Source of the DNA: an uncultured Gammaproteobacteria bacterium
GTDB taxonomy: Bacteria > Pseudomonadota > Gammaproteobacteria > Steroidobacterales > Rariloculaceae
Assembly: GCA_963748045.1 (NCBI GenBank)
Contig: CAVVIC010000009.1
Location: 6,154-70,153, forward strand
Direction: 5' to 3'
Length of the DNA stretch: 64,000 nt
Shown piece by piece: positions 1-64,000 of this stretch (position 1 is its first letter; every line of letters starts with the position of its first letter). The notes under the pieces are model-generated. The model had not been told where the DNA came from and made no database searches. It worked only from the letters and a program-made list of their open reading frames with translations. The position numbers and the translations under genes are program-made.

Positions 1-81
1 TAGCAACCTTTTGAATGTTATCAATTCTATATAAGATCACTAATCTGTCTATAACTGGCTTTGTACTCGCTCCGATCGTCA

Positions 82-443
82 GGTGACTTGCACGTTGCGC
101 TCCTCGTCGAGCCAGGAAACTGGCTGCCACTTCGAACGCGGGGCCATGTACACCGGGCTGTCCTCGACGGCGAGCACCATGGCCTTGGCGGCGGGCAACT
201 AGCGCACGTAGCCGCCCGCGGCCTGGTTGTTGAGCCATTCGCGCACGTAGTGTTCGCGAACGCCCGTGGCTTCGGTGAGCTGCTCCGACGTGCAGGCGCC
301 GATCTCCGCCATCGCCTCGTAGAGTCCGAGCTTGTGGCCGATGTTCACGAGCACGCCCGAGAACGCCGCGCCTAAGTCCGTGATGGTTCGTCCCACCGCT
401 GCCTCGATCTCTGTCGGGACGGGGAGTGCGTGAGCTGAGTCAT
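82..443 (-). pseudogene. Truncated Rv2258c-like wHTH/SAM-dependent methyltransferase (N-terminal part only)
   Basis: IGHKLGLYEAM...EQLTEATGVREHYVREWLNNQAAGGYV is the typical N-terminal wHTH. Homology continues past an in-frame stop and frameshifts (AMVLAVEDSPVY...AFE) and ends near position 85, before any SAM-binding domain. Confidence 0.7.
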
Positions 444-715
444 TCCTGCGCTTCCTGTTCTGTGCTGCCGGCGACAGGCCGGCCGCGGAGGCGATATATT
501 GGTTTTAGGCTGGGGCGCCGTCGCGAGAGTCGGCGCCAAGTATTTGGGAAATCGCGCCAATGCCTGCCACGCAAACTTCACGGCTGCCGGCCGTGCCCAA
601 GAAGAACGACTGGGGCGCCGCGTTCGTCTGCAACGTGATTCACCACGGGCTCGGCGAGCCCGAGTGGGCGCCTATCGAAGTGCTGCTGCCGCAGGGGCCG
701 CGCTCCTAGGCTCAC

Positions 716-1564
716 ATGGAAGACGAGATCGACGCGCTGTTCAAGCTGCCGCTCGGCGAATTCACGCCCGCGCGCAACGCGCTCGCCGCGCGCCTCAAGA
801 AGGCCGGCGAGCAGGCCCAGGCGGATGCGGTGAAGGCGTTGCCGAAGCCCTCCGTCCCGGCGTGGGTCGTCAATCAGCTCTACTGGCGGTATCGGGAAGC
901 GTTCGATCGTTTGCTCGTGGCGGGGGATCGTTTTCGCAAATCGCCCGGTACGCGCGAATTCCTCGAAGCGCGACGTAACGCGCAAGCGGCGCTCGTTCCG
1001 ATCGCAACCTCCGTTCTGCAGGACGCGGGTTCCAGTGGCACGCGGGAGATGCTGCGCCGCATCACGACCACGCTCGAAGCCCTCGCGGCGTACGGCTCGC
1101 TGCCCGACGCGCCGCGGGCGGGTCGTTTCACCGTGGAGTTGGAACCGCTGGGATTCGACTTGCTGGCCGGCTTGCTGCCGCCGAGCGGCGGAGGGCGCCG
1201 CGGCGTTGAAAAGCACGAACGCGTGCCGAACCCCGCCTCTCTCAAGGACGCACGCGAGGAAGAACGCAAGCGCGTTGCCGCCGCGGCGAAGACTGCCGTG
1301 CGTGACGGCGAACGCGCGCTGCGCACCGCCCGCAGTCAGGCCGAGCGCACCGCGGCAACACTCGACACCGCTGCGAAACGCGCAAGGGAAGCCGAGCGCC
1401 GACGCACCAAGGCGGAGAAGCAGCTCGCCGGGGCTGCTGCCGAGGCGGACGTGGCGCGGCAGCGCGAGCGCGAGGCCGAGGTGAACGCAAGGAAAACGGC
1501 GCTCGAGGCGGAAAGCGCCGAACGATTGCTCGATCTGGCGCGTCGCAAGCTGGAGGAGCTGTAG
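716..1564 (+). CDS. Conserved hypothetical protein with C-terminal coiled coil
   Basis: Intact 282-aa ORF. The start IDALFKLPLGEFTPARNALAARLK...LPKPSVPAWVVNQL resembles a widespread uncharacterised family; the tail is Ala/Glu/Arg-rich and helical. Confidence 0.75.
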   Translation: MEDEIDALFKLPLGEFTPARNALAARLKKAGEQAQADAVKALPKPSVPAWVVNQLYWRYREAFDRLLVAGDRFRKSPGTREFLEARRNAQAALVPIATSVLQDAGSSGTREMLRRITTTLEALAAYGSLPDAPRAGRFTVELEPLGFDLLAGLLPPSGGGRRGVEKHERVPNPASLKDAREEERKRVAAAAKTAVRDGERALRTARSQAERTAATLDTAAKRAREAERRRTKAEKQLAGAAAEADVARQREREAEVNARKTALEAESAERLLDLARRKLEEL

Positions 1565-1574
1565 TCGAGCTCGC

Positions 1575-1603
1575 AGTCGGCGCCGAGGAGCTCGGCGCCG
1601 ACT
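1575..1603. terminator. Perfect 13-bp hairpin between convergent genes
   Basis: AGTCGGCGCCGAG-GAG-CTCGGCGCCGACT lies between the stops at 1564 and 1613. It has no U-tract. Confidence 0.55.
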
Positions 1604-1612
1604 ACGCGAATT

Positions 1613-3412
1613 CTAGTGGCGAATCTGCGTGGCGACGTCGTCGTCTTCGTAGGTGGAGCAGCTGCCGCGCTCCGAGCCGACCAACGTGGGGTCACCGAAA
1701 CCACCGGGTGTCGCGGGGCCTTCAGCCAAGGTCATCAGCATCGGGTTCTGCTTCCAAGGCTGGAGCAGCACCTCCGGGTCGTCGACCGTCACCTCGTAGA
1801 GCATCTGATCGCCCTTGCGTGTGAAGCGTTCGATGACCGTCATGTCTTCCGAGTGGAAGAAGCCGCCACGAGCGAGCCACGTGTCTCCGACAAACCCCTT
1901 CGACTCGATCACGAGCGTGTCGCCGTCCCAATGGCCGACGGAATGACCGGTGTACTTGGTTTGGCGGAGCGCATTCTTGTCGAACGCGCGGCCGTCAGTT
2001 GGGATGATGCGGAAGTCCGAATACCCGCCGCCGCCGTCGCCGCCGCGACCGTAGATCAAGGTGACGTCGTTTTCGGTGGCGAAGAGGCGGCCCGGCGCTC
2101 CCTGTCTCGGAATGCCCATCGGGTTACAAGTCATGATCGGGTCGTCACGGTTCGTCCACATGTCCTTGAAGATGACCTCGTCCCACTGCGAGGGCTTGTA
2201 GAGCGGGCGATTCGGCCCGAAGCGTGAGGCCGCCTCGAACTCGAAATCGAGCGTCTGGTTCCACGCCTCGCTGCAGCCTTCGAGCTGCGTCGGTGCGCAG
2301 CGGCGGTTGCCATAGCGCCAGATGAAGAACTTGCTGCCGCTTCGCCAGCTACCGGTCACGTTGGGTTTGCCGTTGGCCAAACGCGGCGTCGCGGCGGTGG
2401 AATCGAGCACCGGCGCTTTCTGATCGCTGCCATACATCGGTAGGGGCTTCGTGGGGCCGCCGCCGACGTTCGGGGGCACGGGTACGACGACGTACACGCT
2501 GCCCGTTTCCGTCACCGCCGTCTTGATGTCGCGTACGACCTTGCCGTTCAGTCGCTCCACCATCTTGCCCGCGTATTGGGATTCGATCCGATTGAGCGGA
2601 TTGTTGCGGTCGTCGTAGTCGCTGTACGTGAACTCGTAGGTATCGCGCCCGTGCTTCACGACGACGGACTTGGCCATGAACTTGTCGTCGAGCTCGGCGA
2701 TGGCCGTGGCGCCAGCGACGCCTGGAATCGGGAACGTGACGAGCGGGGTTTTGCCCTCCCAGGCGACCGACGTGTCGCCGATCTTCGCTTTCCCTTCCTC
2801 GAGCAACCCGCCGGGGTTGCGGAACACCTTCAGCGGATCGATTCCGGTGCCGGCCAAGGCGGCTTTGACCGCGCCCTGAGGGCTGGCCCAGAGCCGAATC
2901 AGGCGCTCGGCGACCTTGCCGGGCATGGGCTTCGCCGTGCCTTCGCCCGGCACGAGACCGGCGCCCGGTCTGTCTTCATCCCAGGCGTAGGTGCCGCTGA
3001 CGACCTCGATGTTGGAATACTTCTTACCGTTCGGCAGCGTGCATTCGATCTGCGTGCGGCTGCCGGCGAATTGGTACGCGTTGCTGATGCGGTACCCGGA
3101 TTTGCCGAGCTCGCCTTTCCGGGCGGTTTCCTTATAGGGCGTGATCGCACACGGCTGACCGTTGACCTGGATCGTGCCCTCGCCGCGATACTCGAGCGTG
3201 ACGGCGAGCTCGTGCTCCTCGATGCCGCGCAACATGACCATGTGCCAAGGCCAGTTGACCAGCACGGACTTCAAGTCTCTGGCGTCTTTCGCGGGCGTGT
3301 ATAGCTTCGGCGGAGGTCCGCCGAACTGCGCGTGCGCCGCCACCGACAAGAGAGTCGCGAGACCGGCTGCGAGTGCGACACGCGCTCCGGTCGAACCTTT
3401 TCTAAATGCCAT
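1613..3412 (-). CDS. Secreted two-domain hypothetical protein with C-terminal 'WxGDTLV' domain (copy 1)
   Basis: GGGGGA RBS and ATG at 3412; signal peptide ending AAHA; motifs PNVTGSW, MTCNPMGIPR, RIIPTDGR, GHSVGHWDGDTLV, HSEDM..ERFTR, VDDP. Confidence 0.85.
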   Translation of the reverse strand: MAFRKGSTGARVALAAGLATLLSVAAHAQFGGPPPKLYTPAKDARDLKSVLVNWPWHMVMLRGIEEHELAVTLEYRGEGTIQVNGQPCAITPYKETARKGELGKSGYRISNAYQFAGSRTQIECTLPNGKKYSNIEVVSGTYAWDEDRPGAGLVPGEGTAKPMPGKVAERLIRLWASPQGAVKAALAGTGIDPLKVFRNPGGLLEEGKAKIGDTSVAWEGKTPLVTFPIPGVAGATAIAELDDKFMAKSVVVKHGRDTYEFTYSDYDDRNNPLNRIESQYAGKMVERLNGKVVRDIKTAVTETGSVYVVVPVPPNVGGGPTKPLPMYGSDQKAPVLDSTAATPRLANGKPNVTGSWRSGSKFFIWRYGNRRCAPTQLEGCSEAWNQTLDFEFEAASRFGPNRPLYKPSQWDEVIFKDMWTNRDDPIMTCNPMGIPRQGAPGRLFATENDVTLIYGRGGDGGGGYSDFRIIPTDGRAFDKNALRQTKYTGHSVGHWDGDTLVIESKGFVGDTWLARGGFFHSEDMTVIERFTRKGDQMLYEVTVDDPEVLLQPWKQNPMLMTLAEGPATPGGFGDPTLVGSERGSCSTYEDDDVATQIRH

Positions 3413-3541
3413 GGTAGTTCCCCCTAACCGCCTGCCTGAGACGGTATCCGCTTCACGCGAGAGTATCATCGCTGGCCCATCCTGCCCAAGCTGCGGCCGA
3501 TAAACGCTTCGGCTCAGGAAACTTTACAATTCGGGTGAGCT

Positions 3542-4564
3542 ATGAAGAGGATCGGTTTCCTTTCGTTCGGGCACTGGACGCCGTCGCCGCACTCGCAGGT
3601 GCGCACCGGCTCCGACGCACTCATTCAGTCCATCGAGCTCGCCGAAGCCGCCGAGGAGCTCGGCGCCGACGGCGCGTACTTCCGTGTGCACCACTTTGCG
3701 CGCCAGCTCGGCTCGCCGTTCCCGCTGCTCGCCGCGGTGGGGGCGCGCACGAAGAAAATCGAGATCGGCACGGCCGTCATCGACATGCGCTACGAGAATC
3801 CGCTCTACATGGCCGAAGACGCGGGCGCCGCCGACCTGATCGCGGGCGGCCGGCTCCAGCTCGGCATCAGTCGTGGGTCGCCGGAGCAAGTGATCGACGG
3901 CTGGCGCCACTTCGGTTACGCGCCGCAGGAAGGTGAGACCGACGCCGACATGGCGCGCCATCACGCCGAGGTGTTCCTCGGGGTGCTGAAGGGCGAGGGC
4001 TTCGCGAAACCGAATCCGCGGCCCATGTTCCCGAATCCGCCCGGCCTCCTGCGCGTGGAGCCGCACTCGGAAGGGCTACGCGACCGAATCTGGTGGGGCT
4101 CGAGCTCGAACGCGACGTCGGAGTGGGCTGCCAAGCTCGGCATGCACCTGCAGAGCTCCACGCTGAAGACCGACGAGAGCGGCGAGCCGTTGCACGTGCA
4201 GCAGCGCAAGCAGATAGAGGCGTACCGCGAGGCTTGGAAGAAGGCCGGGCACAAACGCGAGCCGCGCGTGTCGGTGAGCCGCAGCATTTTCGCGCTCGTC
4301 GACGACCGCGATCGCGCGTACTTCGGCGGCGGGGGCGAAGAGCAGGACCAGATCGGCTACATCGACCCGACCACCCGCGCGATCTTCGGCCGCTCTTACG
4401 CGGCCGAGCCGCCCGCGCTCGTGAAGCAGCTCGCGGCGGACGAGGCCATTGCGGCCGCCGACACGCTGCTCCTCACGGTGCCGAACCAGCTCGGCGTCGA
4501 ATACAACGCTCACGCGCTCGAGAGCATCCTCAAGTACGTGGCGCCGGAGCTCGGCTGGCGCTGA
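3542..4564 (+). CDS. LLM-class (luciferase-like) flavin-dependent oxidoreductase
   Basis: MKRIGFLSFGHW...GAYFRVHHFARQLGSPFPLLAA...IEIGTAVIDMRYENP...GRLQLGISRG; intact 340 aa. Confidence 0.92.
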   Translation: MKRIGFLSFGHWTPSPHSQVRTGSDALIQSIELAEAAEELGADGAYFRVHHFARQLGSPFPLLAAVGARTKKIEIGTAVIDMRYENPLYMAEDAGAADLIAGGRLQLGISRGSPEQVIDGWRHFGYAPQEGETDADMARHHAEVFLGVLKGEGFAKPNPRPMFPNPPGLLRVEPHSEGLRDRIWWGSSSNATSEWAAKLGMHLQSSTLKTDESGEPLHVQQRKQIEAYREAWKKAGHKREPRVSVSRSIFALVDDRDRAYFGGGGEEQDQIGYIDPTTRAIFGRSYAAEPPALVKQLAADEAIAAADTLLLTVPNQLGVEYNAHALESILKYVAPELGWR

Positions 4565-4628
4565 CTCGGCGTCAACCCCTTTTGGCCGTACTATCCGCTT
4601 TGTACGCTGCCGAACGTGGAGTGCCCGT

Positions 4629-5030
4629 GTGCATTCGACAAACTATTTCAGCACGCTGATTCTCGCGTCGCCTGACTGCGCCGCTGAGGTCGGGACGGTT
4701 CCGCCAAAGGCGTTCACCATCGCCGCCATCCAATATGAAATGCTGACGGCGTCGCCCTATCAAATGACGAGTGACGATCTGCTGTTTGTCGTCGAAGCCC
4801 GACGTAAGGATGTCAAAGGACGCAAGCTGCAGGAATTCAAGAAGGCATTCTTCTCTCAGTCACATGCCTGCTTGCGCGGCTCGCCCTTGGTGAAATCATA
4901 CGGATGGGGAATTCATCACGACGCTCGTGGCAAGGTTGCGTTGATCGGGCGCGAGACAAACGAATACAAGGCGGTTGTCGACGATCAGGACGTTAAGAAG
5001 GTGGCGGGGATGAGGTCCCGCCGTTCATGA
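4629..5030 (+). CDS. DUF6157-like protein
   Basis: GTG start, then HSTNYFSTLILASPDC...QYEML...PYQMTSDDLLF...FFSQSHACLRGSPLVKSYGWGIHHD. Visibly lower GC than the flanks. Confidence 0.8.
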   Translation: MHSTNYFSTLILASPDCAAEVGTVPPKAFTIAAIQYEMLTASPYQMTSDDLLFVVEARRKDVKGRKLQEFKKAFFSQSHACLRGSPLVKSYGWGIHHDARGKVALIGRETNEYKAVVDDQDVKKVAGMRSRRS

Positions 5031-5058
5031 GCGCTCGCGCGATCTTTGGCCGCGGACG

Positions 5059-6197
5059 CTACTCGCCGAGCACGGAAAAGCGGTAGTAGGACGTCTGCCG
5101 ATACGTCTTGCCCGGGTCGAGGCGCGCGCTCGCAAACGCCGGCTGATTCGGCGAGTCCGGAAACTTCTGCGGCTCGAGCGCCAGGCCGTCGCTCTGGCGG
5201 TACGCGACGTGCGACTTGCCGACCGTCGTGCCGTCGAGGCCGTTGCCGGTGTAGATCTGCACGCCGGGCTCGGTCGTGTACAGCTCGAGCACGCGACCGG
5301 AGATCGGATCCTCGACGCGCGCCGCGAGCTTCGGCGCGCTCGGTGACGCCGCCGCGCAGCACGAAGTTGTGGTCGTAGCCGCGGGCGATCGCGATCTGCG
5401 GATCGCTCGCGTCTCGGATGCGCGCGCCGATGACGGCGCTCTGGCGGAAGTCGAACGGCGTGCCGGCCACGTTCCTGATCTCGCCCGTCGGGATCAGCGT
5501 GGCGTCGACCGGTGTGTATGCGTCTGCGTTGACCATGAGCCGGTGATCGAGAATGCTGCGCGCGGCCGGCACGCCCGCCAGATTGAAATAGGCTGTGGTT
5601 CGTGAGATTGACGATCGTCGGCTTGTCGGTCGTCGCTTCGTAGCTCGTCGTGAGCGTGCGGTTGTCGTCGAGGCTGTAGGTGACGCTGACTTTGAGCGTG
5701 CCGGGGTAGCCTTCTTCGCCGTCGCGGCTCGTGTAGGTGAGCGTCACGCTCGCGATCGGGCCGCTCTTCACTTCGGCCATCGTCCAGACGACTTTGTCGA
5801 AGCCCTTGGTGCCGCCGTGCAGCGCGTTCGGCCCGTTGTTCGCGGCCAGCGAATACGTCTTGCCGTCGAGCGTGAATTTCGCGCCGGCGATGCGGTTCGC
5901 GTACCGCCCGACGGTGGCGCCGAAGAACTGCGGCTTGGCGACGTAGCCCGCCAGATCGTCGTAGCCGAGCGCCACGTCGGCCGAGCGGCCCGTCCTGTCC
6001 GGCAGCAGCAGCGCCTGCAGCGTCGCACCGTAGGTGATGATCCGCGCGCTGATGCCGTGGCCCGCCGTCAGCGTGACGGCGTCGACGGCCACGCCGTCCG
6101 GCGTCGTGCCGAAAGGCGTGCGTGTCGCTTCGGCGGCATGCGCGCCCGCGGCTGCGAACCCGGCGGCGATGACGACGATTCCTGTTCGGAGCTTCAA
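5059..6197 (-). CDS. galM: Aldose 1-epimerase (galactose mutarotase) with signal peptide; frameshifted in this read
   Basis: FFGATVGRYANRI, LHGG, GEEGYPG, NLTNHS, GYDHNF, TTEPGVQIYTGN and LEPQKFPDSPNQP are spread over three frames. Confidence 0.9.
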
Positions 6198-6341
6198 GAG
6201 GTGAATAATAGAGAGTTTGCCGGGGACGGACCATGTCATCGGCACACCCCGTCCCGGCACGGCGCCGGCGTGGTGCGGAGCTCGACGGCGCGGCCACTTC
6301 AGCGCGAGCGCGTCGCGGCGCCGGAGCGTACCGTGCAGGGG

Positions 6342-7360
6342 GTGAAGGCCGCTCGCGTATTGCTGACGGTGCTTGTCCTGTCGCCGGGTCTTACGGAGGG
6401 CCAGGGTGCTGCGAGCGCGGACGCTCCCGAGGAGATCATCGTGACCGGCCGGCAGCCGGGCCCACCCCTGTGGCGCGTGCAGGACGGCGATCGCGTCCTC
6501 TGGATCTTTCCGCAGCTCGCTCCCGTGCCAAAGGGCATGGTGTGGGAGTCCGACAAGGTCGCGGCCGTGATTGCACAGGCGCAGGAAGTGCTCGAGCTGC
6601 CGAATATCGGCGCCGACGTCTCGCCTCGCTTGTACTTGAACCCGGTCAACCTGCTGCGTGGGATGCGGCTCGCGAAGAGGCTGAGCCGCGATCCTGCGGC
6701 AGGACGCTGAAGCAGCAGCTGCCGCCCGAGCTCTATTCGCGCTTTCGCGCCGTCGAGGCGAAGTATTTTCCGAACGATTCCGAGCGGCTCGAGGAGCTGC
6801 GCCCAGCGTTGGCCGCTGGCCGTATGGTGGGGATCGTGCAGTCGAAAGAGGGGCTCGGGCCCGACGACGACATCGAGAAGACCCTCTTGCGGCTGATCCG
6901 CCGCAATCGCGACGTCGTGCGCACCGCGATCGAGGTGAAGATCGACCTCGAGGGTGGCTTTGGCGATATCGCCAAACGCGCCGAGGCGCTTACGGCCAGT
7001 CTCGATCCGGCGCTCGAGCTCGCGTGCTTCGAAGGCCAGCTCCGCCGCATGGAGAACGACATCGACACGATGCGCCGCCGCGCCAATTCCTGGGCGCGAG
7101 GCTACGTCGACGAATTCCGCGGCGCGTCGCTGCCGGGCGGTGAGGATGACTCGTGCCGCGCGCTGGCGCTGTCGAGCTCCGAGCGAAGCGTGCTCGTCGA
7201 CGCGCGCGCGAAGGTCGAGAGCCTATGGCTTGCGAACGCCGTGAGGGCATTGCACGACCATCGCACGACGTTCGCAATCCTGCCGATCGCCGACTTGCTG
7301 CGCAGCGATGGGCCTATCGCGCAGCTCGAGGCGAGGGGCTATGAGGTGCGCGCGCCCTGA
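6342..7360 (+). CDS. TraB/GumN family protein (frameshift near 6700)
   Basis: IIVTGRQPGPPLWRV...LWIF...P.PKGM.W and the C-terminal RANSWARG...WL..A..AL....TTFAILP...LL...G.IAQLEARGYEV. Confidence 0.8.
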
Positions 7361-7374
7361 GCGGCGCTTCGGTT

Positions 7375-8400
7375 TCAGTTAGGGAAGGTAATCCGCGCGA
7401 CGTTCCACAGCGTGCACGAGCCCCGGTAGAGCTCCGTGTCGCTGACGGCCTGCAGCGTGTGGACGATGCAGCCCGTCTGGCCCTGGCCCATGCCGGTTTG
7501 CGCCCAATCGATGAGTTTGCCGTCGTGGTCCATGCGATAGATCTTGCCGTCACCGTCGCCGCTGTAGATGTACTTCGGCTGTGACCTGCACGGCCCACGG
7601 CATGCCGATTCCGGTGATGTAGCGCTCGAAGTTCAGGTCGTAGTCGAACACCTGAATGCGGCGGTTGGCGCGATCCGCGACGTAAACGTGGCCGTAGCCC
7701 GCCGCGATGGAGTGCACGGTGTTGAACTGTCCGTCGCCGTTGCCGTAGGTACCGTACTCCTTCAGCCAGGTGCCGTCCGGGGCGAGCTTCACGACGCGCG
7801 AGTTGTTGTAGCCGTCGGCAACGAAGATGCTGCCGTCCGGGCCCCACGCGACGTCGGTCGGGCGGTTGTAGGTGCCCTTCAGCGCCCGCGGACGCTCACC
7901 TTTGGGCTCGTGTCACGCCGTGCTCGACGTGCTCCTCCCACCAGTCGATCGATTCCGGCTTGCGGCCGAGCACCATCGCGACGAGGCCGGTGGGATCGAC
8001 CTTGATGATCATGTTCGAGCCTTCGTCCACGACCCACACGTTGTCCTTCGAGTCGACGCGTACGCCATGCGCGAACGACAGGCCGTACGCGTTCGGGATC
8101 CACTCCTTGACGAACTTGAAGTTCTTGTCGAACTCGAACACGCGGGCCGCATTCCCGCCGCGGGAGCTACCGCTCCAGCCCGTGCGCGAGAAGACGAACA
8201 GGTGGCCCGCCGAATTCAGCGACACGCCTTCGGTCTCGCCGATCGTCTCGTTCGGGATGCGCAGCGGCAGGATCTTCTCCGTGACCTGCACCTGACGGCC
8301 CGCCGGCGGTGCGGCGGCGGCGCCGCCGCCCTGAGCGAAGACCGGCGGCGAACTTGCGGCCAGTACCAGAAGACCCAAGCGTGACGGCCAATTTCTTCAT
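7375..8400 (-). CDS. Secreted NHL-repeat beta-propeller (peptidyl-alpha-hydroxyglycine lyase-like); frameshifted
   Basis: Signal peptide; FAHGVRVDSKDNVWVVDEGSN, RPTDVAW, IFVADGYNNSRV, GQFNTVHSI, YVADRANRRIQVFD. Confidence 0.85.
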
Positions 8401-8403
8401 GTG

Positions 8404-8957
8404 TTACTCCTTCCAGCCTTCCGGCAGCGCCGTACCGCTCGTGATCAGACGCGTCTTGTAACGCCAGTGACCGTCGACTTTGGCGAAGGTGCTGTATTCC
8501 TTGCCCTGCGTGATGACCTTGACCTGATCGCCCTTCTTTTCGATCACGTACTCGGTGTAGACGAGCTGCGCGGTCGCCGTGTTCGTTTTGCCGTGCACGA
8601 CGATGAGCGGATTGTCGACCGCCACGATGAAGGAATAACGCGGCGGGGGAGGCGGGCGCGGCGCCTGTCCCGGTGCGCGTCCGTAGGCCTCCAGGATGCC
8701 GTTCTTACCTTTGAAGTGGCGCTCGCCGAGGATCAGCTCGGCGTCGTCCGCGTAGAAGTCCGCGAAGCTTTCGCCGTTCTCCCGGCCAAAGTTGTTGTAG
8801 TAACGCGTGATGAGATCCTGGATCTGGAGGCGATCGACGAGTGTCTCGGCGTTGACCTCCTCGGCGCGCGCGCGCCTGAGCTGATGGTCAGTGCGAGACA
8901 GGCGACGCTCAAAGCGCCCAGCAGTGCCGTGCTTACAGAGTGTGCGATGGCTTTCAT
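8404..8957 (-). CDS. Secreted SnoaL-like / NTF2-fold protein; frameshifted
   Basis: Signal peptide; DRLQIQDLITRYY, then VDNPLIVVHG.TATA...GKEYSTFAKVDGHWRYKTR. Confidence 0.75.
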
Positions 8958-9035
8958 CTGATGAACCCCCCGGTTCCTATTAGTGCTTCGCTCAGGAAAG
9001 CATAGACTAGGTCGACGCTAACGACGAGGAGTCCG

Positions 9036-10154
9036 GTGATGCCAATACGACTTCTTGGTTTCCTTGGCACTGTCGCAGTGCTGATTGGCGCGGCCGTTCT
9101 GGTCCCGCGTCCGATTGCGGGTCAGGAGCAGGGCGCCGCTTCGCGGCTCGTGATCACGGCGTTTGGCGACAAGGCCGCGCCTCCGTTTGCGGTGCGCCGC
9201 ACGTCGTGGGGCGACCCGGACTTGCAGGGCGTCTGGTCGAGCGACGACACCGCTGGGATTCCGATGTCGCGGCCGGAGAAGTACGGCGACAGGCTGTATC
9301 TCAGCGAAGAGGAGCACGCGGATCGCGCGAAGCAGGTCGAGCGCGGCGTCCAGCGGGCCGAGAACGAGGCGACCAGCTCATTTCGCAACGACTTCGCGCG
9401 CCGCGCGTTCGAGCAGACGTCGTTGATCGTCGACCCCGCGGACGGACGGCTGCCCGCTTACACAGCCGAAGGCATGAAGCGGCCGATGCCGCGCGGCACG
9501 TACGGCAACGGGCCGCTCAACAGTTACACCGACTTCTCCCTCTACGAACGCTGCATCACGCGCGGTATCGCTGGCTCGACGCTGCGCGTGGTCTACGGCA
9601 ACGGACAGCGCATCGTGCAGGCGCCCGGCGTGGTGGCGCTCTCGTACGAGATGGTGCACGACACGCGCGTCATCCATACCGACGGGCGGCCGCACATCAA
9701 CCAAGCGATACACCAATACCTCGGGGATTCGCGGGCGCATTGGGAAGGCGACGAGCTCGTGGTCGAAACCACGAATCTAACGGACCGGACCGCGATCGGT
9801 TTGAACGGCAACGGCAATCGCCACAGCGCGCAGATGAAGCTCACCGAACGCTTCAAGCGTGTGGCCGACGACGTCCTGCAGTACCAGCTGACGGTAGACG
9901 ATCCCGTGACCTACGTGCAGCCGTTCACGCTGTCGTTGCCGCTGACGCCGCTCGATGGAGGAAAACTGCTGCCCTACGACTGCCACGAAGGCAACTTCGC
10001 GCTCCTTCAGTCGCTCGGGGCCGAGCGCGCCGAGGACCGTGCGTTGGAGCAAGACAGAAGGAAAGGCATCAATCGACCGCGGCGGCCGGTGCAGGATGGA
10101 TTGGGCGTGGGTGGTCAGCCCGTGTCCGAAGGCGCCGGAATACCGGTCCGATAG
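9036..10154 (+). CDS. Secreted 'WxGDTLV' domain protein (copy 2)
   Basis: Signal peptide; WGDPDLQGVW, SLIVDPADGRLP, ERCITRG, YEMVHDTRVIHTDGRPH, GDSRAHWEGDELVVET, VDDP, YDCHEGN. Confidence 0.88.
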   Translation: MMPIRLLGFLGTVAVLIGAAVLVPRPIAGQEQGAASRLVITAFGDKAAPPFAVRRTSWGDPDLQGVWSSDDTAGIPMSRPEKYGDRLYLSEEEHADRAKQVERGVQRAENEATSSFRNDFARRAFEQTSLIVDPADGRLPAYTAEGMKRPMPRGTYGNGPLNSYTDFSLYERCITRGIAGSTLRVVYGNGQRIVQAPGVVALSYEMVHDTRVIHTDGRPHINQAIHQYLGDSRAHWEGDELVVETTNLTDRTAIGLNGNGNRHSAQMKLTERFKRVADDVLQYQLTVDDPVTYVQPFTLSLPLTPLDGGKLLPYDCHEGNFALLQSLGAERAEDRALEQDRRKGINRPRRPVQDGLGVGGQPVSEGAGIPVR

Positions 10155-10195
10155 GGGGCCGGACGCAACCGGGAAGCCCGGTCAGCGCTCGCCGA

Positions 10196-11287
10196 TCATT
10201 CCCAGCCAGTGGGCGAGTTGTACGGCGCGGTGAAGCCCATGGCTTCGATCTCGTGCACCTGGCCATCGGCGCCGATCTTGAAGATGTGCGCCGCCGGCAG
10301 GTCGAAGGGCGCAAAGGGCATGTTCTTCTTGTTGCGCTCGATGGTGGAGCCGTCCAGGGCTTTCACCTTGTAGGGCAGGTTGTCCATCGGGTGACGGAAG
10401 TGCGACAGGCCCATCACCAGTCCCAGTCTGGGGATCCGCGGCGAACACGCGGCGATTCTCGATGCGGGCGATGTACTGGAATGTATTGCTGTTGAGCTGC
10501 CCGCGGCAGTCACGGGCCACCTTCGGGTGCAGCTGCCGCACCGGGAATGGCCGGCGCCGTGGACGGCTCGCCGCTCGCGGTGATCATGCCGTTTTCATGG
10601 CGCTCGCAGTCAGGTGCGAAAGGCATCAGCTCGCCGTTGTTGTCGTCCAGCGCATCGTAGTAGGACGCACCGATCTTGATCAGCTCGTCATGCGACTTGC
10701 GCTGCGCGACGGGTATCTCGGTGAAGATGCCGGGCCGCGGCGCCTGCAGGTTGACCATCTGCGCTTCGCGCACGCCCGAGCACCAGGTGCTCGGCTTCCT
10801 TGACCTGCCCCTGGGGTCGAACTTGAGCCGGATGGCGATGATGCCGGCTGCTCAACCGGGGGCTTTTTGCGCGAATTCTGCGCGCTGCTCGGGAGACGTG
10901 CCCTGCGGCGCCTGCGCGGGCCCCATGTACGTCACCATGGCGAGATATCCGGCGGTCTGGTTGATCTCGTCCGGCACGTGGATGGCGAAGGTGCTCGGGT
11001 CCCTTCACGATGCTCTTCCACAATCCTTCGCCCGGTTTCGTCTTCGTGACGTTCTCGACGAAGACGATCTCGTCCGACAGCGGTGCCTTGGCAATGTCGT
11101 GTGCCACCAGCGCCGCCACATAGGCATCGGTCGCGTCGATCAGGCACTGGCGGTCGCACGCGGCCGAATCCGCTGCTGTATTCGTCGGTGCTGCGGTATC
11201 CGCAGTCTTGCTGCAGGCGCTAAGCACCAGAAGGGCAACCGTCGTCGCCGCTGCGGCAGAGTATCTTCCCGTGTTCCTGATAAGCAT
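10196..11287 (-). CDS. Uncharacterised lipoprotein (CDRxCL...YxxAL family); frameshifted
   Basis: Lipobox LSAC; ACDRQCLIDATDAYVAALVAHD, ENV...GEGLW, FAPDCERHENGMIT, HIFKIG...IEA.G...PYNSPTGWE. Confidence 0.75.
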
Positions 11288-11439
11288 GAAGCCCCCTGCG
11301 TCATTGAGCCGGAAGCGTTGCCCGTTCTCGAAGCGCCGTGGCGGATTCTATGCCCGAGAGCCAACGCTCCGCACCGCCTCTGCTGCGGCACGGGCGCTGG
11401 GAGAACGGGCCGCTTGCTAACGGCCGGCGTCGTCGAAGC

Positions 11440-11980
11440 TTACTTCAGGCGGGATGCGATCTTGTCGAGACCCGCTTGCACGCAGACCTCATCCTTGTCG
11501 CCGCCGGGCGCGCCCGACACGGACAGCGCACCGATGATCTCGCCGCCCACCTTGATGGGCAGCGCGCCGCGACGCGCGGTACCGATCTTGGGGTCGGCCT
11601 TCACTTCCGCATCCAGCGCCGCGTCGGTCTTGACGCGATCGGCGATCTCACCGCTCGGTACCTTGTACTTGATGGTGGTCGTCGTCTTGGTGAGACCGAC
11701 CATCTGCGTCCGCTCGGCGGCACCGTCGGAGGACAGTATCGCGACCGGCACGCCGGCGGAATCGACTACGGTCGCCGTGGTCTTGTAGCCGTTCGCCGAA
11801 CAAATGGCGATCGCCGTCTGCGCGGCCTCGACGGCCAGCGCCAGCTGCGGGCCGCGGGCGCGGGGCGGAGCAGGCGGCGGTGCACCCGGGGGCGGCGGCG
11901 GGTGCCGGAGCCTGAGCCATGCCCGAGGCAGCAGCGACGCAGGCACAAAGTGCGAGCGAGAGACGGGTGAGTGTGTGCAT
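11440..11980 (-). CDS. GlcG/HbpS family heme-binding protein with signal peptide
   Basis: TVVDSAG..VA...DGA, GALPIKVGGEIIGALSVSGAPGGDKDEVC. The ATG at 11980 is in a shifted frame (MHTLTRLSLALC...AQAP). Confidence 0.85.
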
Positions 11981-12156
11981 GAGCGGGTGTCCTTGTGTGG
12001 TGTGCGAAAAACTGTGGCTGGAAGGGTAACCCGAAAGCGGCGGCCGTCCCAAAGCGCGCCTGCTAAGACGGGTCTCGCTCACCCGAATCCGGCGCGATAA
12101 TCGTGTGCCATACGTGTTAGGGTGGCGCACCAAAATCAACCGAGCCGAGCAGTAAG

Positions 12157-12438
12157 ATGGCCAACTTCAACAACCAGGCGAAGCGCAAGCGCGAGCTTGC
12201 GAAGCAAGACAAGCGCGCTGCGAAGGACCAGAATCGCGCGCAGCGCAAGGCAGCAGCTCGTGGCGCTAGCGCTCCCGCCGCTGTGAGCCACGCGGTACCG
12301 AGCGTCTCGAAGTCGAGCGCCTCGAAGCCGAGCATCTCGAAGGCCGCGGCGGAGTGGATGAAGCCCGTGAGCAAGAAGCCTGCCGTCAGGACGGTTGCGG
12401 CGGCCGCGTTCATCCGGCGACTGAACATCGGATCCTAA
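12157..12438 (+). CDS. Small basic (Lys/Arg/Ala-rich) hypothetical protein
   Basis: ATG ORF with high-GC3 codon usage; MANFNNQAKRKRELAKQDKRAAK. Confidence 0.6.
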   Translation: MANFNNQAKRKRELAKQDKRAAKDQNRAQRKAAARGASAPAAVSHAVPSVSKSSASKPSISKAAAEWMKPVSKKPAVRTVAAAAFIRRLNIGS

Positions 12439-12547
12439 TCGGTCTCGCAGCGCGGCGGCGCTGCGCTCGGACTCGTCACTTCGGGTGGGGCGGCGTTCCT
12501 CCCGTCGCCGGATCCTCGTCGACGAAACGCAGCACGGCTGCGAGATT

Positions 12548-13657
12548 TCAGAAGTAAGTCTGCAGCGCCCTCGCGTCGTAGTCGCGTAGCTCGTCGTGGC
12601 GGCCGGCTTTGACCTTCAACACCCACTCGGGGTCTTGCAATAGAGCGCGGCCCACTGCGACAAGGTCGAACTCGCCGCGATCAAGGCGCGCGATCGTCTC
12701 ATCGAGCTTGCCGACGCTCGAGCCTTCGCCGCGAAACGCTCCGATGAACTCGGAGCTCAAGCCGACGGAGCCGACGCTGATCGTTGGCAGCCCCGATAGT
12801 TTCTTGACCCAGCCGGCGAGATTGAGTCCGTTCGGCCCATCGATGTCTGGAAATTCCGGCTCGAGGATGCGGCGCTGCGAGCAATGAATGGCATCGACGC
12901 CCGCGTCGGCGAGCACCTTGACCCAGCGCTCGAGCGCCTGCGGTGTGGACGCCACCTTCGCCGCGAAGTCGACGGACTTCCACTGCGAGATACGAATGAT
13001 GATCGGTAGCTCGCCCACGGCGAGTCGACACCGGCGGATCACTTCTGCGGCGAATTCGGCACGCTTCTCGATTGAGCCGCCGAAACGGTCGGTGCGCTGA
13101 TTGGTGCGCTCCCAGAAGAATTCGTCGATCAGATAGCCGTGCGCGCCGTGCAGCTCGACGCAATCGAAGCCAAGACGCCGCGCATCGCCCGCCGCATCCG
13201 CGTACGCCTGCGCCATGTCGAGCACTTCGGCTTCGTTGGGCTCGTCGCCGACCTTCTCTCCCTTCAACGTGATGCCCGACGGTCCGTCGGACGGCGCGTC
13301 GGGGAAATGTCCGGTACCGGGCTTACGACTCATGCCCTGATGCCAGAGCTGCGGACCCATCTTGCCGCCCGCAGCATGTACGGCATCGATCACACGCTGC
13401 CAGCCTGCGAGCGGCCGTTCTCCCCAGAACAGCGGAATGTTGGCGTCATTGGACGCGCCTTTGCGGCGTGTGAGCGTGCCCTCGGAAAGAATGAGGCCGA
13501 CCTCGCCCGCCGCGCGGCGCGCGTAGTAGGCGACGTTGTCATCGTTGGGAAACGCGTCAGGCGAACGTGCGCGCGTCATCGGCGCCAGCACGATGCGATT
13601 CTTGAGCTCCAGGCGACGAAGGCGAAAGGGACGAAACAGCGGTGCGACGTCGGTCAT
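12548..13657 (-). CDS. NADH:flavin oxidoreductase (Old Yellow Enzyme family)
   Basis: LKNRIVLAPMTR, YYARRA, GLILSEG, QLWHQG, ELHGAHGYLIDEF, RTDRFGGS, DLVAVGRALL. Confidence 0.93.
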   Translation of the reverse strand: MTDVAPLFRPFRLRRLELKNRIVLAPMTRARSPDAFPNDDNVAYYARRAAGEVGLILSEGTLTRRKGASNDANIPLFWGERPLAGWQRVIDAVHAAGGKMGPQLWHQGMSRKPGTGHFPDAPSDGPSGITLKGEKVGDEPNEAEVLDMAQAYADAAGDARRLGFDCVELHGAHGYLIDEFFWERTNQRTDRFGGSIEKRAEFAAEVIRRCRLAVGELPIIIRISQWKSVDFAAKVASTPQALERWVKVLADAGVDAIHCSQRRILEPEFPDIDGPNGLNLAGWVKKLSGLPTISVGSVGLSSEFIGAFRGEGSSVGKLDETIARLDRGEFDLVAVGRALLQDPEWVLKVKAGRHDELRDYDARALQTYF

Positions 13658-13776
13658 GCAGGGATCTTTTTCCGTTCTGGGTTCGCCGCTGCGGATGAAG
13701 CGGCGCGGCAAGTCTAAGGCATTCGCAGCGCGCGGGCTCCGCGTCCTCTCGTCGGCGTGCTACCTTCGAGACTCGA

Positions 13777-14259
13777 ATGACCGACACCCGCACGAAGCTC
13801 CTCGGTCTGTGGCGGCGCCTCGCGCCGCTGCCCGGGGGGCCGTGGCTCTTCTCCAAGCTCTTCGGCCTCATGGTTCCCTACTCGGGCTCCGTCAGCCCGC
13901 GCATCCGCGTGCTCGAGCCGGGCCACGCCGAGGTCGAGATCCCCGACCGCCGCTCGAATCGCAACCACTTGGGCTCCGTGCACGCGATCGCGCTCATGAA
14001 TTTGGCCGAGATGACGAGCGGGCTTGCGATGCTGGCCGCGCTGCCGCCGACGGTGCGCGGCATCGTCACGAATCTTTCGATGACGTACCACAAGAAGGCG
14101 CGCGGCACGATCCGCGCCGTCGCGCGCGTCGCCGTCCCAGCCGTCAGCGAGGACCGCGACTTCGATGTCATGGCCGAGTGCTTCGACCGCGGGGGCGCCC
14201 TCGTCGCGACGGGCAACGTGCGCTGGCGGCTCGGTCTCGCACGCGCGAAGGCGGGCTGA
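13777..14259 (+). CDS. Hotdog-fold thioesterase (DUF4442/PaaI-like)
   Basis: NRNHLGSVHAIALMNLAEMTSG...YHKKARG. Confidence 0.85.
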   Translation: MTDTRTKLLGLWRRLAPLPGGPWLFSKLFGLMVPYSGSVSPRIRVLEPGHAEVEIPDRRSNRNHLGSVHAIALMNLAEMTSGLAMLAALPPTVRGIVTNLSMTYHKKARGTIRAVARVAVPAVSEDRDFDVMAECFDRGGALVATGNVRWRLGLARAKAG

Positions 14260-14263
14260 CTCG

Positions 14264-15288
14264 ATGGAGACGGCGTTCACGCGGCAAACGGGAGTGGAGG
14301 TTCCGCTCATCTGCGGGCCCATGTATCCGTGCTCCAACCCCGAGCTCGTCGCAGCCGTGAGCGAGGCCGGAGGGCTCGGCGTGGTGCAGCCGACTCTCGC
14401 TCACCTACGTGCACGGCCACGAGTTTCGCGCCGGGCTGCGTTACATCCGCTCGCTGACTGCGAAGCCGATTGGTTTCAATGCGCTCATCGAGGGAAGCAA
14501 CAAGGCCTATCTCGACCGGATGCGCCGCTGGATCGACAGTCGCGCTCGAGGAGGGCGTGCGGTTCTTCATCACCTCGCTCGGGAACCCGCAGTGGGTTTG
14601 CGAGCGCGTGCACGCGATGGGTGGCGTCGTCTACCACGACGTCACCGAGCGGAAGTGGGCAGAGAAAGGCGTCGCTGGCGGCGTCGATGGCCTGATCGCC
14701 GTCAACGCGCGTGCCGGCGGCCACGCCGGGACCCGTTCACCCGAAGCGTTGTTCGAGGAGCTTGCGCCCTTCGGCAAGCCGATCGTGAGCGCGGGTGGTG
14801 TCGGCACACCGGCTGAGTTCGCCCGGCACCTGCGCATGGGCTATGCCGCCGTGCAACTAGGCACGCGCTTCATCGCCACACCCGAGTGCAAGGCGAGCGA
14901 CGCGTACAAGCAAGCGATCGTGGCCGCGGACGAAGACGACATTGTGCTCACCGAGCGGCTCACGGGCGTTCCGGTCGCCGTCATCCGTAATGCCTACATC
15001 GAGCGACTCGGCACGAAGGCCGGTTGGCTCGCACGCTGGATGCTCGAGGGCCGCAAGACGAAGCACTGGGTGCGCATGTGGTACGCCCTGAACTCGGTGC
15101 GGCGCCTCAAGAACTCGCTGCTGACCGACGACACGAGCACGGAGTATTGGCAGGCGGGCAAGTCGGTGGCAGGGATTCACGGGATCGAGCCCGCCGGGCA
15201 GATCGTGCGGGAGTTCGCCGCGGTGCTGCACGGACGCTCAGACCCCAACGCGACGACGCCTGTCGATGAGACCCACGTAGCTTGGTAA
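14264..15288 (+). CDS. Nitronate monooxygenase family flavoprotein; frameshifted
   Basis: PLICGPMYPCSNPELVAAVSEAGGLG, AGGHAG, SAGGVG, VQLGTRFIATPEC. Confidence 0.88.
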
Positions 15289-15351
15289 CGCCCGTTCGGA
15301 GACAATTGAGTGACAGCGTCCGGTGATCGACTACGCGCTCGGAGACGATCG

Positions 15352-16533
15352 ATGTCCATCAAAGTCAGCGCGATTCAGACTGCGGCCGTGCTCGTTGCGG
15401 CGTGTGTACCCGGGCTGGTGTTCGCTCAAGCACCGGCCGCCTCGCCGCGTCGACCGTCGCCAGAGGTCGAGGCGCTGAATCCCCCGGTTCCGGCGGGCCT
15501 CGTGGTATCCGAAGAGCGGCGTGTTCCAGCTGAGAAGAACGCCGCGGCGTACAAGGACCGCAACTGGAGCGCGCCGAAGACGTCGTGGGGCCAGCCGAGC
15601 CTCCAGGGCACCTGGTCGACGGACGACATGCACGGAATTCCCTTCGACCGCCCGGAAGCGCTCGGCACGCAAGAGTTCCTGAACGAACAGCAGTTCGTCG
15701 AGCGCGCGAAGCGTCAGCAGGCCGGCAGCGACCACTCGGCCAACGTGGAGACGTTCCATCGCGTGGCGTGGGGCGTGCGCAGTTTCGGTTTCTCGTCGCT
15801 CGTCGTCGATCCACCCAATGGCCGAACACCCGTGCTGACGGCCGACGGACGTGCGCGAGCCGCCGCGGTGGCGGGTAAAGGCTCGTTTGGCCAGGGTCCC
15901 TTCAACACGCTCGACGACTTCTCGCTGTACGACCGCTGCATCGCGCGTGGTTTGAACGCCGGCATGAACGCCGTGCTGTACGGCAACGGCGTTTTGATTA
16001 CGCAGAGCCCGGACAGCGTCACGATCACGTACGAGATGGTGCACGAGACGCGCGTGATTGCGCTCGACGGCCGGCCGCATCTCGCGAGCGACGTGACGCA
16101 GTACACCGGCAACTCGCGCGGCCACTTCGAGGGCGACACGCTCGTCGTCGAGACCGGCGGTTTCACGGACAAGATGAGCGTCAGTGGCGCTGCACCGAAC
16201 AGCAAGAGCCTGCGAACGACGGAGCGCATCCGGCGCGTCGATCCGGACATGCTCGAGTACCGGATCACGGTCGACGATCCTGCGACCTACACGGCGCCGT
16301 TCACGGTGCGAGCCATGTGGACCACTCAGCCGAACTACACGGTGTATGAGTACTCGTGTCACGAGGGCAACTACGCCGTCGGCGGCGGACTCGCCGGCGA
16401 GCGGGCGTTCGAGCGCGACGTCGCGGCCGCGAAGGCGAAGGGTTTGCCGATTCCGCGCCGCGCGAGCATGGTCGAAATCTACAGCGCGCCGGCAGAAGGC
16501 GCCGAGGTCTTCGACGTCGGCAAGGGCGAATGA
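15352..16533 (+). CDS. Secreted 'WxGDTLV' domain protein (copy 3)
   Basis: Signal peptide; WGQPSLQGTW, SLVVDPPNGRTP, DRCIARG, YEMVHETRVIALDGRPH, GNSRGHFEGDTLVVET, VDDP, YSCHEGN. Confidence 0.88.
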   Translation: MSIKVSAIQTAAVLVAACVPGLVFAQAPAASPRRPSPEVEALNPPVPAGLVVSEERRVPAEKNAAAYKDRNWSAPKTSWGQPSLQGTWSTDDMHGIPFDRPEALGTQEFLNEQQFVERAKRQQAGSDHSANVETFHRVAWGVRSFGFSSLVVDPPNGRTPVLTADGRARAAAVAGKGSFGQGPFNTLDDFSLYDRCIARGLNAGMNAVLYGNGVLITQSPDSVTITYEMVHETRVIALDGRPHLASDVTQYTGNSRGHFEGDTLVVETGGFTDKMSVSGAAPNSKSLRTTERIRRVDPDMLEYRITVDDPATYTAPFTVRAMWTTQPNYTVYEYSCHEGNYAVGGGLAGERAFERDVAAAKAKGLPIPRRASMVEIYSAPAEGAEVFDVGKGE

Positions 16534-17674
16534 AGCGGACGGGAAGCTCGCGCGCCGCAACGTCTCGCCATTCGATTTTTCCTCCACGCCCGCGAGGAAT
16601 GAAGGGGCGTAGCGCCGAGCTGCGTACCCTCGCGCGCACGATCGCCGCTACACGACCCACGCGCATCGCGCTGGTCGGCCCGGGCGGCAGCGGCAAGTCG
16701 ATGTTGGCGGCGGTGCTCGGGTCATCGCCTGCGCGCCGAATTCGGCGGTCGCATCGACTGGTTCCGCACCGGGGCGTGGGGCTTCCACACGTTGACCGAG
16801 ATGCTGGCGCTGCGTTTTCGCACCGGGCTCGGCGAAGGCCGCGTGCAAGCGACTCCGGCAATTCCTGTCGCGCGGTCCGCAGCGGCTGATCGTGCTCGAC
16901 AACCACGAAGACGACCGCGCCATGGAACAGCTGTTCGAGGCGTTCGTGGACGCCAACGCGACCTTCGTGATCACCGCGCGCCGCTGCCTGCTCTCGGGCG
17001 TGTTGATCTACCCCGTGATCGCGCCGCTCGTCACATCGGGCCGAGAGCGCGTTCCCGACGCGTGGCAGCGCTCACGCGCCTGTTGCGCTGGAATCCGCTG
17101 GCGCTCGACATCGCCGACAGCATCGTGGCGTCGCGTGCTGCGAGCGCGAAAGCGCTCGGGGAGTTCTTGCGAGGACGCCGGCGTGACACGCGTGCGCGCA
17201 CTGGAGCACGAGGACGATCTGCCGGAGATCGCGCTGCTCATCGACTGGGCGTGGCCGCGCCTGCGCGTCGAGGCGCGACGCGCGCTCGCCGTGCTCGCGC
17301 ACGTGGAAGGCGACCACATGGATGCGGCGTCGCTCGCGAAGCTCGCACGCGTCGCGCGGCTCGGCCCTGCGCTGGCCGAGCTCGAGCGCTGGCACCTCGT
17401 GCAGCAGCCGCTGCGCGAACGCTACACGCTGCATGCGGTGGTGCGGCACGCCGTGGCCCGCCGCACGAAGCCCGCGCCCGAACGCGTGTTCGAGCACTAC
17501 GTGACGCTACTCGAGCGCCACCCCGAGCGTCTCGAGCTCGAGCAGTCCCAGCTGTTCGCCGCGCTGGAGCATGCGTATCGCAAGAGCGACATGAACGCGC
17601 TGTTGCGCGTCAACGCGCTCGCCGCAGAGGCTCGAACAGGCAGTAGGTTGAAACCTACTTCTTGTCGAAGTTGA
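16530..17674 (+). CDS. Small STAND/NB-ARC-like P-loop NTPase; frameshifted
   Basis: GRSAEL, Walker A LVGPGGSGKS, Walker B LIVLDNHE, sensor-1 VITARR, WNPLAL (GxP equivalent), wHTH RYTLHAVVR. The ATGA start overlaps the upstream stop. Confidence 0.78.
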
Positions 17675-19062
17675 ACAAGTCCTCCGACACGTCGGGCCTG
17701 CGTCATGCCCTGCTCGAACGATTGCTCCCAGATCTTGGCCCACGGGCGGCCGTACATGTCGGGCATCTCGTACTCGATCTTGGTGCCCGGGGTGAGCGGC
17801 TGGTTCTTGCCGTTGACCGTGAAGATGGTCTGCACACACTCGATGAACGGGTAGGGCGTCTCGTCCTTGTCCTTGAAGTTATTGATCTTCATGAAGTTGC
17901 GGACGATACGCACCGGCACCGCGAGCGCGTCCTCGTCGTAGAGGATCGTTTCGTGGTTGAGCCCCACGAACTTGCCGTCCTTGCGATTTGGAGTGTAGAT
18001 CTCGATCGACTGCAGCTTGTTCGAGAACTCGAACTCCGAGTGCGACTTCCAGCCCTGGATGTTGCTCGTCCAGGTGATCAGCACGTCCTTGTCCCAGAAG
18101 CCGATCGTGTCGCCGTACCAACGCGGCACCGCAGGGCCGAGCCGCGGAACGCCGCCCTTCGCTACATCCTCCATGTTGAACTCGCGCCCAACATAGACGT
18201 CCTGGATGAAGTTACGCGCAACGCCCGCGCGCACCTGCACGAGGTCCGGCGTCGCAATGACGTAGTGCTCCCAGACGGCCGCAGGGTACCAGCGGCGCAT
18301 GAACCCCTCGGGCCAGCAGAACGTCGACGGCCAGACCGCGTGGCCGCGCACCTGGTGATAGGCCTCCTGCACCATCCGCTGCTGGTACTCCGGTGTCAGC
18401 ACCGAGAGCACCGTCGGAATCTGTGTGTGCCTGCCCCAGTACCAGTTGTTCTGCGTGGCCTGGGCGCGGGCAGGGCGCTCGTAGACGCCATTCCACTCGG
18501 CGGAGGGGAAGTTTTCGAATGTGTAGACGCTCGGGCCGCCGCGGCCTTGCGTCTCCTTCATCAGCGCCGCGTAGTGCTCCTGCGCCGTCTTGAAGCCGTA
18601 AGGGCTCACGATGGCTTCGCGCGGATAGCTGAGCTCGCAATGGCCCCACGGTGCGTCTGCATCATTCTTCGACGAGTTGACCGGCGGGTTCTGCAGAATT
18701 CCGCGCACATACTCCGTGGCCTGCGGGCTGTTGCAGCGGAAGTAGCGCGGATCGGTCCAGAGCGCTTTGTCTTTGTAGAAGTCGTCGCTCGTGTAGATAT
18801 CGCGTGGTAACGGCTTGTAGTTCTTCGGCAACGCGTTGTTGGCGTAGCCGTTCAGGGGAAACGGGTGGGCCGGGTCATATTGCTGACCGAACTGGCGAAT
18901 CCAGTTGGGCCCGACCTCGCCTTTCATGTCGTACACGCTGGCGGCCAGCGGCCGGCCGCGGCCGACGCTCTTGAAGCCGATGTCCGGCATCACCTGAGCC
19001 ATGGCGGGCGCAGCGATCAGAAGTACGGCGAACGCCAAGGATTTGATCGATCCAATTTTCAT
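17655..19062 (-). CDS. Secreted divergent 'WxGDTLV' domain protein (copy 4)
   Basis: Signal peptide MKIGSIKSLAFAVLLIAAPAMA; FCWPEGFMR, WYGDTIGFWDKDVL, FIEC. The C-terminus DLFNFDKK* follows a frameshift. Confidence 0.8.
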
Positions 19063-19439
19063 GTACGTTTCCTTCGTCGCTAGATCACCGGACAAGCGCC
19101 ACGATACGCTGCTGGCAGCAGTCAACCGCCGCGCGTCACTGTGGGGTGCTACTCTAACCGTCACTCTTGCGACACTGAAGCCCCGGCGGCTCGGCGATGG
19201 CCGTTGACGCAACCTCAAGTTTTGCGAACGGCAAGCGCGCGCCCCGGTAACGCCGGCCTCGGGCGCGCGCGCGCCTATGTTCGCTAGCGCACGGTGAGCG
19301 CGGTCCCGACACGCTAACGTTCCGTGCCAACGACCTGCGCCGTGGCCACGTGAGGCCCAGGCGGGTCCCACCTTCATCCGCGCGCGCCGCTCGCAGCAGT
19401 CCCCGCGCGAATCATCAAGACAGAGAGGCGACATCATCT

Positions 19440-20252
19440 ATGCAGATTCGAGTCGGCTACGAGCTGGTCTATCAGTGCCCGCAACCGACACCGATGATCG
19501 TCACCTTGAGCATTCACTACAGCCGCGTCTCGGACATCATCAAGCCCGACCACCTGTTGCTCAGTCCGTCCGTTCCGGTCACGGCCTATCGAGACTCGTT
19601 CGGCAACTGGTGCAGCCGCATCGTGGCGCCCGCGGGACAGCTCCGGCTGAGCAGCGATGCGGTCGTCTCCGACACCGGCAACCCCGACCTGGTCGCGCCT
19701 TGGCTCGAGCAGCGGCCCGTGCAGGCGCTCCCCGAAGAGACCTTGCTCTTCCTGCTCGGTAGCAGGTATTGCGAGACCGACCTGTTGTCGGAGACTGCCT
19801 GGAGCTTGTTCGGCGCGGCGCCGACGGGCTGGCAGCGCGTCCAGGCCATCTGCGATTTCGTGCATCAACACATACAGTTCGGCTACGGCCTTTCGAGCCC
19901 GACGAAGACCGCCTTTCAGGTCTTTCAGGATCGCCAAGGGCGTGTGTCGCGACTTTGCCCATCTCGCCGTCACGTTCTGCCGTTGCATGAATATCCCGGC
20001 GCGCTACTGCACGGGCTATCTCGGCGATATCGGCCTGCCGCCACCCTATGCGCCGATGGACTTCGCGGCCTGGTTCGAGGCCTATCTCGGCGACGGTTGG
20101 TACACCTTCGATCCTCGCAACAATACGCCCCGCATCGGGCGGATCCTGATCGCCCGAGGCAGAGACGCGGCGGATGTCGCGCTCACGACCAGCTTCGGGC
20201 CGTCGACGCTGGAAAGCTTCAAGGTGTGGACGGATGAGATCGCGCGAGCTGA
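19440..20252 (+). CDS. Transglutaminase-like protein; frameshifted, 3' end approximate
   Basis: MQIRVGYEL, YRDSFGNWCSR, LLGSRYCETD, GVCRDFAHL, IPARYCTGYLGD, MDFAAWFEAYL, TFDPRNN, GRDAADV. Confidence 0.9.
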
Positions 20253-20302
20253 AGTGCGCCGTACGGGCAGTCGAGTCGAGTCCGCAGCCGAGAAAGTCAG
20301 GC

Positions 20303-21041
20303 ATGACGTACTGTGTCGGCATCTTGCTCAAGGATGGGATCGTCCTCGCGTCGGACTCGCGCACGAACGCCGGCGTGGATAACTTCGCCAAGTTCTGCAA
20401 GATGACCGTGTTCGAGCGGGCCGGCGATCGCGTGCTCGTGCTTGCTGAGCTCCGGCAACCTGGCTGGGACGCAGGCCGTGATCAGCGTGCTGAAGCAGCG
20501 CGGCGAGGTCACGGATGGACCGCCCAATCTGTGGACCGCGCGCACCATGTTCGATGTCGCGGTCCTCGTTTCGGATGCCGTGCGCGACATCGAGCGTCGC
20601 GACGCGCCCTTCCTGGAAAGCGGTCCCATTTCGTTCAACGCCTCTTTCATCGTCGGCGGACAGATCAAGGGCGAGCCGCCGCGGCTGTTTCGCATCTACG
20701 CCGAGGGCAACTTCATCGAAGCGGGAGAGGATACGCCGTTTCTGCAGACCGGCGAAGCCAAGTACGGAAAGCCGATCATCGATCGGGTCATCACGCCCAC
20801 CACCACGCTCGCGGACGCCACCAAGTGCATTCTCGTTTCGTTCGATTCGACCATGCGCAGCAACCTGTCGGTGGGCATGCCCATCGATCTGGTCTGCTAC
20901 GAGCGGGACAGCCTGGAGATCCGCATGCGGCGCCGCTTCGACCAGGGCGACGCCTATTTCACGGCGCTGAGCGCTGACTGGAGCGAGGGCGTGCGCAAGG
21001 TGTTCCGGGAGCTGCCCGAGCTCGAATGGTTCGCGCGCTGA
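20303..21041 (+). CDS. Proteasome-type Ntn protease (Anbu); frameshifted
   Basis: MTYCVGI...SDSRTNAGVD (Thr1 nucleophile), GNLAGTQ, GGQIKGE, Q.GE.KYGKPIIDR, SFDSTMRSNLSVGMPIDL. Confidence 0.92.
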
Positions 21042-21064
21042 AGTCGAACGAATCGTAACCGCCG

Positions 21065-22205
21065 TCAACCAGCATCTTCTTTTGAACGGGCGGCCTTACC
21101 TCTTGGCCGGCCGGCCGTCGCAACCGACGCCTCGGCCGTTCGCTCCGTCGCCGCCACGCACACCTCCTGACGATTGAACGCGAGCTGCCGTGCGCGCACG
21201 TGCTCGTATCCCCAGCCGCGGATGCGCTTGTGAAACGCGGGCAATTGCGCCGTCAAACGCGGATCCGTGAGCTTCAGCGTCAGCACGAGGCCTTCGAGGC
21301 GCACGTCGCGTGAATTCACGATCGCCTCGACCGTGTCGAGCGTGTGCTTCGGGGCGACGTTCGTGTCCGACATGAGCCAGCGAACGTCGCGGAACACTGC
21401 GCGCGGCACGTCCCTCGCGCGGGCGCGCAGATGAGTGAAGCGCGGATTCGCGAGCACGACGGGATCCATCTCCGCGGCGTCGATGCCCGTCACGATGCAG
21501 CCGCGCTCGAGCAGCGCCGCGCACGAACCGCCCGGGGCGCTGCCGATCTCGACGCAGCGGTCGCCGGATCGGATCGGCAGCTCGGACCATCGCAACGCCT
21601 CTTCGATCTTCAAGTACGCGCGCGAGATCATGTTCGGCGGAGCGTTGAGCGGCGGTACGCCGCCGGGCCAGCACGTCTCCGGCGAGTCTGCGCGGTGCCA
21701 GCCGACCCACCACTCATTCGCCTCGACGAGCACGCAGTCGAGCACCGCCTCGCCGGGCGGCACTTCCGCGTTCAAGGACGGGGGCGTCGCCGATTTCGGC
21801 AGGTGCGCGAGAAGCTTCGCGCCGGCTTCGTGCGCGGGTGTTGCGGCTGTGGGATCGAAGCCTTCATCGCCTGGCAACGCGCGCTCGCGTTGCCACACGT
21901 GCAGGTGTTTGAACTGTCCGATGCCGTGGCTCGCGCGTTCCGCTGCGACCAACGTCCAAACGCTGCGAGCGAGCTGGTTCGGATCCGCACCCACGACTTT
22001 GCCGAGCGAGTAGCCCCAGGTGCGCGCGAACGGGCTGCGCAGCACCGGCGGCGAATCGTCCGCCCCGTCATCGTCGGCGATCCGAAAGGTCACGAAGCCG
22101 GGTCGCGAGAACGCGAACCGCAAGCTTGGATGCCGGCGCGCTACGTCGCCCTTGAGTGCTGCCTCGGACCCGGGTTGGCACGCGGCGAATAGAAAACGAT
22201 GTCAC
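21065..22205 (-). CDS. RlmM/FtsJ-like SAM-dependent RNA methyltransferase
   Basis: ISRAYLKIEEAL, VEIGSAPGG, GIDAAEMDP, WLMSD, VLTLKL, QLAFNRQE. The GTG start near 22205 lies behind a frameshift. Confidence 0.8.
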
Positions 22206-22283
22206 GGGCGCATCCTACCGGAGTGGTGGGATGCGTGCGCCGGCCGCGGTGCTATGCTCGGCGCGTTCTGGGGAGGGGGCGTC

Positions 22284-23460
22284 ATGAAAGAACAGAGAAT
22301 CACCCGAGAGTCGAGCTTCGGTCGGATCGCGCTGGTCGTTCTGATCGGCGTCGCGGCGGTCGTAGGGCCTGCAGAGCAGTGGCGCGCAAACGAAGCGCGC
22401 GCAGGTGCCGCGGTTCGAGCCCGACCCGCTCTGGTCGCAACTGCTGCCGAACGACTGGGTCACCGGCGCCGTCGGCGGCATCGCAGTCGACTCCCACGAC
22501 AACGTCTGGGTGTTTCAACGCCCGGGCAGCATCCCGGAAGCCGAGAGGGCCGCGTCACTCACGCCGCCGCAAGCGGAGTGCTGCATTCCCGCGCCGTCGG
22601 TGCTCGAGTTCGCCTCGAACGGCAAATTCCTGCAAGCCTGGGGCGGCCCGGGCGCGGGCTACGAGTGGTTCAGGACCGAGCACGGCATCTTCGTCGACGC
22701 CGACGACAACGTGTGGCTCTCCGGTAGCGCAAAGGAAGACAACCAGATCCTGAAGTTCACGAGCGCGGGCGCGTTCCTCCTACAGATCGGGCACGCCGGC
22801 AAGAACTTGGGAAGCAACGATCGCGAGAATCTCGGTGGGCCCGCGGGTTTGTTCGTGTACCGCAAGACGAACGAACTGTTCGTCGCGGACGGCTACTTCA
22901 ACCATCGCGTCATCGTGTTCGACGCGAAGACGGGGGCGTACAAGCGGCACTGGGGCGCGTACGGCAACAAGCCGGACGACGACTACAAGTTCCCCGCGCG
23001 CGCGCAGCTAGTGACAGGACCAGCGCCGCAGCAGTTCAACAATCCCGTGCACTCGGTCGTCGTATCGAACGACGATCTCGTCTACGTCGCGGACCGAACC
23101 AACAATCGCCTCCAGGTGTTCAAGCTCGACGGCACGTTCGTCAAAGAACAGTTCATCGCGCGCGGCACGTTGCAGGCGGAGGGCACCGTGCACCACTTCG
23201 CGTTGTCGCCGGACGCGGCGCAGCGGTTGCTCTACGTCGTCGACGGATCGAACAAAACGGTTCGCGTGCTGGACCGCCAGACGCTCGAGGTGCTCGAAAG
23301 CGTCGGCGGGCGCGCGGGACACAACGCGCGCGAGTTCTTTCACATCCACAGCGTGGCGATCGACTCGAAAGGAAACCTGTTCCTCGGCGAGGTCAACAAC
23401 GGCCAGCGGTACTACCGCTGGGCGTTCAAGGGAATGGGCGCGGCGGCCGCGAAGCCGTAG
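22284..23460 (+). CDS. Secreted NHL-repeat beta-propeller (second copy in the window)
   Basis: PRFEPDPLW, GIAVDSHDNVWV, ECCIPAPSVLEF, EHGIFVD, FVADGYFNHRV, PVH, YVADRTNNRLQVF. Confidence 0.87.
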
Positions 23461-23463
23461 GCG

Positions 23464-23964
23464 CTATGCCGCCGCGTTCTTTTTCGTGAGCGCGCCCGCG
23501 ATCGCCTCCGACACGTAGCCGAAGACGGCGCCGATAATGATCGACAGGATCGTCGGCAGCAGTGCCTTCGTCGCGCTCATACCGGATCCGCCGAGCAGAA
23601 TGAGGCCCGCGATGCTCGCGAAGCCGTAGACGCTGGCCGGGATCGTCGCGAGCAACGGCACCTTCGACGAGAGCACGATGACCGTCGCCCCGATGCCGAC
23701 GGCTACGGGCGCCGCCAGGGCGCCGAACGGTAGTTGCGCGGCCAGCAACACGGCGGCCATGCCGACGACCGCGCCGAAGCTCATGCAAATAATCGTGTTA
23801 CGCGTGCCGGTGATTTTGCCGCCGCAGTGATAGTGACAACCCCACGCGATGAATCCCTGCCAGACCTGCAGGTTGGCCATGGCCAGCGCAGGTAGGAAAA
23901 ACAGCCAGGTTGCGCCGACGGCCAGAACGCCGACCGAGACAGCGAGCGCGATGAGCACGGGCAT
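23464..23964 (-). CDS. DUF1097 family membrane protein
   Basis: Hydrophobic; VWQGFIAWGCHYHCGG, LLATIPASVYGFAS, GAVFGYVSE. Confidence 0.8.
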   Translation of the reverse strand: MPVLIALAVSVGVLAVGATWLFFLPALAMANLQVWQGFIAWGCHYHCGGKITGTRNTIICMSFGAVVGMAAVLLAAQLPFGALAAPVAVGIGATVIVLSSKVPLLATIPASVYGFASIAGLILLGGSGMSATKALLPTILSIIIGAVFGYVSEAIAGALTKKNAAA

Positions 23965-24099
23965 GACAGTCCCCTTTGTTGTTTTGATTGTAGACGTCGA
24001 GTGCGGCCAGCCGGCCGGCACGATCCTCCCCAAGGACGCCGGTAGTCTCGGTCAAAGGACCGTCTCGCGCAAGCGCGCGCGGAGCGCGCGACGCTGGGC

Positions 24100-25143
24100 T
24101 CAGCGTTTCTTCGCTTCGACGTGCCGATCGATCCAGGCGATCACGAGGTCTGCGAGCTGATCGCTGTTCTTGTCCTGCATCAGCATGTGGCTGTTGCCTT
24201 TGATGCCTAGTGCTGGCAAATGCATCATCTCCGCGTCGCCGCCGGCCTTCTTCAGCTGATCGACGAATGTTTTGCACGTCTCGAACGACTGCGCCCAGCT
24301 CACGGGTCCGCCGGTCACGTCGCCGAGATGATCGCCGAATATCACGAGCGTCGGGATCCCAGCCAACGTTGCGATTTTCGGCGCGCTTAAGTCCGTGACG
24401 CATGGCATCTCGATCGACACGATGCCCCTGATGCCTTTCGCATCGATCAGTGCCGCCTGCTCCGGGAAGAAACCGGATTCCGAGTGGCCCATGAGCACAG
24501 CTCCGCGGAGTTTTACGCCGAGAGCGGCCATCTGCGTCCACGTGGGGTTCGAAGCTTGCGACAGCGTGGAGTTCAAGTCCGGGATCATCTGCTTGTAGAG
24601 CTCGTCCATCGCCGCGATCGGGAACTGCTCGTCTAAGAACGCCTCTCCGAACTTCGGCCCGAAACGAAACACGGTCCACGCGATCTGGTGGGTCGCGGCG
24701 AGGATCGTCGGGAGCTGTGCAGGCGGCGTCTTGCCGGAGCGCACGTCACTGAACGCCGTCGGATCGAAGCCCGAGCGTGCGCGTGACACTTGGTCCGCGA
24801 GGTACACGGAACGATCCTTGCGAACGAAGTACTCGCTCCAGCCCATGCGGCCGTCCGGCGTCGTCTCCCAAGTCTTGCTGCTTAAACAGCAGCCATGAAC
24901 CATGACGACTGGTACGTGCCGATCTCCCTTCATTGGAATCTGGTACTGCACGTACATCTGGTTCACGGTGATCTCGCCGGTCTGCGCCGGAATCGGGCCG
25001 ACGCCGGGTTGCGCGACCGTCTTCGTCTCGCCGCCGACGAAGAAGCTGCCTTGCTCCTTGATCGTGAGTGGAGCCGCGTGCGCTGCGAGCGACAGCATGG
25101 CCACGACTGCGACCAAAGCGATCTCGATACGACGCATAGCCAT
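24100..25143 (-). CDS. Secreted alpha/beta hydrolase (esterase-like)
   Basis: Signal peptide; EQGSFFVGG, QMYVQY, VHG, WETTPDGRMGW, GHSESG nucleophile, GIKGNSHMLMQD. Confidence 0.88.
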   Translation of the reverse strand: MAMRRIEIALVAVVAMLSLAAHAAPLTIKEQGSFFVGGETKTVAQPGVGPIPAQTGEITVNQMYVQYQIPMKGDRHVPVVMVHGCCLSSKTWETTPDGRMGWSEYFVRKDRSVYLADQVSRARSGFDPTAFSDVRSGKTPPAQLPTILAATHQIAWTVFRFGPKFGEAFLDEQFPIAAMDELYKQMIPDLNSTLSQASNPTWTQMAALGVKLRGAVLMGHSESGFFPEQAALIDAKGIRGIVSIEMPCVTDLSAPKIATLAGIPTLVIFGDHLGDVTGGPVSWAQSFETCKTFVDQLKKAGGDAEMMHLPALGIKGNSHMLMQDKNSDQLADLVIAWIDRHVEAKKR

Positions 25144-25232
25144 CGAAGCACTCCCCCAGTTTTCTGAAGTGCCGACGATAGCACGCGGCCCGTGTTACAT
25201 TTTTTCAACGATTCTAATGAGGGGCGATCGGC

Positions 25233-26973
25233 ATGAACATTCGACAACGAGTGACGTGGACCAAGAGCACGCTGCTGGTCGTGCTCGCGCTCGGCGCGCC
25301 ATTGACCGCCGGTGCGCAGGGTCCGCCGCGCGAGGTCCCCGAGCCGTACACGCCCGCGGCGGACGCCAAGGATCTGAAGTCCGTGCTGTTCAACTGGACA
25401 CGCAACATGGGCATGTTGAAGGGCCATGACGAGCGCGACATGGTGGCGTCGCTCGAGTATCAGGGCACCGGCACGATCCAGGTCGACGGCCAACCGTGCA
25501 AGCTCACGAAATATCGCGCGAGCACGAATTACCAGTCGTTCAGCCAGCGGATTCAGTACTCGTGCACGCGACCGAACGGGCAGGCGTACTCGAACATCGA
25601 GGTCGTCAGCGGCTTCTACGCGTGGGACGAAGATGTGCCCGGCGCGCAGATCGGCCCGACGAAGGGCAAGGTCACCCCGAAGGCCTCGGCCGTGCAGGAG
25701 CGTCTTGTTCGGATCTGGGCCGAGTCCGCAGGGCGCGGCCAAGGCCGCGATCGCCGGGACGACCAACAAGTTCTGGCTCGGGGCCAACCCGGGCACGCTG
25801 TTCGACGATGGCACTGTGAAGGCGGGCCAGACGTCCCTGTCGTGGGAGGGCAGCAAACCGGTGCTGACGTTCCCGCTACCCGCCGTCCCGGGCGCGACGG
25901 CGACGGCCACGCTCGATGCGAAGTACATGACAGAACGCGTGGTCGTCACTCAGGGAAGGGCCACCACCGAGTTCACGTACGGCGACTACAAGGACTGGAA
26001 CAACGAGCTGAACCTGATCGACGTGTTTTACGCCGGCAAGCTGGTCGAGCGGCGCAACGGCAGCGGTCGTGCGCGACCTGACGACGAAGGAGACCGAGAC
26101 GGGCAACGTGTATGTCGTGGCGCCCGTGCCGGCGAGCGTGAAGGCGGCCATCAAGGTCAGCGCGCAGCTGCCGCGCGGTGTGATGGCGAAGACGGAGCCT
26201 TCCGTCGGACAAGGGGGTGTCCACGCCGCGCGTGGGCGGCCATCCGGATCTCAACGGCAACTGGGTCTATACCGACTGGATCGGCAACTACATGACGGGC
26301 GGCGGGCGCCGCTGCGCTCCGACGCAGCCCTCGGACTGTAACCGGCAGGTCAACCAGACGTACGACTTCGAGCTCTACTCACCCTCACGGTTCGGCAACA
26401 TGGGTCGCCCCGTGTACAAGCCCGCGGTCTGGGACAAGGTCCAGCAGCTCGACATGTGGACGAACAAGTACGATCCCGTCATGACGTGTCAGCCGCTCGG
26501 CGTCCCGCGAGAAGGGCCGCCGCGCCGCATCTACCAGTCGGACAAGGACGTCACGTTCATCTACCTCGGCGGCGACGCCGGCGGCGGATACGGCGAGTAT
26601 CGCGTGATCCCGACCGATGGCCGCAAGCACGATCCGAACAAGCGCGAGACGACGTACCTCGGCTACACCGTGGGCCGGTGGGAGGGCGACACACTCGTGC
26701 TCGACTCCATCAAGTTCAACGATGCGACGTGGCTTCGGGCGCGGCGGGTTCTTCCACTCCGAAGACATGCACGTCATCGAGCGGTTCACACGTCAAGGCG
26801 ACGTGCTTCTGTACGACGTCACGGTCGAGGACCCCGAAGTGCTCGTGGAGCCGTGGGTGCTCCCGACGCGCACGGTCCGGCGCAACTCTAATCCCGATGC
26901 AGGCCTTCTGCCGGAGCGGGGCGATTGCGCGGTTTACGAGAACGACGCGATCTCGTCACAGATTCGCCACTGA
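25233..26973 (+). CDS. Secreted two-domain 'WxGDTLV' protein (copy 5), paralog of 1613..3412; multiple frameshifts
   Basis: Shares YTPA.DA.DLKSVL.NW, YSNIEVVSG.YAWDED.PGA, RRCAPTQ, MTC.P.G.PR, G.W.GDTLV and the terminal QIRH* with copy 1. Confidence 0.87.
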
Positions 26974-27040
26974 CGACCGCCATGGATGGCGGGAGTGCAG
27001 CAATTGCAGGAGCAAATTGCTGCCGACCGCCATGGATGGC
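26974..27040. repeat. Intergenic 17-bp direct repeat with nested GGA-loop hairpins (REP-like)
   Basis: CGACCGCCATGGATGGC at 26974-26990 and 27024-27040; inverted repeat GCAGCAATT/AATTGCTGC between the two copies. Confidence 0.8.
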
Positions 27041-29162
27041 TCAGCGCGACGTGTCTCGCCCCCAGTCTTCGTTGGCGCGGGCGATCACGTACGCGTGGAT
27101 GGCGTCTGCCTCTTCGGAACGGAGCACGTCGGCGAAGCTCGCCATGCCGAGACGCTCGCGCACGCCGCGGAGCACGATGTCGTCGAAGGTTGCGTGCGTC
27201 TCGGCGGTCATGTGGCGTAGATCTTTGATGACGCCGTTGCTCACCGCGCGGATGCCGTGACAGCCGGCGCAGATCCGGTGATAGAGCGCGTCGCCGTGCT
27301 CGATCACGTCCTCGCTCACGCGCGGCACCGCCGGCGGGCCCGGCGGCAGCGGCACGGCTTCGTCTAACGGCGGCAGCTCTGCCTTGCCGCCGAGCTTGAA
27401 CACGAGCAGACGCCCGTCGGCGCGTTTGCGGCTCGTGGTGGTGCGGATCTCCTGCAGCATCGCGTTGCCGCCGCCGAAGCCGGCACTGAGCGCGATGTAC
27501 TGCTCGCCGTCGACTGAGTAGCTGATCGGCCCCGCGACGGGGATCGTCTGCACCGGCATCTCCCAGAGCTTCGTGCCCGTGTCGGCGCGGTACGCCGCGA
27601 CGGTTTGATCGACCGTGCCCTGGATGACGAGATTGCCCGCGGTCGCGAGCGTGCCGCCGCTGCCGCGCGACGGATAGTCCACGCGCCACGCCTCGCGCTG
27701 CCTGCACCGGATCCCATGCCGTGAGCCACGCGTGGCCGCGCGAGTTAGCCCAAGCTCCGTCGCAATGCGCCCGGCCTCGCCGAGCGTGCCGCCCCAGCCC
27801 GTGTTCGAGCGGAACTGACGCCCTTCGGTGGGCGTGAATCCGGGGTCGCGCGAGTACGGCAGCCACACCTCTTGCACGGGGAAATAGACGAGCCCCGTGA
27901 TCGGGCTGTACGACATCGGGTTCCAGTTGTGCGCGCCGGGAGGGGCCGGCGTCATCAATATAGGTTCGAGGTCGTAGCGTGCGGCGGGGTTGATCACGGG
28001 CCGGCCGGTTCGCAGGTCGACGTGGCTCGCCCAGTAGTTCGGCGCGAACTTCGTGGCCGACAGCAGCTCGCCGGTCGCGCGGTCGAGCACGTAGAAGAAG
28101 CCGTTCTTCGGCGCCTGCATGATGACCTTGCGCGCGCGGCCGTCGATCTTCAGGTCCGCGAGAATCATCGGCTGCGTCGCGGTGTAGTCCCACTCGTCGC
28201 CGGGCGCTTCCTGGTAGTGCCACACGTATTCGCCGGTGTTGGCCTTCACCGCGACGATCGAGGCGAGGAACAAATTGTCGCCGCCGCCGGGGCTGCGATA
28301 TTCCTGCACCCACGGGCCGCCGTTGCCGACGCCAAGATAGATGAGACTTAAGCTCGGGTCGTAGACGATCGAGTCCCACACCGTGCCGCCGCCGCCTTGC
28401 TTCCACCACTCGCCGTGCCAGGTCTTCGCGGCCATCGCCATCGCGGCGTTCTCGAAGCCCTTCGCGGGATCGCCGGGCACCGTGTAGAACCGCCAGAGCT
28501 GCTTGCCCGTCTTCGCGTCGTAGGCGGTGACGAAGCCGCGCACGCCGAGCTCGGCGCCGGAATTGCCGATCAGCACTTTGCCGTCGAACACGCGCGGCGC
28601 GCCGGTGATGGTGTAGGGCGCGGACTGGTCGAACGTCGCGACGCTCCAGACCGGCTTGCCGGTCGCGGCATCGAGCGCGATCAGGCGGCCGTCGAGCGTC
28701 GCGATGATGACCTTGCCCTGCCAGACCGCGAGGCCGCGGCTCACGATGTCGCAGCACGCGAGGCGGCCCCACACGGCCGGCACCTCGGGGTCGAACTTCC
28801 AGAGCTGCTTGCCGGTCTTCGCGTCGAGCGCGTAGGTGACGTTCCACGCGCTCGTCGTGTACAGCACACCGTCGACGACGATCGGCGTCCCTTCGACTCC
28901 GCGATACGTGTTGAGGTCGAGATACCACGCGAGACCTAAGCGCGACACGTTCTTGTCGTTGATCTGCTTTCAGCGGGCTGAAGCGCTGCTCGTCGTACGT
29001 CCGGCCCCAGGTCATCCAGTTGCCGGGCTCGCGATTCGCGCGCAGGAGTCGCGCCTGATCGACATCCGCCGGATGTTCCGCAGCAAGCGCGGCCGGAATG
29101 CAACACGCGACGGCGAACGCGGCGAGACCACTCGACCTTGCCGCGGCCCACATTCGCTTCAT
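27041..29162 (-). CDS. Type II quinohemoprotein (PQQ plus heme c) alcohol dehydrogenase
   Basis: Signal peptide; WMTWGRTYDEQRFSPL, vicinal ACCD, ITGAPR, GGGTVWD, WDYTATQP, QAPKNGFFYVLDR, GAHNW, C-terminal CAGCH. Confidence 0.93.
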
Positions 29163-29196
29163 GGATATCCCCCTCCGGCGTTTCGACGCAGCGGGT

Positions 29197-30858
29197 CTAT
29201 GCCGCCGCGCCCTTCATGCCGCCCTCGACCGCTCGCTCGTACGGCGCCGAGCTCGGCGCCACTTGCGGCAGATTGATGAAGCGCTTGTTCGCTTCGACGT
29301 CGATGCCCTCGACGTACAGGTCGCGAGCGACCGCCGACACCAGCCGCGGCTGATCGACGGTGCTCGGCACGTCGCCGACGGGAATGCCGAAGCTCAGCTG
29401 CGCCGCGAGGTTGAAGCAATGGATGTTGCGCAGGTATTCGGTGCCCGTTGCTGCGCGCGGCAGGAACTCGAAGCCGGCGCCAAGATACGGCCGCGAGGCG
29501 GCCGCCTCACTTTCCTCACCGGCTGCCGGCTTGAAGCGGTCGCGCCACAGCGCGATGTGCTCGTGGATGCGCTTCAACTCTGGCTGGAGCGGGAGATCGA
29601 TCCGATACCCGGTGCCGGCGATCAGGTGATCGAAGCGCATGGTCTTTTCGGCCGGCCTTCGCCGTGATCTTGCCGTTGCTCGCCATCGCGACATCGGCGA
29701 GCGAGGTGTTCAGATGGATGTGAAATCCTTTGAACGCCACCGCGCGTTGCAGCGAATCGAGCGGCACCGACGCGACGCGTCGTTCGCCGACGATGTAGTT
29801 GCGCCAGCGCACGACGTCGGGCAGCTCGTACGTGAGCTCGAGCATGTTCGCGTGGCCACGGTCGGGCGGTGGCGCAGCAGGTTGAGGGGGCGGTGTCGTC
29901 GGGGCAGGCGCCTGGTAGTCGATGTAGGCGCGCCGGCTGAAGAGATGCACTTCCGCCGCGCCGGCTTCGAGCGCCACTCGCCGCCGCGTCGAACGCCGAT
30001 GAGCCGGCGCCGACCACGGCGATGACCTTGCCCTTGAACGTTTCGACCGGCAGTCGGCCGGTCGTGTGCGTCCAGACCTTGGCCGGCAGCGCGCGGATGA
30101 AAGCGGGCACGTTGGGTCCGCCGGCGCCTGCATAGCCGTTCGCGAGCACGAGCTTGCGCGTCGTCTCGACGCGCTGCGCGCCGTCGGTCTCGAGGTGCAA
30201 GCGCAGCACGTCGCCCTGCGGCTCGATCTCGAGCAGTCGCGTGCGGTAGCGGACCTTCGTCTCCGTGGTTTGCTGGAACCAGGCCAGGTAGTCGGCCCAC
30301 GCGAGCCGCGGAATCCGGTCCAGCGCATCGAACGCCTCCGGGCCGTTCAGGGTTTCGAACCACGCGCGAAAACCCAGCGCGACGTTGCCTTGCTCCGGGC
30401 CCGGTCATCGTCTTCGGCGTGCGCAGCTGGTGCATGCGCGCGATCGTCCGCCAGATGCCGGCCTGGCCGGGCTCGGCCTGATCGATCACGTCGACGCGGC
30501 CGACGCCTTTGCGGCGCAGACCGTAGGCGATGGCGACGCCGCTCTGACCGCCGCCGACGATTACGACGTTGTGGTCGACGCCCGCACGCGCGCGAACCCA
30601 GTCGGCCGGGTCGCGGCCCGCCCAGCGCAGAACTCGGCGCGTTTGCGCTTCGAGTTGTTCGTTCGCGCTGCCGGTTCTCGCGTTCGAATCGGCTTGCGGC
30701 GCCGCGACCTGCGCGAGCGCGGCGGGCGCGCCCAGGCTGCCGACGGTCAGTGCTGCCGCGCCGCGAAAGAAGCGGCGCCGATCGATGCGGCTCGGCGCTT
30801 CATGCTCTCGCGGCGCGAGCGTCGCACGATCGGACCCGGGTTTTTGCTCGTCGGACAT
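29197..30858 (-). CDS. HpyO-like FAD/NAD(P)-dependent oxidoreductase with Tat signal; frameshifted
   Basis: DRRRFFRG Tat motif; IVGGGQSG, ARMHQLRTPK..TGP, VLANG, VVGAGSSAFD, IAGTGY, PYLGAGFEF. Confidence 0.82.
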
Positions 30859-30862
30859 GTAG

Positions 30863-31426
<564 letters not shown>

Positions 31427-31488
31427 CGCCGGTTGAGCGACTCGCCACGGGAATCTGTGCAACTGTGCAAGGCCTGGCACCGTCTTCG

Positions 31489-32865
31489 TCAGCCGATCGG
31501 GGTCGGCAGGGGCGGCACGGATTCTTGCGACGTCAGCGTCTCGCGGCTGTCGAGCCACATCAGGATCTCGTAGTACCGGCGCACGTTGTCGACGTAGGCG
31601 ACCGCGGTTTGCCCTGGCGCGAAACCGCGCTGCACGCTCTCGTACCAGTCCTTCTCGCTCAGCAGCGGCAGACGCTGCCGCACGTACTCCCAGTGATCGG
31701 GGTCGGCACCTTGTCGTTGCGTCAATATGCGGGCGTCTTCGACGTGGCCGTAGCCTACGTTATACGCGGCAACGGTGAGCCAGGAGCGGTCGGGCTCCTG
31801 AATACGGTCTGGCACTTTGCCGCGCGTGCGCAGGAAGTAGCGTGCGCCGCCCAAGATGCTGGAGCGCGCGTCGTGGCGATCACCGATGTCCATCGTGTCG
31901 GCGGCGAGCTCGGTCAGCATCATCATGCCGCGGACGCCGGTCGGCGATACCGCGCTCGGGTCCCAGTGCGATTCCTGATACGCGATTGCGGCCAGCAGTC
32001 GCCAGTCGATCCCCGTCGAGCGCTCGGCTTCGAGGAAGAAGTCGCGGTAGCGTGGCAGGCGCACGTTCACGTGACGCACGAACGCGCGCGAGCTCACGTA
32101 GTCGAACTCGCTCGACGCGAAATAGTAGCGATCGAGGATCTGCTGGAGCTTGCCCGTCGCCTGGATCTCGGCGAAGTATGCGGCCACGCTCTCGCGCAGC
32201 GAGTCGTCGCCCTTGGGTAAGGCCCAGGCGATGTGGTCGTCCGGACCGAGCGCAAAGGCCACGCGCAGATCGGGATAGAAGTGGCGCAGCAGATCGAACA
32301 AGTGGGAGTCGGCGATCGTGTAGTCGATGCCGCCTTCGGCGACACGGCGGATCAGCTCCTCGCTCGAGCTTTGCGGTTGCTCGATCCAGGTCAGCAACGG
32401 CACTTGGGCGCGTAGCTTTTCGAGCAGCGCCGCGTGCGACGAGTTGGCCACGACTTCGAGCCGCCCACCCGCCAAGTCCTCGATCCCGTGCGGTCGCTTC
32501 GTGCCGCGGCGGTAGATGATCTGCGGCTGAATGTTCAGGTAGGCGGGGCCGAAATTCACGGTCTCGCGCCGCGAGTCGGCGATAGTCAGGCTGGCGGCGC
32601 CGACGTGGGCTTTGCCGGAGACGACATCCGGAAACACCTGGTCGTTGACGTAGATCCGTAGGCCCACGCCGAGACGCTCCGCATAGCCGCGGGCGAGCTC
32701 GTACTCGATGCCTCGGGGCTCTTCAGCGCCGTAGTAGAAGGCAGCCGGCGTGTTGCGCGTGACGACCCGTAGCTCCCCGGAGCGGACGATGCGCTCGAGC
32801 AGGGAGGGCGGCGACGAGCAGGTGCTGAGGAGGGCGCCCAGTATGACTGCGAGCAGGATTCGCAA
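31489..32865 (-). CDS. mltF: Membrane-bound lytic murein transglycosylase F
   Basis: Periplasmic-binding domain plus SLT domain (DWRLLAAIAYQESHW...SPTGVRGMMMLT...AAYNVG.GH). Convergent with tadA, as in other Gammaproteobacteria. Confidence 0.95.
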   Translation of the reverse strand: MRILLAVILGALLSTCSSPPSLLERIVRSGELRVVTRNTPAAFYYGAEEPRGIEYELARGYAERLGVGLRIYVNDQVFPDVVSGKAHVGAASLTIADSRRETVNFGPAYLNIQPQIIYRRGTKRPHGIEDLAGGRLEVVANSSHAALLEKLRAQVPLLTWIEQPQSSSEELIRRVAEGGIDYTIADSHLFDLLRHFYPDLRVAFALGPDDHIAWALPKGDDSLRESVAAYFAEIQATGKLQQILDRYYFASSEFDYVSSRAFVRHVNVRLPRYRDFFLEAERSTGIDWRLLAAIAYQESHWDPSAVSPTGVRGMMMLTELAADTMDIGDRHDARSSILGGARYFLRTRGKVPDRIQEPDRSWLTVAAYNVGYGHVEDARILTQRQGADPDHWEYVRQRLPLLSEKDWYESVQRGFAPGQTAVAYVDNVRRYYEILMWLDSRETLTSQESVPPLPTPIG

Positions 32866-33158
32866 TGGTCCGGCTCCTTCCGGCGGGGACTGCCGGAATT
32901 ATACGGGGATCGTCGTCCTGGCGCTGGTCTTCCCTCTCCCGTGTTCTGTAACACCGCGAGGATCTTCGCCAAGATTTTGTGCTGGCCGCGGCCCGCGGCG
33001 GATTTTCCACGCCGCCGCGCGTCGCCACGGGCTGCTAGTCGCCATGATGGTAGTGTCAGTGCCTCTATCGGATCCGCGCGAAAGCCGCACGTTCGGGATC
33101 GTCCGGTTCGCGCACCGATCCCCGCTCCGGTCCGACCGATTCGTCATGGCGTTGCGTG

Positions 33159-33174
33159 TGGCACATGTTCTGCA
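33159..33174 (+). promoter_or_regulatory. Candidate sigma-54 (-24/-12) promoter
   Basis: TGGCACATGTTCTGCA has GG-N10-GC spacing and lies about 95 bp upstream of the 33269 start. Confidence 0.55.
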
Positions 33175-33268
33175 CGTACCGAACGGTGCGGTGTTGAGGC
33201 GCTGAGGAGGCGCCTGCGAACATCCGCGCGCATTCGTCGTCACATGAGTTTCCTTTTTTGGAGTTGCT

Positions 33269-33718
33269 GTGAGCAGAGAGATGTTGAGTGTTTCGCAATT
33301 GCGACCGACAGTGAGCAGGGAGCGTTTTGATTCGAACGGGGCACGGAAAGCCGCGATCGCGATGCTCACCGCTATCTACAAAACCGGCCGTCACGGCACG
33401 CTTGCCGAGGTGCTGATCGCGCTCGAGGTCATCGACTCGAATCTCGACGGCCGGCCGCACTCGATGAAGTCGTTGTCGAGCAAACTCGGTATTCCGTACA
33501 CGTCCGTTTCGCGGATCGTGTACTCGCTGACGTCCGAGGCCCAGCCGGGCGGCATCCTGAAGCTCGTGCCGGATGGCAAAGACCGCCGCCGCAAGCACAT
33601 CGAGCTCGATCCGGAGGCCTTCAAGCGCTCCGGGTCGCAGGTCCGCGCGCTCGAGAAGGCGATGATCGACTACTACGGTAGCTCGGTCTACAAGCTGAAG
33701 CGCGAGAAGGCGAACTGA
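33269..33718 (+). CDS. MarR-like winged-helix DNA-binding protein
   Basis: HTH SMKSLSSKLGIPYTSVSRIVYSL followed by the wing DGKDRRRKHIEL. Confidence 0.8.
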   Translation: MSREMLSVSQLRPTVSRERFDSNGARKAAIAMLTAIYKTGRHGTLAEVLIALEVIDSNLDGRPHSMKSLSSKLGIPYTSVSRIVYSLTSEAQPGGILKLVPDGKDRRRKHIELDPEAFKRSGSQVRALEKAMIDYYGSSVYKLKREKAN

Positions 33719-33724
33719 GCCAAA

Positions 33725-33751
33725 GGCCGGCCGCGGCGCGGCCGGCCGTTT
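33725..33751 (+). terminator. GC hairpin after the regulator gene
   Basis: GGCCGGCCGCG-G-CGCGGCCGGCC followed by GTTT. Confidence 0.55.
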
Positions 33752-33915
33752 CGCGTATCCCCGACCGGATGTGTCCGCTGCTCGCCGTCGCGCGAACGGC
33801 GTCGGCGTGCCGTTGTCCGATGGCTCACCGATGCCTAACATCGGAGCCATCGGGCGAGGAGCGGTCATGCAGAGACGCATCGAAGTCGGTGAACGGACGC
33901 ACGTCGAGTGGGCGC

Positions 33916-35032
33916 GTGAGCGCGCGAACGCGGTTGGCGGCGCTGGTCTTCGCCGCGATCGCGGGAGCGAGCGCAACGCCGGCGGCGGCGCAGCCGCATC
34001 AGTTCACGTTCAGCTGGCAGTTCGCGCCCGACGACGCGATGCGGCCGCGCGGCGGAACGACGAAGGGCTGCGCCCATCACGCTCGCGAAAGAACCGAGCG
34101 CCGCGTGGCGCGCGCTGCAAGAGCCTGGTCTCACGAAGCTCGAGCGCGATCGCCGCGCGATTCTCGCGATGGCCGGTGCCTACCGCACGAGCTTCGACTT
34201 CCTCGAGACCGTCGGCTTCAAACCGGGGTTCACGCCGTCTCGGCCGTACCAGTCGTGGAGCACCGAGTACGTCTATGTAGTCGAGGACAGCGGCACGTTC
34301 ATTCGCCTCCAGCATTTGATGGTGCTGTTCGTCACCGATCGCTCCGGCAAGCTCCAGGGCCCGTTCGTGCAGAAGCATTGGCGTCAGGACTGGCGTTACG
34401 AGGATGCGGACCTGCACGTATTCGTCGGTCGCAACCGTTGGGAGCGCCGCAAGCGCAGCGCCGACGAGGTGCGAGGCCGGTGGTCGCAGGCGGTGTTTCA
34501 GGTGGACGACTCGCCTCGCTACGAGGCCATCGGCGAGTGGCAACACGAAGGCAGCTACTCGGCCTGGACGAGCGAGCATACGTGGCGCCCGTTGCCGCGC
34601 CGCGAAGCCACTACGCGCAGCGATTATCAGGTGCTCGAAGGCATCAATCGGCACACGATCACGCCGACGGGCTGGGTACAGGAAGAGGAGAATCTGAAGC
34701 TCGTGCTGGGTGCGGATGGCAAGCCCGACGCTGCGACGCCGTATCTGGCCCGCGAGCTCGGCGTCGCGCGCTACGAGCACATCGTGGACTTCGATTTCTC
34801 GGCCGGCGATCGTTACTGGCAGCGCAGCGGCGAGTTCTGGCGCGACGTCCGGGCCGCATGGGGTCGCGTCTACGCCGAGCGCGACTCATTCCAATACCTG
34901 GAAACCGTCGACGGCCAGGAGATGTTCGTACCGTTGTTCGAATACGCGGACCGGCTCGACAACGGCGAGGCCTACGATCCGGCCGCCGCCACAGCCGTGA
35001 TCAACCGCACATTCGCGGCGCACCTGCGCTAG
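33916..35032 (+). CDS. DUF6607-like secreted protein; frameshift near 34070
   Basis: DRRAILAMAG.YR.SFDFLET, LQHLMV, KHWRQDW.YE, VFQVDDSPRY, WRPLPRRE, H.ITPTGWVQEEEN.K. Confidence 0.82.
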
Positions 35033-35137
35033 TAAGCGCCGGCGTCCGCTAAAGAACGCGCGTCCCGCGGCCGATAACTGGGCAAACGACTGCCGATGCA
35101 GGTGCTCGGCCGCCGTCTATGGTTGGCCCCGGAGCGC

Positions 35138-36052
35138 ATGAAACATCAGCAGCAACCGCAGCGCGAAAGCGACACCGTGGTGCTCGGCACGGGCTATCAC
35201 GAGTCCCGCGCCGCGACCGCGGCTTTGGTTTCGCGACTCGAGCGCTCGCTCGCGGAGCGCTCGCTCGAATTGCCGTCGCTGCCCGAGGTGGCGCTGAAGA
35301 TCCGGCGTGCGCTCGCCGACGAGAATGTGTCGCTCAGCGAGATCGTGCGCTTGGTCGGCGCCGACCCCGCGTTGGCGGTGCGCATCCTGAAGGTATCGAA
35401 CAGCGCGCTGTTCTTTCGCGGCAGTGCGTCGATCACGAGCTTGCGCAACGCCGTCGCGCAGCTCGGCTACCGGATGGTACGCAACGTAGCGTTGTCGTTC
35501 GCCGCGCAGCAGGTGTTCATCGGCTACGGCAGCCGCGAGCTTCGCGATCACGTCGGCGCCATATGGCGCCACAGCATTCATACCGCCGCGCTGGCGCACA
35601 TGCTCACGCGCGTTCGCAGCAAGCTCGATCCGGACGAAGCGTTCCTCGCGGGCCTGCTGCACGAAGTCGGCAAGCTGTACATCCTGATGTGCGTCAAGGA
35701 CGACCGCGAAGTGGTGGCGGACGAAGCGGGGTTTCAGTCGGTGTTCACCGCGTGGCATCCGCGTCTGGGTCGCGCCATCATCGAGAGCTGGGAGCTGTCG
35801 GAAGAGCTCGCTGTGACGGTGGGCGACCACGAGGCCTGCGGTCTCGAGGCGCCGGATCCGCCGACGCTGACGGCCATCGTCGCGGCCGCGAACTACCTCG
35901 CGGAGCACAGCGAAACCGCGTGCGCCGATCCCGATTTTCACACCAAGCTGCCGAACTTGGGGTCTCTCGCCGTCGACAAGCCGACGTTCGATTGGCTGAT
36001 TCGCGCGGCTGACGTCGACGTCCGGCTGTTGATGCTCGCGTTCGGCGTCTGA
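35138..36052 (+). CDS. Stand-alone HDOD-domain signalling protein
   Basis: LPSLPEVA, DPALAVRILKVSNSA, IWRHS, AFLAGLLHEVGKL. Confidence 0.92.
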   Translation: MKHQQQPQRESDTVVLGTGYHESRAATAALVSRLERSLAERSLELPSLPEVALKIRRALADENVSLSEIVRLVGADPALAVRILKVSNSALFFRGSASITSLRNAVAQLGYRMVRNVALSFAAQQVFIGYGSRELRDHVGAIWRHSIHTAALAHMLTRVRSKLDPDEAFLAGLLHEVGKLYILMCVKDDREVVADEAGFQSVFTAWHPRLGRAIIESWELSEELAVTVGDHEACGLEAPDPPTLTAIVAAANYLAEHSETACADPDFHTKLPNLGSLAVDKPTFDWLIRAADVDVRLLMLAFGV

Positions 36053-36146
36053 CGACTCTCCTTCATAGATCTACCTAACTCGCTGTTTCGGCTCATGGTC
36101 TCCGCCGCTGCGCCTCGCGCGGCCCGCCGCATGGACCGATGTCACA

Positions 36147-36195
36147 AACGAGAACAGTTCGCGTTGACGGATCAAATGCGAGCGATTAGCATTTG
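36147..36195 (+). promoter_or_regulatory. Tandem Fur-box-like operators
   Basis: AACGAGAACAGTTCGCGTT (36147-36165) and the palindromic CAAATGCGAGCGATTAGCATTTG (36173-36195) lie just upstream of a siderophore receptor and flank a TTGACG -35-like hexamer. Confidence 0.65.
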
Positions 36196-36227
36196 CGATG
36201 CCTAATCACCACGGGGATTTCTTCGCG

Positions 36228-38435
36228 ATGCCTGCTTCGTCCCGACTGCCCACGGATCGTCTGCCCAGCCGAGCGGTGCTCGCGAGCGCCATTGGACTTG
36301 CTCTCGCCTCCGCAGCGCTGGGGCAACAGAGCGGTCCCGCGGCGGACATGGTAGTGACCGGACGATTGCCGAGCGCGGAACCTACGTCGAGCAAATTCAC
36401 GGCGCCGCTGCTCGAAACGCCGAAGTCGGTCACTGTGATCTCGCAGGCGTTGATCGCGGCCACCGGTTCGACTTCGCTCGTCGACGCGCTGCGAACGGTA
36501 CCCGGCATCACCTTCAACGCGGGTGAGGGCGGTCAACCCGCCGGCGACAACCTGAAGATCCGCGGCTTCGACGCGGGTGCGGACGTGTTCATCGACGGCT
36601 TGCGCGATGCCGGCTCGCAAGCGCGCGACGTGTTCGCGCTCGAGCAGATCGAAGTCATCAAAGGTCCGGGCTCGGCGTACTCGGGACGCGGGTCGAGTGG
36701 CGGCTCGGTGAATCTCGCGACCAAGAAGCCGCGTGCGGAGGAGTTCGTCGTCGCCGACTTTAGTGCCGGCAGCGACAGTTACGGACGTGCCGCTCTCGAT
36801 ACCAACACTCGTTTCGGCAACAGCATGGGCTTCCGCCTGAACCTGCTCGCGCAGGACTTCGACGTGCCGGGCCGCAACGGAGTCAGCGGCTCGCATCGCG
36901 GCCTGGCGCCGTCGTTCGCGTTCGGCATGGACACGGACACGCGCATGAACCTCGACTTTTACGGCTACGAGACCGACGACGTACCCGATTACAGCATTCC
37001 GTACACACGCAACGGGGCCAATACCGCGCCCGCGGGAGCGCCGGTAGTGACGGACCGTCACAACTTCTACGGTTTGCTCGATCGAGACTTCCAGAGGACC
37101 AGCGCCGACGTGCGAACCTTCCAGGTCGCGCATGATTTCGCGCGCGGGCTCACGTTCAGCAACGTGACACGTTACGGTCGCACGACCAACGAGTACATCG
37201 TCACGAACCCCGACGACGGTCGCGGCAACGTCGTGAACGGGCTCGTGTACCGCAGCCCGAAGAGCCGCCACTCCGTGGCAACGACGACGGCCAACGCCAC
37301 GAGCGTCGCCGGGCACGCCAAGACGGGCCGGATCGAGCACAGCTTCGCGGCGGGGGTCGAAGTGGGCGACGAGTCCATGACGAACCGGCCCTACGTGGTG
37401 ACGACGACGTTTGCCGGCAACGCCGTCACGGCGTTTGGCGCTTCGTGCAGCGCGCCGGGCGCCGTCGCGGCGTCGGGCTTCAACTGCACGTCGATCGACA
37501 ACCCGAATCCGTACGATCCGTGGGTCGGAACGATCACGCCCTCGACGACGCCGACCGAAGTGGCCACCGACACGCGTGCGATGTACGGGTTCGACACGCT
37601 GAGGTTCAACGAACGGTGGTCGCTGAATCTCGGGCTGCGCTGGGACGACTACGACACGGAGCAACGCGGTTTCGCAGCTAACGTGCCGCAGGCGCTGCAC
37701 AACAAGGCGGATTTCTGGAATTACACCGCGGGGCTCGTCTTCAAACCCGCGGCGCACGGCAACGTGTACCTGTCGACGGGCACGTCGTCGAGCCCCTCCG
37801 GCAACACGCTCGGCGACGGCACCGAGAATCTCGCGACCACCAACCAGGATCTCGCGCCGGAGCGAGATCGTACGTACGAGCTCGGCGTGAAATGGTCGCT
37901 GCGAAGGCGGTTGGCGCTGACCACGGCCGTGTTCAGAACCGAGACGGCGAACGCCCGCGCGGTGATCACCGGGGGCTTGCAGTCCCTGATCGGCGACGAG
38001 CTCGTGCGCGGCTTCGAGGTAGGCGTGAGCGGCAACATCACGAACCGCTGGCAGATGTTATGAGCTTTGCGTTCCTCGACAGCAAGATCGTGGACGACGG
38101 CCCCGTCGCAACGAACGAGGGCAACGCGTTCCCGAATACGCCGCGCAACAGCTTCTCGCTCTGGACGAGCTACGAAGTGTCGCCGCGCGTAACCATCGGC
38201 GGCGGCGCCACGTACGTGGACGAGCCGTTTCGGCAACGTCGCGAACACCGTGTGGATCCCGGAGTACTGGCGTTACGACGCGATGGCCGCGTTTACGATC
38301 AGCCGCAAGGTGAGTCTCCAGGTGAACGTCCAGAACCTCACCGACGAGACCTACTTCGTGCGTCCGTATCAGAACCACTATGCGTCGCTCGGCCCGGCCC
38401 GCTCGGCCGTGATCAGCGCGAAGATCGCTTTTTGA
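36228..38435 (+). CDS. TonB-dependent siderophore receptor (Fiu/PiuA-like); frameshifts near the 3' end
   Basis: SSKFTAPLLETPKSVTVI, LRTVPGITF.AGEGG, IRGF, EVIKGPGS, QVNVQNLTDETY, terminal Phe. Confidence 0.93.
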
Positions 38436-38459
38436 ACGCCTGCTGCGTGGGGGCCGCTG

Positions 38460-39143
38460 ATGCTGCTGCACATTCCCGATGTTCTGACGCCGACCGAGGT
38501 CGAGCGCGCGCGTCGCGTGCTAGACGCGGCCGAGTGGGTCGATGGCGCGGCCACGGCGGGTTTCCAGTCGACGCTCGTGAAGCGCAACTGCGCAGCTGCC
38601 GGAAGGTTCGCCCGCGGCGCGCGAGCTCGGCGATCTCGTGCTGCGGGCCTTGAACGGCAACCCTCTGTTCGGTTCTGCGTCGCTGCCGGCGCGAGGTTTT
38701 TCCGCCGCTGTTCAATCGCTACGCCGACGGTGAGGCGTTCGGCAATCACGTCGACAATGCGATTCGGCAGATACGCGGCACGAACCGACGCTTGCGGACG
38801 GATCTGTCGGCCACGTTGTTTTTGTCCGCGCCCGAGGAGTACGACGGCGGCGAGCTGCTGATCGATGACGCGTACGGCCCGCGCGCGGTGAAGCTGCGCG
38901 GCTGGCCACATGGTGCTGTACCCCGCGATGAGCGTGCATCGTGTGACTCCCGTGACGCGCGGAGTGCGGCTCGCGTCTTTCTTCTGGATTCAGAGCCTCG
39001 TGCGGGGTGACGCCGATCGTTCGCTGCTGTTCGATCTCGACATGTCGATCATCCGGCTACGCCAACAGGTCGGCGACAACGAGGCTGTGCTGGCGCTGAC
39101 GGGCGTGTACCACAATCTGCTGCGTCGCTGGGCCGAGATCTGA
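38460..39143 (+). CDS. piuC: PKHD-type Fe(II)/2-oxoglutarate dioxygenase; frameshifted
   Basis: [68 protein letters not shown]. Confidence 0.92.
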
Positions 39144-39203
39144 GCCGCTGGCGACCGCACGATGGGCCCCCGAGCCCGTCACGAATCCTTATACTAGGCA
39201 GTC

Positions 39204-40421
39204 GTGGCCGCCTTCAGTCTCAACGAGTTCTACCAGCGCAACCGGCGCATCGTCATCTGGGTCATCCTGTTCGGCCTCTTGTGGCTGCTCCGGGATTTCT
39301 TCGGTGTCGTGCTGCTGTCGTTCGTGCTGGCGATCATCGCCGTGCCGCTGGCGGACATCGGCACGCGGCGCCTGAAGATGCCGCACTGGCTGTCGCTCAC
39401 GCTCGTCTATCTGCTGTTCCTCGTCGTGCTGGGCTCGTTCGTGCGGTTCGTGGTGCCGAGCGTGGCGGCAGAGGTCAACCGCATGATCGGCAACCTGCCG
39501 TCCACCGAGTTGCGCGTGATCGAGGCCAAGAACCGGCTCGTCGAGATCTACCCGACGCTGCGCCAACCCGTGAATGGTTTCCTGCGCAGCGCGTTGCCCG
39601 ACGAGGGCGTCGTGAACATCGAGTCGCGATTGAGCGCCGAACGTCAGCGGTTGGGATTGACCGACGAGCAGATCGCCGCGAGCATCAATGGCGCAGAGAC
39701 CCCGACCGGGGCGCTGGCGGAGTATTTCAACCGCCAGGATCAGCTCTATCTGAATGCGTTGATGGCCGGGGAGTTCCAGCGCGTGCGTGACTACGCGCCG
39801 GCGGTCATCAACATGCTGTATCGCGCCACCGCTACGACGGTGCTCGCCCTGCTGTTCAGTTTCTTGATCCTGATCGACTTGAAACGCTTCGGGCGCGGCG
39901 TCGAGGAACTCCGCAACTCGCGCGTCGGCGATTTCTACGTCGAGGCCGCGGAGCCGATCGCGCGGTTCGGCATGGTGCTGGGGCGCGCCATCGAAGCACA
40001 GGCGTTGATCGCGTTCGCGAATACCGCGCTCACGCTCGTCGTCATGCTCGTGCTCGGCATTCCGCTCGTGGCGATGTTGTCGGTCATCGTTTTTGCGTGC
40101 AGCTTTCTGCCAGTCGTGGGTGTGGTCGCTTCGACGGTGCCGATCGCGCTCGTGGCGCTGAATGCCGGCGGTCCTGGTCTAGCGTTCACGGCGGTCTGGG
40201 TGCTGGTCGTGCTGCATGCGGCCGAGGCGTACCTGCTGAATCCATGGATCTACGGGCGGCATCTGAAGCTGAACCCGGTGCTGACTTTGATCATCCTGTA
40301 CGTCGCGTATCACGCGTTTGGGCTCTGGGGCATGCTGCTCGGCGTTCCCGTGGCGCGCTATTTCATTCACGACGTGCTCGGCGTGCCGCTGCGCGACGCC
40401 TCCGAGGCGCCGGTCACGTAG
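39204..40421 (+). CDS. AI-2E family transporter
   Basis: Multi-TM; SFLPVVG, EAYLLNPWIYGRHLKLNP, FGLWGMLLGVPVA. Confidence 0.9.
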   Translation: MAAFSLNEFYQRNRRIVIWVILFGLLWLLRDFFGVVLLSFVLAIIAVPLADIGTRRLKMPHWLSLTLVYLLFLVVLGSFVRFVVPSVAAEVNRMIGNLPSTELRVIEAKNRLVEIYPTLRQPVNGFLRSALPDEGVVNIESRLSAERQRLGLTDEQIAASINGAETPTGALAEYFNRQDQLYLNALMAGEFQRVRDYAPAVINMLYRATATTVLALLFSFLILIDLKRFGRGVEELRNSRVGDFYVEAAEPIARFGMVLGRAIEAQALIAFANTALTLVVMLVLGIPLVAMLSVIVFACSFLPVVGVVASTVPIALVALNAGGPGLAFTAVWVLVVLHAAEAYLLNPWIYGRHLKLNPVLTLIILYVAYHAFGLWGMLLGVPVARYFIHDVLGVPLRDASEAPVT

Positions 40422-40433
40422 CTCGAGGATCCG

Positions 40434-40718
40434 ATGCAGCAACCATCGAATCGCGTCATCGTCACCGTGATCGGCGAGGACAAGGTCGGCATCATCGCGA
40501 ACGTGGCTACGCTGCTCGCGGAAGCCAACGCCAACATCGTCGACATCTCGCAGACCACGCTGCGCGAGTTCTTCACGATGATCATGATGGTCGACATGGA
40601 GAAAGCCACGGTGCCGTTCGACGAGCTCAAGCGGCGCCTGAACGCGAAAGGCGAGGCGATGGGCCTCCGGATCGACGCCCAGCACGAGGACGTGTTCAAG
40701 TTCATGCACCGCGTCTAG
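40434..40718 (+). CDS. ACT-domain protein (UPF0237)
   Basis: VIVTVIGEDKVGIIA...NIVDISQT...FTMIMMVD...QHEDVFKFMHRV. Confidence 0.93.
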   Translation: MQQPSNRVIVTVIGEDKVGIIANVATLLAEANANIVDISQTTLREFFTMIMMVDMEKATVPFDELKRRLNAKGEAMGLRIDAQHEDVFKFMHRV

Positions 40719-40730
40719 CGCAGCGCCACC

Positions 40731-42099
40731 GTGTCCATCCAGTTCTCGCCGCAGGAGATTCTCGAAACCATCCGCATGGTGCAGATGGAGAATCTCGACA
40801 TTCGCACGATCACGATGGGCATCAGCTTGCGCGACTGCGCGCATCCCGATCTCGAAGTCGCGGCGGCGAAGGCGTACGAGAAGATCTGTCGCGCGGCCGA
40901 GCGGCTCGTCGCCGTCGGCGACGAGATCGAGCGCGACTACGGTATTCCGATCATCAACAAGCGCATCTCCGTGACGCCGGTGGCGCTCGTGGCCGAGAGC
41001 TCGACGAGCCGCGACTACGTGGTGTTCGCACGAGCGCTCGAGCGCGCGGCGGCGACGGTCGGCGTGAATTTTATCGGCGGATTCTCGGCGCTCGTGCACA
41101 AGGGCATGACGCCCGGCGACGAAGCGCTGATCGCCTCGATCCCGGAGGCGCTCGCGGTCACCGAGCGCGTGTGCGCGTCGGTCAACGTCGGCACCACGCG
41201 CGCCGGCATCAACATGGACGCTGTGCGGCGCATGGGCGAGATCGTGTGCGAGACGGCGCAGCGCACGGCTGATCGCGACGGCATCGGCTGCGCGAAGCTC
41301 GTCGTGTTCTGCAACGCGGTGGAAGACAACCCGTTCATGGCCGGTGCGTTCCACGGCATCGGCGAGCCCGACTGCGTGATCAACGTCGGCGTCAGCGGTC
41401 CCGGCGTCGTGTTGCGCGCGATCGAGCAGCAGCCCGACATCGATTTCGGCGAGCTCGCGAGCGTGATCAAGCGCACCGCGTTCAAAGTCACGCGCATGGG
41501 CGAGCTCGTCGGTCGCGCGGCGTCGGCCAAGCTCGGCGTGCCGTTCGGCATCGTCGATCTGTCGCTGGCGCCGACGCCGGCGCCAGGGCGACAGCGTCGC
41601 GCGGATTCTCGAGGCGATGGGCCTCGAGCGCGTCGGCACGCACGGCTCGACGGCCGCGCTCGCGATGTTGAACGATGCGGTCAAGAAGGGCGGCGCGATG
41701 GCGTCGAGCCACGTCGGCGGGCTCTCGGGCGCGTTCATCCCGGTGTCCGAGGACGCCGCCATGATCGATGCCGCCATCGCAGGCTCGATCACGTTCGACA
41801 AGCTCGAAGCCATGACCTGCGTGTGCTCCGTGGGGCTCGACATGATCGCCGTGCCGGGCGACACGCCACCGGAAACGATCGCGGCCATCATCGCGGACGA
41901 AGCTGCGATCGGCATGATCAACCGCAAGACGACGGCCGTGCGCGTGATCCCGGCGCCGGGTAAGCGCGTCGGCGACATGGTCGAGTTCGGCGGCCTGCTC
42001 GGACGCGCGCCGGTCATGGCGTTGCACCGGGAATCAAGCGCCCTGTTCGTGCGCCGCGGCGGGCGAATTCCGGCTCCGCTGCAGGCGTTCACCAATTGA
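40731..42099 (+). CDS. UPF0210 / DUF711 (PFL-like) protein; frameshift near 41585
   Basis: EILETIRM...[80 protein letters not shown]. Confidence 0.93.
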
Positions 42100-42121
42100 G
42101 CCTGCGCGCGAGCAGCGCCGC

Positions 42122-43183
42122 GTGAGCGAGCAGCGCGTCGGCGACGAAGCAGGGCACTCGCCGGCTGCGCCAGTTCGTGTTCGCGTCGGATTGGCAGGCC
42201 GGATCCGCCGCCTGATCGGCCTGCACCACCGCTACCCGTGGCTGTTGCCGCTCGTGAGCTTCATCGCGGGCTGGATCGGGTTCGCGCTGGTGAAGCGCGG
42301 CGAAGCATTCGCGCGCCTGATCGCCTTGCTCGCGCTGCTCGGCTGGGTCTGGTTGCTCGTGGAGCCGTGGATTCGGCAGCGGCTCGAGCGCCGCCGGCCG
42401 AAGATGGGCAACTTCGTTGTGAACTTCGTGAGCCAGTCGCTGCAGCAGGAGTTGCTGTTTTTCTCGTTGCCGTTCCTGATCGGCGCCACGCAACGCGACC
42501 TCGGGCAGATCGCGTTCACCGCGATCGTGGCGCTCGCCGCGCTCGTCACCACGGTGGACCCGTTGTACGAGCGATTCGTCGCGAGGCGCGCTGCCCGTCG
42601 CTTGCTGTTCCACGCATACTGCAGCTGGTTGTCGGCGCTGATCGTGCTGCCGATGGTGTTGTTGCTGCCGGTCGAGCGCGCATTGCCGCTGTCGGTGGTG
42701 GCGGTCACCGTGTGGTTGGTGTTGACGTTGCCGCTCTCGGTGCGATCGCTGAGGCATATCATCACGCGGGTCGTGTGGGTCATCGGCGTGCTGGCGCTGC
42801 CGTACGCCCTGTGGCAAATCCGCGCGCAGGTGCCGGCGGCCGGTCTCGCCGTCACGTCGGCGCGCATCACGCAGACGATCGACGGGCTGAATCCCGGTGA
42901 GGCCGTGCACGAGCTCACGCGCGCCGATCTCGAGCGCGGTGTCGTGGCGTTCGCGGCCATCAGGGCGCCGGCGGGGCTCTCGCAAAAGGTCATCTTCGAA
43001 TGGCACCACGATGGCGAGCACGAGCGTATGGCCGCCACGATCCACGGCGGCAACGCCGACGGGTACCGAATTTTTTCACGTAAGCAGCTGTTCCCCGCGG
43101 ACGCCGCAGGCGTCTGGATCGTGGACGTGTTGACGCCGCAAGAGCAGCTGCTGCGCCGGCTCAGGTTCACGGTCGACGAGTGA
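42122..43183 (+). CDS. Membrane protein, DUF5924 plus DUF2914-like
   Basis: Q...QE.LFFSLPF, DPLY, AFAAIRAPAGL...IFEWHHDG...GG...GYR.FSRK...G.W.VDV.T. Confidence 0.82.
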   Translation: MSEQRVGDEAGHSPAAPVRVRVGLAGRIRRLIGLHHRYPWLLPLVSFIAGWIGFALVKRGEAFARLIALLALLGWVWLLVEPWIRQRLERRRPKMGNFVVNFVSQSLQQELLFFSLPFLIGATQRDLGQIAFTAIVALAALVTTVDPLYERFVARRAARRLLFHAYCSWLSALIVLPMVLLLPVERALPLSVVAVTVWLVLTLPLSVRSLRHIITRVVWVIGVLALPYALWQIRAQVPAAGLAVTSARITQTIDGLNPGEAVHELTRADLERGVVAFAAIRAPAGLSQKVIFEWHHDGEHERMAATIHGGNADGYRIFSRKQLFPADAAGVWIVDVLTPQEQLLRRLRFTVDE

Positions 43184-43261
43184 CCGGGCGCGGTGCGGCC
43201 GCGCTTGCCGCCGTTCGCGGGCGGGGAATACCATGCCTGGATTGCCACGGAGGCCAGCCCA

Positions 43262-43579
43262 ATGACCGAACGCGTAACTGCCGACCAACTGATCGATGAC
43301 CTGCAAACGGTCATTCGGGATGCCGAAAGCCTGTTGCGCGCGACCGCGGCGCAGGGCGGCGAGAAGATAGGCGAGAAGATCCAGGAAGTTCGCACGCGCG
43401 CCGAGCAGTCGGTGCGTCAGGCCAAGGACCGGCTCGCCGGAGTGGAGAAGGAAACGCTTGAGCGCGCGCAGGCGCTGGCTGGTGACGCGAACGAATTCGT
43501 CCGCACCAACCCGTGGCAGGCCGTCGGCATCGCGGCCGGCATCGGCGTCTTGCTCGGGCTGCTCTTGAGCCGCCGCTAA
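43262..43579 (+). CDS. DUF883 (ElaB/YqjD) family protein
   Basis: LIDDLQTVIRDAESLL...FVRTNPWQAVGIAAGIGVLLGLLLSRR. Confidence 0.92.
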   Translation: MTERVTADQLIDDLQTVIRDAESLLRATAAQGGEKIGEKIQEVRTRAEQSVRQAKDRLAGVEKETLERAQALAGDANEFVRTNPWQAVGIAAGIGVLLGLLLSRR

Positions 43580-43582
43580 CTC

Positions 43583-44020
43583 TTGGAACACAGCTCCGAC
43601 ACGTCACGCGAAGGCGCTGCCGAACGCGAACCGGGCCCGATCGGCAGCCTGTTTCGTTCGTTCGCGAAGCTGGTCGCCACGTTCGTGGGCGTAGCGCACA
43701 CTCGCCTCGAGCTGCTCACGACCGAGCTCCAGCAGGAGATGCACCGCGTCGCCGAGATCATGGTATGGACCGTGATCGCGCTGCTGGCTGCGCTCATTGG
43801 CTTGTTCCTGGCGGCGCTCGTCGTCGTGTTCGTGTTCTGGGATACGCACCGCGTGCTGGCATCCGTCGTCGTGACGAGCGTGTTCTTCGGCATCGCGCTC
43901 GTTGCACTGATCGTGCTGCGCGTAAAGGTCAAGAGCCGGCCGCCGCTGCTCGAAGGCACACTGGCCGAGCTTGCGACGGACGCGAGTAGTCTCAAAGCCG
44001 CCGCACGAGGGCGCAAATGA
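43583..44020 (+). CDS. YqjE-like membrane protein (Phage_holin_3_6 family)
   Basis: HTRLELLTTELQQE, two TMs, TLAELATD; follows the DUF883 gene. Confidence 0.85.
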   Translation: MEHSSDTSREGAAEREPGPIGSLFRSFAKLVATFVGVAHTRLELLTTELQQEMHRVAEIMVWTVIALLAALIGLFLAALVVVFVFWDTHRVLASVVVTSVFFGIALVALIVLRVKVKSRPPLLEGTLAELATDASSLKAAARGRK

Positions 44021-44307
44021 GTGACCGCGCACGCGAGCTCGCTGACCGCTATTCGGACCTGCGGTTGCGCTGCGCGTTGCAGCGCCGCGCCATCGGCGCC
44101 GAAGTTGAGAGCGTCATGACGCGCTTCGACGCGATCGATCGTTTCGCGATCATGACTCGCGGCACGCTGCTCCAGCCGCGCGTGCTCGTGGCCGGCGTCA
44201 TCGCGCTGCTCGCGTTCGGCCGCGTGCGCGGCCTGCATACGGTCGGGCGCGTCGTGTTGCTGATGGCGGCCGCGCGCCGGCTCTGGAACGTGGCAAAATT
44301 GCTCTGA
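44017..44307 (+). CDS. YqjK-like protein
   Basis: L..R...LRLRCALQRRAI; third gene of the trio, with an ATGA overlap. Confidence 0.7.
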   Translation: MSDRARELADRYSDLRLRCALQRRAIGAEVESVMTRFDAIDRFAIMTRGTLLQPRVLVAGVIALLAFGRVRGLHTVGRVVLLMAAARRLWNVAKLL

Positions 44308-44338
44308 CATTCGAATTCACACCACGGGGGTGCGTGCG

Positions 44339-45406
44339 ATGACAACCTTGAAGAACATCCTGCTGTGCGCGACCGCCTTGCTGCTCGTCGGCGCCGCGCA
44401 CGCGGCGGACGACTGCGCAGCCAGCGGCGGCCTGCAATTCGTGTGCGGTCCGAAGAACGCCGAAGATCTCGTCGCGGTGCCGAATACGAAGTCGCTGCTC
44501 TCGAGCGGCATGGCGGACGGCGGCGGCCTCATGCTGATCGATACGCGCGACGGCAGCTGGCGCGTGGCGTATCCCGGCGCCAGCCCACGCGCCGCGCACG
44601 ATGCGAAGTATCCCGACTGTGCAACGCCGCCCGATGCGTCGAAGCTCCAGACGCACGGGTTGAACTTGCTGCCCGGCCGCAACGGCCACTCGACGCTCTA
44701 TGCCGTCGCGCACGGCGCGCGCGAGTCGATCGAAGTGTTCGACGTGGACTCCTCGGGCAAGGAACCTGCACTCACGTGGCAAGGTTGCGTGCCGATGCCG
44801 GAAGGGCTCGCGGCGAACAGCGTCGCGTCATTCGCCGACGGCTCACTGGTCGCCACCGTGCTATTGATGCCGGGCAAGACGTTCGCCGACTCTGTCGCCA
44901 AGCGCCCGAGCGGCGCCGTGTTCGAGTGGTCGCCCGGCAAGCGCGGCTTCGAGCTCGTCAAAGGCAGCGAGCTGCCTGGCAACAACGGCATCGAGACTTC
45001 GCCGGACGGTAGCGAGATCTTCGTCGTGTCGTCGGGCTTCCAGACGGTCGTCGCGTTCTCGCATACGAACCCCACGAAGCAACTGCGCACGACGCGGCCG
45101 CTGCCGTTCACGCCGGACAACGTGCACCGTGGCCTGGATGGCAAGCTGCGCACCGCCGGCATGGCGAACGATGTGCCGGAATGCGGCGGCACGCCGGGTC
45201 CGCAGCACGATCTCTCGAAGCTCGGGAGCTGCCCGCGCGGCTCCATCGGCATGGAGATCGACCCGAAGACGATGAAGGACACCGTCGTCGTGCAGACGCA
45301 GACCAACAAAGCGTTCAGCAACGCGACGATGGTGCTCGTGCAGGACGGCCAGTTCTGGCTCGGCACGTTCTCGGGCGATCGGATCGCGCACGGCTCGCTG
45401 CGCTGA
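44339..45406 (+). CDS. Secreted SMP-30/paraoxonase-like six-bladed beta-propeller (lactonase/arylesterase)
   Basis: Signal peptide; CGPKNAEDL, HGL, HGARESIEVF, ANSVA, NNGIETSPDG, PDNV. Confidence 0.82.
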   Translation: MTTLKNILLCATALLLVGAAHAADDCAASGGLQFVCGPKNAEDLVAVPNTKSLLSSGMADGGGLMLIDTRDGSWRVAYPGASPRAAHDAKYPDCATPPDASKLQTHGLNLLPGRNGHSTLYAVAHGARESIEVFDVDSSGKEPALTWQGCVPMPEGLAANSVASFADGSLVATVLLMPGKTFADSVAKRPSGAVFEWSPGKRGFELVKGSELPGNNGIETSPDGSEIFVVSSGFQTVVAFSHTNPTKQLRTTRPLPFTPDNVHRGLDGKLRTAGMANDVPECGGTPGPQHDLSKLGSCPRGSIGMEIDPKTMKDTVVVQTQTNKAFSNATMVLVQDGQFWLGTFSGDRIAHGSLR

Positions 45407-45436
45407 CGCCGCGCGCGCCTTCGCGCGCGGGCTCCG

Positions 45437-45853
45437 CTACTTCGCGCTCGCGCCCGTGGATTGGGGCAACACGAACAAGCAGGACGGCCCGCTGGCGCGC
45501 GCGAGGCGGGCGTCGAGCGTAGCGAGCGGTAGCTCGAGCATCTCGGCGAGTGCGACATACCACGCGTCGTAGCTCGTGAGCGTATGACGCAGCTCCCAGA
45601 TGCGTTCGGCGGCTGGCTCGAACGGATAGAGCGCGAGGGGTAGCTGCAAATGGTGCTGGTGAGCGATCGCGGCTTCAGCCGACGAGATCTTCTTGGCGCG
45701 TTCGAAGCGACGCAGAATGTTCGTGGCTTCCACGAGCACGAGCTCAGGTGCGTGGAGATCACCGCTCTCGAGCACGCCTTCGGCCCATGTCCCTACCGGT
45801 CCCGCGTCAACGGTGGCCGCGATGAGGACCGAGGCGTCGACGACGATGCTCAA
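45437..45853 (-). CDS. vapC: VapC PIN-domain toxin
   Basis: IVVDASVL, HAPEL..VEATNILRR, YDAWYVALAE.L..PLATLDARL. Confidence 0.92.
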   Translation of the reverse strand: MSIVVDASVLIAATVDAGPVGTWAEGVLESGDLHAPELVLVEATNILRRFERAKKISSAEAAIAHQHHLQLPLALYPFEPAAERIWELRHTLTSYDAWYVALAEMLELPLATLDARLARASGPSCLFVLPQSTGASAK

Positions 45854-46086
45854 CGCCGGTCAGCGTCTCGGTGACGTAGAACTTCTTTGGGCGATACGCG
45901 CGATCGCGCAGCCTTCTTGCTCCGGCGCACGGCGGCGATCCATGCCTCGACGGAGGGCTTTGCCGCCAACCGCTCGAGCTCGGTACGCAGGAACTCCTGC
46001 ATGGACTTGCCTTGGCGCGCGGCACGAGCCGCTAGCTCGTCGCGAACGTTCTCCGGGACATCGCGAATGGTGATTTGGATAGCCAT
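45850..46086 (-). CDS. FitA-like ribbon-helix-helix antitoxin
   Basis: MAIQITIRDVPENVRDELAARAARQGKSMQEFL; overlaps the vapC start by 4 nt. Confidence 0.88.
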   Translation of the reverse strand: MAIQITIRDVPENVRDELAARAARQGKSMQEFLRTELERLAAKPSVEAWIAAVRRSKKAARSRVSPKEVLRHRDADRR

Positions 46087-46208
46087 GCATGCATAATGCC
46101 AGCAGTTCGAGTTCGCAGCAAACGCGCCGCGATGTGGGCCGCGTTTCGCGCCGCGGCTCGAAGACGGGCAGTGGTGGGGGCGCCAAGAGGGGTGAAGTGT
46201 TGGTTCGA

Positions 46209-46730
46209 TTGAAGAGCACCAAGCGAGCGGTTCCGCTGGCACTTTTAGTGATGGCGGTCGGCTGCGAGAGGTTCACCGGTCACGCGGTGCGCGATTGGTC
46301 GGAAGACGTGGCGCTCGGCGACGGGCGCACCATCACGATCGACAGGCACGTAGAGTTCGACGTCTCGAACTCGCTTGCGGGTGATGCTTACTCCGCCACA
46401 CTGACGAAATCGGCGATCTCGTTCCGTGGTAGTCCCCCGATTCCTCGCTGGGACTTTCCGATGGAGGCGATGGTTTTCTACCAGGACGCCAACTCTTCGG
46501 AGTGGGTCGTTGTAGCGACGATGACAAGCTGCCAGGTGTGGGACGTTCGAGGCAAACCTCAGCCGCCCTACTGGGAATTTCGTTTGAGGGGACCTTCGTG
46601 GAGCGAAGTGGCCGTTTCGGACGGTTCGTTCGGTAGGCGGACCAATCTTTTCATCGGCTACGAACCTGGCTTCCGGCCAAACACATCACACCTGCGATTG
46701 ACCGAGAAATACCTGTCACACGGGCATTGA
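46209..46730 (+). CDS. Hypothetical lipoprotein
   Basis: TTG start, lipobox-like AVGC, WSEDVALGDGRTITIDR; lower GC. The 3' end may be affected by a frameshift. Confidence 0.65.
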   Translation: MKSTKRAVPLALLVMAVGCERFTGHAVRDWSEDVALGDGRTITIDRHVEFDVSNSLAGDAYSATLTKSAISFRGSPPIPRWDFPMEAMVFYQDANSSEWVVVATMTSCQVWDVRGKPQPPYWEFRLRGPSWSEVAVSDGSFGRRTNLFIGYEPGFRPNTSHLRLTEKYLSHGH

Positions 46731-46907
46731 TGTCGATCTGCAGATCTGTCAGGTCAGACGCCCGGTCCAGGTGTGCCGAACTTCGGAGTCGCGAGCTGAG
46801 GAGCTGCGAACGGTGCGGTAGCGGCGATGCGCTCGTCGGGGTCGCGCGAGCGAGAAGTGGTCGAGGTGATCGGCGTCGGGATTAACACTCGAGCCGCGGC
46901 GGGATCG

Positions 46908-48827
46908 TTACGGAGCGCGAACGCGTGCAGCGTGTCGTTCGCGACGACGGCCACGTATTGCTTGCCGTTGCCGCCGAGGTAAGTCATCGGGTTCGCGTTC
47001 GACGGTGTCGGCGAGCTGCACGGACCAGAGCTCGCGGCCCGTCGCCGAGTCGAACGCGCGAAAGCGCGCATCGTTCGTCGCGCCGACGAACACGAGCCCG
47101 CCGGCTGTAGCCGTCGGCCCCGCGCTGCCGCTGCCGCCCGTCAGTTGTTTCTCCGCCGGCAACCCGCGCGTGATCCCAAGCGTGCTCGTCCAGCGAATCT
47201 CGCCCGTGTTCGCATCGAGCGCCACGAGCCGCGACCACGGCGGCCGAGTGCACGGCAACGTCGCGAGCACTTTGCCGTTCGCATCTTTCAGCGGCGCGCT
47301 GAACGTGAAGTACGGCCCCGCGCCGTCGACGCTGCCGCGATCGTACGGAATCGTGGAGCCCTGCGTGCCGCGCCCGTAGTTCTTGCCGGGCTTCTTCGGT
47401 TCGATCCAGCCGATCAGCGACGTGTCGTGCGCGTGAATGTACAGCGTGGCCGTGCCGGGATCCGCCGCGATGCCGCCCCAGTTCACGCCGCCGCCGGCGC
47501 CCGGCAGTTGCAGCGTGGTCTTCGGCGCGTCGCCGTCGCGATGGAACGCGAACGGCGTGTACGGTCCGGCGTTCAAAAGGCCGCCGCTCTTCTGCCACAG
47601 CGCTTCGCACGCGGCCGCGTGCTCCGGCGACGTGTCTTCCGCGCGCACCATGTCGCGCTCTTTCACGAAGTCCACGCGCGCGAGCGGCGCCGCCGGCTTC
47701 ACGGGAAACGGTTGCGTCGGCGAATACCATTCGCCGGGCACGGAGCCCGCGGGCACCGGCCGCTCCTCGACGCCGAACACGGGCTTGCCGGTCGCGCGAT
47801 TCAGGATGAACGCGTACGCGCTCTTGCCGATCGACGCGAGCGCCGGCGTGCGCCGCCCGTGTTGCACGAGGTCGATCAGCACGGGCGGGTTCGGCAGATC
47901 GAGATCCCACAGATCGTGATGGATGGTTTGGAAGTGCCAGAGGTATCGGCCGGTGCGCGCGTCGACGGCCACGATCGAGTTGCCGAATAGATTCGCGCCG
48001 GGCCGGTCGCCGCCCCAGTAGTTGCCGGCCGCGCTCGCGACTGGCATGTACAGCACGCCGCGCTGTTCGTCGAGCGTCATGTACCACGCCCACACGTTGA
48101 CGCCGGAGCGGTTGCGCCAGCCGTTGTCGAGCCACGTGTCGTGACCGCGCTCGCCGGGCAGCGGCACTGTGTGAAACGTCCACACGAGCTTGCCGGTGCG
48201 CACGTCGAACGCGCGCGTGTCGCCGGGTTCCGCGAGCGCGACTTCGCCCGTGGTTGCGCCGAGGATCGCGAGATCGCCGAAGATCACGGGCACGCCATTC
48301 CACGGCACGGCGATCTGCACGACGCCGTCCATGCCGAAGCTCGTGACGAGTGCGCCGCTGCGCGCGTCGAGCGCGACGAGTGTCGGACCGGCCGTCAGCA
48401 GGATTCGCGGCGCCAACGTGCCGTCGCCGGGCCAGTACGCGACGCCGCGCGCCGTCGTGTCGAGCGGCGCCGGCAACACGCGCCGCCACAGCTCGCGGCC
48501 CGTGTCGGCCTCGAGCGCCAGCACCTCGTGGCCGCGCACGGGCAGGTACATAACGCCGTCGACCACGATCGGCGTGGCCTGCGGATTGCCGGCCGCGCCG
48601 GGTGCGTCGTCGTTCGCGGCCGCCGTGCGCGCGACCGGCACTTTCCACGCCTCGGCGAGTGCGCCGACGTTGGTTCGGTCGATCTGCGTCAGCGCGGAGA
48701 ACCGCGTGCCGGCGTGGTCGTGGCTGTACATCGGCCAGTCGCCGGGCGGCGCCGCAGGCGCGGTGCCGGCGCTGACAATGGCGGCCAGCGCGAGGGCGGA
48801 GTGCAGACAACTACGGCGCGAACGCAT
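46908..48827 (-). CDS. Soluble PQQ-dependent dehydrogenase (glucose/quinate/shikimate-type)
   Basis: Signal peptide; DWPMY, RFSALTQI, QATP, RGVAYW, WHFQTIHHDLWDLD, SPTQPFP, GG.NWGG, PCTRPPW, TAGGLVF, GKQYV. Confidence 0.9.
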   Translation of the reverse strand: MRSRRSCLHSALALAAIVSAGTAPAAPPGDWPMYSHDHAGTRFSALTQIDRTNVGALAEAWKVPVARTAAANDDAPGAAGNPQATPIVVDGVMYLPVRGHEVLALEADTGRELWRRVLPAPLDTTARGVAYWPGDGTLAPRILLTAGPTLVALDARSGALVTSFGMDGVVQIAVPWNGVPVIFGDLAILGATTGEVALAEPGDTRAFDVRTGKLVWTFHTVPLPGERGHDTWLDNGWRNRSGVNVWAWYMTLDEQRGVLYMPVASAAGNYWGGDRPGANLFGNSIVAVDARTGRYLWHFQTIHHDLWDLDLPNPPVLIDLVQHGRRTPALASIGKSAYAFILNRATGKPVFGVEERPVPAGSVPGEWYSPTQPFPVKPAAPLARVDFVKERDMVRAEDTSPEHAAACEALWQKSGGLLNAGPYTPFAFHRDGDAPKTTLQLPGAGGGVNWGGIAADPGTATLYIHAHDTSLIGWIEPKKPGKNYGRGTQGSTIPYDRGSVDGAGPYFTFSAPLKDANGKVLATLPCTRPPWSRLVALDANTGEIRWTSTLGITRGLPAEKQLTGGSGSAGPTATAGGLVFVGATNDARFRAFDSATGRELWSVQLADTVEREPDDLPRRQRQAIRGRRRERHAARVRAP

Positions 48828-48971
48828 GCGGGCTCCGGTGCGGGACCATGGCCGGCGACTCTACTACAGCCGGCGCTGCGCCTACGTTCGCGGCGGAGGC
48901 CGGCGCCGAAACTGGCCGCGCCTCCGTCCCGCGCCTAGAATCGTCGCAGGCGTGGGGAGCACCTTCTGACC

Positions 48972-49701
48972 GTGGGCACGGGACACTTCGTTCGATTCTT
49001 GCTGACGCTTGCGGCGTGCACGGCGACGCCGCTCGCGTTTGCACAGCAGCCTGCGCCGAACTTGAACGGTTACGTGACGCTGTCGACCGCCTACTGGAAG
49101 CGTGGCTTCGCGCAGAACGAAGGCCCGTCCGCGCAGGCGGGCATCGACTTCGAGCATCGCACCGGCTTCTATGCCGGCGGGTGGGCTGGCGAACGTCGAT
49201 TTCGCTCGCGAGTACAACCAGGACGAGCCGCGTCGCCGTCGAGGCCGACATCTACGCCGGCTATCACAAGCGGCAAGAGCAATGGTCGTGGAACGTCGGC
49301 CTCGGGCACTACCTGTATCCCGGCACGGCCATCAACTACGACTACAACGAGTTGAGCGCCACGTTCGGGTTTCGCGACCGGTTGTTCTACACGGCCGCGT
49401 ACAGCGATGCGTACTACGGACTGTGGCGCGTCCTCGCTGAACCAGGAGGTGTCGCTCGCGTACCCGCTGCGCGGCAACGTCGAGATCGGCGGCGGCGGTC
49501 GGCAAGTTCAGGGTCAACGGTGACGTGCTCGACGTCACGTACTGGAACGTCGGCGTGTCGAAGCTCGTGCGGCGCGTGGCCATCGACCTGCGCTACTACG
49601 ACAGCAACTATCAGTGGCTGAGCTACTGGGGCGATCCCAACGCGAATCACTTCGTGCTGAGCGTCTCGTACGCGCTCGGCAGCCGGCGGCCGAAGATCTA
49701 G
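48972..49701 (+). CDS. TorF-like (TIGR02001-type) outer-membrane beta-barrel; frameshifted
   Basis: GYVTL.T.YWKRG.AQNEGPSAQAGIDF...GFYAG.W, EADIYAGY, YLYPG, YDYNE, DLRYYDS. Confidence 0.82.
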
Positions 49702-49702
49702 G

Positions 49703-50982
49703 CTAGAAGCTGGCCGCTGTCGCGCCGCCGGTGCACGCCGCCGACACGCCGACGCGCGTCAGCGCGCGGCACGCGTTGATCGACGCTCGTCCGATCGAAT
49801 GCGTGGTGCTCGCGGTCAGAATCGCGGCGATGCGTTCCGCGTCGAGCTCGTGGTCGCGTTCCATCAACAGCGCCACGACGCCGGTGGCGTGGGCCGCGGC
49901 AAGCGAGTTGCCCGTGAGGAACGCATAGCGCGCGCCCGGCGTCGTCGTCAGGATTTCGTCGGCGGGCGCCGCGACGTTGTACGGCGAGTCGGAGCTCGCG
50001 GCTTCGATCGACGAGTGCGCCGCGAACACCTGTGCGTGCGAGGACGGGAACGCCACGGCCGGCGCGGCCGTTTCCGGCTGCGCCGTCACGACGACGATGC
50101 CGCGCGAGATCACGACGTCGAGCAGCTTCGACAGCAGCGGGTCGGCGGGCCCCGCGAGGCTCAAGGTTGATGACGTTGGGCTTCAACGCGAGCGCGGTCT
50201 CGAGCGCGCGCGCGAGCGAGAAGCTCGAGCACTGCGCCGCGACGCTGTCGGTGGCGACGGACCAGCACGCACGCAACGCGGCGATGCTGACGTCGGGCGC
50301 GACGCCGATGATGCCTACGTTGTTGTTGACCGCCGAAGCGATGATGCCGGCCACGGCCGTGCCGTGAACCTCGCCGTCGCGCGCGAGCGGGTGCTCGCTC
50401 ACGAGGTTGCGCGCGATGCGCACGCGGCCGCGTAGATCGGGGTGGTTCGCGTCTATCCCCGAGTCGATGATCGCGATCGACACACCACGGCCCGTGGCGA
50501 ACTGGTGCGCTTCCTCGACGTCGAGCTCGGCCGCGGCGGACTGGAGCCCGACGTACGGATCGTCGTAGTGCGTGGTCTGCGTTTCGAACATGTTCATGCG
50601 CTGCACGATGTCGACACGCGGATCGGCGGCGATGGCCGCGATCACGGCGTCGACGTCGCGGTCGCTCGGTACGCCGAGCACTTCGCAATAGACGCCGAGG
50701 GACTGAATCTCCCAACCGTCGACACGGCGCAGACCGTGGTCGCGGGCAATCTGGCTCAAGACGCGGTCGACCGTCGGCGCCGGGCCGTAGCGGCGCTGCA
50801 GGTAACGCGCGTTCGGCGCGCCCGTGAGACCGGCGGCGAGCTCCACGGACTGACGCACCGTCACGAGGATCTGCCGATTCGCGGTCGCGGTGGCCGCCGA
50901 CGCCTGGCGCCGCTTGCTCGCGCGGCGTCGTCGCGCAGGCCGCGAGCAGCACCGCCAGCGCCGCGGCGATCGCGAGCCTCAT
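49703..50982 (-). CDS. S8 (subtilisin-like) serine peptidase lipoprotein; frameshifted
   Basis: Lipobox LAAC; triad motifs IIDSGID, HGTAVAG and TGNSLAAAH. Confidence 0.9.
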
Positions 50983-51619
50983 CGCGTGCTCTCGGTGAAC
51001 GCTCGGCCGGCGAAGCGGACCCGCGGATCGCGCGCGAGCTGTCTCGATCAGCGCGGTGACCTCGGTGTCCGTCGCACTGCCGCCGCGGATGCGCACGCCG
51101 TAGCGTCCGAGCTCGCTCGGTCCGGCGACGATCTCGCCGTCGACGGTCTGCAGCAGCGCCTGAATGTCGGCGACGGCGGTTTGTTGATCGAAGATCAGGT
51201 CGATCTGTGCGCGCTGCGTGTCAGAGTTGTGTCGCGAGCGTCGTGTAGCCCGCCTGGTTCGGGACGTTCGGCGCGAGCCAGAGCAGCACGCCGAGGAAAG
51301 CGACGCCGACCGATGCCACGGCTGCAAAGCGGAAGAACGGCGCGTAGCCCCAGTCGCGGCGTACCGCCCGACTCGCGGTTTCGCGGTCGAGCTGGCGCTG
51401 CAGTCGGTCGAGGCCAGCCTCGGCCGATAGGTGTAGCGTAGGTTGGCTGCGCACGGCGAGGCGCAGACGCTCGAGTTCCTTCAGCTCGCGGCGGCACACG
51501 ATGCAGGAACGGACGTGCGATTCCACGCCGTCGCGCTCGGCCGCCGCCAGGGTGCCGTTGGCCAACCAGGGAAGAAGCTCGTGAGCGGTGTGGTGATCGA
51601 GTTCCGACAGCTCCGTCAT
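50979..51619 (-). CDS. zf-HC2 anti-sigma factor
   Basis: ELLPWLANGTL...HVRSCIVC, a TM segment, YTTL, then a periplasmic domain (IVAGPSELGRY). Confidence 0.85.
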
Positions 51620-52214
51620 GGCGCGTCCTTGCCGAGGGCCGGCAGCAGGTCCTTCAGCTTTGCGCGCGCATGGAACATACGGGTCTTCACCGTGTTCACC
51701 GGGCACACCACGATCGCCGCGATCTCCTCGTAGGAGCAGCCATAGAAGTAGGTCAGCTCGACCACGGCTCGTTGTTCGGGCGACAGATGGCGCATGCCTT
51801 CCTCGAGTAGATCGCGCAAATCCGCATCGTCGCTGTGTTCCGCCGGTGGCTCCGAACGTTCAATGAAGGCGTCGAAATCCACGCTCGCGAACCGGTCGGA
51901 CCAACGGCGGTAAGCCTCCAGGGATTTCAAGGCCTTACGGTAGCCAATGCCCATGAGCCAGGTCGATACGCTCGAGCGGTGCCCGAACGACTGGCTGTTG
52001 CGCCAGACGACCATCATGACGTCGTTCACACATTCCTGGGCGAGGTCGAGGCGGCGTGTGACGCGGTACATGAACCGCAGCAGCGGGTGGTAGTAGCGGG
52101 TGTACAGCTCGCTCAGCGCGGCACGATCGCCGAGGCCGATGCGCTTGAGCAACGCAACGTCCGCGGCGTCGTCGGGGCGCGCAGCCGCGACTGGCTCTGA
52201 ACCCCGTCGTCCAT
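51616..52214 (-). CDS. ECF sigma-70 factor
   Basis: DVALLKRI..GDRAAL.ELY.RY, F..RS.VSTWL.GI, LSPEQRAVVEL...SYEEIA....PVNTVKTRMFHAR. The start is approximate. Confidence 0.92.
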
Positions 52215-52308
52215 AATTCTTTCTACTGGTGGTGGAGCGGCCCGCCTTTAGTCTACGCACGCACCCCGCAAGTTTCATGCATCGCGGGGAAGCAGAGCAT
52301 TGCCGGCG

Positions 52309-52957
52309 TCAGCGGCGTGCTCGATACGTCACGATGAGGCCGAAATCCGCCGCCAACTGCGCCGGCGCGTGCGGCGACGTGAACACCGCGGAAAGGCGCC
52401 CGGCAGGGTCCACCAGCGCGATGTTCGAGGAGTGGCTCACGAGATAGGCGTCGTCGCTCTGGCCCTCGGGCACGAAGAACACGCTGCCGGTGTGCTCGGT
52501 CAGCAACTTCAAGTCGTCGATCGAGCCCGTGAGGCCGTGGAAGCTCGCGTCGAAATACGTGACGTACTCGCGCAGTCGCTCGGGCGTGTCGCGTCGCGGG
52601 TCCACGGACACGAGGTAGTAGTCGGTCGGCGTGTCGGGGAGTTGCTCGGCGAGACGCTTCTTCAGCGTCGCGAGCTCGACCAGCGTCAGAGGGCAGACGT
52701 CCGGGCAGTACGTGTAGCCGAAGTACAGGAACGACCAACGGCCGGCGAAGTCCGCCGGGGCGAAATGCGCGACCCTGCTCGTCGACGAGCGCCACGGGCG
52801 GCAGCGCCTTCGGCTCGGCCAGCACGTAGCCGCCGATCTTCGGCGGCGGTTCGGTCTGCCAGTAGTGGCGCCCCACCGCGCCGCCGACGACGGCCGCCGC
52901 AATCGCCGCGATGACCACGAGCCAGCGTCGCGTGTGGGAAGCGGCGGTCGCGCTCGT
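52309..52957 (-). CDS. SCO1/SenC copper chaperone
   Basis: FGYTYCPDVCP, VSVDPRRDTPE.L..Y, YLVSHSS. N-terminal TM; the start is approximate. Confidence 0.93.
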
Positions 52958-52961
52958 GCCG

Positions 52962-53419
52962 TCAGTGATGGTGGTGCTCCGGCTCGACGCGGCCGTCGCG
53001 AACGGGCACGTCGATCGTGAGGTCGCCCGCCTTCTCGAAATGCAGCGTCACCTTGATCGTGGTGTCGGGCTTCAGCGGCGCCGCGATGTCGACCAGCATC
53101 AGGTGTATCTCGCCCGGCGCGAGCTTGACCTTGCCGTGCGCGGGCACCTCGACGCTATCGAGTTGGCGCATGTGCTGCATGCCGTGCTCCTCGACCTCCG
53201 CGTGCAGCAGCACCTGTCGCGCCGGCGGGGCTCGAGGCGCCGAGCAGGCGGTCGGCGGCTCCATCGTTGGTCACGGTCAGATACGCGGCCGCGGTCGTGA
53301 CGCCGGGCGGCGTGGCGCGCGCCCAGGCGGCCGTGATCGTGACGGGCGGTGCGGCGAAGCGCAAGCGCGGGGGCGAGCAGCAGTAACGCCGTCAGCAGGC
53401 GGAGTGGGGCGGTGGTCAT
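52962..53419 (-). CDS. PCu(A)C copper chaperone; frameshifted
   Basis: AWARATPPG...AAYL..TN...DRL, H...MQHM...HLML, C-terminal HHHH. Confidence 0.9.
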
Positions 53420-53502
53420 GGCGCGGGGAGTACCTAAGATTCGTAGGCGATATCGTAACTCCGCGGAGCCGTGGGCGTCGTGGGCGGCCGGTCGGGCCGG
53501 AA

Positions 53503-54196
53503 CTAGCTGCCGGTGTCGTGCGCCGGGCAAGGCTTGCCCGGCTTGATCGTCAGGAAACGGTCGACGACGAGTACCTCACCGCTCGAGACGTGCGCGAGGT
53601 GTGCGTCGACGGTCGTCAACGCGATCTTGCCGCGCGGGTTCATCACGCGCTGTTGCCGGCGCAGCTCCTTGAACGCGCCGGCCTCGGCCACACGCAGCGG
53701 CAAGCCCGTGAGGCATTCCGTGAAAGTCACGACGCCATCTTTCGTCTGCGCGCTCTCGCCGTCGAGCCGCAGCGCGATCCTTGAACGCCGGGTCCGACGT
53801 GTCGCGAGCGAGCACGTGCTCGACGGGCGACGCGACGCGCAGCCGCAATCGGTCGGTGTCGAGCACGGCGAGCCGCCGCTCGGGCCCCGGGCCGCGCAGC
53901 ACGACTTCCGCTGCGTGCTCGTCCCACGTCCAGTGACCGAGCGCGTAGGTCATCTCGGTGCCGACGGCGCCGTCGCCGCCGGTGAACGATTGGCGGAAGA
54001 AGAAACGTTGGTCGCCACGCAGCCACAGCGTGGCGCCCACGCCGGTGCAGTTGCTGCAGGGAAATTGGCCCGCGTAGACGCCCGGCAGCGTGGCCGGCGC
54101 CGGTGTCGTCGCGTCGGCGTCGTCGCCGTGATCACGGCCGCAGCCGGCGATCACGACGCCGAGCAACACGAGCGCGGTCAACGACCGAAGGTTCAT
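53503..54196 (-). CDS. NlpE-like lipoprotein (CxxC)
   Basis: Lipobox IAGC; GVYAGQFPCSNC.G...TL.L, and a second domain FTEC.TG..L.V after a frameshift. Confidence 0.8.
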
Positions 54197-54377
54197 CCGG
54201 GAGCCCCATGCCCGCGTGCCGCGGGACTGCACCAATGTCGCACTGGTGGCCGCCTGCCGGGAGTACATGGTTCACGTTGGCTCTGTGCGCGAGCGCACGC
54301 TTGCGACCACGAGGTTTTCTGGACCCTCGACGCCGGGCGTCCTTTAGAGTTCGCCGGCCTCGTGGAGGACGCTCGTC

Positions 54378-55128
54378 TTGAACGCACGCGTCGACGGAGG
54401 TCTGTATCGCCATAGCTCGAAGTTCTTCGTCGTGTTCCTGGCGTTGATGGTGTGGGCGTTCTGGCCGAGCTACTTCACGCGCCTGTTCGAGCAGCCGAGC
54501 TTCTGGTTCCACGCGCACGGCATCGTGCTGACGCTCTGGTGCGTGCTGCTCGTCGTCCAGGCGCAGCTGATTCGCACCGGGCGGCGCGGCTGGCACCGGT
54601 TGCTCGGGCAGTCGTCGTACGTGCTCGCGCCGGCCGTCGTGATCATCACGACGTTGTTCGTGCACTACCGCGTGGCGCCCGCGTTGCGCGGCGTCGCGGT
54701 GTTGCCGCCCTTCGCGCTGCACTTTCTCGCGCTGACGCTGATCTCGATCGTCGCGTTCGCGCTGTTCTATGCGCTCGCGATCTGGTTTCGGCGCGACGCG
54801 CAGGTCCATGCGCGCTGGATGGTGTGCACGGTGTTCCCGCTGGTCACGCCCGTGACCGATCGGCTGATCGGCGCACATTTCCAGCCGGTGATCGGGCTCG
54901 TGCCGCAGATCGACGGCAGCCCGATCCTGCCCGGCGGCGGGGTTCCTGCTCGCGGATCTCGTGCTCGTGGCGCTGGCCGCGTGGGATTGGCGAGCGAACC
55001 GCCGGCTCGGTGTGTTCCCGGTCGCGTTAGGTGCGCTGCTCGTGTACCACGTCGGCGCGCTCACGCTGCATCGCGTGGCGCTCTGGAACGCGTTCTGCGT
55101 CTGGTTCCTCGGCTTGCCGTTGCCCTGA
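54378..55128 (+). CDS. Hypothetical multi-pass membrane protein
   Basis: FWPSYF, HAHG...LW..LL..Q..LIRTGR...HRLLG, H.RWM; a frameshift near 54940. Confidence 0.78.
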
Positions 55129-55131
55129 AGC

Positions 55132-55794
55132 TCAGTTCTTGGCGGCCGCCGTCGGCGTGTGTTCGCGCGCTGCCAGCTCGCTCGATGACCTGGAACCACG
55201 CCTCGTAGCTGCCGGTCTGGGCGCCGGTCGTCAGGTATTTGCCGTTGACGATGACGGTCGGTGTGCTCTGCGCCTGATAACGACGAACGAGCTCGTCGGC
55301 GCGTTTGACCTTGGCGACCACCGAAAACGAGTTGAACGTGTTCTTGAAGGTGGTCGGCGTCCACGCCGTACAGCAGGAAGAAGCGCGGCGATCTTCGCCT
55401 CCGTGTCGAGGTGATTGCCCTTGGCGTGGAATTCGTTGAAGAACGAGCCTTCGATGTCCTTCAGCTTGCCGAGCGCTTCGGCCGTGTAATACGCGCGCGC
55501 ATGCAGCGGCGCCCACGGCTCCCACATGGCCGGCACGCGCACGAAGTTCACGTAGGCAGGTTTGGTCGCGAGCCACTTCTGCAGCTGCGGCTCGAACGCG
55601 TAGCAAGCCCGGGCAGCCGAACATGAAGATCTCCGTCACCTCGACCTGGCCGGCGGCGGCACTGGTCGGCTGAGCCGGCGAGATCAGGGTGTACTGCTTG
55701 CCGGCCTGGAGCTGGAGGCGTTCTGCGCGCTCGTCGGCACGGTGATGGACGCGGTAGCAGCAAGGGCCAGGGCCAGGAAGGCATTCGAGCGCAT
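55132..55794 (-). CDS. dsbA: Thiol:disulfide interchange protein DsbA; frameshifted
   Basis: V.EIFMFGCP.CY.FEP, FVRVPA.W, HARAYY, TPTVIVNGKY. Confidence 0.9.
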
Positions 55795-55974
55795 GGCGGA
55801 ACTCCTTTGAAGCGCAGATTCGGCCAGAGCTTAGCTGCGGCCGGGTAGGGGCCGCAACGACGCCGGTCGCGACGTGAACTTCCGCCAGGCTCCGAAGGAA
55901 CTCAGCCAGACCAGCGCTGTCGTCGCCCGATGGTTCGGGCGGGCCGGCCGCGCAACATCAGGGGGTAAAAAGAC

Positions 55975-56518
55975 ATGCGCAACATCGCGAGAGTGGGTTC
56001 GGTAGGGGTCGCCGGGGTGGGCGTCGCGTTGGCCGGCGTTGCGCGCAGACGCTGATCACGGCAGGCACGAAGAGGTCATCCGCGCCCGGCTCGTGGGCTA
56101 CAACGAGACGCCGTCGGTGTCGACGCCAGCGAAGGGTACGTTCCGCGCCGTCATCGACGAGGAGGCCGGCACGATCACCTATACGTTGAGCTACGACGGC
56201 ATCGGCGCCGTGACGCAGTCGCATCTGCATCTCGGCCAGCACCACACGGCCGGCGGCATCGTGGTGTTCCTGTGCACGAATCTCGGCAACGCACCGGCGA
56301 ATACCGTCGTGCAGCCGTGCCCGACGGCGCAGCCGGCAGAGATCAGCGGCATCATCCGGATGGCCGACGTCACGGGCACGGGCACGGGCGTTCCGACGCA
56401 GCAGATCGCGCCGGGTGAGTTCGCGGAACTCGTGGCGGCCATCCGGGCCGGTGCGGTGTACGTGAACATTCACTCGACGCCGTCGCCCGCCGGCGAAATT
56501 CGCGGTCAAATCTTCTGA
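55975..56518 (+). CDS. Secreted CHRD-domain protein
   Basis: ARLVGYNETPSVST.A.G, SHLH.G, G.IVVFL, YVNIHS...PAGEIRGQI. Confidence 0.9.
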
Positions 56519-56695
56519 CGCGTCGCGGCGGTGCGGCCATCGCCGCGCCGCCGCTTTTCGCTTGCGGCCACACGCTCAGCCGGGCGTGGCGTTCGGCCGC
56601 GCATCTCGTTGACACCGATCCGGGGCTGTACGACAGTGCCGTCGCCTGGGGTGCGGGCGTGCCGCCCGCACCGGTCAGCTCCGAGGGGGTCGGTC

Positions 56696-57977
56696 ATGGC
56701 GGTCGGTCGTTTCGCGCGCGCAGCCGCGTTGATCATGTGCGCCGGCGCGTCCGGCGCATTCGCGCATCACGGCATCGCGAACTTCGACCTGAACAAGGAC
56801 GTCACGATCAACGGCGCCGTGAAGCGGCTCGCGTTCGTGAATCCGCATTCGTGGCTGTACGTGACCGTGGCTGGATCGAACGGCCAGGCAACCGAGTGGC
56901 GCTGCGAGATGCGGTCCGCCACGGTGTTGCGACGCTCGGGCTGGAGCGCCTCGATGTTCACGCCCGGCACGCAGATCCGCGTGACGGGGGCGCCCGATCG
57001 CCACGATCCGAACACCTGCTACCTCTCGACGATCACGTTCGCCGACGGCGTCACGATGGATCGCTACGGGCAGTTGCAGAAGGCCGGCGCAGTCGCGAGC
57101 ACGGCCGATCGGCCCGCGCGGCTGCCGAACGGCGATCCGAACTTGAGCGGCGATTGGGCCGGCGAGCAGCGCGTGATGACGGATCGCAGCGGCCTGCGCG
57201 GCGCGCTCGTGCCGATCAGCGTCGCCGACCAGATCGGCTCGGGGCAGCTTCCCGAAGGCGTGCGCGCGTTCCCGGGCGCTCGCGGTACGCCGGAATCGCT
57301 GGCCGAGGACGCGATCCACACCGCGTGGACGCGGCCGAGTCCCGTGGCGCTGACCGACGCCGGCAAGAGGGCGGCGGAAGGCTTCGATCCATCGTCGAGC
57401 GCGAATCCGCGGCTACGCTGCGAGCCGACGAACATCATGTTCGACTGGACGTTCGAGACGTTCACGAACCGCATCACGCAGGACGAGAACTCGGTGCGGA
57501 TCCAGTACGGCGCGCCCGGCCTCGACCGCACCGTGTATCTGCACGAGACCGCGCATCCCGGCGAATGTCGAGCCGAGCGTGACCGGGCATTCGATCGGCC
57601 GCTGGGAGAACGACGTGCTGATCGTCGACACCGTCGGCTTCAAGCCCGGCGTGTTGTCGGCGGATACGCTGACGATGCACAGCGGGCAGATGCACGTCGT
57701 CGAGCGGTTCACGCTGGACGCCGCGAAGGGCGCGCTCAAGCGCGACTACGTGGCCGAGGATCCGCTGTACTTCGCGGGCCAGTACAAGGGCTCGGACACG
57801 GTCTACATCGCGGACCTGCCGTACGAGGCGCCGAGCTGCAACGATCTCTCCTACACGACGGATCGCGGCACGCTCGCGGTGCAGCAGTCCGACGCGCAAT
57901 CGCAACAGCCCGCGACCGCGCCCGCCGCAGCGCCGGCTTCGCGGCCGTGGTGGATGTTCTGGAAGGACTGGTTCTGA
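56696..57977 (+). CDS. DUF6152 plus 'WxGDTLV' domain fusion (copy 6); frameshift near 57565
   Basis: Signal peptide, then HHGIANFD...NPHSWL (DUF6152-like); PNLSGDW, RCEPT, GHSIGRWENDVLIVDT, HS..MHVVERFT, EDP, C. Confidence 0.87.
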
Positions 57978-58032
57978 ACCTCGCCGCCGCGCGGCGGTCC
58001 GAGGTTGCGTAACGCTCAGGGAAGGGAAAGTC

Positions 58033-58678
58033 ATGGCCGAAGGCAAGCGCAAGATCAACTGGACGTCCGAGCTCGTGTCGCTCGCGATCGTGCTCGCGGC
58101 GGTCACGTGTCGCGCGCTCGTCGCTCGCGGACCACTACTACGTGCCTTCGGGCTCGATGGAGTACTCGCTGATGCCCGGCGATCGCGTGATCGTCGACAA
58201 GACGGCGTACGGCGTGCGGATTCCGCTGACGAAGATCGACATGTTCGGCGCAGCGACGCCGCGGCGCGGCGACATCGCCGTATTCGATTCGCCCCGCGAC
58301 GGCGTGCGGTTGATCAAGCGCATCGTCGCGATCGGCGGCGACTCGGTGTCACTCGTGAACGGCCAGCTCAAGATCAACGGCCAGCCGCTCGGCGATCGGC
58401 AGATCGAGCACTTCGGCGATCGCAACGCGCTGCTGAATCTGCACGAGGGCGGCGGCCCCGACTACGACATGACGATTCCGGAAGGCATGGTGCTCGCGAT
58501 CGGCGATCACCGAGGCAACAGTCTCGACGGCCGTTTCTGGGGCCTGCTCGACGAGCGCGAGCTGTACGGTCGGGCCATTGCCATCTATTACCGGAGCAGT
58601 GACGTCGAAATGCGCTGGTCGTCGCCGCTGAAGAGCCTGAAGGCGTTGTTCGACGGCTTCGTCTGGAAGCCGCTCTAA
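58033..58678 (+). CDS. lepB: Signal peptidase I; frameshift near 58110
   Basis: VPSGSM..SL..GDRV.V.K, RGDI.VF, LIKRIVA.GGD, GDHRGNSLDGRFWG. Confidence 0.9.
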
Positions 58679-58719
58679 GAAAGAGAAAAGGGCAGCCGAG
58701 CTCAGCGCCCGGCTGCCCT
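58679..58719 (-). terminator. Rho-independent terminator, possibly bidirectional
   Basis: GGGCAGCCG/CGGCTGCCC stem with an A-rich tract on its left, which is a U-tract for the minus strand. Confidence 0.75.
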
Positions 58720-58734
58720 ACCTACAGCACTGCT

Positions 58735-60362
58735 TCAGGCCGTTGCGTTGCCGCTGTTATACCGGCCGAGCAACACCGTCACGATCATGCCGAAGCCGAG
58801 CACCGTCAGCACGAAGTTCACGATGCCGCCGACGATCGGCAGGTTGATCGCGATCACCACGATGGCGAGTCCCGCGATCAGCGTCGCCGCGTAGTGCGGC
58901 AGGCCGGCCGGCGACTGGAACAGCGTGCGCCCGATCATCTGCGCGATGACCGTCTTCCCGAAGTAGAGGCCGATGGCGCCGACCATGAACGTCAGGACGC
59001 CGATCGGGATGCCGACGATCGTGATGCAGGCCAGGATCGCCGCGATCGGCATGACTATGGCCGCCACGAGACCGATGCCGCCGCTGCGTAGCGCGGCGCC
59101 GACGGTCGGCAACGACAGCGTGCGCAACACCGGGAACGCCCATAGCAGCAGTAGGCCGGTCAGGAACGCGGCGCCGAGCCGCACGACCTGGCGGACGTAG
59201 AAGCCCGTGGTCAGATAGCGATTGCGCCGCTGCTCGCGCTCGACGATCTTCCGGTCCACGGTGCCGCCGATCGTGGCGCCCTGGGCGACCTGCAGCTTGT
59301 TGTCGTCGTCGACGTGCGCCGTGACGTTGCGACCGATACGCGCGGAGGGCAGCACGGAGATCAGTTCGCCCGCGTACGCCACGAAGTCGCGTTGCACGTT
59401 GCCGGTCACGACGACGTTGTTGCCGAAGCTGCTTAGATCCATGCCCACTCGGCCGTCGATGTTCACCGTGTCGCCGAACGTCAGCGCGTTGCCGGCAACC
59501 TCGGCGCTTCCATCGAAAGCCAAGATCGCGGCCGAAACCGAAGAAGTTGCGACCGACGTGCGTGCCGCGCAGCGATACGCCGCGGCCGGCGCCGACGATG
59601 TCGCCGCCGACCGTGCCTTCGATCGTCACGGTTTCGGCGCCCGTGATCACGTTGCCGGTGACGTTGCCGCGAATCGTGACCGAGCGGCCAAAGGCGAACA
59701 GATCGCCGTTCACGGTGCCGTCGATGGCCACGGTCTGGCCGGCGGCGATCAACGTGTCGTCGATCGTTTCGCCGGCGGCGACGGTGACCACGCCTTCGCC
59801 GTGCCGAAGTCTCGAGCGCGTGGCCGGGCCTCGGCAGCGCCACAGCCGCTACGAGCAACGACACGAGCAATGCGGCGCTGCCGCGACCACGGGCAAGCGA
59901 TAAGGTCGTCCACGCGAGCAGCGCAACGGCCAGCGTCGCGGCGACCAGGTTCAATGCAGAAGTCAGCATGGTGTTTCCCTCGCTAAGCAAGAATGCGATG
60001 AAAGAGATGGCGCGCTCGGCGAGCTCGCCGGATTGAAAAGGGTTCAGCCACTGCAAGCCGCTCGGGATCGCCTCGGCGACTGCGGTCCAGAAGGCCCCGG
60101 CGACCGCTGCGACCGCGAGCACGCCGAGCGTCAACACGAGCAGATCGCGCGACCGCGCCGGCGGCACGAAGACTGGAATCTTCGCGTGCGCCTCGTCGGT
60201 CTGTAGCGCGGCGCGCAACGCCACACGCTCGGCGCGTAGAGAGGCCACTTTCGCGCTGCACGCAGAGCAGCCGCGCAGGTGCAGGGCCGCGGCGGCCGCC
60301 TGCTCCGGCGGCAACGCGTCGTCTGCGTACATCGAGCGGGTCACGGCGGAAAGGCAGGTCAC
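58735..60362 (-). CDS. zf-HC2 anti-sigma factor fused to a bactofilin-like beta-helix and a multi-TM domain; frameshifted
   Basis: HLRGCSAC; TMs; repeats V.IDGTVNGDLFAFG.SVTI.G.V.GNVI; C-terminal ITIVGIPIG...LP.VG...GFG TM bundle. Confidence 0.8.
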
Positions 60363-60877
60363 GATGCAGTCTCCTCGGCCAAGGTTTTTCGTAGCGCCTG
60401 TTTGGCGCGGCACAACAACGTGCCGACGTGCGTGCGCGTGATGCCGAGCTCCGCGGCGATCTCGTCGTAGCTCGCGTCGGCGAAGTAGGCGAGCGCGAGC
60501 GGCACGCGATAACGCTCGGGCAGGGCTTCGACCGCGGCCTGCACGGACCGCGCGCGCTCGGCCGTCAGCAGCTCGCCGAGACCGTCGGCGTCGTCGGCTT
60601 CGGCGGCCGCGGCTTCCTCGGCTTCGGTGCCGAACGCGGTGGGCTCGAAGCGACGCCGGCGCAGCAGATCCAGAGAATGATTGCGGGCGATCTTCATGAT
60701 CCACGGTCCGAAAGGTTGCGCGGGGTCGTAGCCCGCGAAGCCGCGATACGCCCGCATGAACGCTTCCTGCGCCGCGTCGTCGGCACGCTCGGCAGAGCCG
60801 AGCAGGTGCCGGCATAGCGCGCGGACTTGGGCGTAGTGTTTTGCGTAGAGCGCCGCAAAGGCTGCCTCCTTCGTCAT
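60359..60877 (-). CDS. ECF sigma-70 factor
   Basis: AF..LY..H, ADDAAQEAF.RAY, F.PW..KIARN..LD.LRRR, LPERYR, SYDEIA..LG. Confidence 0.92.
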   Translation of the reverse strand: MTKEAAFAALYAKHYAQVRALCRHLLGSAERADDAAQEAFMRAYRGFAGYDPAQPFGPWIMKIARNHSLDLLRRRRFEPTAFGTEAEEAAAAEADDADGLGELLTAERARSVQAAVEALPERYRVPLALAYFADASYDEIAAELGITRTHVGTLLCRAKQALRKTLAEETAS

Positions 60878-60939
60878 CGCGGTTCCTGGTGTCTCTACTG
60901 GTTGATACGCCTGGGCTCGGGATTTATTACAGTAAGCCG

Positions 60940-61362
60940 ATGCCCGAGCCACGAGAACTCGCAACGGCGCGCCGGCACTTGGCCCGAGCCGAGGCCGAGC
61001 TCGATTCCGCCGACGGTTTGGCGCGGCTCGCCGAGGGGTTGAGCCTGCTGGACGCCCTGATCGCCGGGCGCGACGCGGCCGTCGCGCGCACGGCCGGGAA
61101 TCTCGCGGCGAGCTACGCGGGGCGAATCTACGAGCGTATCGGCGCGGCCGTGGCGAAGGATCCGCAGCTGCCGGAGCCGACGCTCGAGCACTATTTCAAG
61201 GTGGTGCTGGCGCTCGATCAGGTCGGCGAGGCGTTACCCGCGACGGCGGCCGAGCTGAAGCTCGCCGTGGTGCGCGCGCTGATCGACCGCTACTACGAAG
61301 GCCATTCGCCGGCGGAGAAGCGCCGCGCGCTCGAGCAGCTCGCTGCGCTTACGGGCGATTGA
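60940..61362 (+). CDS. Hypothetical alpha-helical protein
   Basis: ATG at 60940; coding-like codon usage; fills the gap between neighbouring genes. Confidence 0.65.
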   Translation: MPEPRELATARRHLARAEAELDSADGLARLAEGLSLLDALIAGRDAAVARTAGNLAASYAGRIYERIGAAVAKDPQLPEPTLEHYFKVVLALDQVGEALPATAAELKLAVVRALIDRYYEGHSPAEKRRALEQLAALTGD

Positions 61363-61366
61363 CGCG

Positions 61367-62760
61367 CTAGAAGTCGACGGCGGCCGCGTCCGCCGCGATC
61401 ACTTCGCGGTACACCGGCAGCGACCAGCCCTGCTTCTCGAGATCTTCGAGCCGCGCTTCGACCTTGCGCATGTAGTCGCGCTTGTTGCCGTACAGCTCCT
61501 TGAGCTTCTCTTTCGAGTACGGCTCCTGATACGCGGAGAGGCGGCACATGATCTGCGCGCCCTGCATGCCGTTCGCGGCGACGTAGGCACTCGGATTCGC
61601 AATCAACGGCTCTGCCGCCGTGTTGCTGGCCGAGTACTTGGCCGTCGGTACGTCGACGTACGGAGTGCGGATGCCGCCGAGCGGATTGCCGTTCGCGTCG
61701 AGCGCCATCATCGAGCCGTCGTTGCTCGTGTCGCGGTCGAGCAGTACTCGCGGTGCGCGCGGTGGCGCTAGCCCCAAATCCACCCAGCGGAACAGGTGAT
61801 ACAGGCCCACCGAGAAATAAGCCTGCTCGGGCAGCGTGCTCAGTGGCTTCGTGCACGGATTCGGGTGCAGCCGCACGTTGTCGCGCGAGTCGACGTGGCC
61901 GATGCCCGCGACCTCGTACAGCCGGAACTGCTTGCCGGGCTCGTCGCTGTCCTGGCGGCGCGGCACGTTCGTCTCCTGCTCGAGCATCGTCGGCATCTCG
62001 ATCAGCGGCACGTCGATCTCGCGAATCGTGCCGCCGTACGACGTCGGCATGAAGCCGTCGAAGATCCGCTGCATGTCCGGCGTGCGGAACACCATGTGCG
62101 CGGGCAGGTAGTTCACGAGCGTGCCGCTGCTCATCGACGTGCCGGCCATGACCATTTTGCGAACGCGCAGCTTGCCGAACGGGCCGCGATCGCTTTTCAC
62201 GAGCGCGCCGACCTGCGCGATGATCTCGTTCTGCTGGCCGTCCGCGAGCTTAAGCTTCTCGTAGCGCTTCGCGTTCAGCGCGATGAACTGCTGCGGCGAC
62301 GTCGTCAGCACCTCGACGGCGGCGTGACCCGGAGCTCATGAGGTAGGCCGCCGTGAATTCGAACGCGTGCGCGGCGCCGCTCGAATGCATCGATTCCGCG
62401 AGCACGAGCCCGCTGAACTTGCCGTCCTCGGCCGGCTGGCGCACCACGACGCGTGTCGTGTACGGCTTGCCGTCCGCCGTGCCGGACACGAAATACTCAG
62501 TGGTCTTGTAGTGGAAGTGGGCCGGGTCGAGCCCTTTCATCTGCGATGGCGCGGAGTCGAACATCGCGCCGGGGCCGGTGACAGGCGCCGACAACGTCGG
62601 CAGCGCTACCGCGGTCGGCACCTTCGGAATGCCTTCGATCTCCGGTTCGGGGCGCGGGCCGCCGAAACCGGACGGTGGCTGGGCGAGCGCAGAGGTGGCA
62701 ATGGTCAGGCCGGCGACCGCTAGCGCGGCAGCGGCCGAACGCAAGATGACGTACAGACAT
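61367..62760 (-). CDS. Secreted alpha/beta hydrolase domain protein; frameshifted
   Basis: Signal peptide; EYFVSGTA...YTTRVVVR.P...KFSG, GTSMSS, RLYEVAG..H, D..GN.LGGIR.P.VDVP, L.ELYG...Y. Confidence 0.85.
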
Positions 62761-62861
62761 GGAGTTCCCCCGGGAACGTGTTAGCGCGGCACGATACGGC
62801 AGGGTAGCGAAACCAGAAGCCTAGGTGCTGGTCTCTAGAGAAATCTTGCGTGGCCGAGCCA

Positions 62862-63653
62862 TCAACGGTCTTGGGTCGCTGCAGCACGAATGTGCGCGGC
62901 GAGCTCGTTCGGTATGCTGACTTGCGGGAAATGCCGGCACGGAAGAAAGCCTATCGGTATGCCCGCGACATCGGCGACTTTGCGATTGCCGGTGTACAGC
63001 GCTTCCACCGGCGGATGACCCACGGTCCAGGTCACGGGCCGCCGCGTCAGCTCGACGCGCGTGAACTCCCGCCACGGGTGTGGCGATGCGACGTACACCC
63101 TTGCCCAGGTGACATAGTTCTTCGCGAGGCGCGCGTGGTACTCGGCGCCGAGCGCGTCCCACGCCGCCGCGTTCTCGTTCAGCACGTTGCGGAACAGGAA
63201 CTCGCAGGTCTTGACCACGGTGGCGTCGTCCGGCGAGAAGATCCCCTCGAATGGCCCGGCCGCGCCTCGAAGGGGCACCGCAAGCTCGTGCACGATCACG
63301 TTCCGCACCAGCTCCGGGTGCGCTGCCGCGAGCGCCAGCGCGAACAATCCTCCGGAACTGCATCCGTAGATCGTGGCGCGTTCGATGCGCAGGGATCGCA
63401 GCAGCGCAGCAATCTGTGCGGTGACTTCATCCGTCGAGAGGCCGGTGAAGTTCGGCGGTACGCTCGAGCGCGAGAACCCCGGCATGTCGAACGTCAGGAC
63501 GCTGAACTCGTCGGCGAGCAGGTCTGCCACCCGCCCCAGGGATTCGCAGTCGCCCTCGCCGGAGGGAATCAGTACGACCGGTGGCCCGACGCCGCGTTGC
63601 TCGCAATACCAATCGATATCGGTCGCGCGCTGGTGAAATACTGAGGTGGCCAC
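62862..63653 (-). CDS. Alpha/beta hydrolase closely resembling fungal zearalenone lactonohydrolase ZHD101
   Basis: WY.EQ.G.GP.VVL.P.G.G.C, TFDMPG.SRS, GCSSG, RN...HEL, AW.A.G.E.HARL.KNY..WAR.Y, P..WTVG, G.LP..HFP.VS.P. Confidence 0.85.
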   Translation of the reverse strand: MATSVFHQRATDIDWYCEQRGVGPPVVLIPSGEGDCESLGRVADLLADEFSVLTFDMPGFSRSSVPPNFTGLSTDEVTAQIAALLRSLRIERATIYGCSSGGLFALALAAAHPELVRNVIVHELAVPLRGAAGPFEGIFSPDDATVVKTCEFLFRNVLNENAAAWDALGAEYHARLAKNYVTWARVYVASPHPWREFTRVELTRRPVTWTVGHPPVEALYTGNRKVADVAGIPIGFLPCRHFPQVSIPNELAAHIRAAATQDR

Positions 63654-63762
63654 GGACGATCCCCGGGTCGCCGCGATTCGGCGTGGGGACGTTACGCGAC
63701 CGTCGATGAAACTGGAAGGCCCCGCGCGGAGCGGCGGGTGCGTCGGTTGGGAGCGAGGTTCG

Positions 63763-64000
63763 CTAACGGCGAACGACGGCGTGAATCACACGCTCGTGCT
63801 CGAAGTACACGGAGAAGTTGGGATAGTCCCAACGCGTGATCGGCGGTTGACCGACCGTGGCGTGCTTCTGTGCCGGCGCACCGTACGTCGACTCGACCGC
63901 AGTCATCGTCATGCCGGATTTCGGCCGTGCGGACGCCGACTGAGCGTCGGATTCGACGCCGTCGAGCAGCAGCGTATCCGCGCGAGCGGCACCCGCGACC
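63763..64000 (-). CDS. Small periplasmic protein (SmpA/OmlA-like), 5' end outside the window
   Basis: Translation ...ADTLLLDGV...RPKSGMTMTAVESTYGAP...VGQPPITRWDYPNFSVYFEHERVIHAVVRR*. It is not in the ORF track. Confidence 0.8.
   Translation of the reverse strand, partial: VAGAARADTLLLDGVESDAQSASARPKSGMTMTAVESTYGAPAQKHATVGQPPITRWDYPNFSVYFEHERVIHAVVRR

Follow-up and report, generated by a model that had tools for sequence, protein, structure and literature searches.

Zearalenone lactonases and related hydrolases

Zearalenone lactonases are among the most mined and most engineered of the mycotoxin-detoxifying enzymes. The closest described system is ZHD101 of Clonostachys rosea with its characterised fungal homologues (RmZHD/ZHD518, CbZHD, ZHD607, ZENM, ZHRnZ and others; PDB entries 3wzl, 5c7y, 5xo6, 5xwz, 6l7m, 9m5f and 8jlv). 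ZHD101 is described as a homodimer in section 5 of PMC12613374, where the characterised enzymes of this type are said to be all fungal and most of them heat-labile, and Table 1 of that source gives a kcat/Km of roughly 1e4 per s per M. The same table agrees with the original prediction, which had described the known members of the subfamily as fungal. In 2014, ZHD homologues were concluded to form a purely fungal clade (PMC4021089). According to PMC6165071, nine residues surround the substrate in ZHD101, and P128 and P192 are binding hotspots by alanine scanning; Trp183 is a substrate contact in both PMC6165071 and PMC10921726, and Tyr187 in PMC10921726.

The lactone of zearalenone is also hydrolysed by bacterial enzymes of the ZenA type (Rhodococcus erythropolis ZenA, ZenR, ZenH and GhZH; PMC10913051). 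These belong to another subfamily: they have a mass of 35-36 kDa and a triad of Ser, Asp and His, and they share 19-23% identity with ZHD101 (PMC12613374 and PMC10913051); in the latter source the substrate enters these enzymes from the front of the cap. The bacterial zearalenone hydrolases tabulated in PMC12613374 are 19-31% identical to ZHD101. A search of openly accessible papers found nothing on bacterial ZHD-type enzymes, nothing pertinent on horizontal transfer, ancestral reconstruction or similarity networks of the ZHD family, and nothing relevant on the PDB entries 6L7M, 9M5F, 8JLV and 5XWZ; it likewise found no activity reports on the protein studied here, on its bacterial relatives or on the second fungal clade discussed below.

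Homology and fold

The gene encodes a protein of 263 aa, which the original prediction had called a bacterial homologue of ZHD101, of similar length and collinear with it. Searching the PDB with phmmer gave 118 sequences at E<=0.01, and the best 60 of the 118 were listed. The 14 best distinct sequences are all of the ZHD family, with E values from 2e-49 to 6.1e-43 (1e-46 for the ZHD101 group) over query residues 11/12 to 255/256. A bromoperoxidase, in 15th place, reaches 4.6e-8 over residues 9-127 only, in the N-terminal half. The similarity to ZHD101 is well above both chance and the level of generic alpha/beta-hydrolases, and the collinearity with the 264-aa ZHD101 extends across core and cap. 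Compared globally with 22 named fungal ZHD homologues, the protein shows 33-39% identity.

A structural model was generated with AlphaFold (AF2; pLDDT 95.6, pTM 0.93) and compared with known structures using Foldseek. Ranks 1-30 are all occupied by ZHD structures (TM 0.88-0.91, rmsd 1.8-2.3 A; TM 0.90 for the ZHD101 group), giving the structural comparison that had been proposed for the homology claim, and the first match outside the family, 3qyj, follows at TM 0.78 and rmsd 4.3 A. The full-length ZHD alignments, in sequence as in structure, take in the cap domain. The 3-oxoadipate enol-lactonase PcaD (TIGR02427; PDB 2xua), also an alpha/beta-hydrolase lactonase, heads the NCBIfam matches and turns up weakly in the PDB and Foldseek searches, but differs in fold detail (TM 0.72, rmsd 4.1 A) and in the absence of pca genes nearby. 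The NCBIfam assignments to PcaD (50.8 bits, where the cut-off is 255.85, and confined to residues 23-124) and to BioH (TIGR01738; 33.6 bits against 206.95) were both rejected, as was membership of the ZenA type: the protein has 263 aa and Glu as its acid, and no ZenA-named entry occurs among the best 60 of the 118 PDB matches. As judged from homology, fold and an intact Ser-His-Glu triad, membership of the ZHD family in the broad sense is solid.

The gene and its coding region

Feature coordinates are collected in Table 1. The ORF listing gives an intact frame with exactly the limits shown there. The GTG start is supported by the orthologue L001 (93% identical), which has ATG at the equivalent codon, and by the SD-like site, at whose position L001 carries GGAGA. 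The dN/dS ratio between the gene and L001 is 0.087, and the gene is under purifying selection; its GC content of 0.659 matches the 0.664 of the window (the whole stretch of 64,000 nucleotides that was analysed). Scanning positions 62600-64000 for promoters and terminators yielded no promoter-like site and one terminator-like site, which is intragenic, a result not above that of shuffled sequences. A paralogue search of the same genome returned a single further alpha/beta-hydrolase match, which is weak (E 5.5e-6). A look-up of data sets containing the sequence gave no RNA data set and eight DNA data sets, with shares of at most 0.22, and we base no statement about expression or habitat on it.

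Table 1. Positions in the window of the coding sequence and of the elements assigned to it
Feature	Position	Strand	Remarks
ZHD-family alpha/beta-hydrolase CDS, 263 aa	62862..63653	minus	GTG start 63651-63653; signal peptide absent
SD-like GGGGA	63660..63664	minus	6 nt 5' of the GTG start; read from the sequence
Post-beta3 loop S31-G32-E33-G34-D35-C36	63546..63563	minus	G32 corresponds to oxyanion/substrate-contact Gly32 of ZHD101
Nucleophile elbow G97-C98-S99-S100-G101	63351..63365	minus	Ser99 predicted nucleophile; Ser100 corresponds to ZHD101 Ser103
Glu123, triad acid (ZHD101 Glu126)	63285..63287	minus	ends/directly follows strand E116-124
Helical cap, ~residues 128-205	63039..63272	minus	inserted between strands E116-124 and E207-212
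Cap helix C150...F154	63192..63206	minus	pocket residues of the bacterial type; the ZHD101 clade has M/L150 and M154
Cap segment W183-A-R-V-Y187	63093..63107	minus	Trp183 and Tyr187 align with substrate contacts of ZHD101
C239-R240-H241	62931..62939	minus	catalytic His corresponds to ZHD101 His242; Gly-Met before His in the ZHD101 clade

Catalytic residues and pocket signature

Residues were mapped through the phmmer alignment to 3wzl (chain numbering = native +14), and the codons were checked. Two comparisons were made, one of residues in 29 bacterial and 22 fungal ZHD rows and one of clades, with 24 rows of the ZHD101 clade and 17 of a second fungal clade (clade 2). The motifs named in the original prediction are all present in the alignment to 3wzl (WYCEQRGVGPPVVLIPSGEGDC, TFDMPGFSRS, GCSSG, HEL, AWDALGAEYHARLAKNYVTWARVY, WTVG and LPCRHFPQVSIP), and the triad and cap tryptophan that it took to be intact are confirmed by alignment and codons: Ser99 corresponds to ZHD101 Ser102, Glu123 to Glu126 and His241 to His242, while Trp183 and Tyr187 keep the same numbers in both proteins. 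The cap contains helices at residues 136-139, 143-157, 162-166, 170-188 and 199-202 (DSSP on the model). In common with the ZHD101 group, the protein has a triad Glu placed after strand beta6, residues G32, S103, N179, W183 and Y187, and the motifs GCSSG, TFDMPG.SRS, WTVG and HFP; the substrate-anchoring set G32, S103, W183 and Y187 is thereby complete. G32, S102, S103, E126, N179, W183, Y187 and H242 (ZHD101 numbering) occur in 29/29 bacterial rows, so that both serines of the elbow (Ser99 and Ser100 here) are serine throughout, and W183 and Y187 also occur in all 22 fungal rows.

Around this shared core the pocket departs from that of the ZHD101 group, from which the protein further differs in being bacterial, in its identity of 33-39% and in its position outside their clade. 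The ZHD101-clade signature, given as majority states over 24 rows, is D31, L33, M/L150, M154, G186, P188, P192, G240 and M241; at these nine ZHD101 positions the corresponding query residues are S, E, C, F, V, V, H, C and R, the last two being its own C239 and R240, and at position 35 it has D where the ZHD101 clade has E. Seven of these states (S31, E33, D35, C150, F154, C240 and K/R241, against D, L, E, M/L, M, G and M in the 24 ZHD101-clade rows) are found in the 29 bacterial rows and in most of the 17 clade-2 rows. In particular, S31, E33 and D35 are present in 29/29 bacterial and 17/17 clade-2 rows, with D, L and E in most of the 22 fungal ZHD rows, and positions 240, 241 and 242 hold C, K or R, and H in every bacterial row. 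Clade 2 further carries C150 in 15/17 rows, F154 in 16/17, C or S at 240 in 16/17 and K or R at 241 in 13/17. Among the nine substrate-surrounding residues given in PMC6165071, the query is identical at five (G32, W183, S102, H242 and E126), and the other four are hydrophobic-for-hydrophobic replacements (L135F, V153L, M154F and V158L); the hotspots P128 and P192 of that source are A and H. Covariation suggests a contact between E33 and R240 close to the catalytic centre, as well as the geometry of the pocket.

Distribution, genomic neighbourhood and phylogeny

The bacterial group takes in 538 protein clusters at E<=1e-10, and 44 clusters reach E<=1e-30. It is represented in some 30 species genomes, among them those of cultured Mycobacterium and Mycolicibacterium (for instance Mycolicibacterium peregrinum DSM 43271 and Mycobacterium neumannii CECT 8766). 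It is large and patchily distributed, and the gene is not unique; the homology on which the original prediction was built stands, as do the collinearity, the triad and the cap Trp, but the singularity it implied does not, with hundreds of bacterial homologues already public. The closest relatives are bacterial proteins with 49-93% identity, some of them from Mycobacterium/Mycolicibacterium isolates. The gene is present in 4/22 other genomes of the genus, in 0/14 from other genera of the family and in 0/24 from the order. A twin-arginine-type signal peptide, seen for instance in P0049 and P0036, is carried by 20 of the 120 best homologues, from which it follows that part of the ZHD family probably acts in the periplasm, a hint of an exogenous substrate.

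The gene is stand-alone and accessory, with no conserved operon partner. When 160 neighbour ORFs from 29 loci were compared all against all by BLAST, no family was common beyond close kin; the largest groups come from five Mycobacterium loci with common Na/H exchanger and TrkA genes. A Pfam search covering 55 of the 109 nearest neighbour ORFs returned a heterogeneous mix. Among the 28 related loci surveyed (neighbours of 27 were searched against Pfam), no clue to the substrate was found in the gene neighbourhood: a flavin monooxygenase of the FMO/Baeyer-Villiger type adjoins the gene at L006 alone, and two loci have glyoxalase-fold genes.

In the maximum-likelihood tree the query is placed among the bacterial rows, in a group that also holds L001, L002 and P0121 (97/80). 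The characterised zearalenone lactonases all lie within one fungal clade, outside which the query falls; this ZHD101 clade joins clade 2 in a separate fungal super-clade (100/100), and the fungi are nested inside the bacteria. Clade 2 is eukaryotic (Lachnellula, Neophaeococcomyces, Xylogone, Leptodontidium, Cudoniella and Tricladium, and the lichen fungi Dirinaria and Lecanora), and its member P0124 is 46-50% identical to bacterial members. The labels 'zearalenone hydrolase' and 'ZEN-JJM' attached to some clade-2 entries are database names and no proof of activity.

Proposed function and alternative explanations

We favour, with a probability of about 0.6, the reading that the protein is a phenolic-ester/lactone hydrolase of an older type, which in nature probably acts on a resorcylate-type ester or lactone encountered in soil; the reading rests on alcohol-side residues of the bacterial/clade-2 type, which are absent from the characterised zearalenone lactonases. 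[quoted passage not shown] Ser99 of the GCSSG elbow, activated by His241 and Glu123, is predicted to attack the lactone or ester carbonyl, with the backbone amides of Gly32 and Ser100 as the putative oxyanion hole, while the helical cap would close over a largely hydrophobic pocket. By analogy with ZHD101, Trp183 and Tyr187 may hydrogen-bond the phenolic (resorcylate-type) acyl part, a role carried over from the ZHD101 papers. The alcohol or macrolactone side is likely lined by E33, C150, F154, L158, V188, H192, C239 and R240. To our knowledge, there is no sequence-defined bacterial enzyme for the resorcylate-type ester/lactone class.

Family membership is solid, yet activity on zearalenone is only a guess, since the pocket signature is not that of the characterised clade. 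The original prediction saw here a resorcylic-acid-lactone hydrolase relevant to mycotoxin detoxification, and a functional equivalent of ZHD101, efficiently cleaving zearalenone or other resorcylic acid lactones and so detoxifying or consuming fungal macrolactones, would accord with the full-length homology, the fold match, the retention of the triad with G32, S103, W183 and Y187, and a pocket that is still mostly hydrophobic. The genomes concerned are also labelled as soil-type bacteria, soil being home to Fusarium and other producers, and the unrelated bacterial alpha/beta-hydrolases of the ZenA type hydrolyse zearalenone (PMC10913051). Nevertheless, the query falls outside the clade that contains every characterised zearalenone lactonase and differs at nine pocket or pocket-adjacent positions, including L33 to E and M241 to R by the oxyanion Gly and the catalytic His, and both binding hotspots are replaced. 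Homology of 34-39% predicts little about substrate, given that fungal paralogues within the ZHD101 clade, 57-58% identical to ZHD101 and with the same triad, are reported as inactive on zearalenone in PMC10921726. We therefore consider an efficient lactonase of this kind unlikely, while some measurable hydrolysis of zearalenone is conceivable, if short of what we would expect.

The charged residues E33 and R240 near the catalytic centre could also indicate a polar substrate unlike the resorcylates. On such a reading the protein would hydrolyse an unrelated compound, perhaps an aliphatic ester, an enol-lactone from the catabolism of aromatics or a BioH-like pimeloyl-ACP methyl ester, and the residues shared with ZHD101 would be structural. 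Many homologues are labelled 'pimeloyl-ACP methyl ester carboxylesterase' by JGI and the top NCBIfam matches are PcaD-type enol-lactonases, but these matches score far under their cut-offs and are confined to the N-terminal half, pca and bio genes are absent from the flanks here and at the related loci, and the cap, which carries specificity, aligns with ZHDs only; we regard this explanation as improbable. That the gene is not a working bacterial gene at all, through fungal contamination of the metagenome-assembled genome, pseudogenisation or an assembly artefact, might be suspected from an assembly 69% complete in 32 contigs, from the frameshift that splits the adjoining Abhydrolase_10 gene and from the imperfect taxon labels of such genomes. 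This is rejected as very improbable on the intact frame, the conserved start with its SD-like site, the selection and GC values given above, the 193-kb contig with bacterial genes around (an ECF sigma factor, a signal peptidase and a MacB-type ABC transporter) and the bacterial closest relatives, cultured isolates among them.

Evolutionary interpretation

For the preferred reading of an older-type hydrolase, we tentatively sketch a history that we hold to be rather doubtful as a whole. The bacterial and clade-2 proteins would represent the ancestral ZHD form; Pezizomycotina would have acquired the gene once from bacteria, and zearalenone lactonase activity would have arisen later in one fungal lineage by remodelling of the pocket, in the course of which, among other changes, the covarying pair E33...K/R241 next to the oxyanion hole and the catalytic His gave way to L33...M241. 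Ancestral-type enzymes, some of them Tat-exported, would act on esters or lactones of the resorcylate type, such as further resorcylic lactones of fungi or, speculatively, lichen orsellinate depsides, the latter being a speculation of our own. Two AU tests did not reject the alternatives to the nesting of fungi inside bacteria (p 0.29 and 0.19), and we make no firm claim on the direction of transfer. The bacterial/fungal question raised by the original prediction is a real one, but the tree that it called for leaves the origin unsettled.

The bacterial homologues revise the 2014 view of a purely fungal clade (PMC4021089) and make the origin of the family testable. They also form an apparently unexplored reservoir of the ZHD fold, with cultured Mycobacterium/Mycolicibacterium genes and Tat-exported variants among the new starting points for enzyme discovery. 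Should the enzyme prove inactive on zearalenone, the comparison would still yield specificity determinants and hint at another natural substrate. The two groups amount to a natural experiment on the pocket residues of zearalenone lactonases, with the putatively ancestral states S/E/C/F/C/K-R set against the derived D/L/M/M/G/M.

Family membership and predicted structure

The original prediction placed the gene at exactly the limits of a listed ORF (263 aa, minus strand) and proposed a bacterial homologue of ZHD101, the zearalenone hydrolase (ZHD) of Clonostachys rosea. When this protein, the query, was compared with all PDB chains using phmmer, 118 distinct sequences matched at E<=0.01 and the best 60 were listed. 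The top 14 all belong to the ZHD family (9m5f, 6l7m, 3wzl, 5c7y, 5ie4, 3wzm and 5ie5, followed by 6jr9, 6jqz, 5z5j, 5z97, 5xo6, 5xwz and 8jlv), with E-values of 2e-49 to 6.1e-43, each spanning query residues 11/12 to 255/256. Similarity to the ZHD101 family is clearly higher than to generic α/β-hydrolases, as the 15th match is a bromoperoxidase (E 4.6e-8) covering residues 9-127 only. Pfam assigned the generic Abhydrolase_1 and Abhydrolase_6 families only, and no NCBIfam model reached its cut-off, the best being a PcaD-type model (50.8 bits against 255.85) and the BioH model scoring 33.6 bits (cut-off 206.95). The motifs listed in the original prediction are all visible in the alignment with 3wzl, and the Ser-Glu-His triad and cap Trp are intact as proposed: Ser99, Glu123, His241 and Trp183 align with their ZHD101 counterparts. 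Equivalences were counted along this alignment, in which chain numbering equals native numbering +14, and the codons were verified.

Positions of genes and residue equivalences
Feature	Position	Strand	Detail
ZHD-like gene	window 62862..63653	minus	263 aa, GTG start (ORF listing)
Abhydrolase_10 (PF20091) gene	window 61367-62744	minus	ORFs 62250-62744 (profile positions 11-110) and 61367-62311 (128-425)
ECF sigma factor (Sigma70_r2/r4), then zf-HC2 anti-sigma-like ORF	window 59481-60964 (-) and 58735-59791		
IS91-family transposase	L037:7702-9180 (G000:C9)		Y2_Tnp + Zn_Tnp_IS91
AraC-family regulator, FMO/Baeyer-Villiger-type monooxygenase	L006:4389-5732 and L006:6852-8495		flank the L006 ZHD-like gene
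Predicted nucleophile	query Ser99		ZHD101 Ser102
Serine	query Ser100		ZHD101 Ser103
Triad acid	query Glu123		ZHD101 Glu126
Triad histidine	query His241		ZHD101 His242
Glycine	query Gly32		ZHD101 Gly32
Tryptophan	query Trp183		ZHD101 Trp183
Tyrosine	query Tyr187		ZHD101 Tyr187

An AlphaFold2 model built from a 77-sequence alignment (mean pLDDT 95.6, pTM 0.93) contains a helical cap (helices 136-139, 143-157, 162-166, 170-188 and 199-202) that follows strand 116-124 and precedes strand 207-212. Foldseek comparison with the PDB likewise bears out the proposed kinship: ranks 1-30 are ZHD structures (TM 0.88-0.91, rmsd 1.8-2.3 Å, 33-38% identity), followed by 3qyj at TM 0.78 and rmsd 4.3 Å. Membership of the ZHD family is thus solid by homology, fold and catalytic machinery.

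Bacterial ZHD-type proteins in the literature

A 2014 search for bacterial homologues described the ZHD homologues as a monophyletic fungal clade whose place within the α/β-hydrolases was uncertain (PMC4021089). The characterized members had been described as fungal in the original prediction, and Table 1 of a 2025 review agrees, its ZHD101-type enzymes all being fungal; the bacterial zearalenone hydrolases described there share little identity with ZHD101 (ZenA 23%, ZenH 19%, Bacillus ZENY 31%; PMC12613374). ZenA is placed in a different subfamily (PMC10913051). Passages of a 2026 review (PMC13665256) add nothing further on bacterial ZHD-type enzymes, and our literature search, which covered sources other than subscription journals, patents and PDF supplements, returned no paper dealing with such proteins or with the family's transfer.

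Distribution of bacterial relatives

At E<=1e-10, a word-seeded search recovered 538 protein clusters (90% identity), and the best 120 of these are 49-70% identical to the query; their named members are all bacterial (Gammaproteobacteria, Steroidobacteraceae, Mycolicibacterium), many carrying the automatic JGI label 'pimeloyl-ACP methyl ester carboxylesterase'. When 1.84 billion representatives (50% clusters) were searched exhaustively, 405 clusters matched at E<=1e-10, and 44 did so at E<=1e-30. The query is one among hundreds of uncharacterized relatives. Of 97 pattern matches in contigs drawn from one genome per species, 34 encode a relative; 30 of these are near full-length (loci L001-L030), with frameshifts or stops in L027 and L030. 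By record title, the carriers comprise MAGs of Gammaproteobacteria, Alphaproteobacteria, Acidobacteriota, Actinomycetota and Chloroflexota, and the cultured Mycobacterium neumannii CECT 8766, Mycolicibacterium sp. 050232, Mycolicibacterium peregrinum DSM 43271 and Mycobacterium sp. NPDC049093. MAG labels call for caution: L015 (Thermoleophilia) and L016 (Vicinamibacterales), assigned to different phyla, are 96.8% identical in nucleotide sequence along 11.85 kb surrounding the gene, reflecting either conflicting labels or binning, or the very recent transfer of a large segment. The gene of L024, a contig of 3.97 kb labelled Sericytochromatia, falls within the Mycobacterium clade.

Within the genus of the window's genome, the gene occurs in 4 of 22 other genomes searched (93, 65, 57 and 60% identity); it was found in 0 of 14 genomes from the family's other genera and 0 of 24 in the order, several of them incomplete. 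The gene is accessory. The copies in the congeneric carriers G002, G003, G020 and G021 come from different tree subclades, which points to several acquisitions, or old paralogues with losses, in one genus.

An N-terminal twin-arginine (Tat)-type signal (e.g. M..SRR.F...SA.G.LG) is present in 20 of the best 120 homologues, including proteins P0028, P0031, P0035, P0036 and P0049, and 26 of the 120 have extensions of at least 35 residues. Part of the family would, on these signals, be exported, whereas the query and its orthologue L001 would not; no signal peptide was found in the query.

Phylogeny

Fungal proteins were collected from two seeds. P0128, whose cluster contains Eutypa lata proteins, led to named fungal ZHD homologues, including those of Clonostachys rosea, Rhinocladiella mackenziei (RmZHD), Cladophialophora bantiana (CbZHD), Exophiala aquamarina, Rosellinia necatrix and Monosporascus. 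P0124, 46-50% identical to bacterial members, led to a second fungal set (Lachnellula, Neophaeococcomyces, Xylogone, Leptodontidium, Cudoniella, Stipitochalara, Tricladium and the lichen fungi Dirinaria and Lecanora). The maximum-likelihood tree (84 rows, 263 columns, LG+C20+F+G4 by PMSF) comprised the query, 26 bacterial loci, 32 named fungal proteins from the two lists of 120, 18 full-length representatives of 150 from the exhaustive search, and 7 distant outgroup representatives; L027 and L030 (frameshifts) and L016 and L023 (duplicates) were left off.

The fungal rows and nine further representatives, among them P0158 from Xylariaceae, form one super-clade (100/100), within which all characterized enzymes occupy one subclade. 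The query clusters with L001 (100/100), L002 (100/89) and P0121 (97/80). When the tree is rooted on the outgroup, the fungal super-clade lies among three bacterial subclades (100/98), and successively deeper branches are L010 (98/95), P0123 (100/95), P0129 (100/95), then P0134+P0161, P0163+P0189 and P0150; the P0161 cluster contains an Anaerolineaceae MAG protein. On the bacterial or fungal origin raised in the original prediction, this topology leans towards bacteria, with a single transfer into fungi. Approximately unbiased (AU) tests, however, rejected neither a single clade of the 30 bacterial rows (lnL loss 10.66, p-AU 0.291) nor a fungal super-clade beside the outgroup (lnL loss 15.85, p-AU 0.191).

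Substrate pocket and function

Residues reported around the ZHD101 substrate are Gly32, Trp183, Leu135, Val153, Met154, Val158, Ser102, His242 and Glu126, with alanine-scan hotspots at Gly32, Ser103, Pro128, Leu132 and Pro192 (PMC6165071); S103, G32, W183 and Y187 are described as supplying hydrogen bonds (PMC10921726), and S102, L135, W183, F221 and H242 as key residues (bioRxiv 10.1101/2024.12.11.628026). In alignments numbered on the C. rosea homologue P0357, G32, G34, C36, S102, S103, E126, N179, W183, Y187, H242 and P244 are kept in 29/29 bacterial and 21-22/22 fungal rows.

Pocket states by clade (rows with the state in brackets)
Position	Bacterial (n=29)	Fungal clade 2, the second set (n=17)	ZHD101 clade (n=24), mostly
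31	S (29)	S (17)	D
33	E (29)	E (17)	L
35	D (29)	D (17)	E
150	C (26)	C (15)	M or L
154	F (26)	F (16)	M
240	C (29)	C or S (16)	G
241	K or R (28)	K or R (13)	M
186, 188, 192			G186, P188, P192

In the deep lineages, positions 31 and 33 are Ser or polar, 35 is Asp and 240 is Cys or Ser; the ZHD101-type pocket is therefore the derived state. The query has the older state (S31, E33, D35, C150, F154, V186, V188, H192, C239, R240) and is a bacterial, ancestral-pocket member of the family. E33 with K/R241 and L33 with M241 are swapped as pairs between clades; this covariation suggests that positions 33 and 241 may touch, beside the oxyanion Gly32 and the triad histidine.

The original reading, a resorcylic-acid-lactone hydrolase, is thus partly supported: the ZHD101-family homology, fold and triad agree with it, the pocket type does not. 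Predicted acyl-side (phenol-binding) residues are kept and predicted alcohol-side residues changed relative to ZHD101, a pattern that would fit a resorcylate-type ester or lactone hydrolase with a different alcohol part. Zearalenone hydrolysis itself is possible but doubtful (probability about 0.35), because no characterized enzyme has this pocket type, two charged residues stand for hydrophobic ones at the pocket base, and two paralogues from the ZHD101 clade that share the triad and 57-58% identity with ZHD101 were reported inactive (PMC10921726). The existence of relatives with Tat-type export signals would agree with activity on exogenous compounds.

Genomic context

The window (G000:C9:6154-70153) is part of a 193-kb contig; the assembly totals 4.31 Mb in 32 contigs and is 69% complete. 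The ZHD-like gene is a working bacterial gene: its GC content is 0.659 (window 0.664), its flanking genes are bacterial, and its orthologue in the Gammaproteobacteria MAG locus L001 is 93% identical, with dN/dS 0.087 (dS 0.435, dN 0.038). Collinearity with L001 extends from the upstream gene across the intergenic region and through the ZHD-like gene; L001 has ATG at the codon of the GTG start, and 6 nt upstream stands GGGGA in the window and GGAGA in L001.

Across the related loci surveyed, the neighbourhood offers no substrate clue; L006 (Gammaproteobacteria MAG), where the gene is flanked by an AraC regulator and a flavin monooxygenase, is the sole one that hints at lactone metabolism. Glyoxalase-fold genes occur at two loci and unrelated genes at others. 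Upstream of the ZHD-like gene are a 92-aa small gene, MacB-type ABC transporter genes and then, ~4 kb past the window's end, the IS91-family transposase; the MacB-type permease is a single 833-aa ORF here and two ORFs (411 + 421 aa) in L001. Downstream lie the Abhydrolase_10 gene, the ECF sigma and zf-HC2 anti-sigma factors, and signal peptidase I. The directly adjacent Abhydrolase_10 gene is split over two overlapping ORFs, indicating a frameshift (pseudogene or assembly error); L001 lacks it, similarity to the window stopping ~65 bp past the ZHD-like stop codon. Several long ORFs overlap in the sigma/anti-sigma region, possibly another frameshift, and the L001 counterpart of the zf-HC2 ORF is a 540-aa protein fusing zf-HC2 to a weak bactofilin match.
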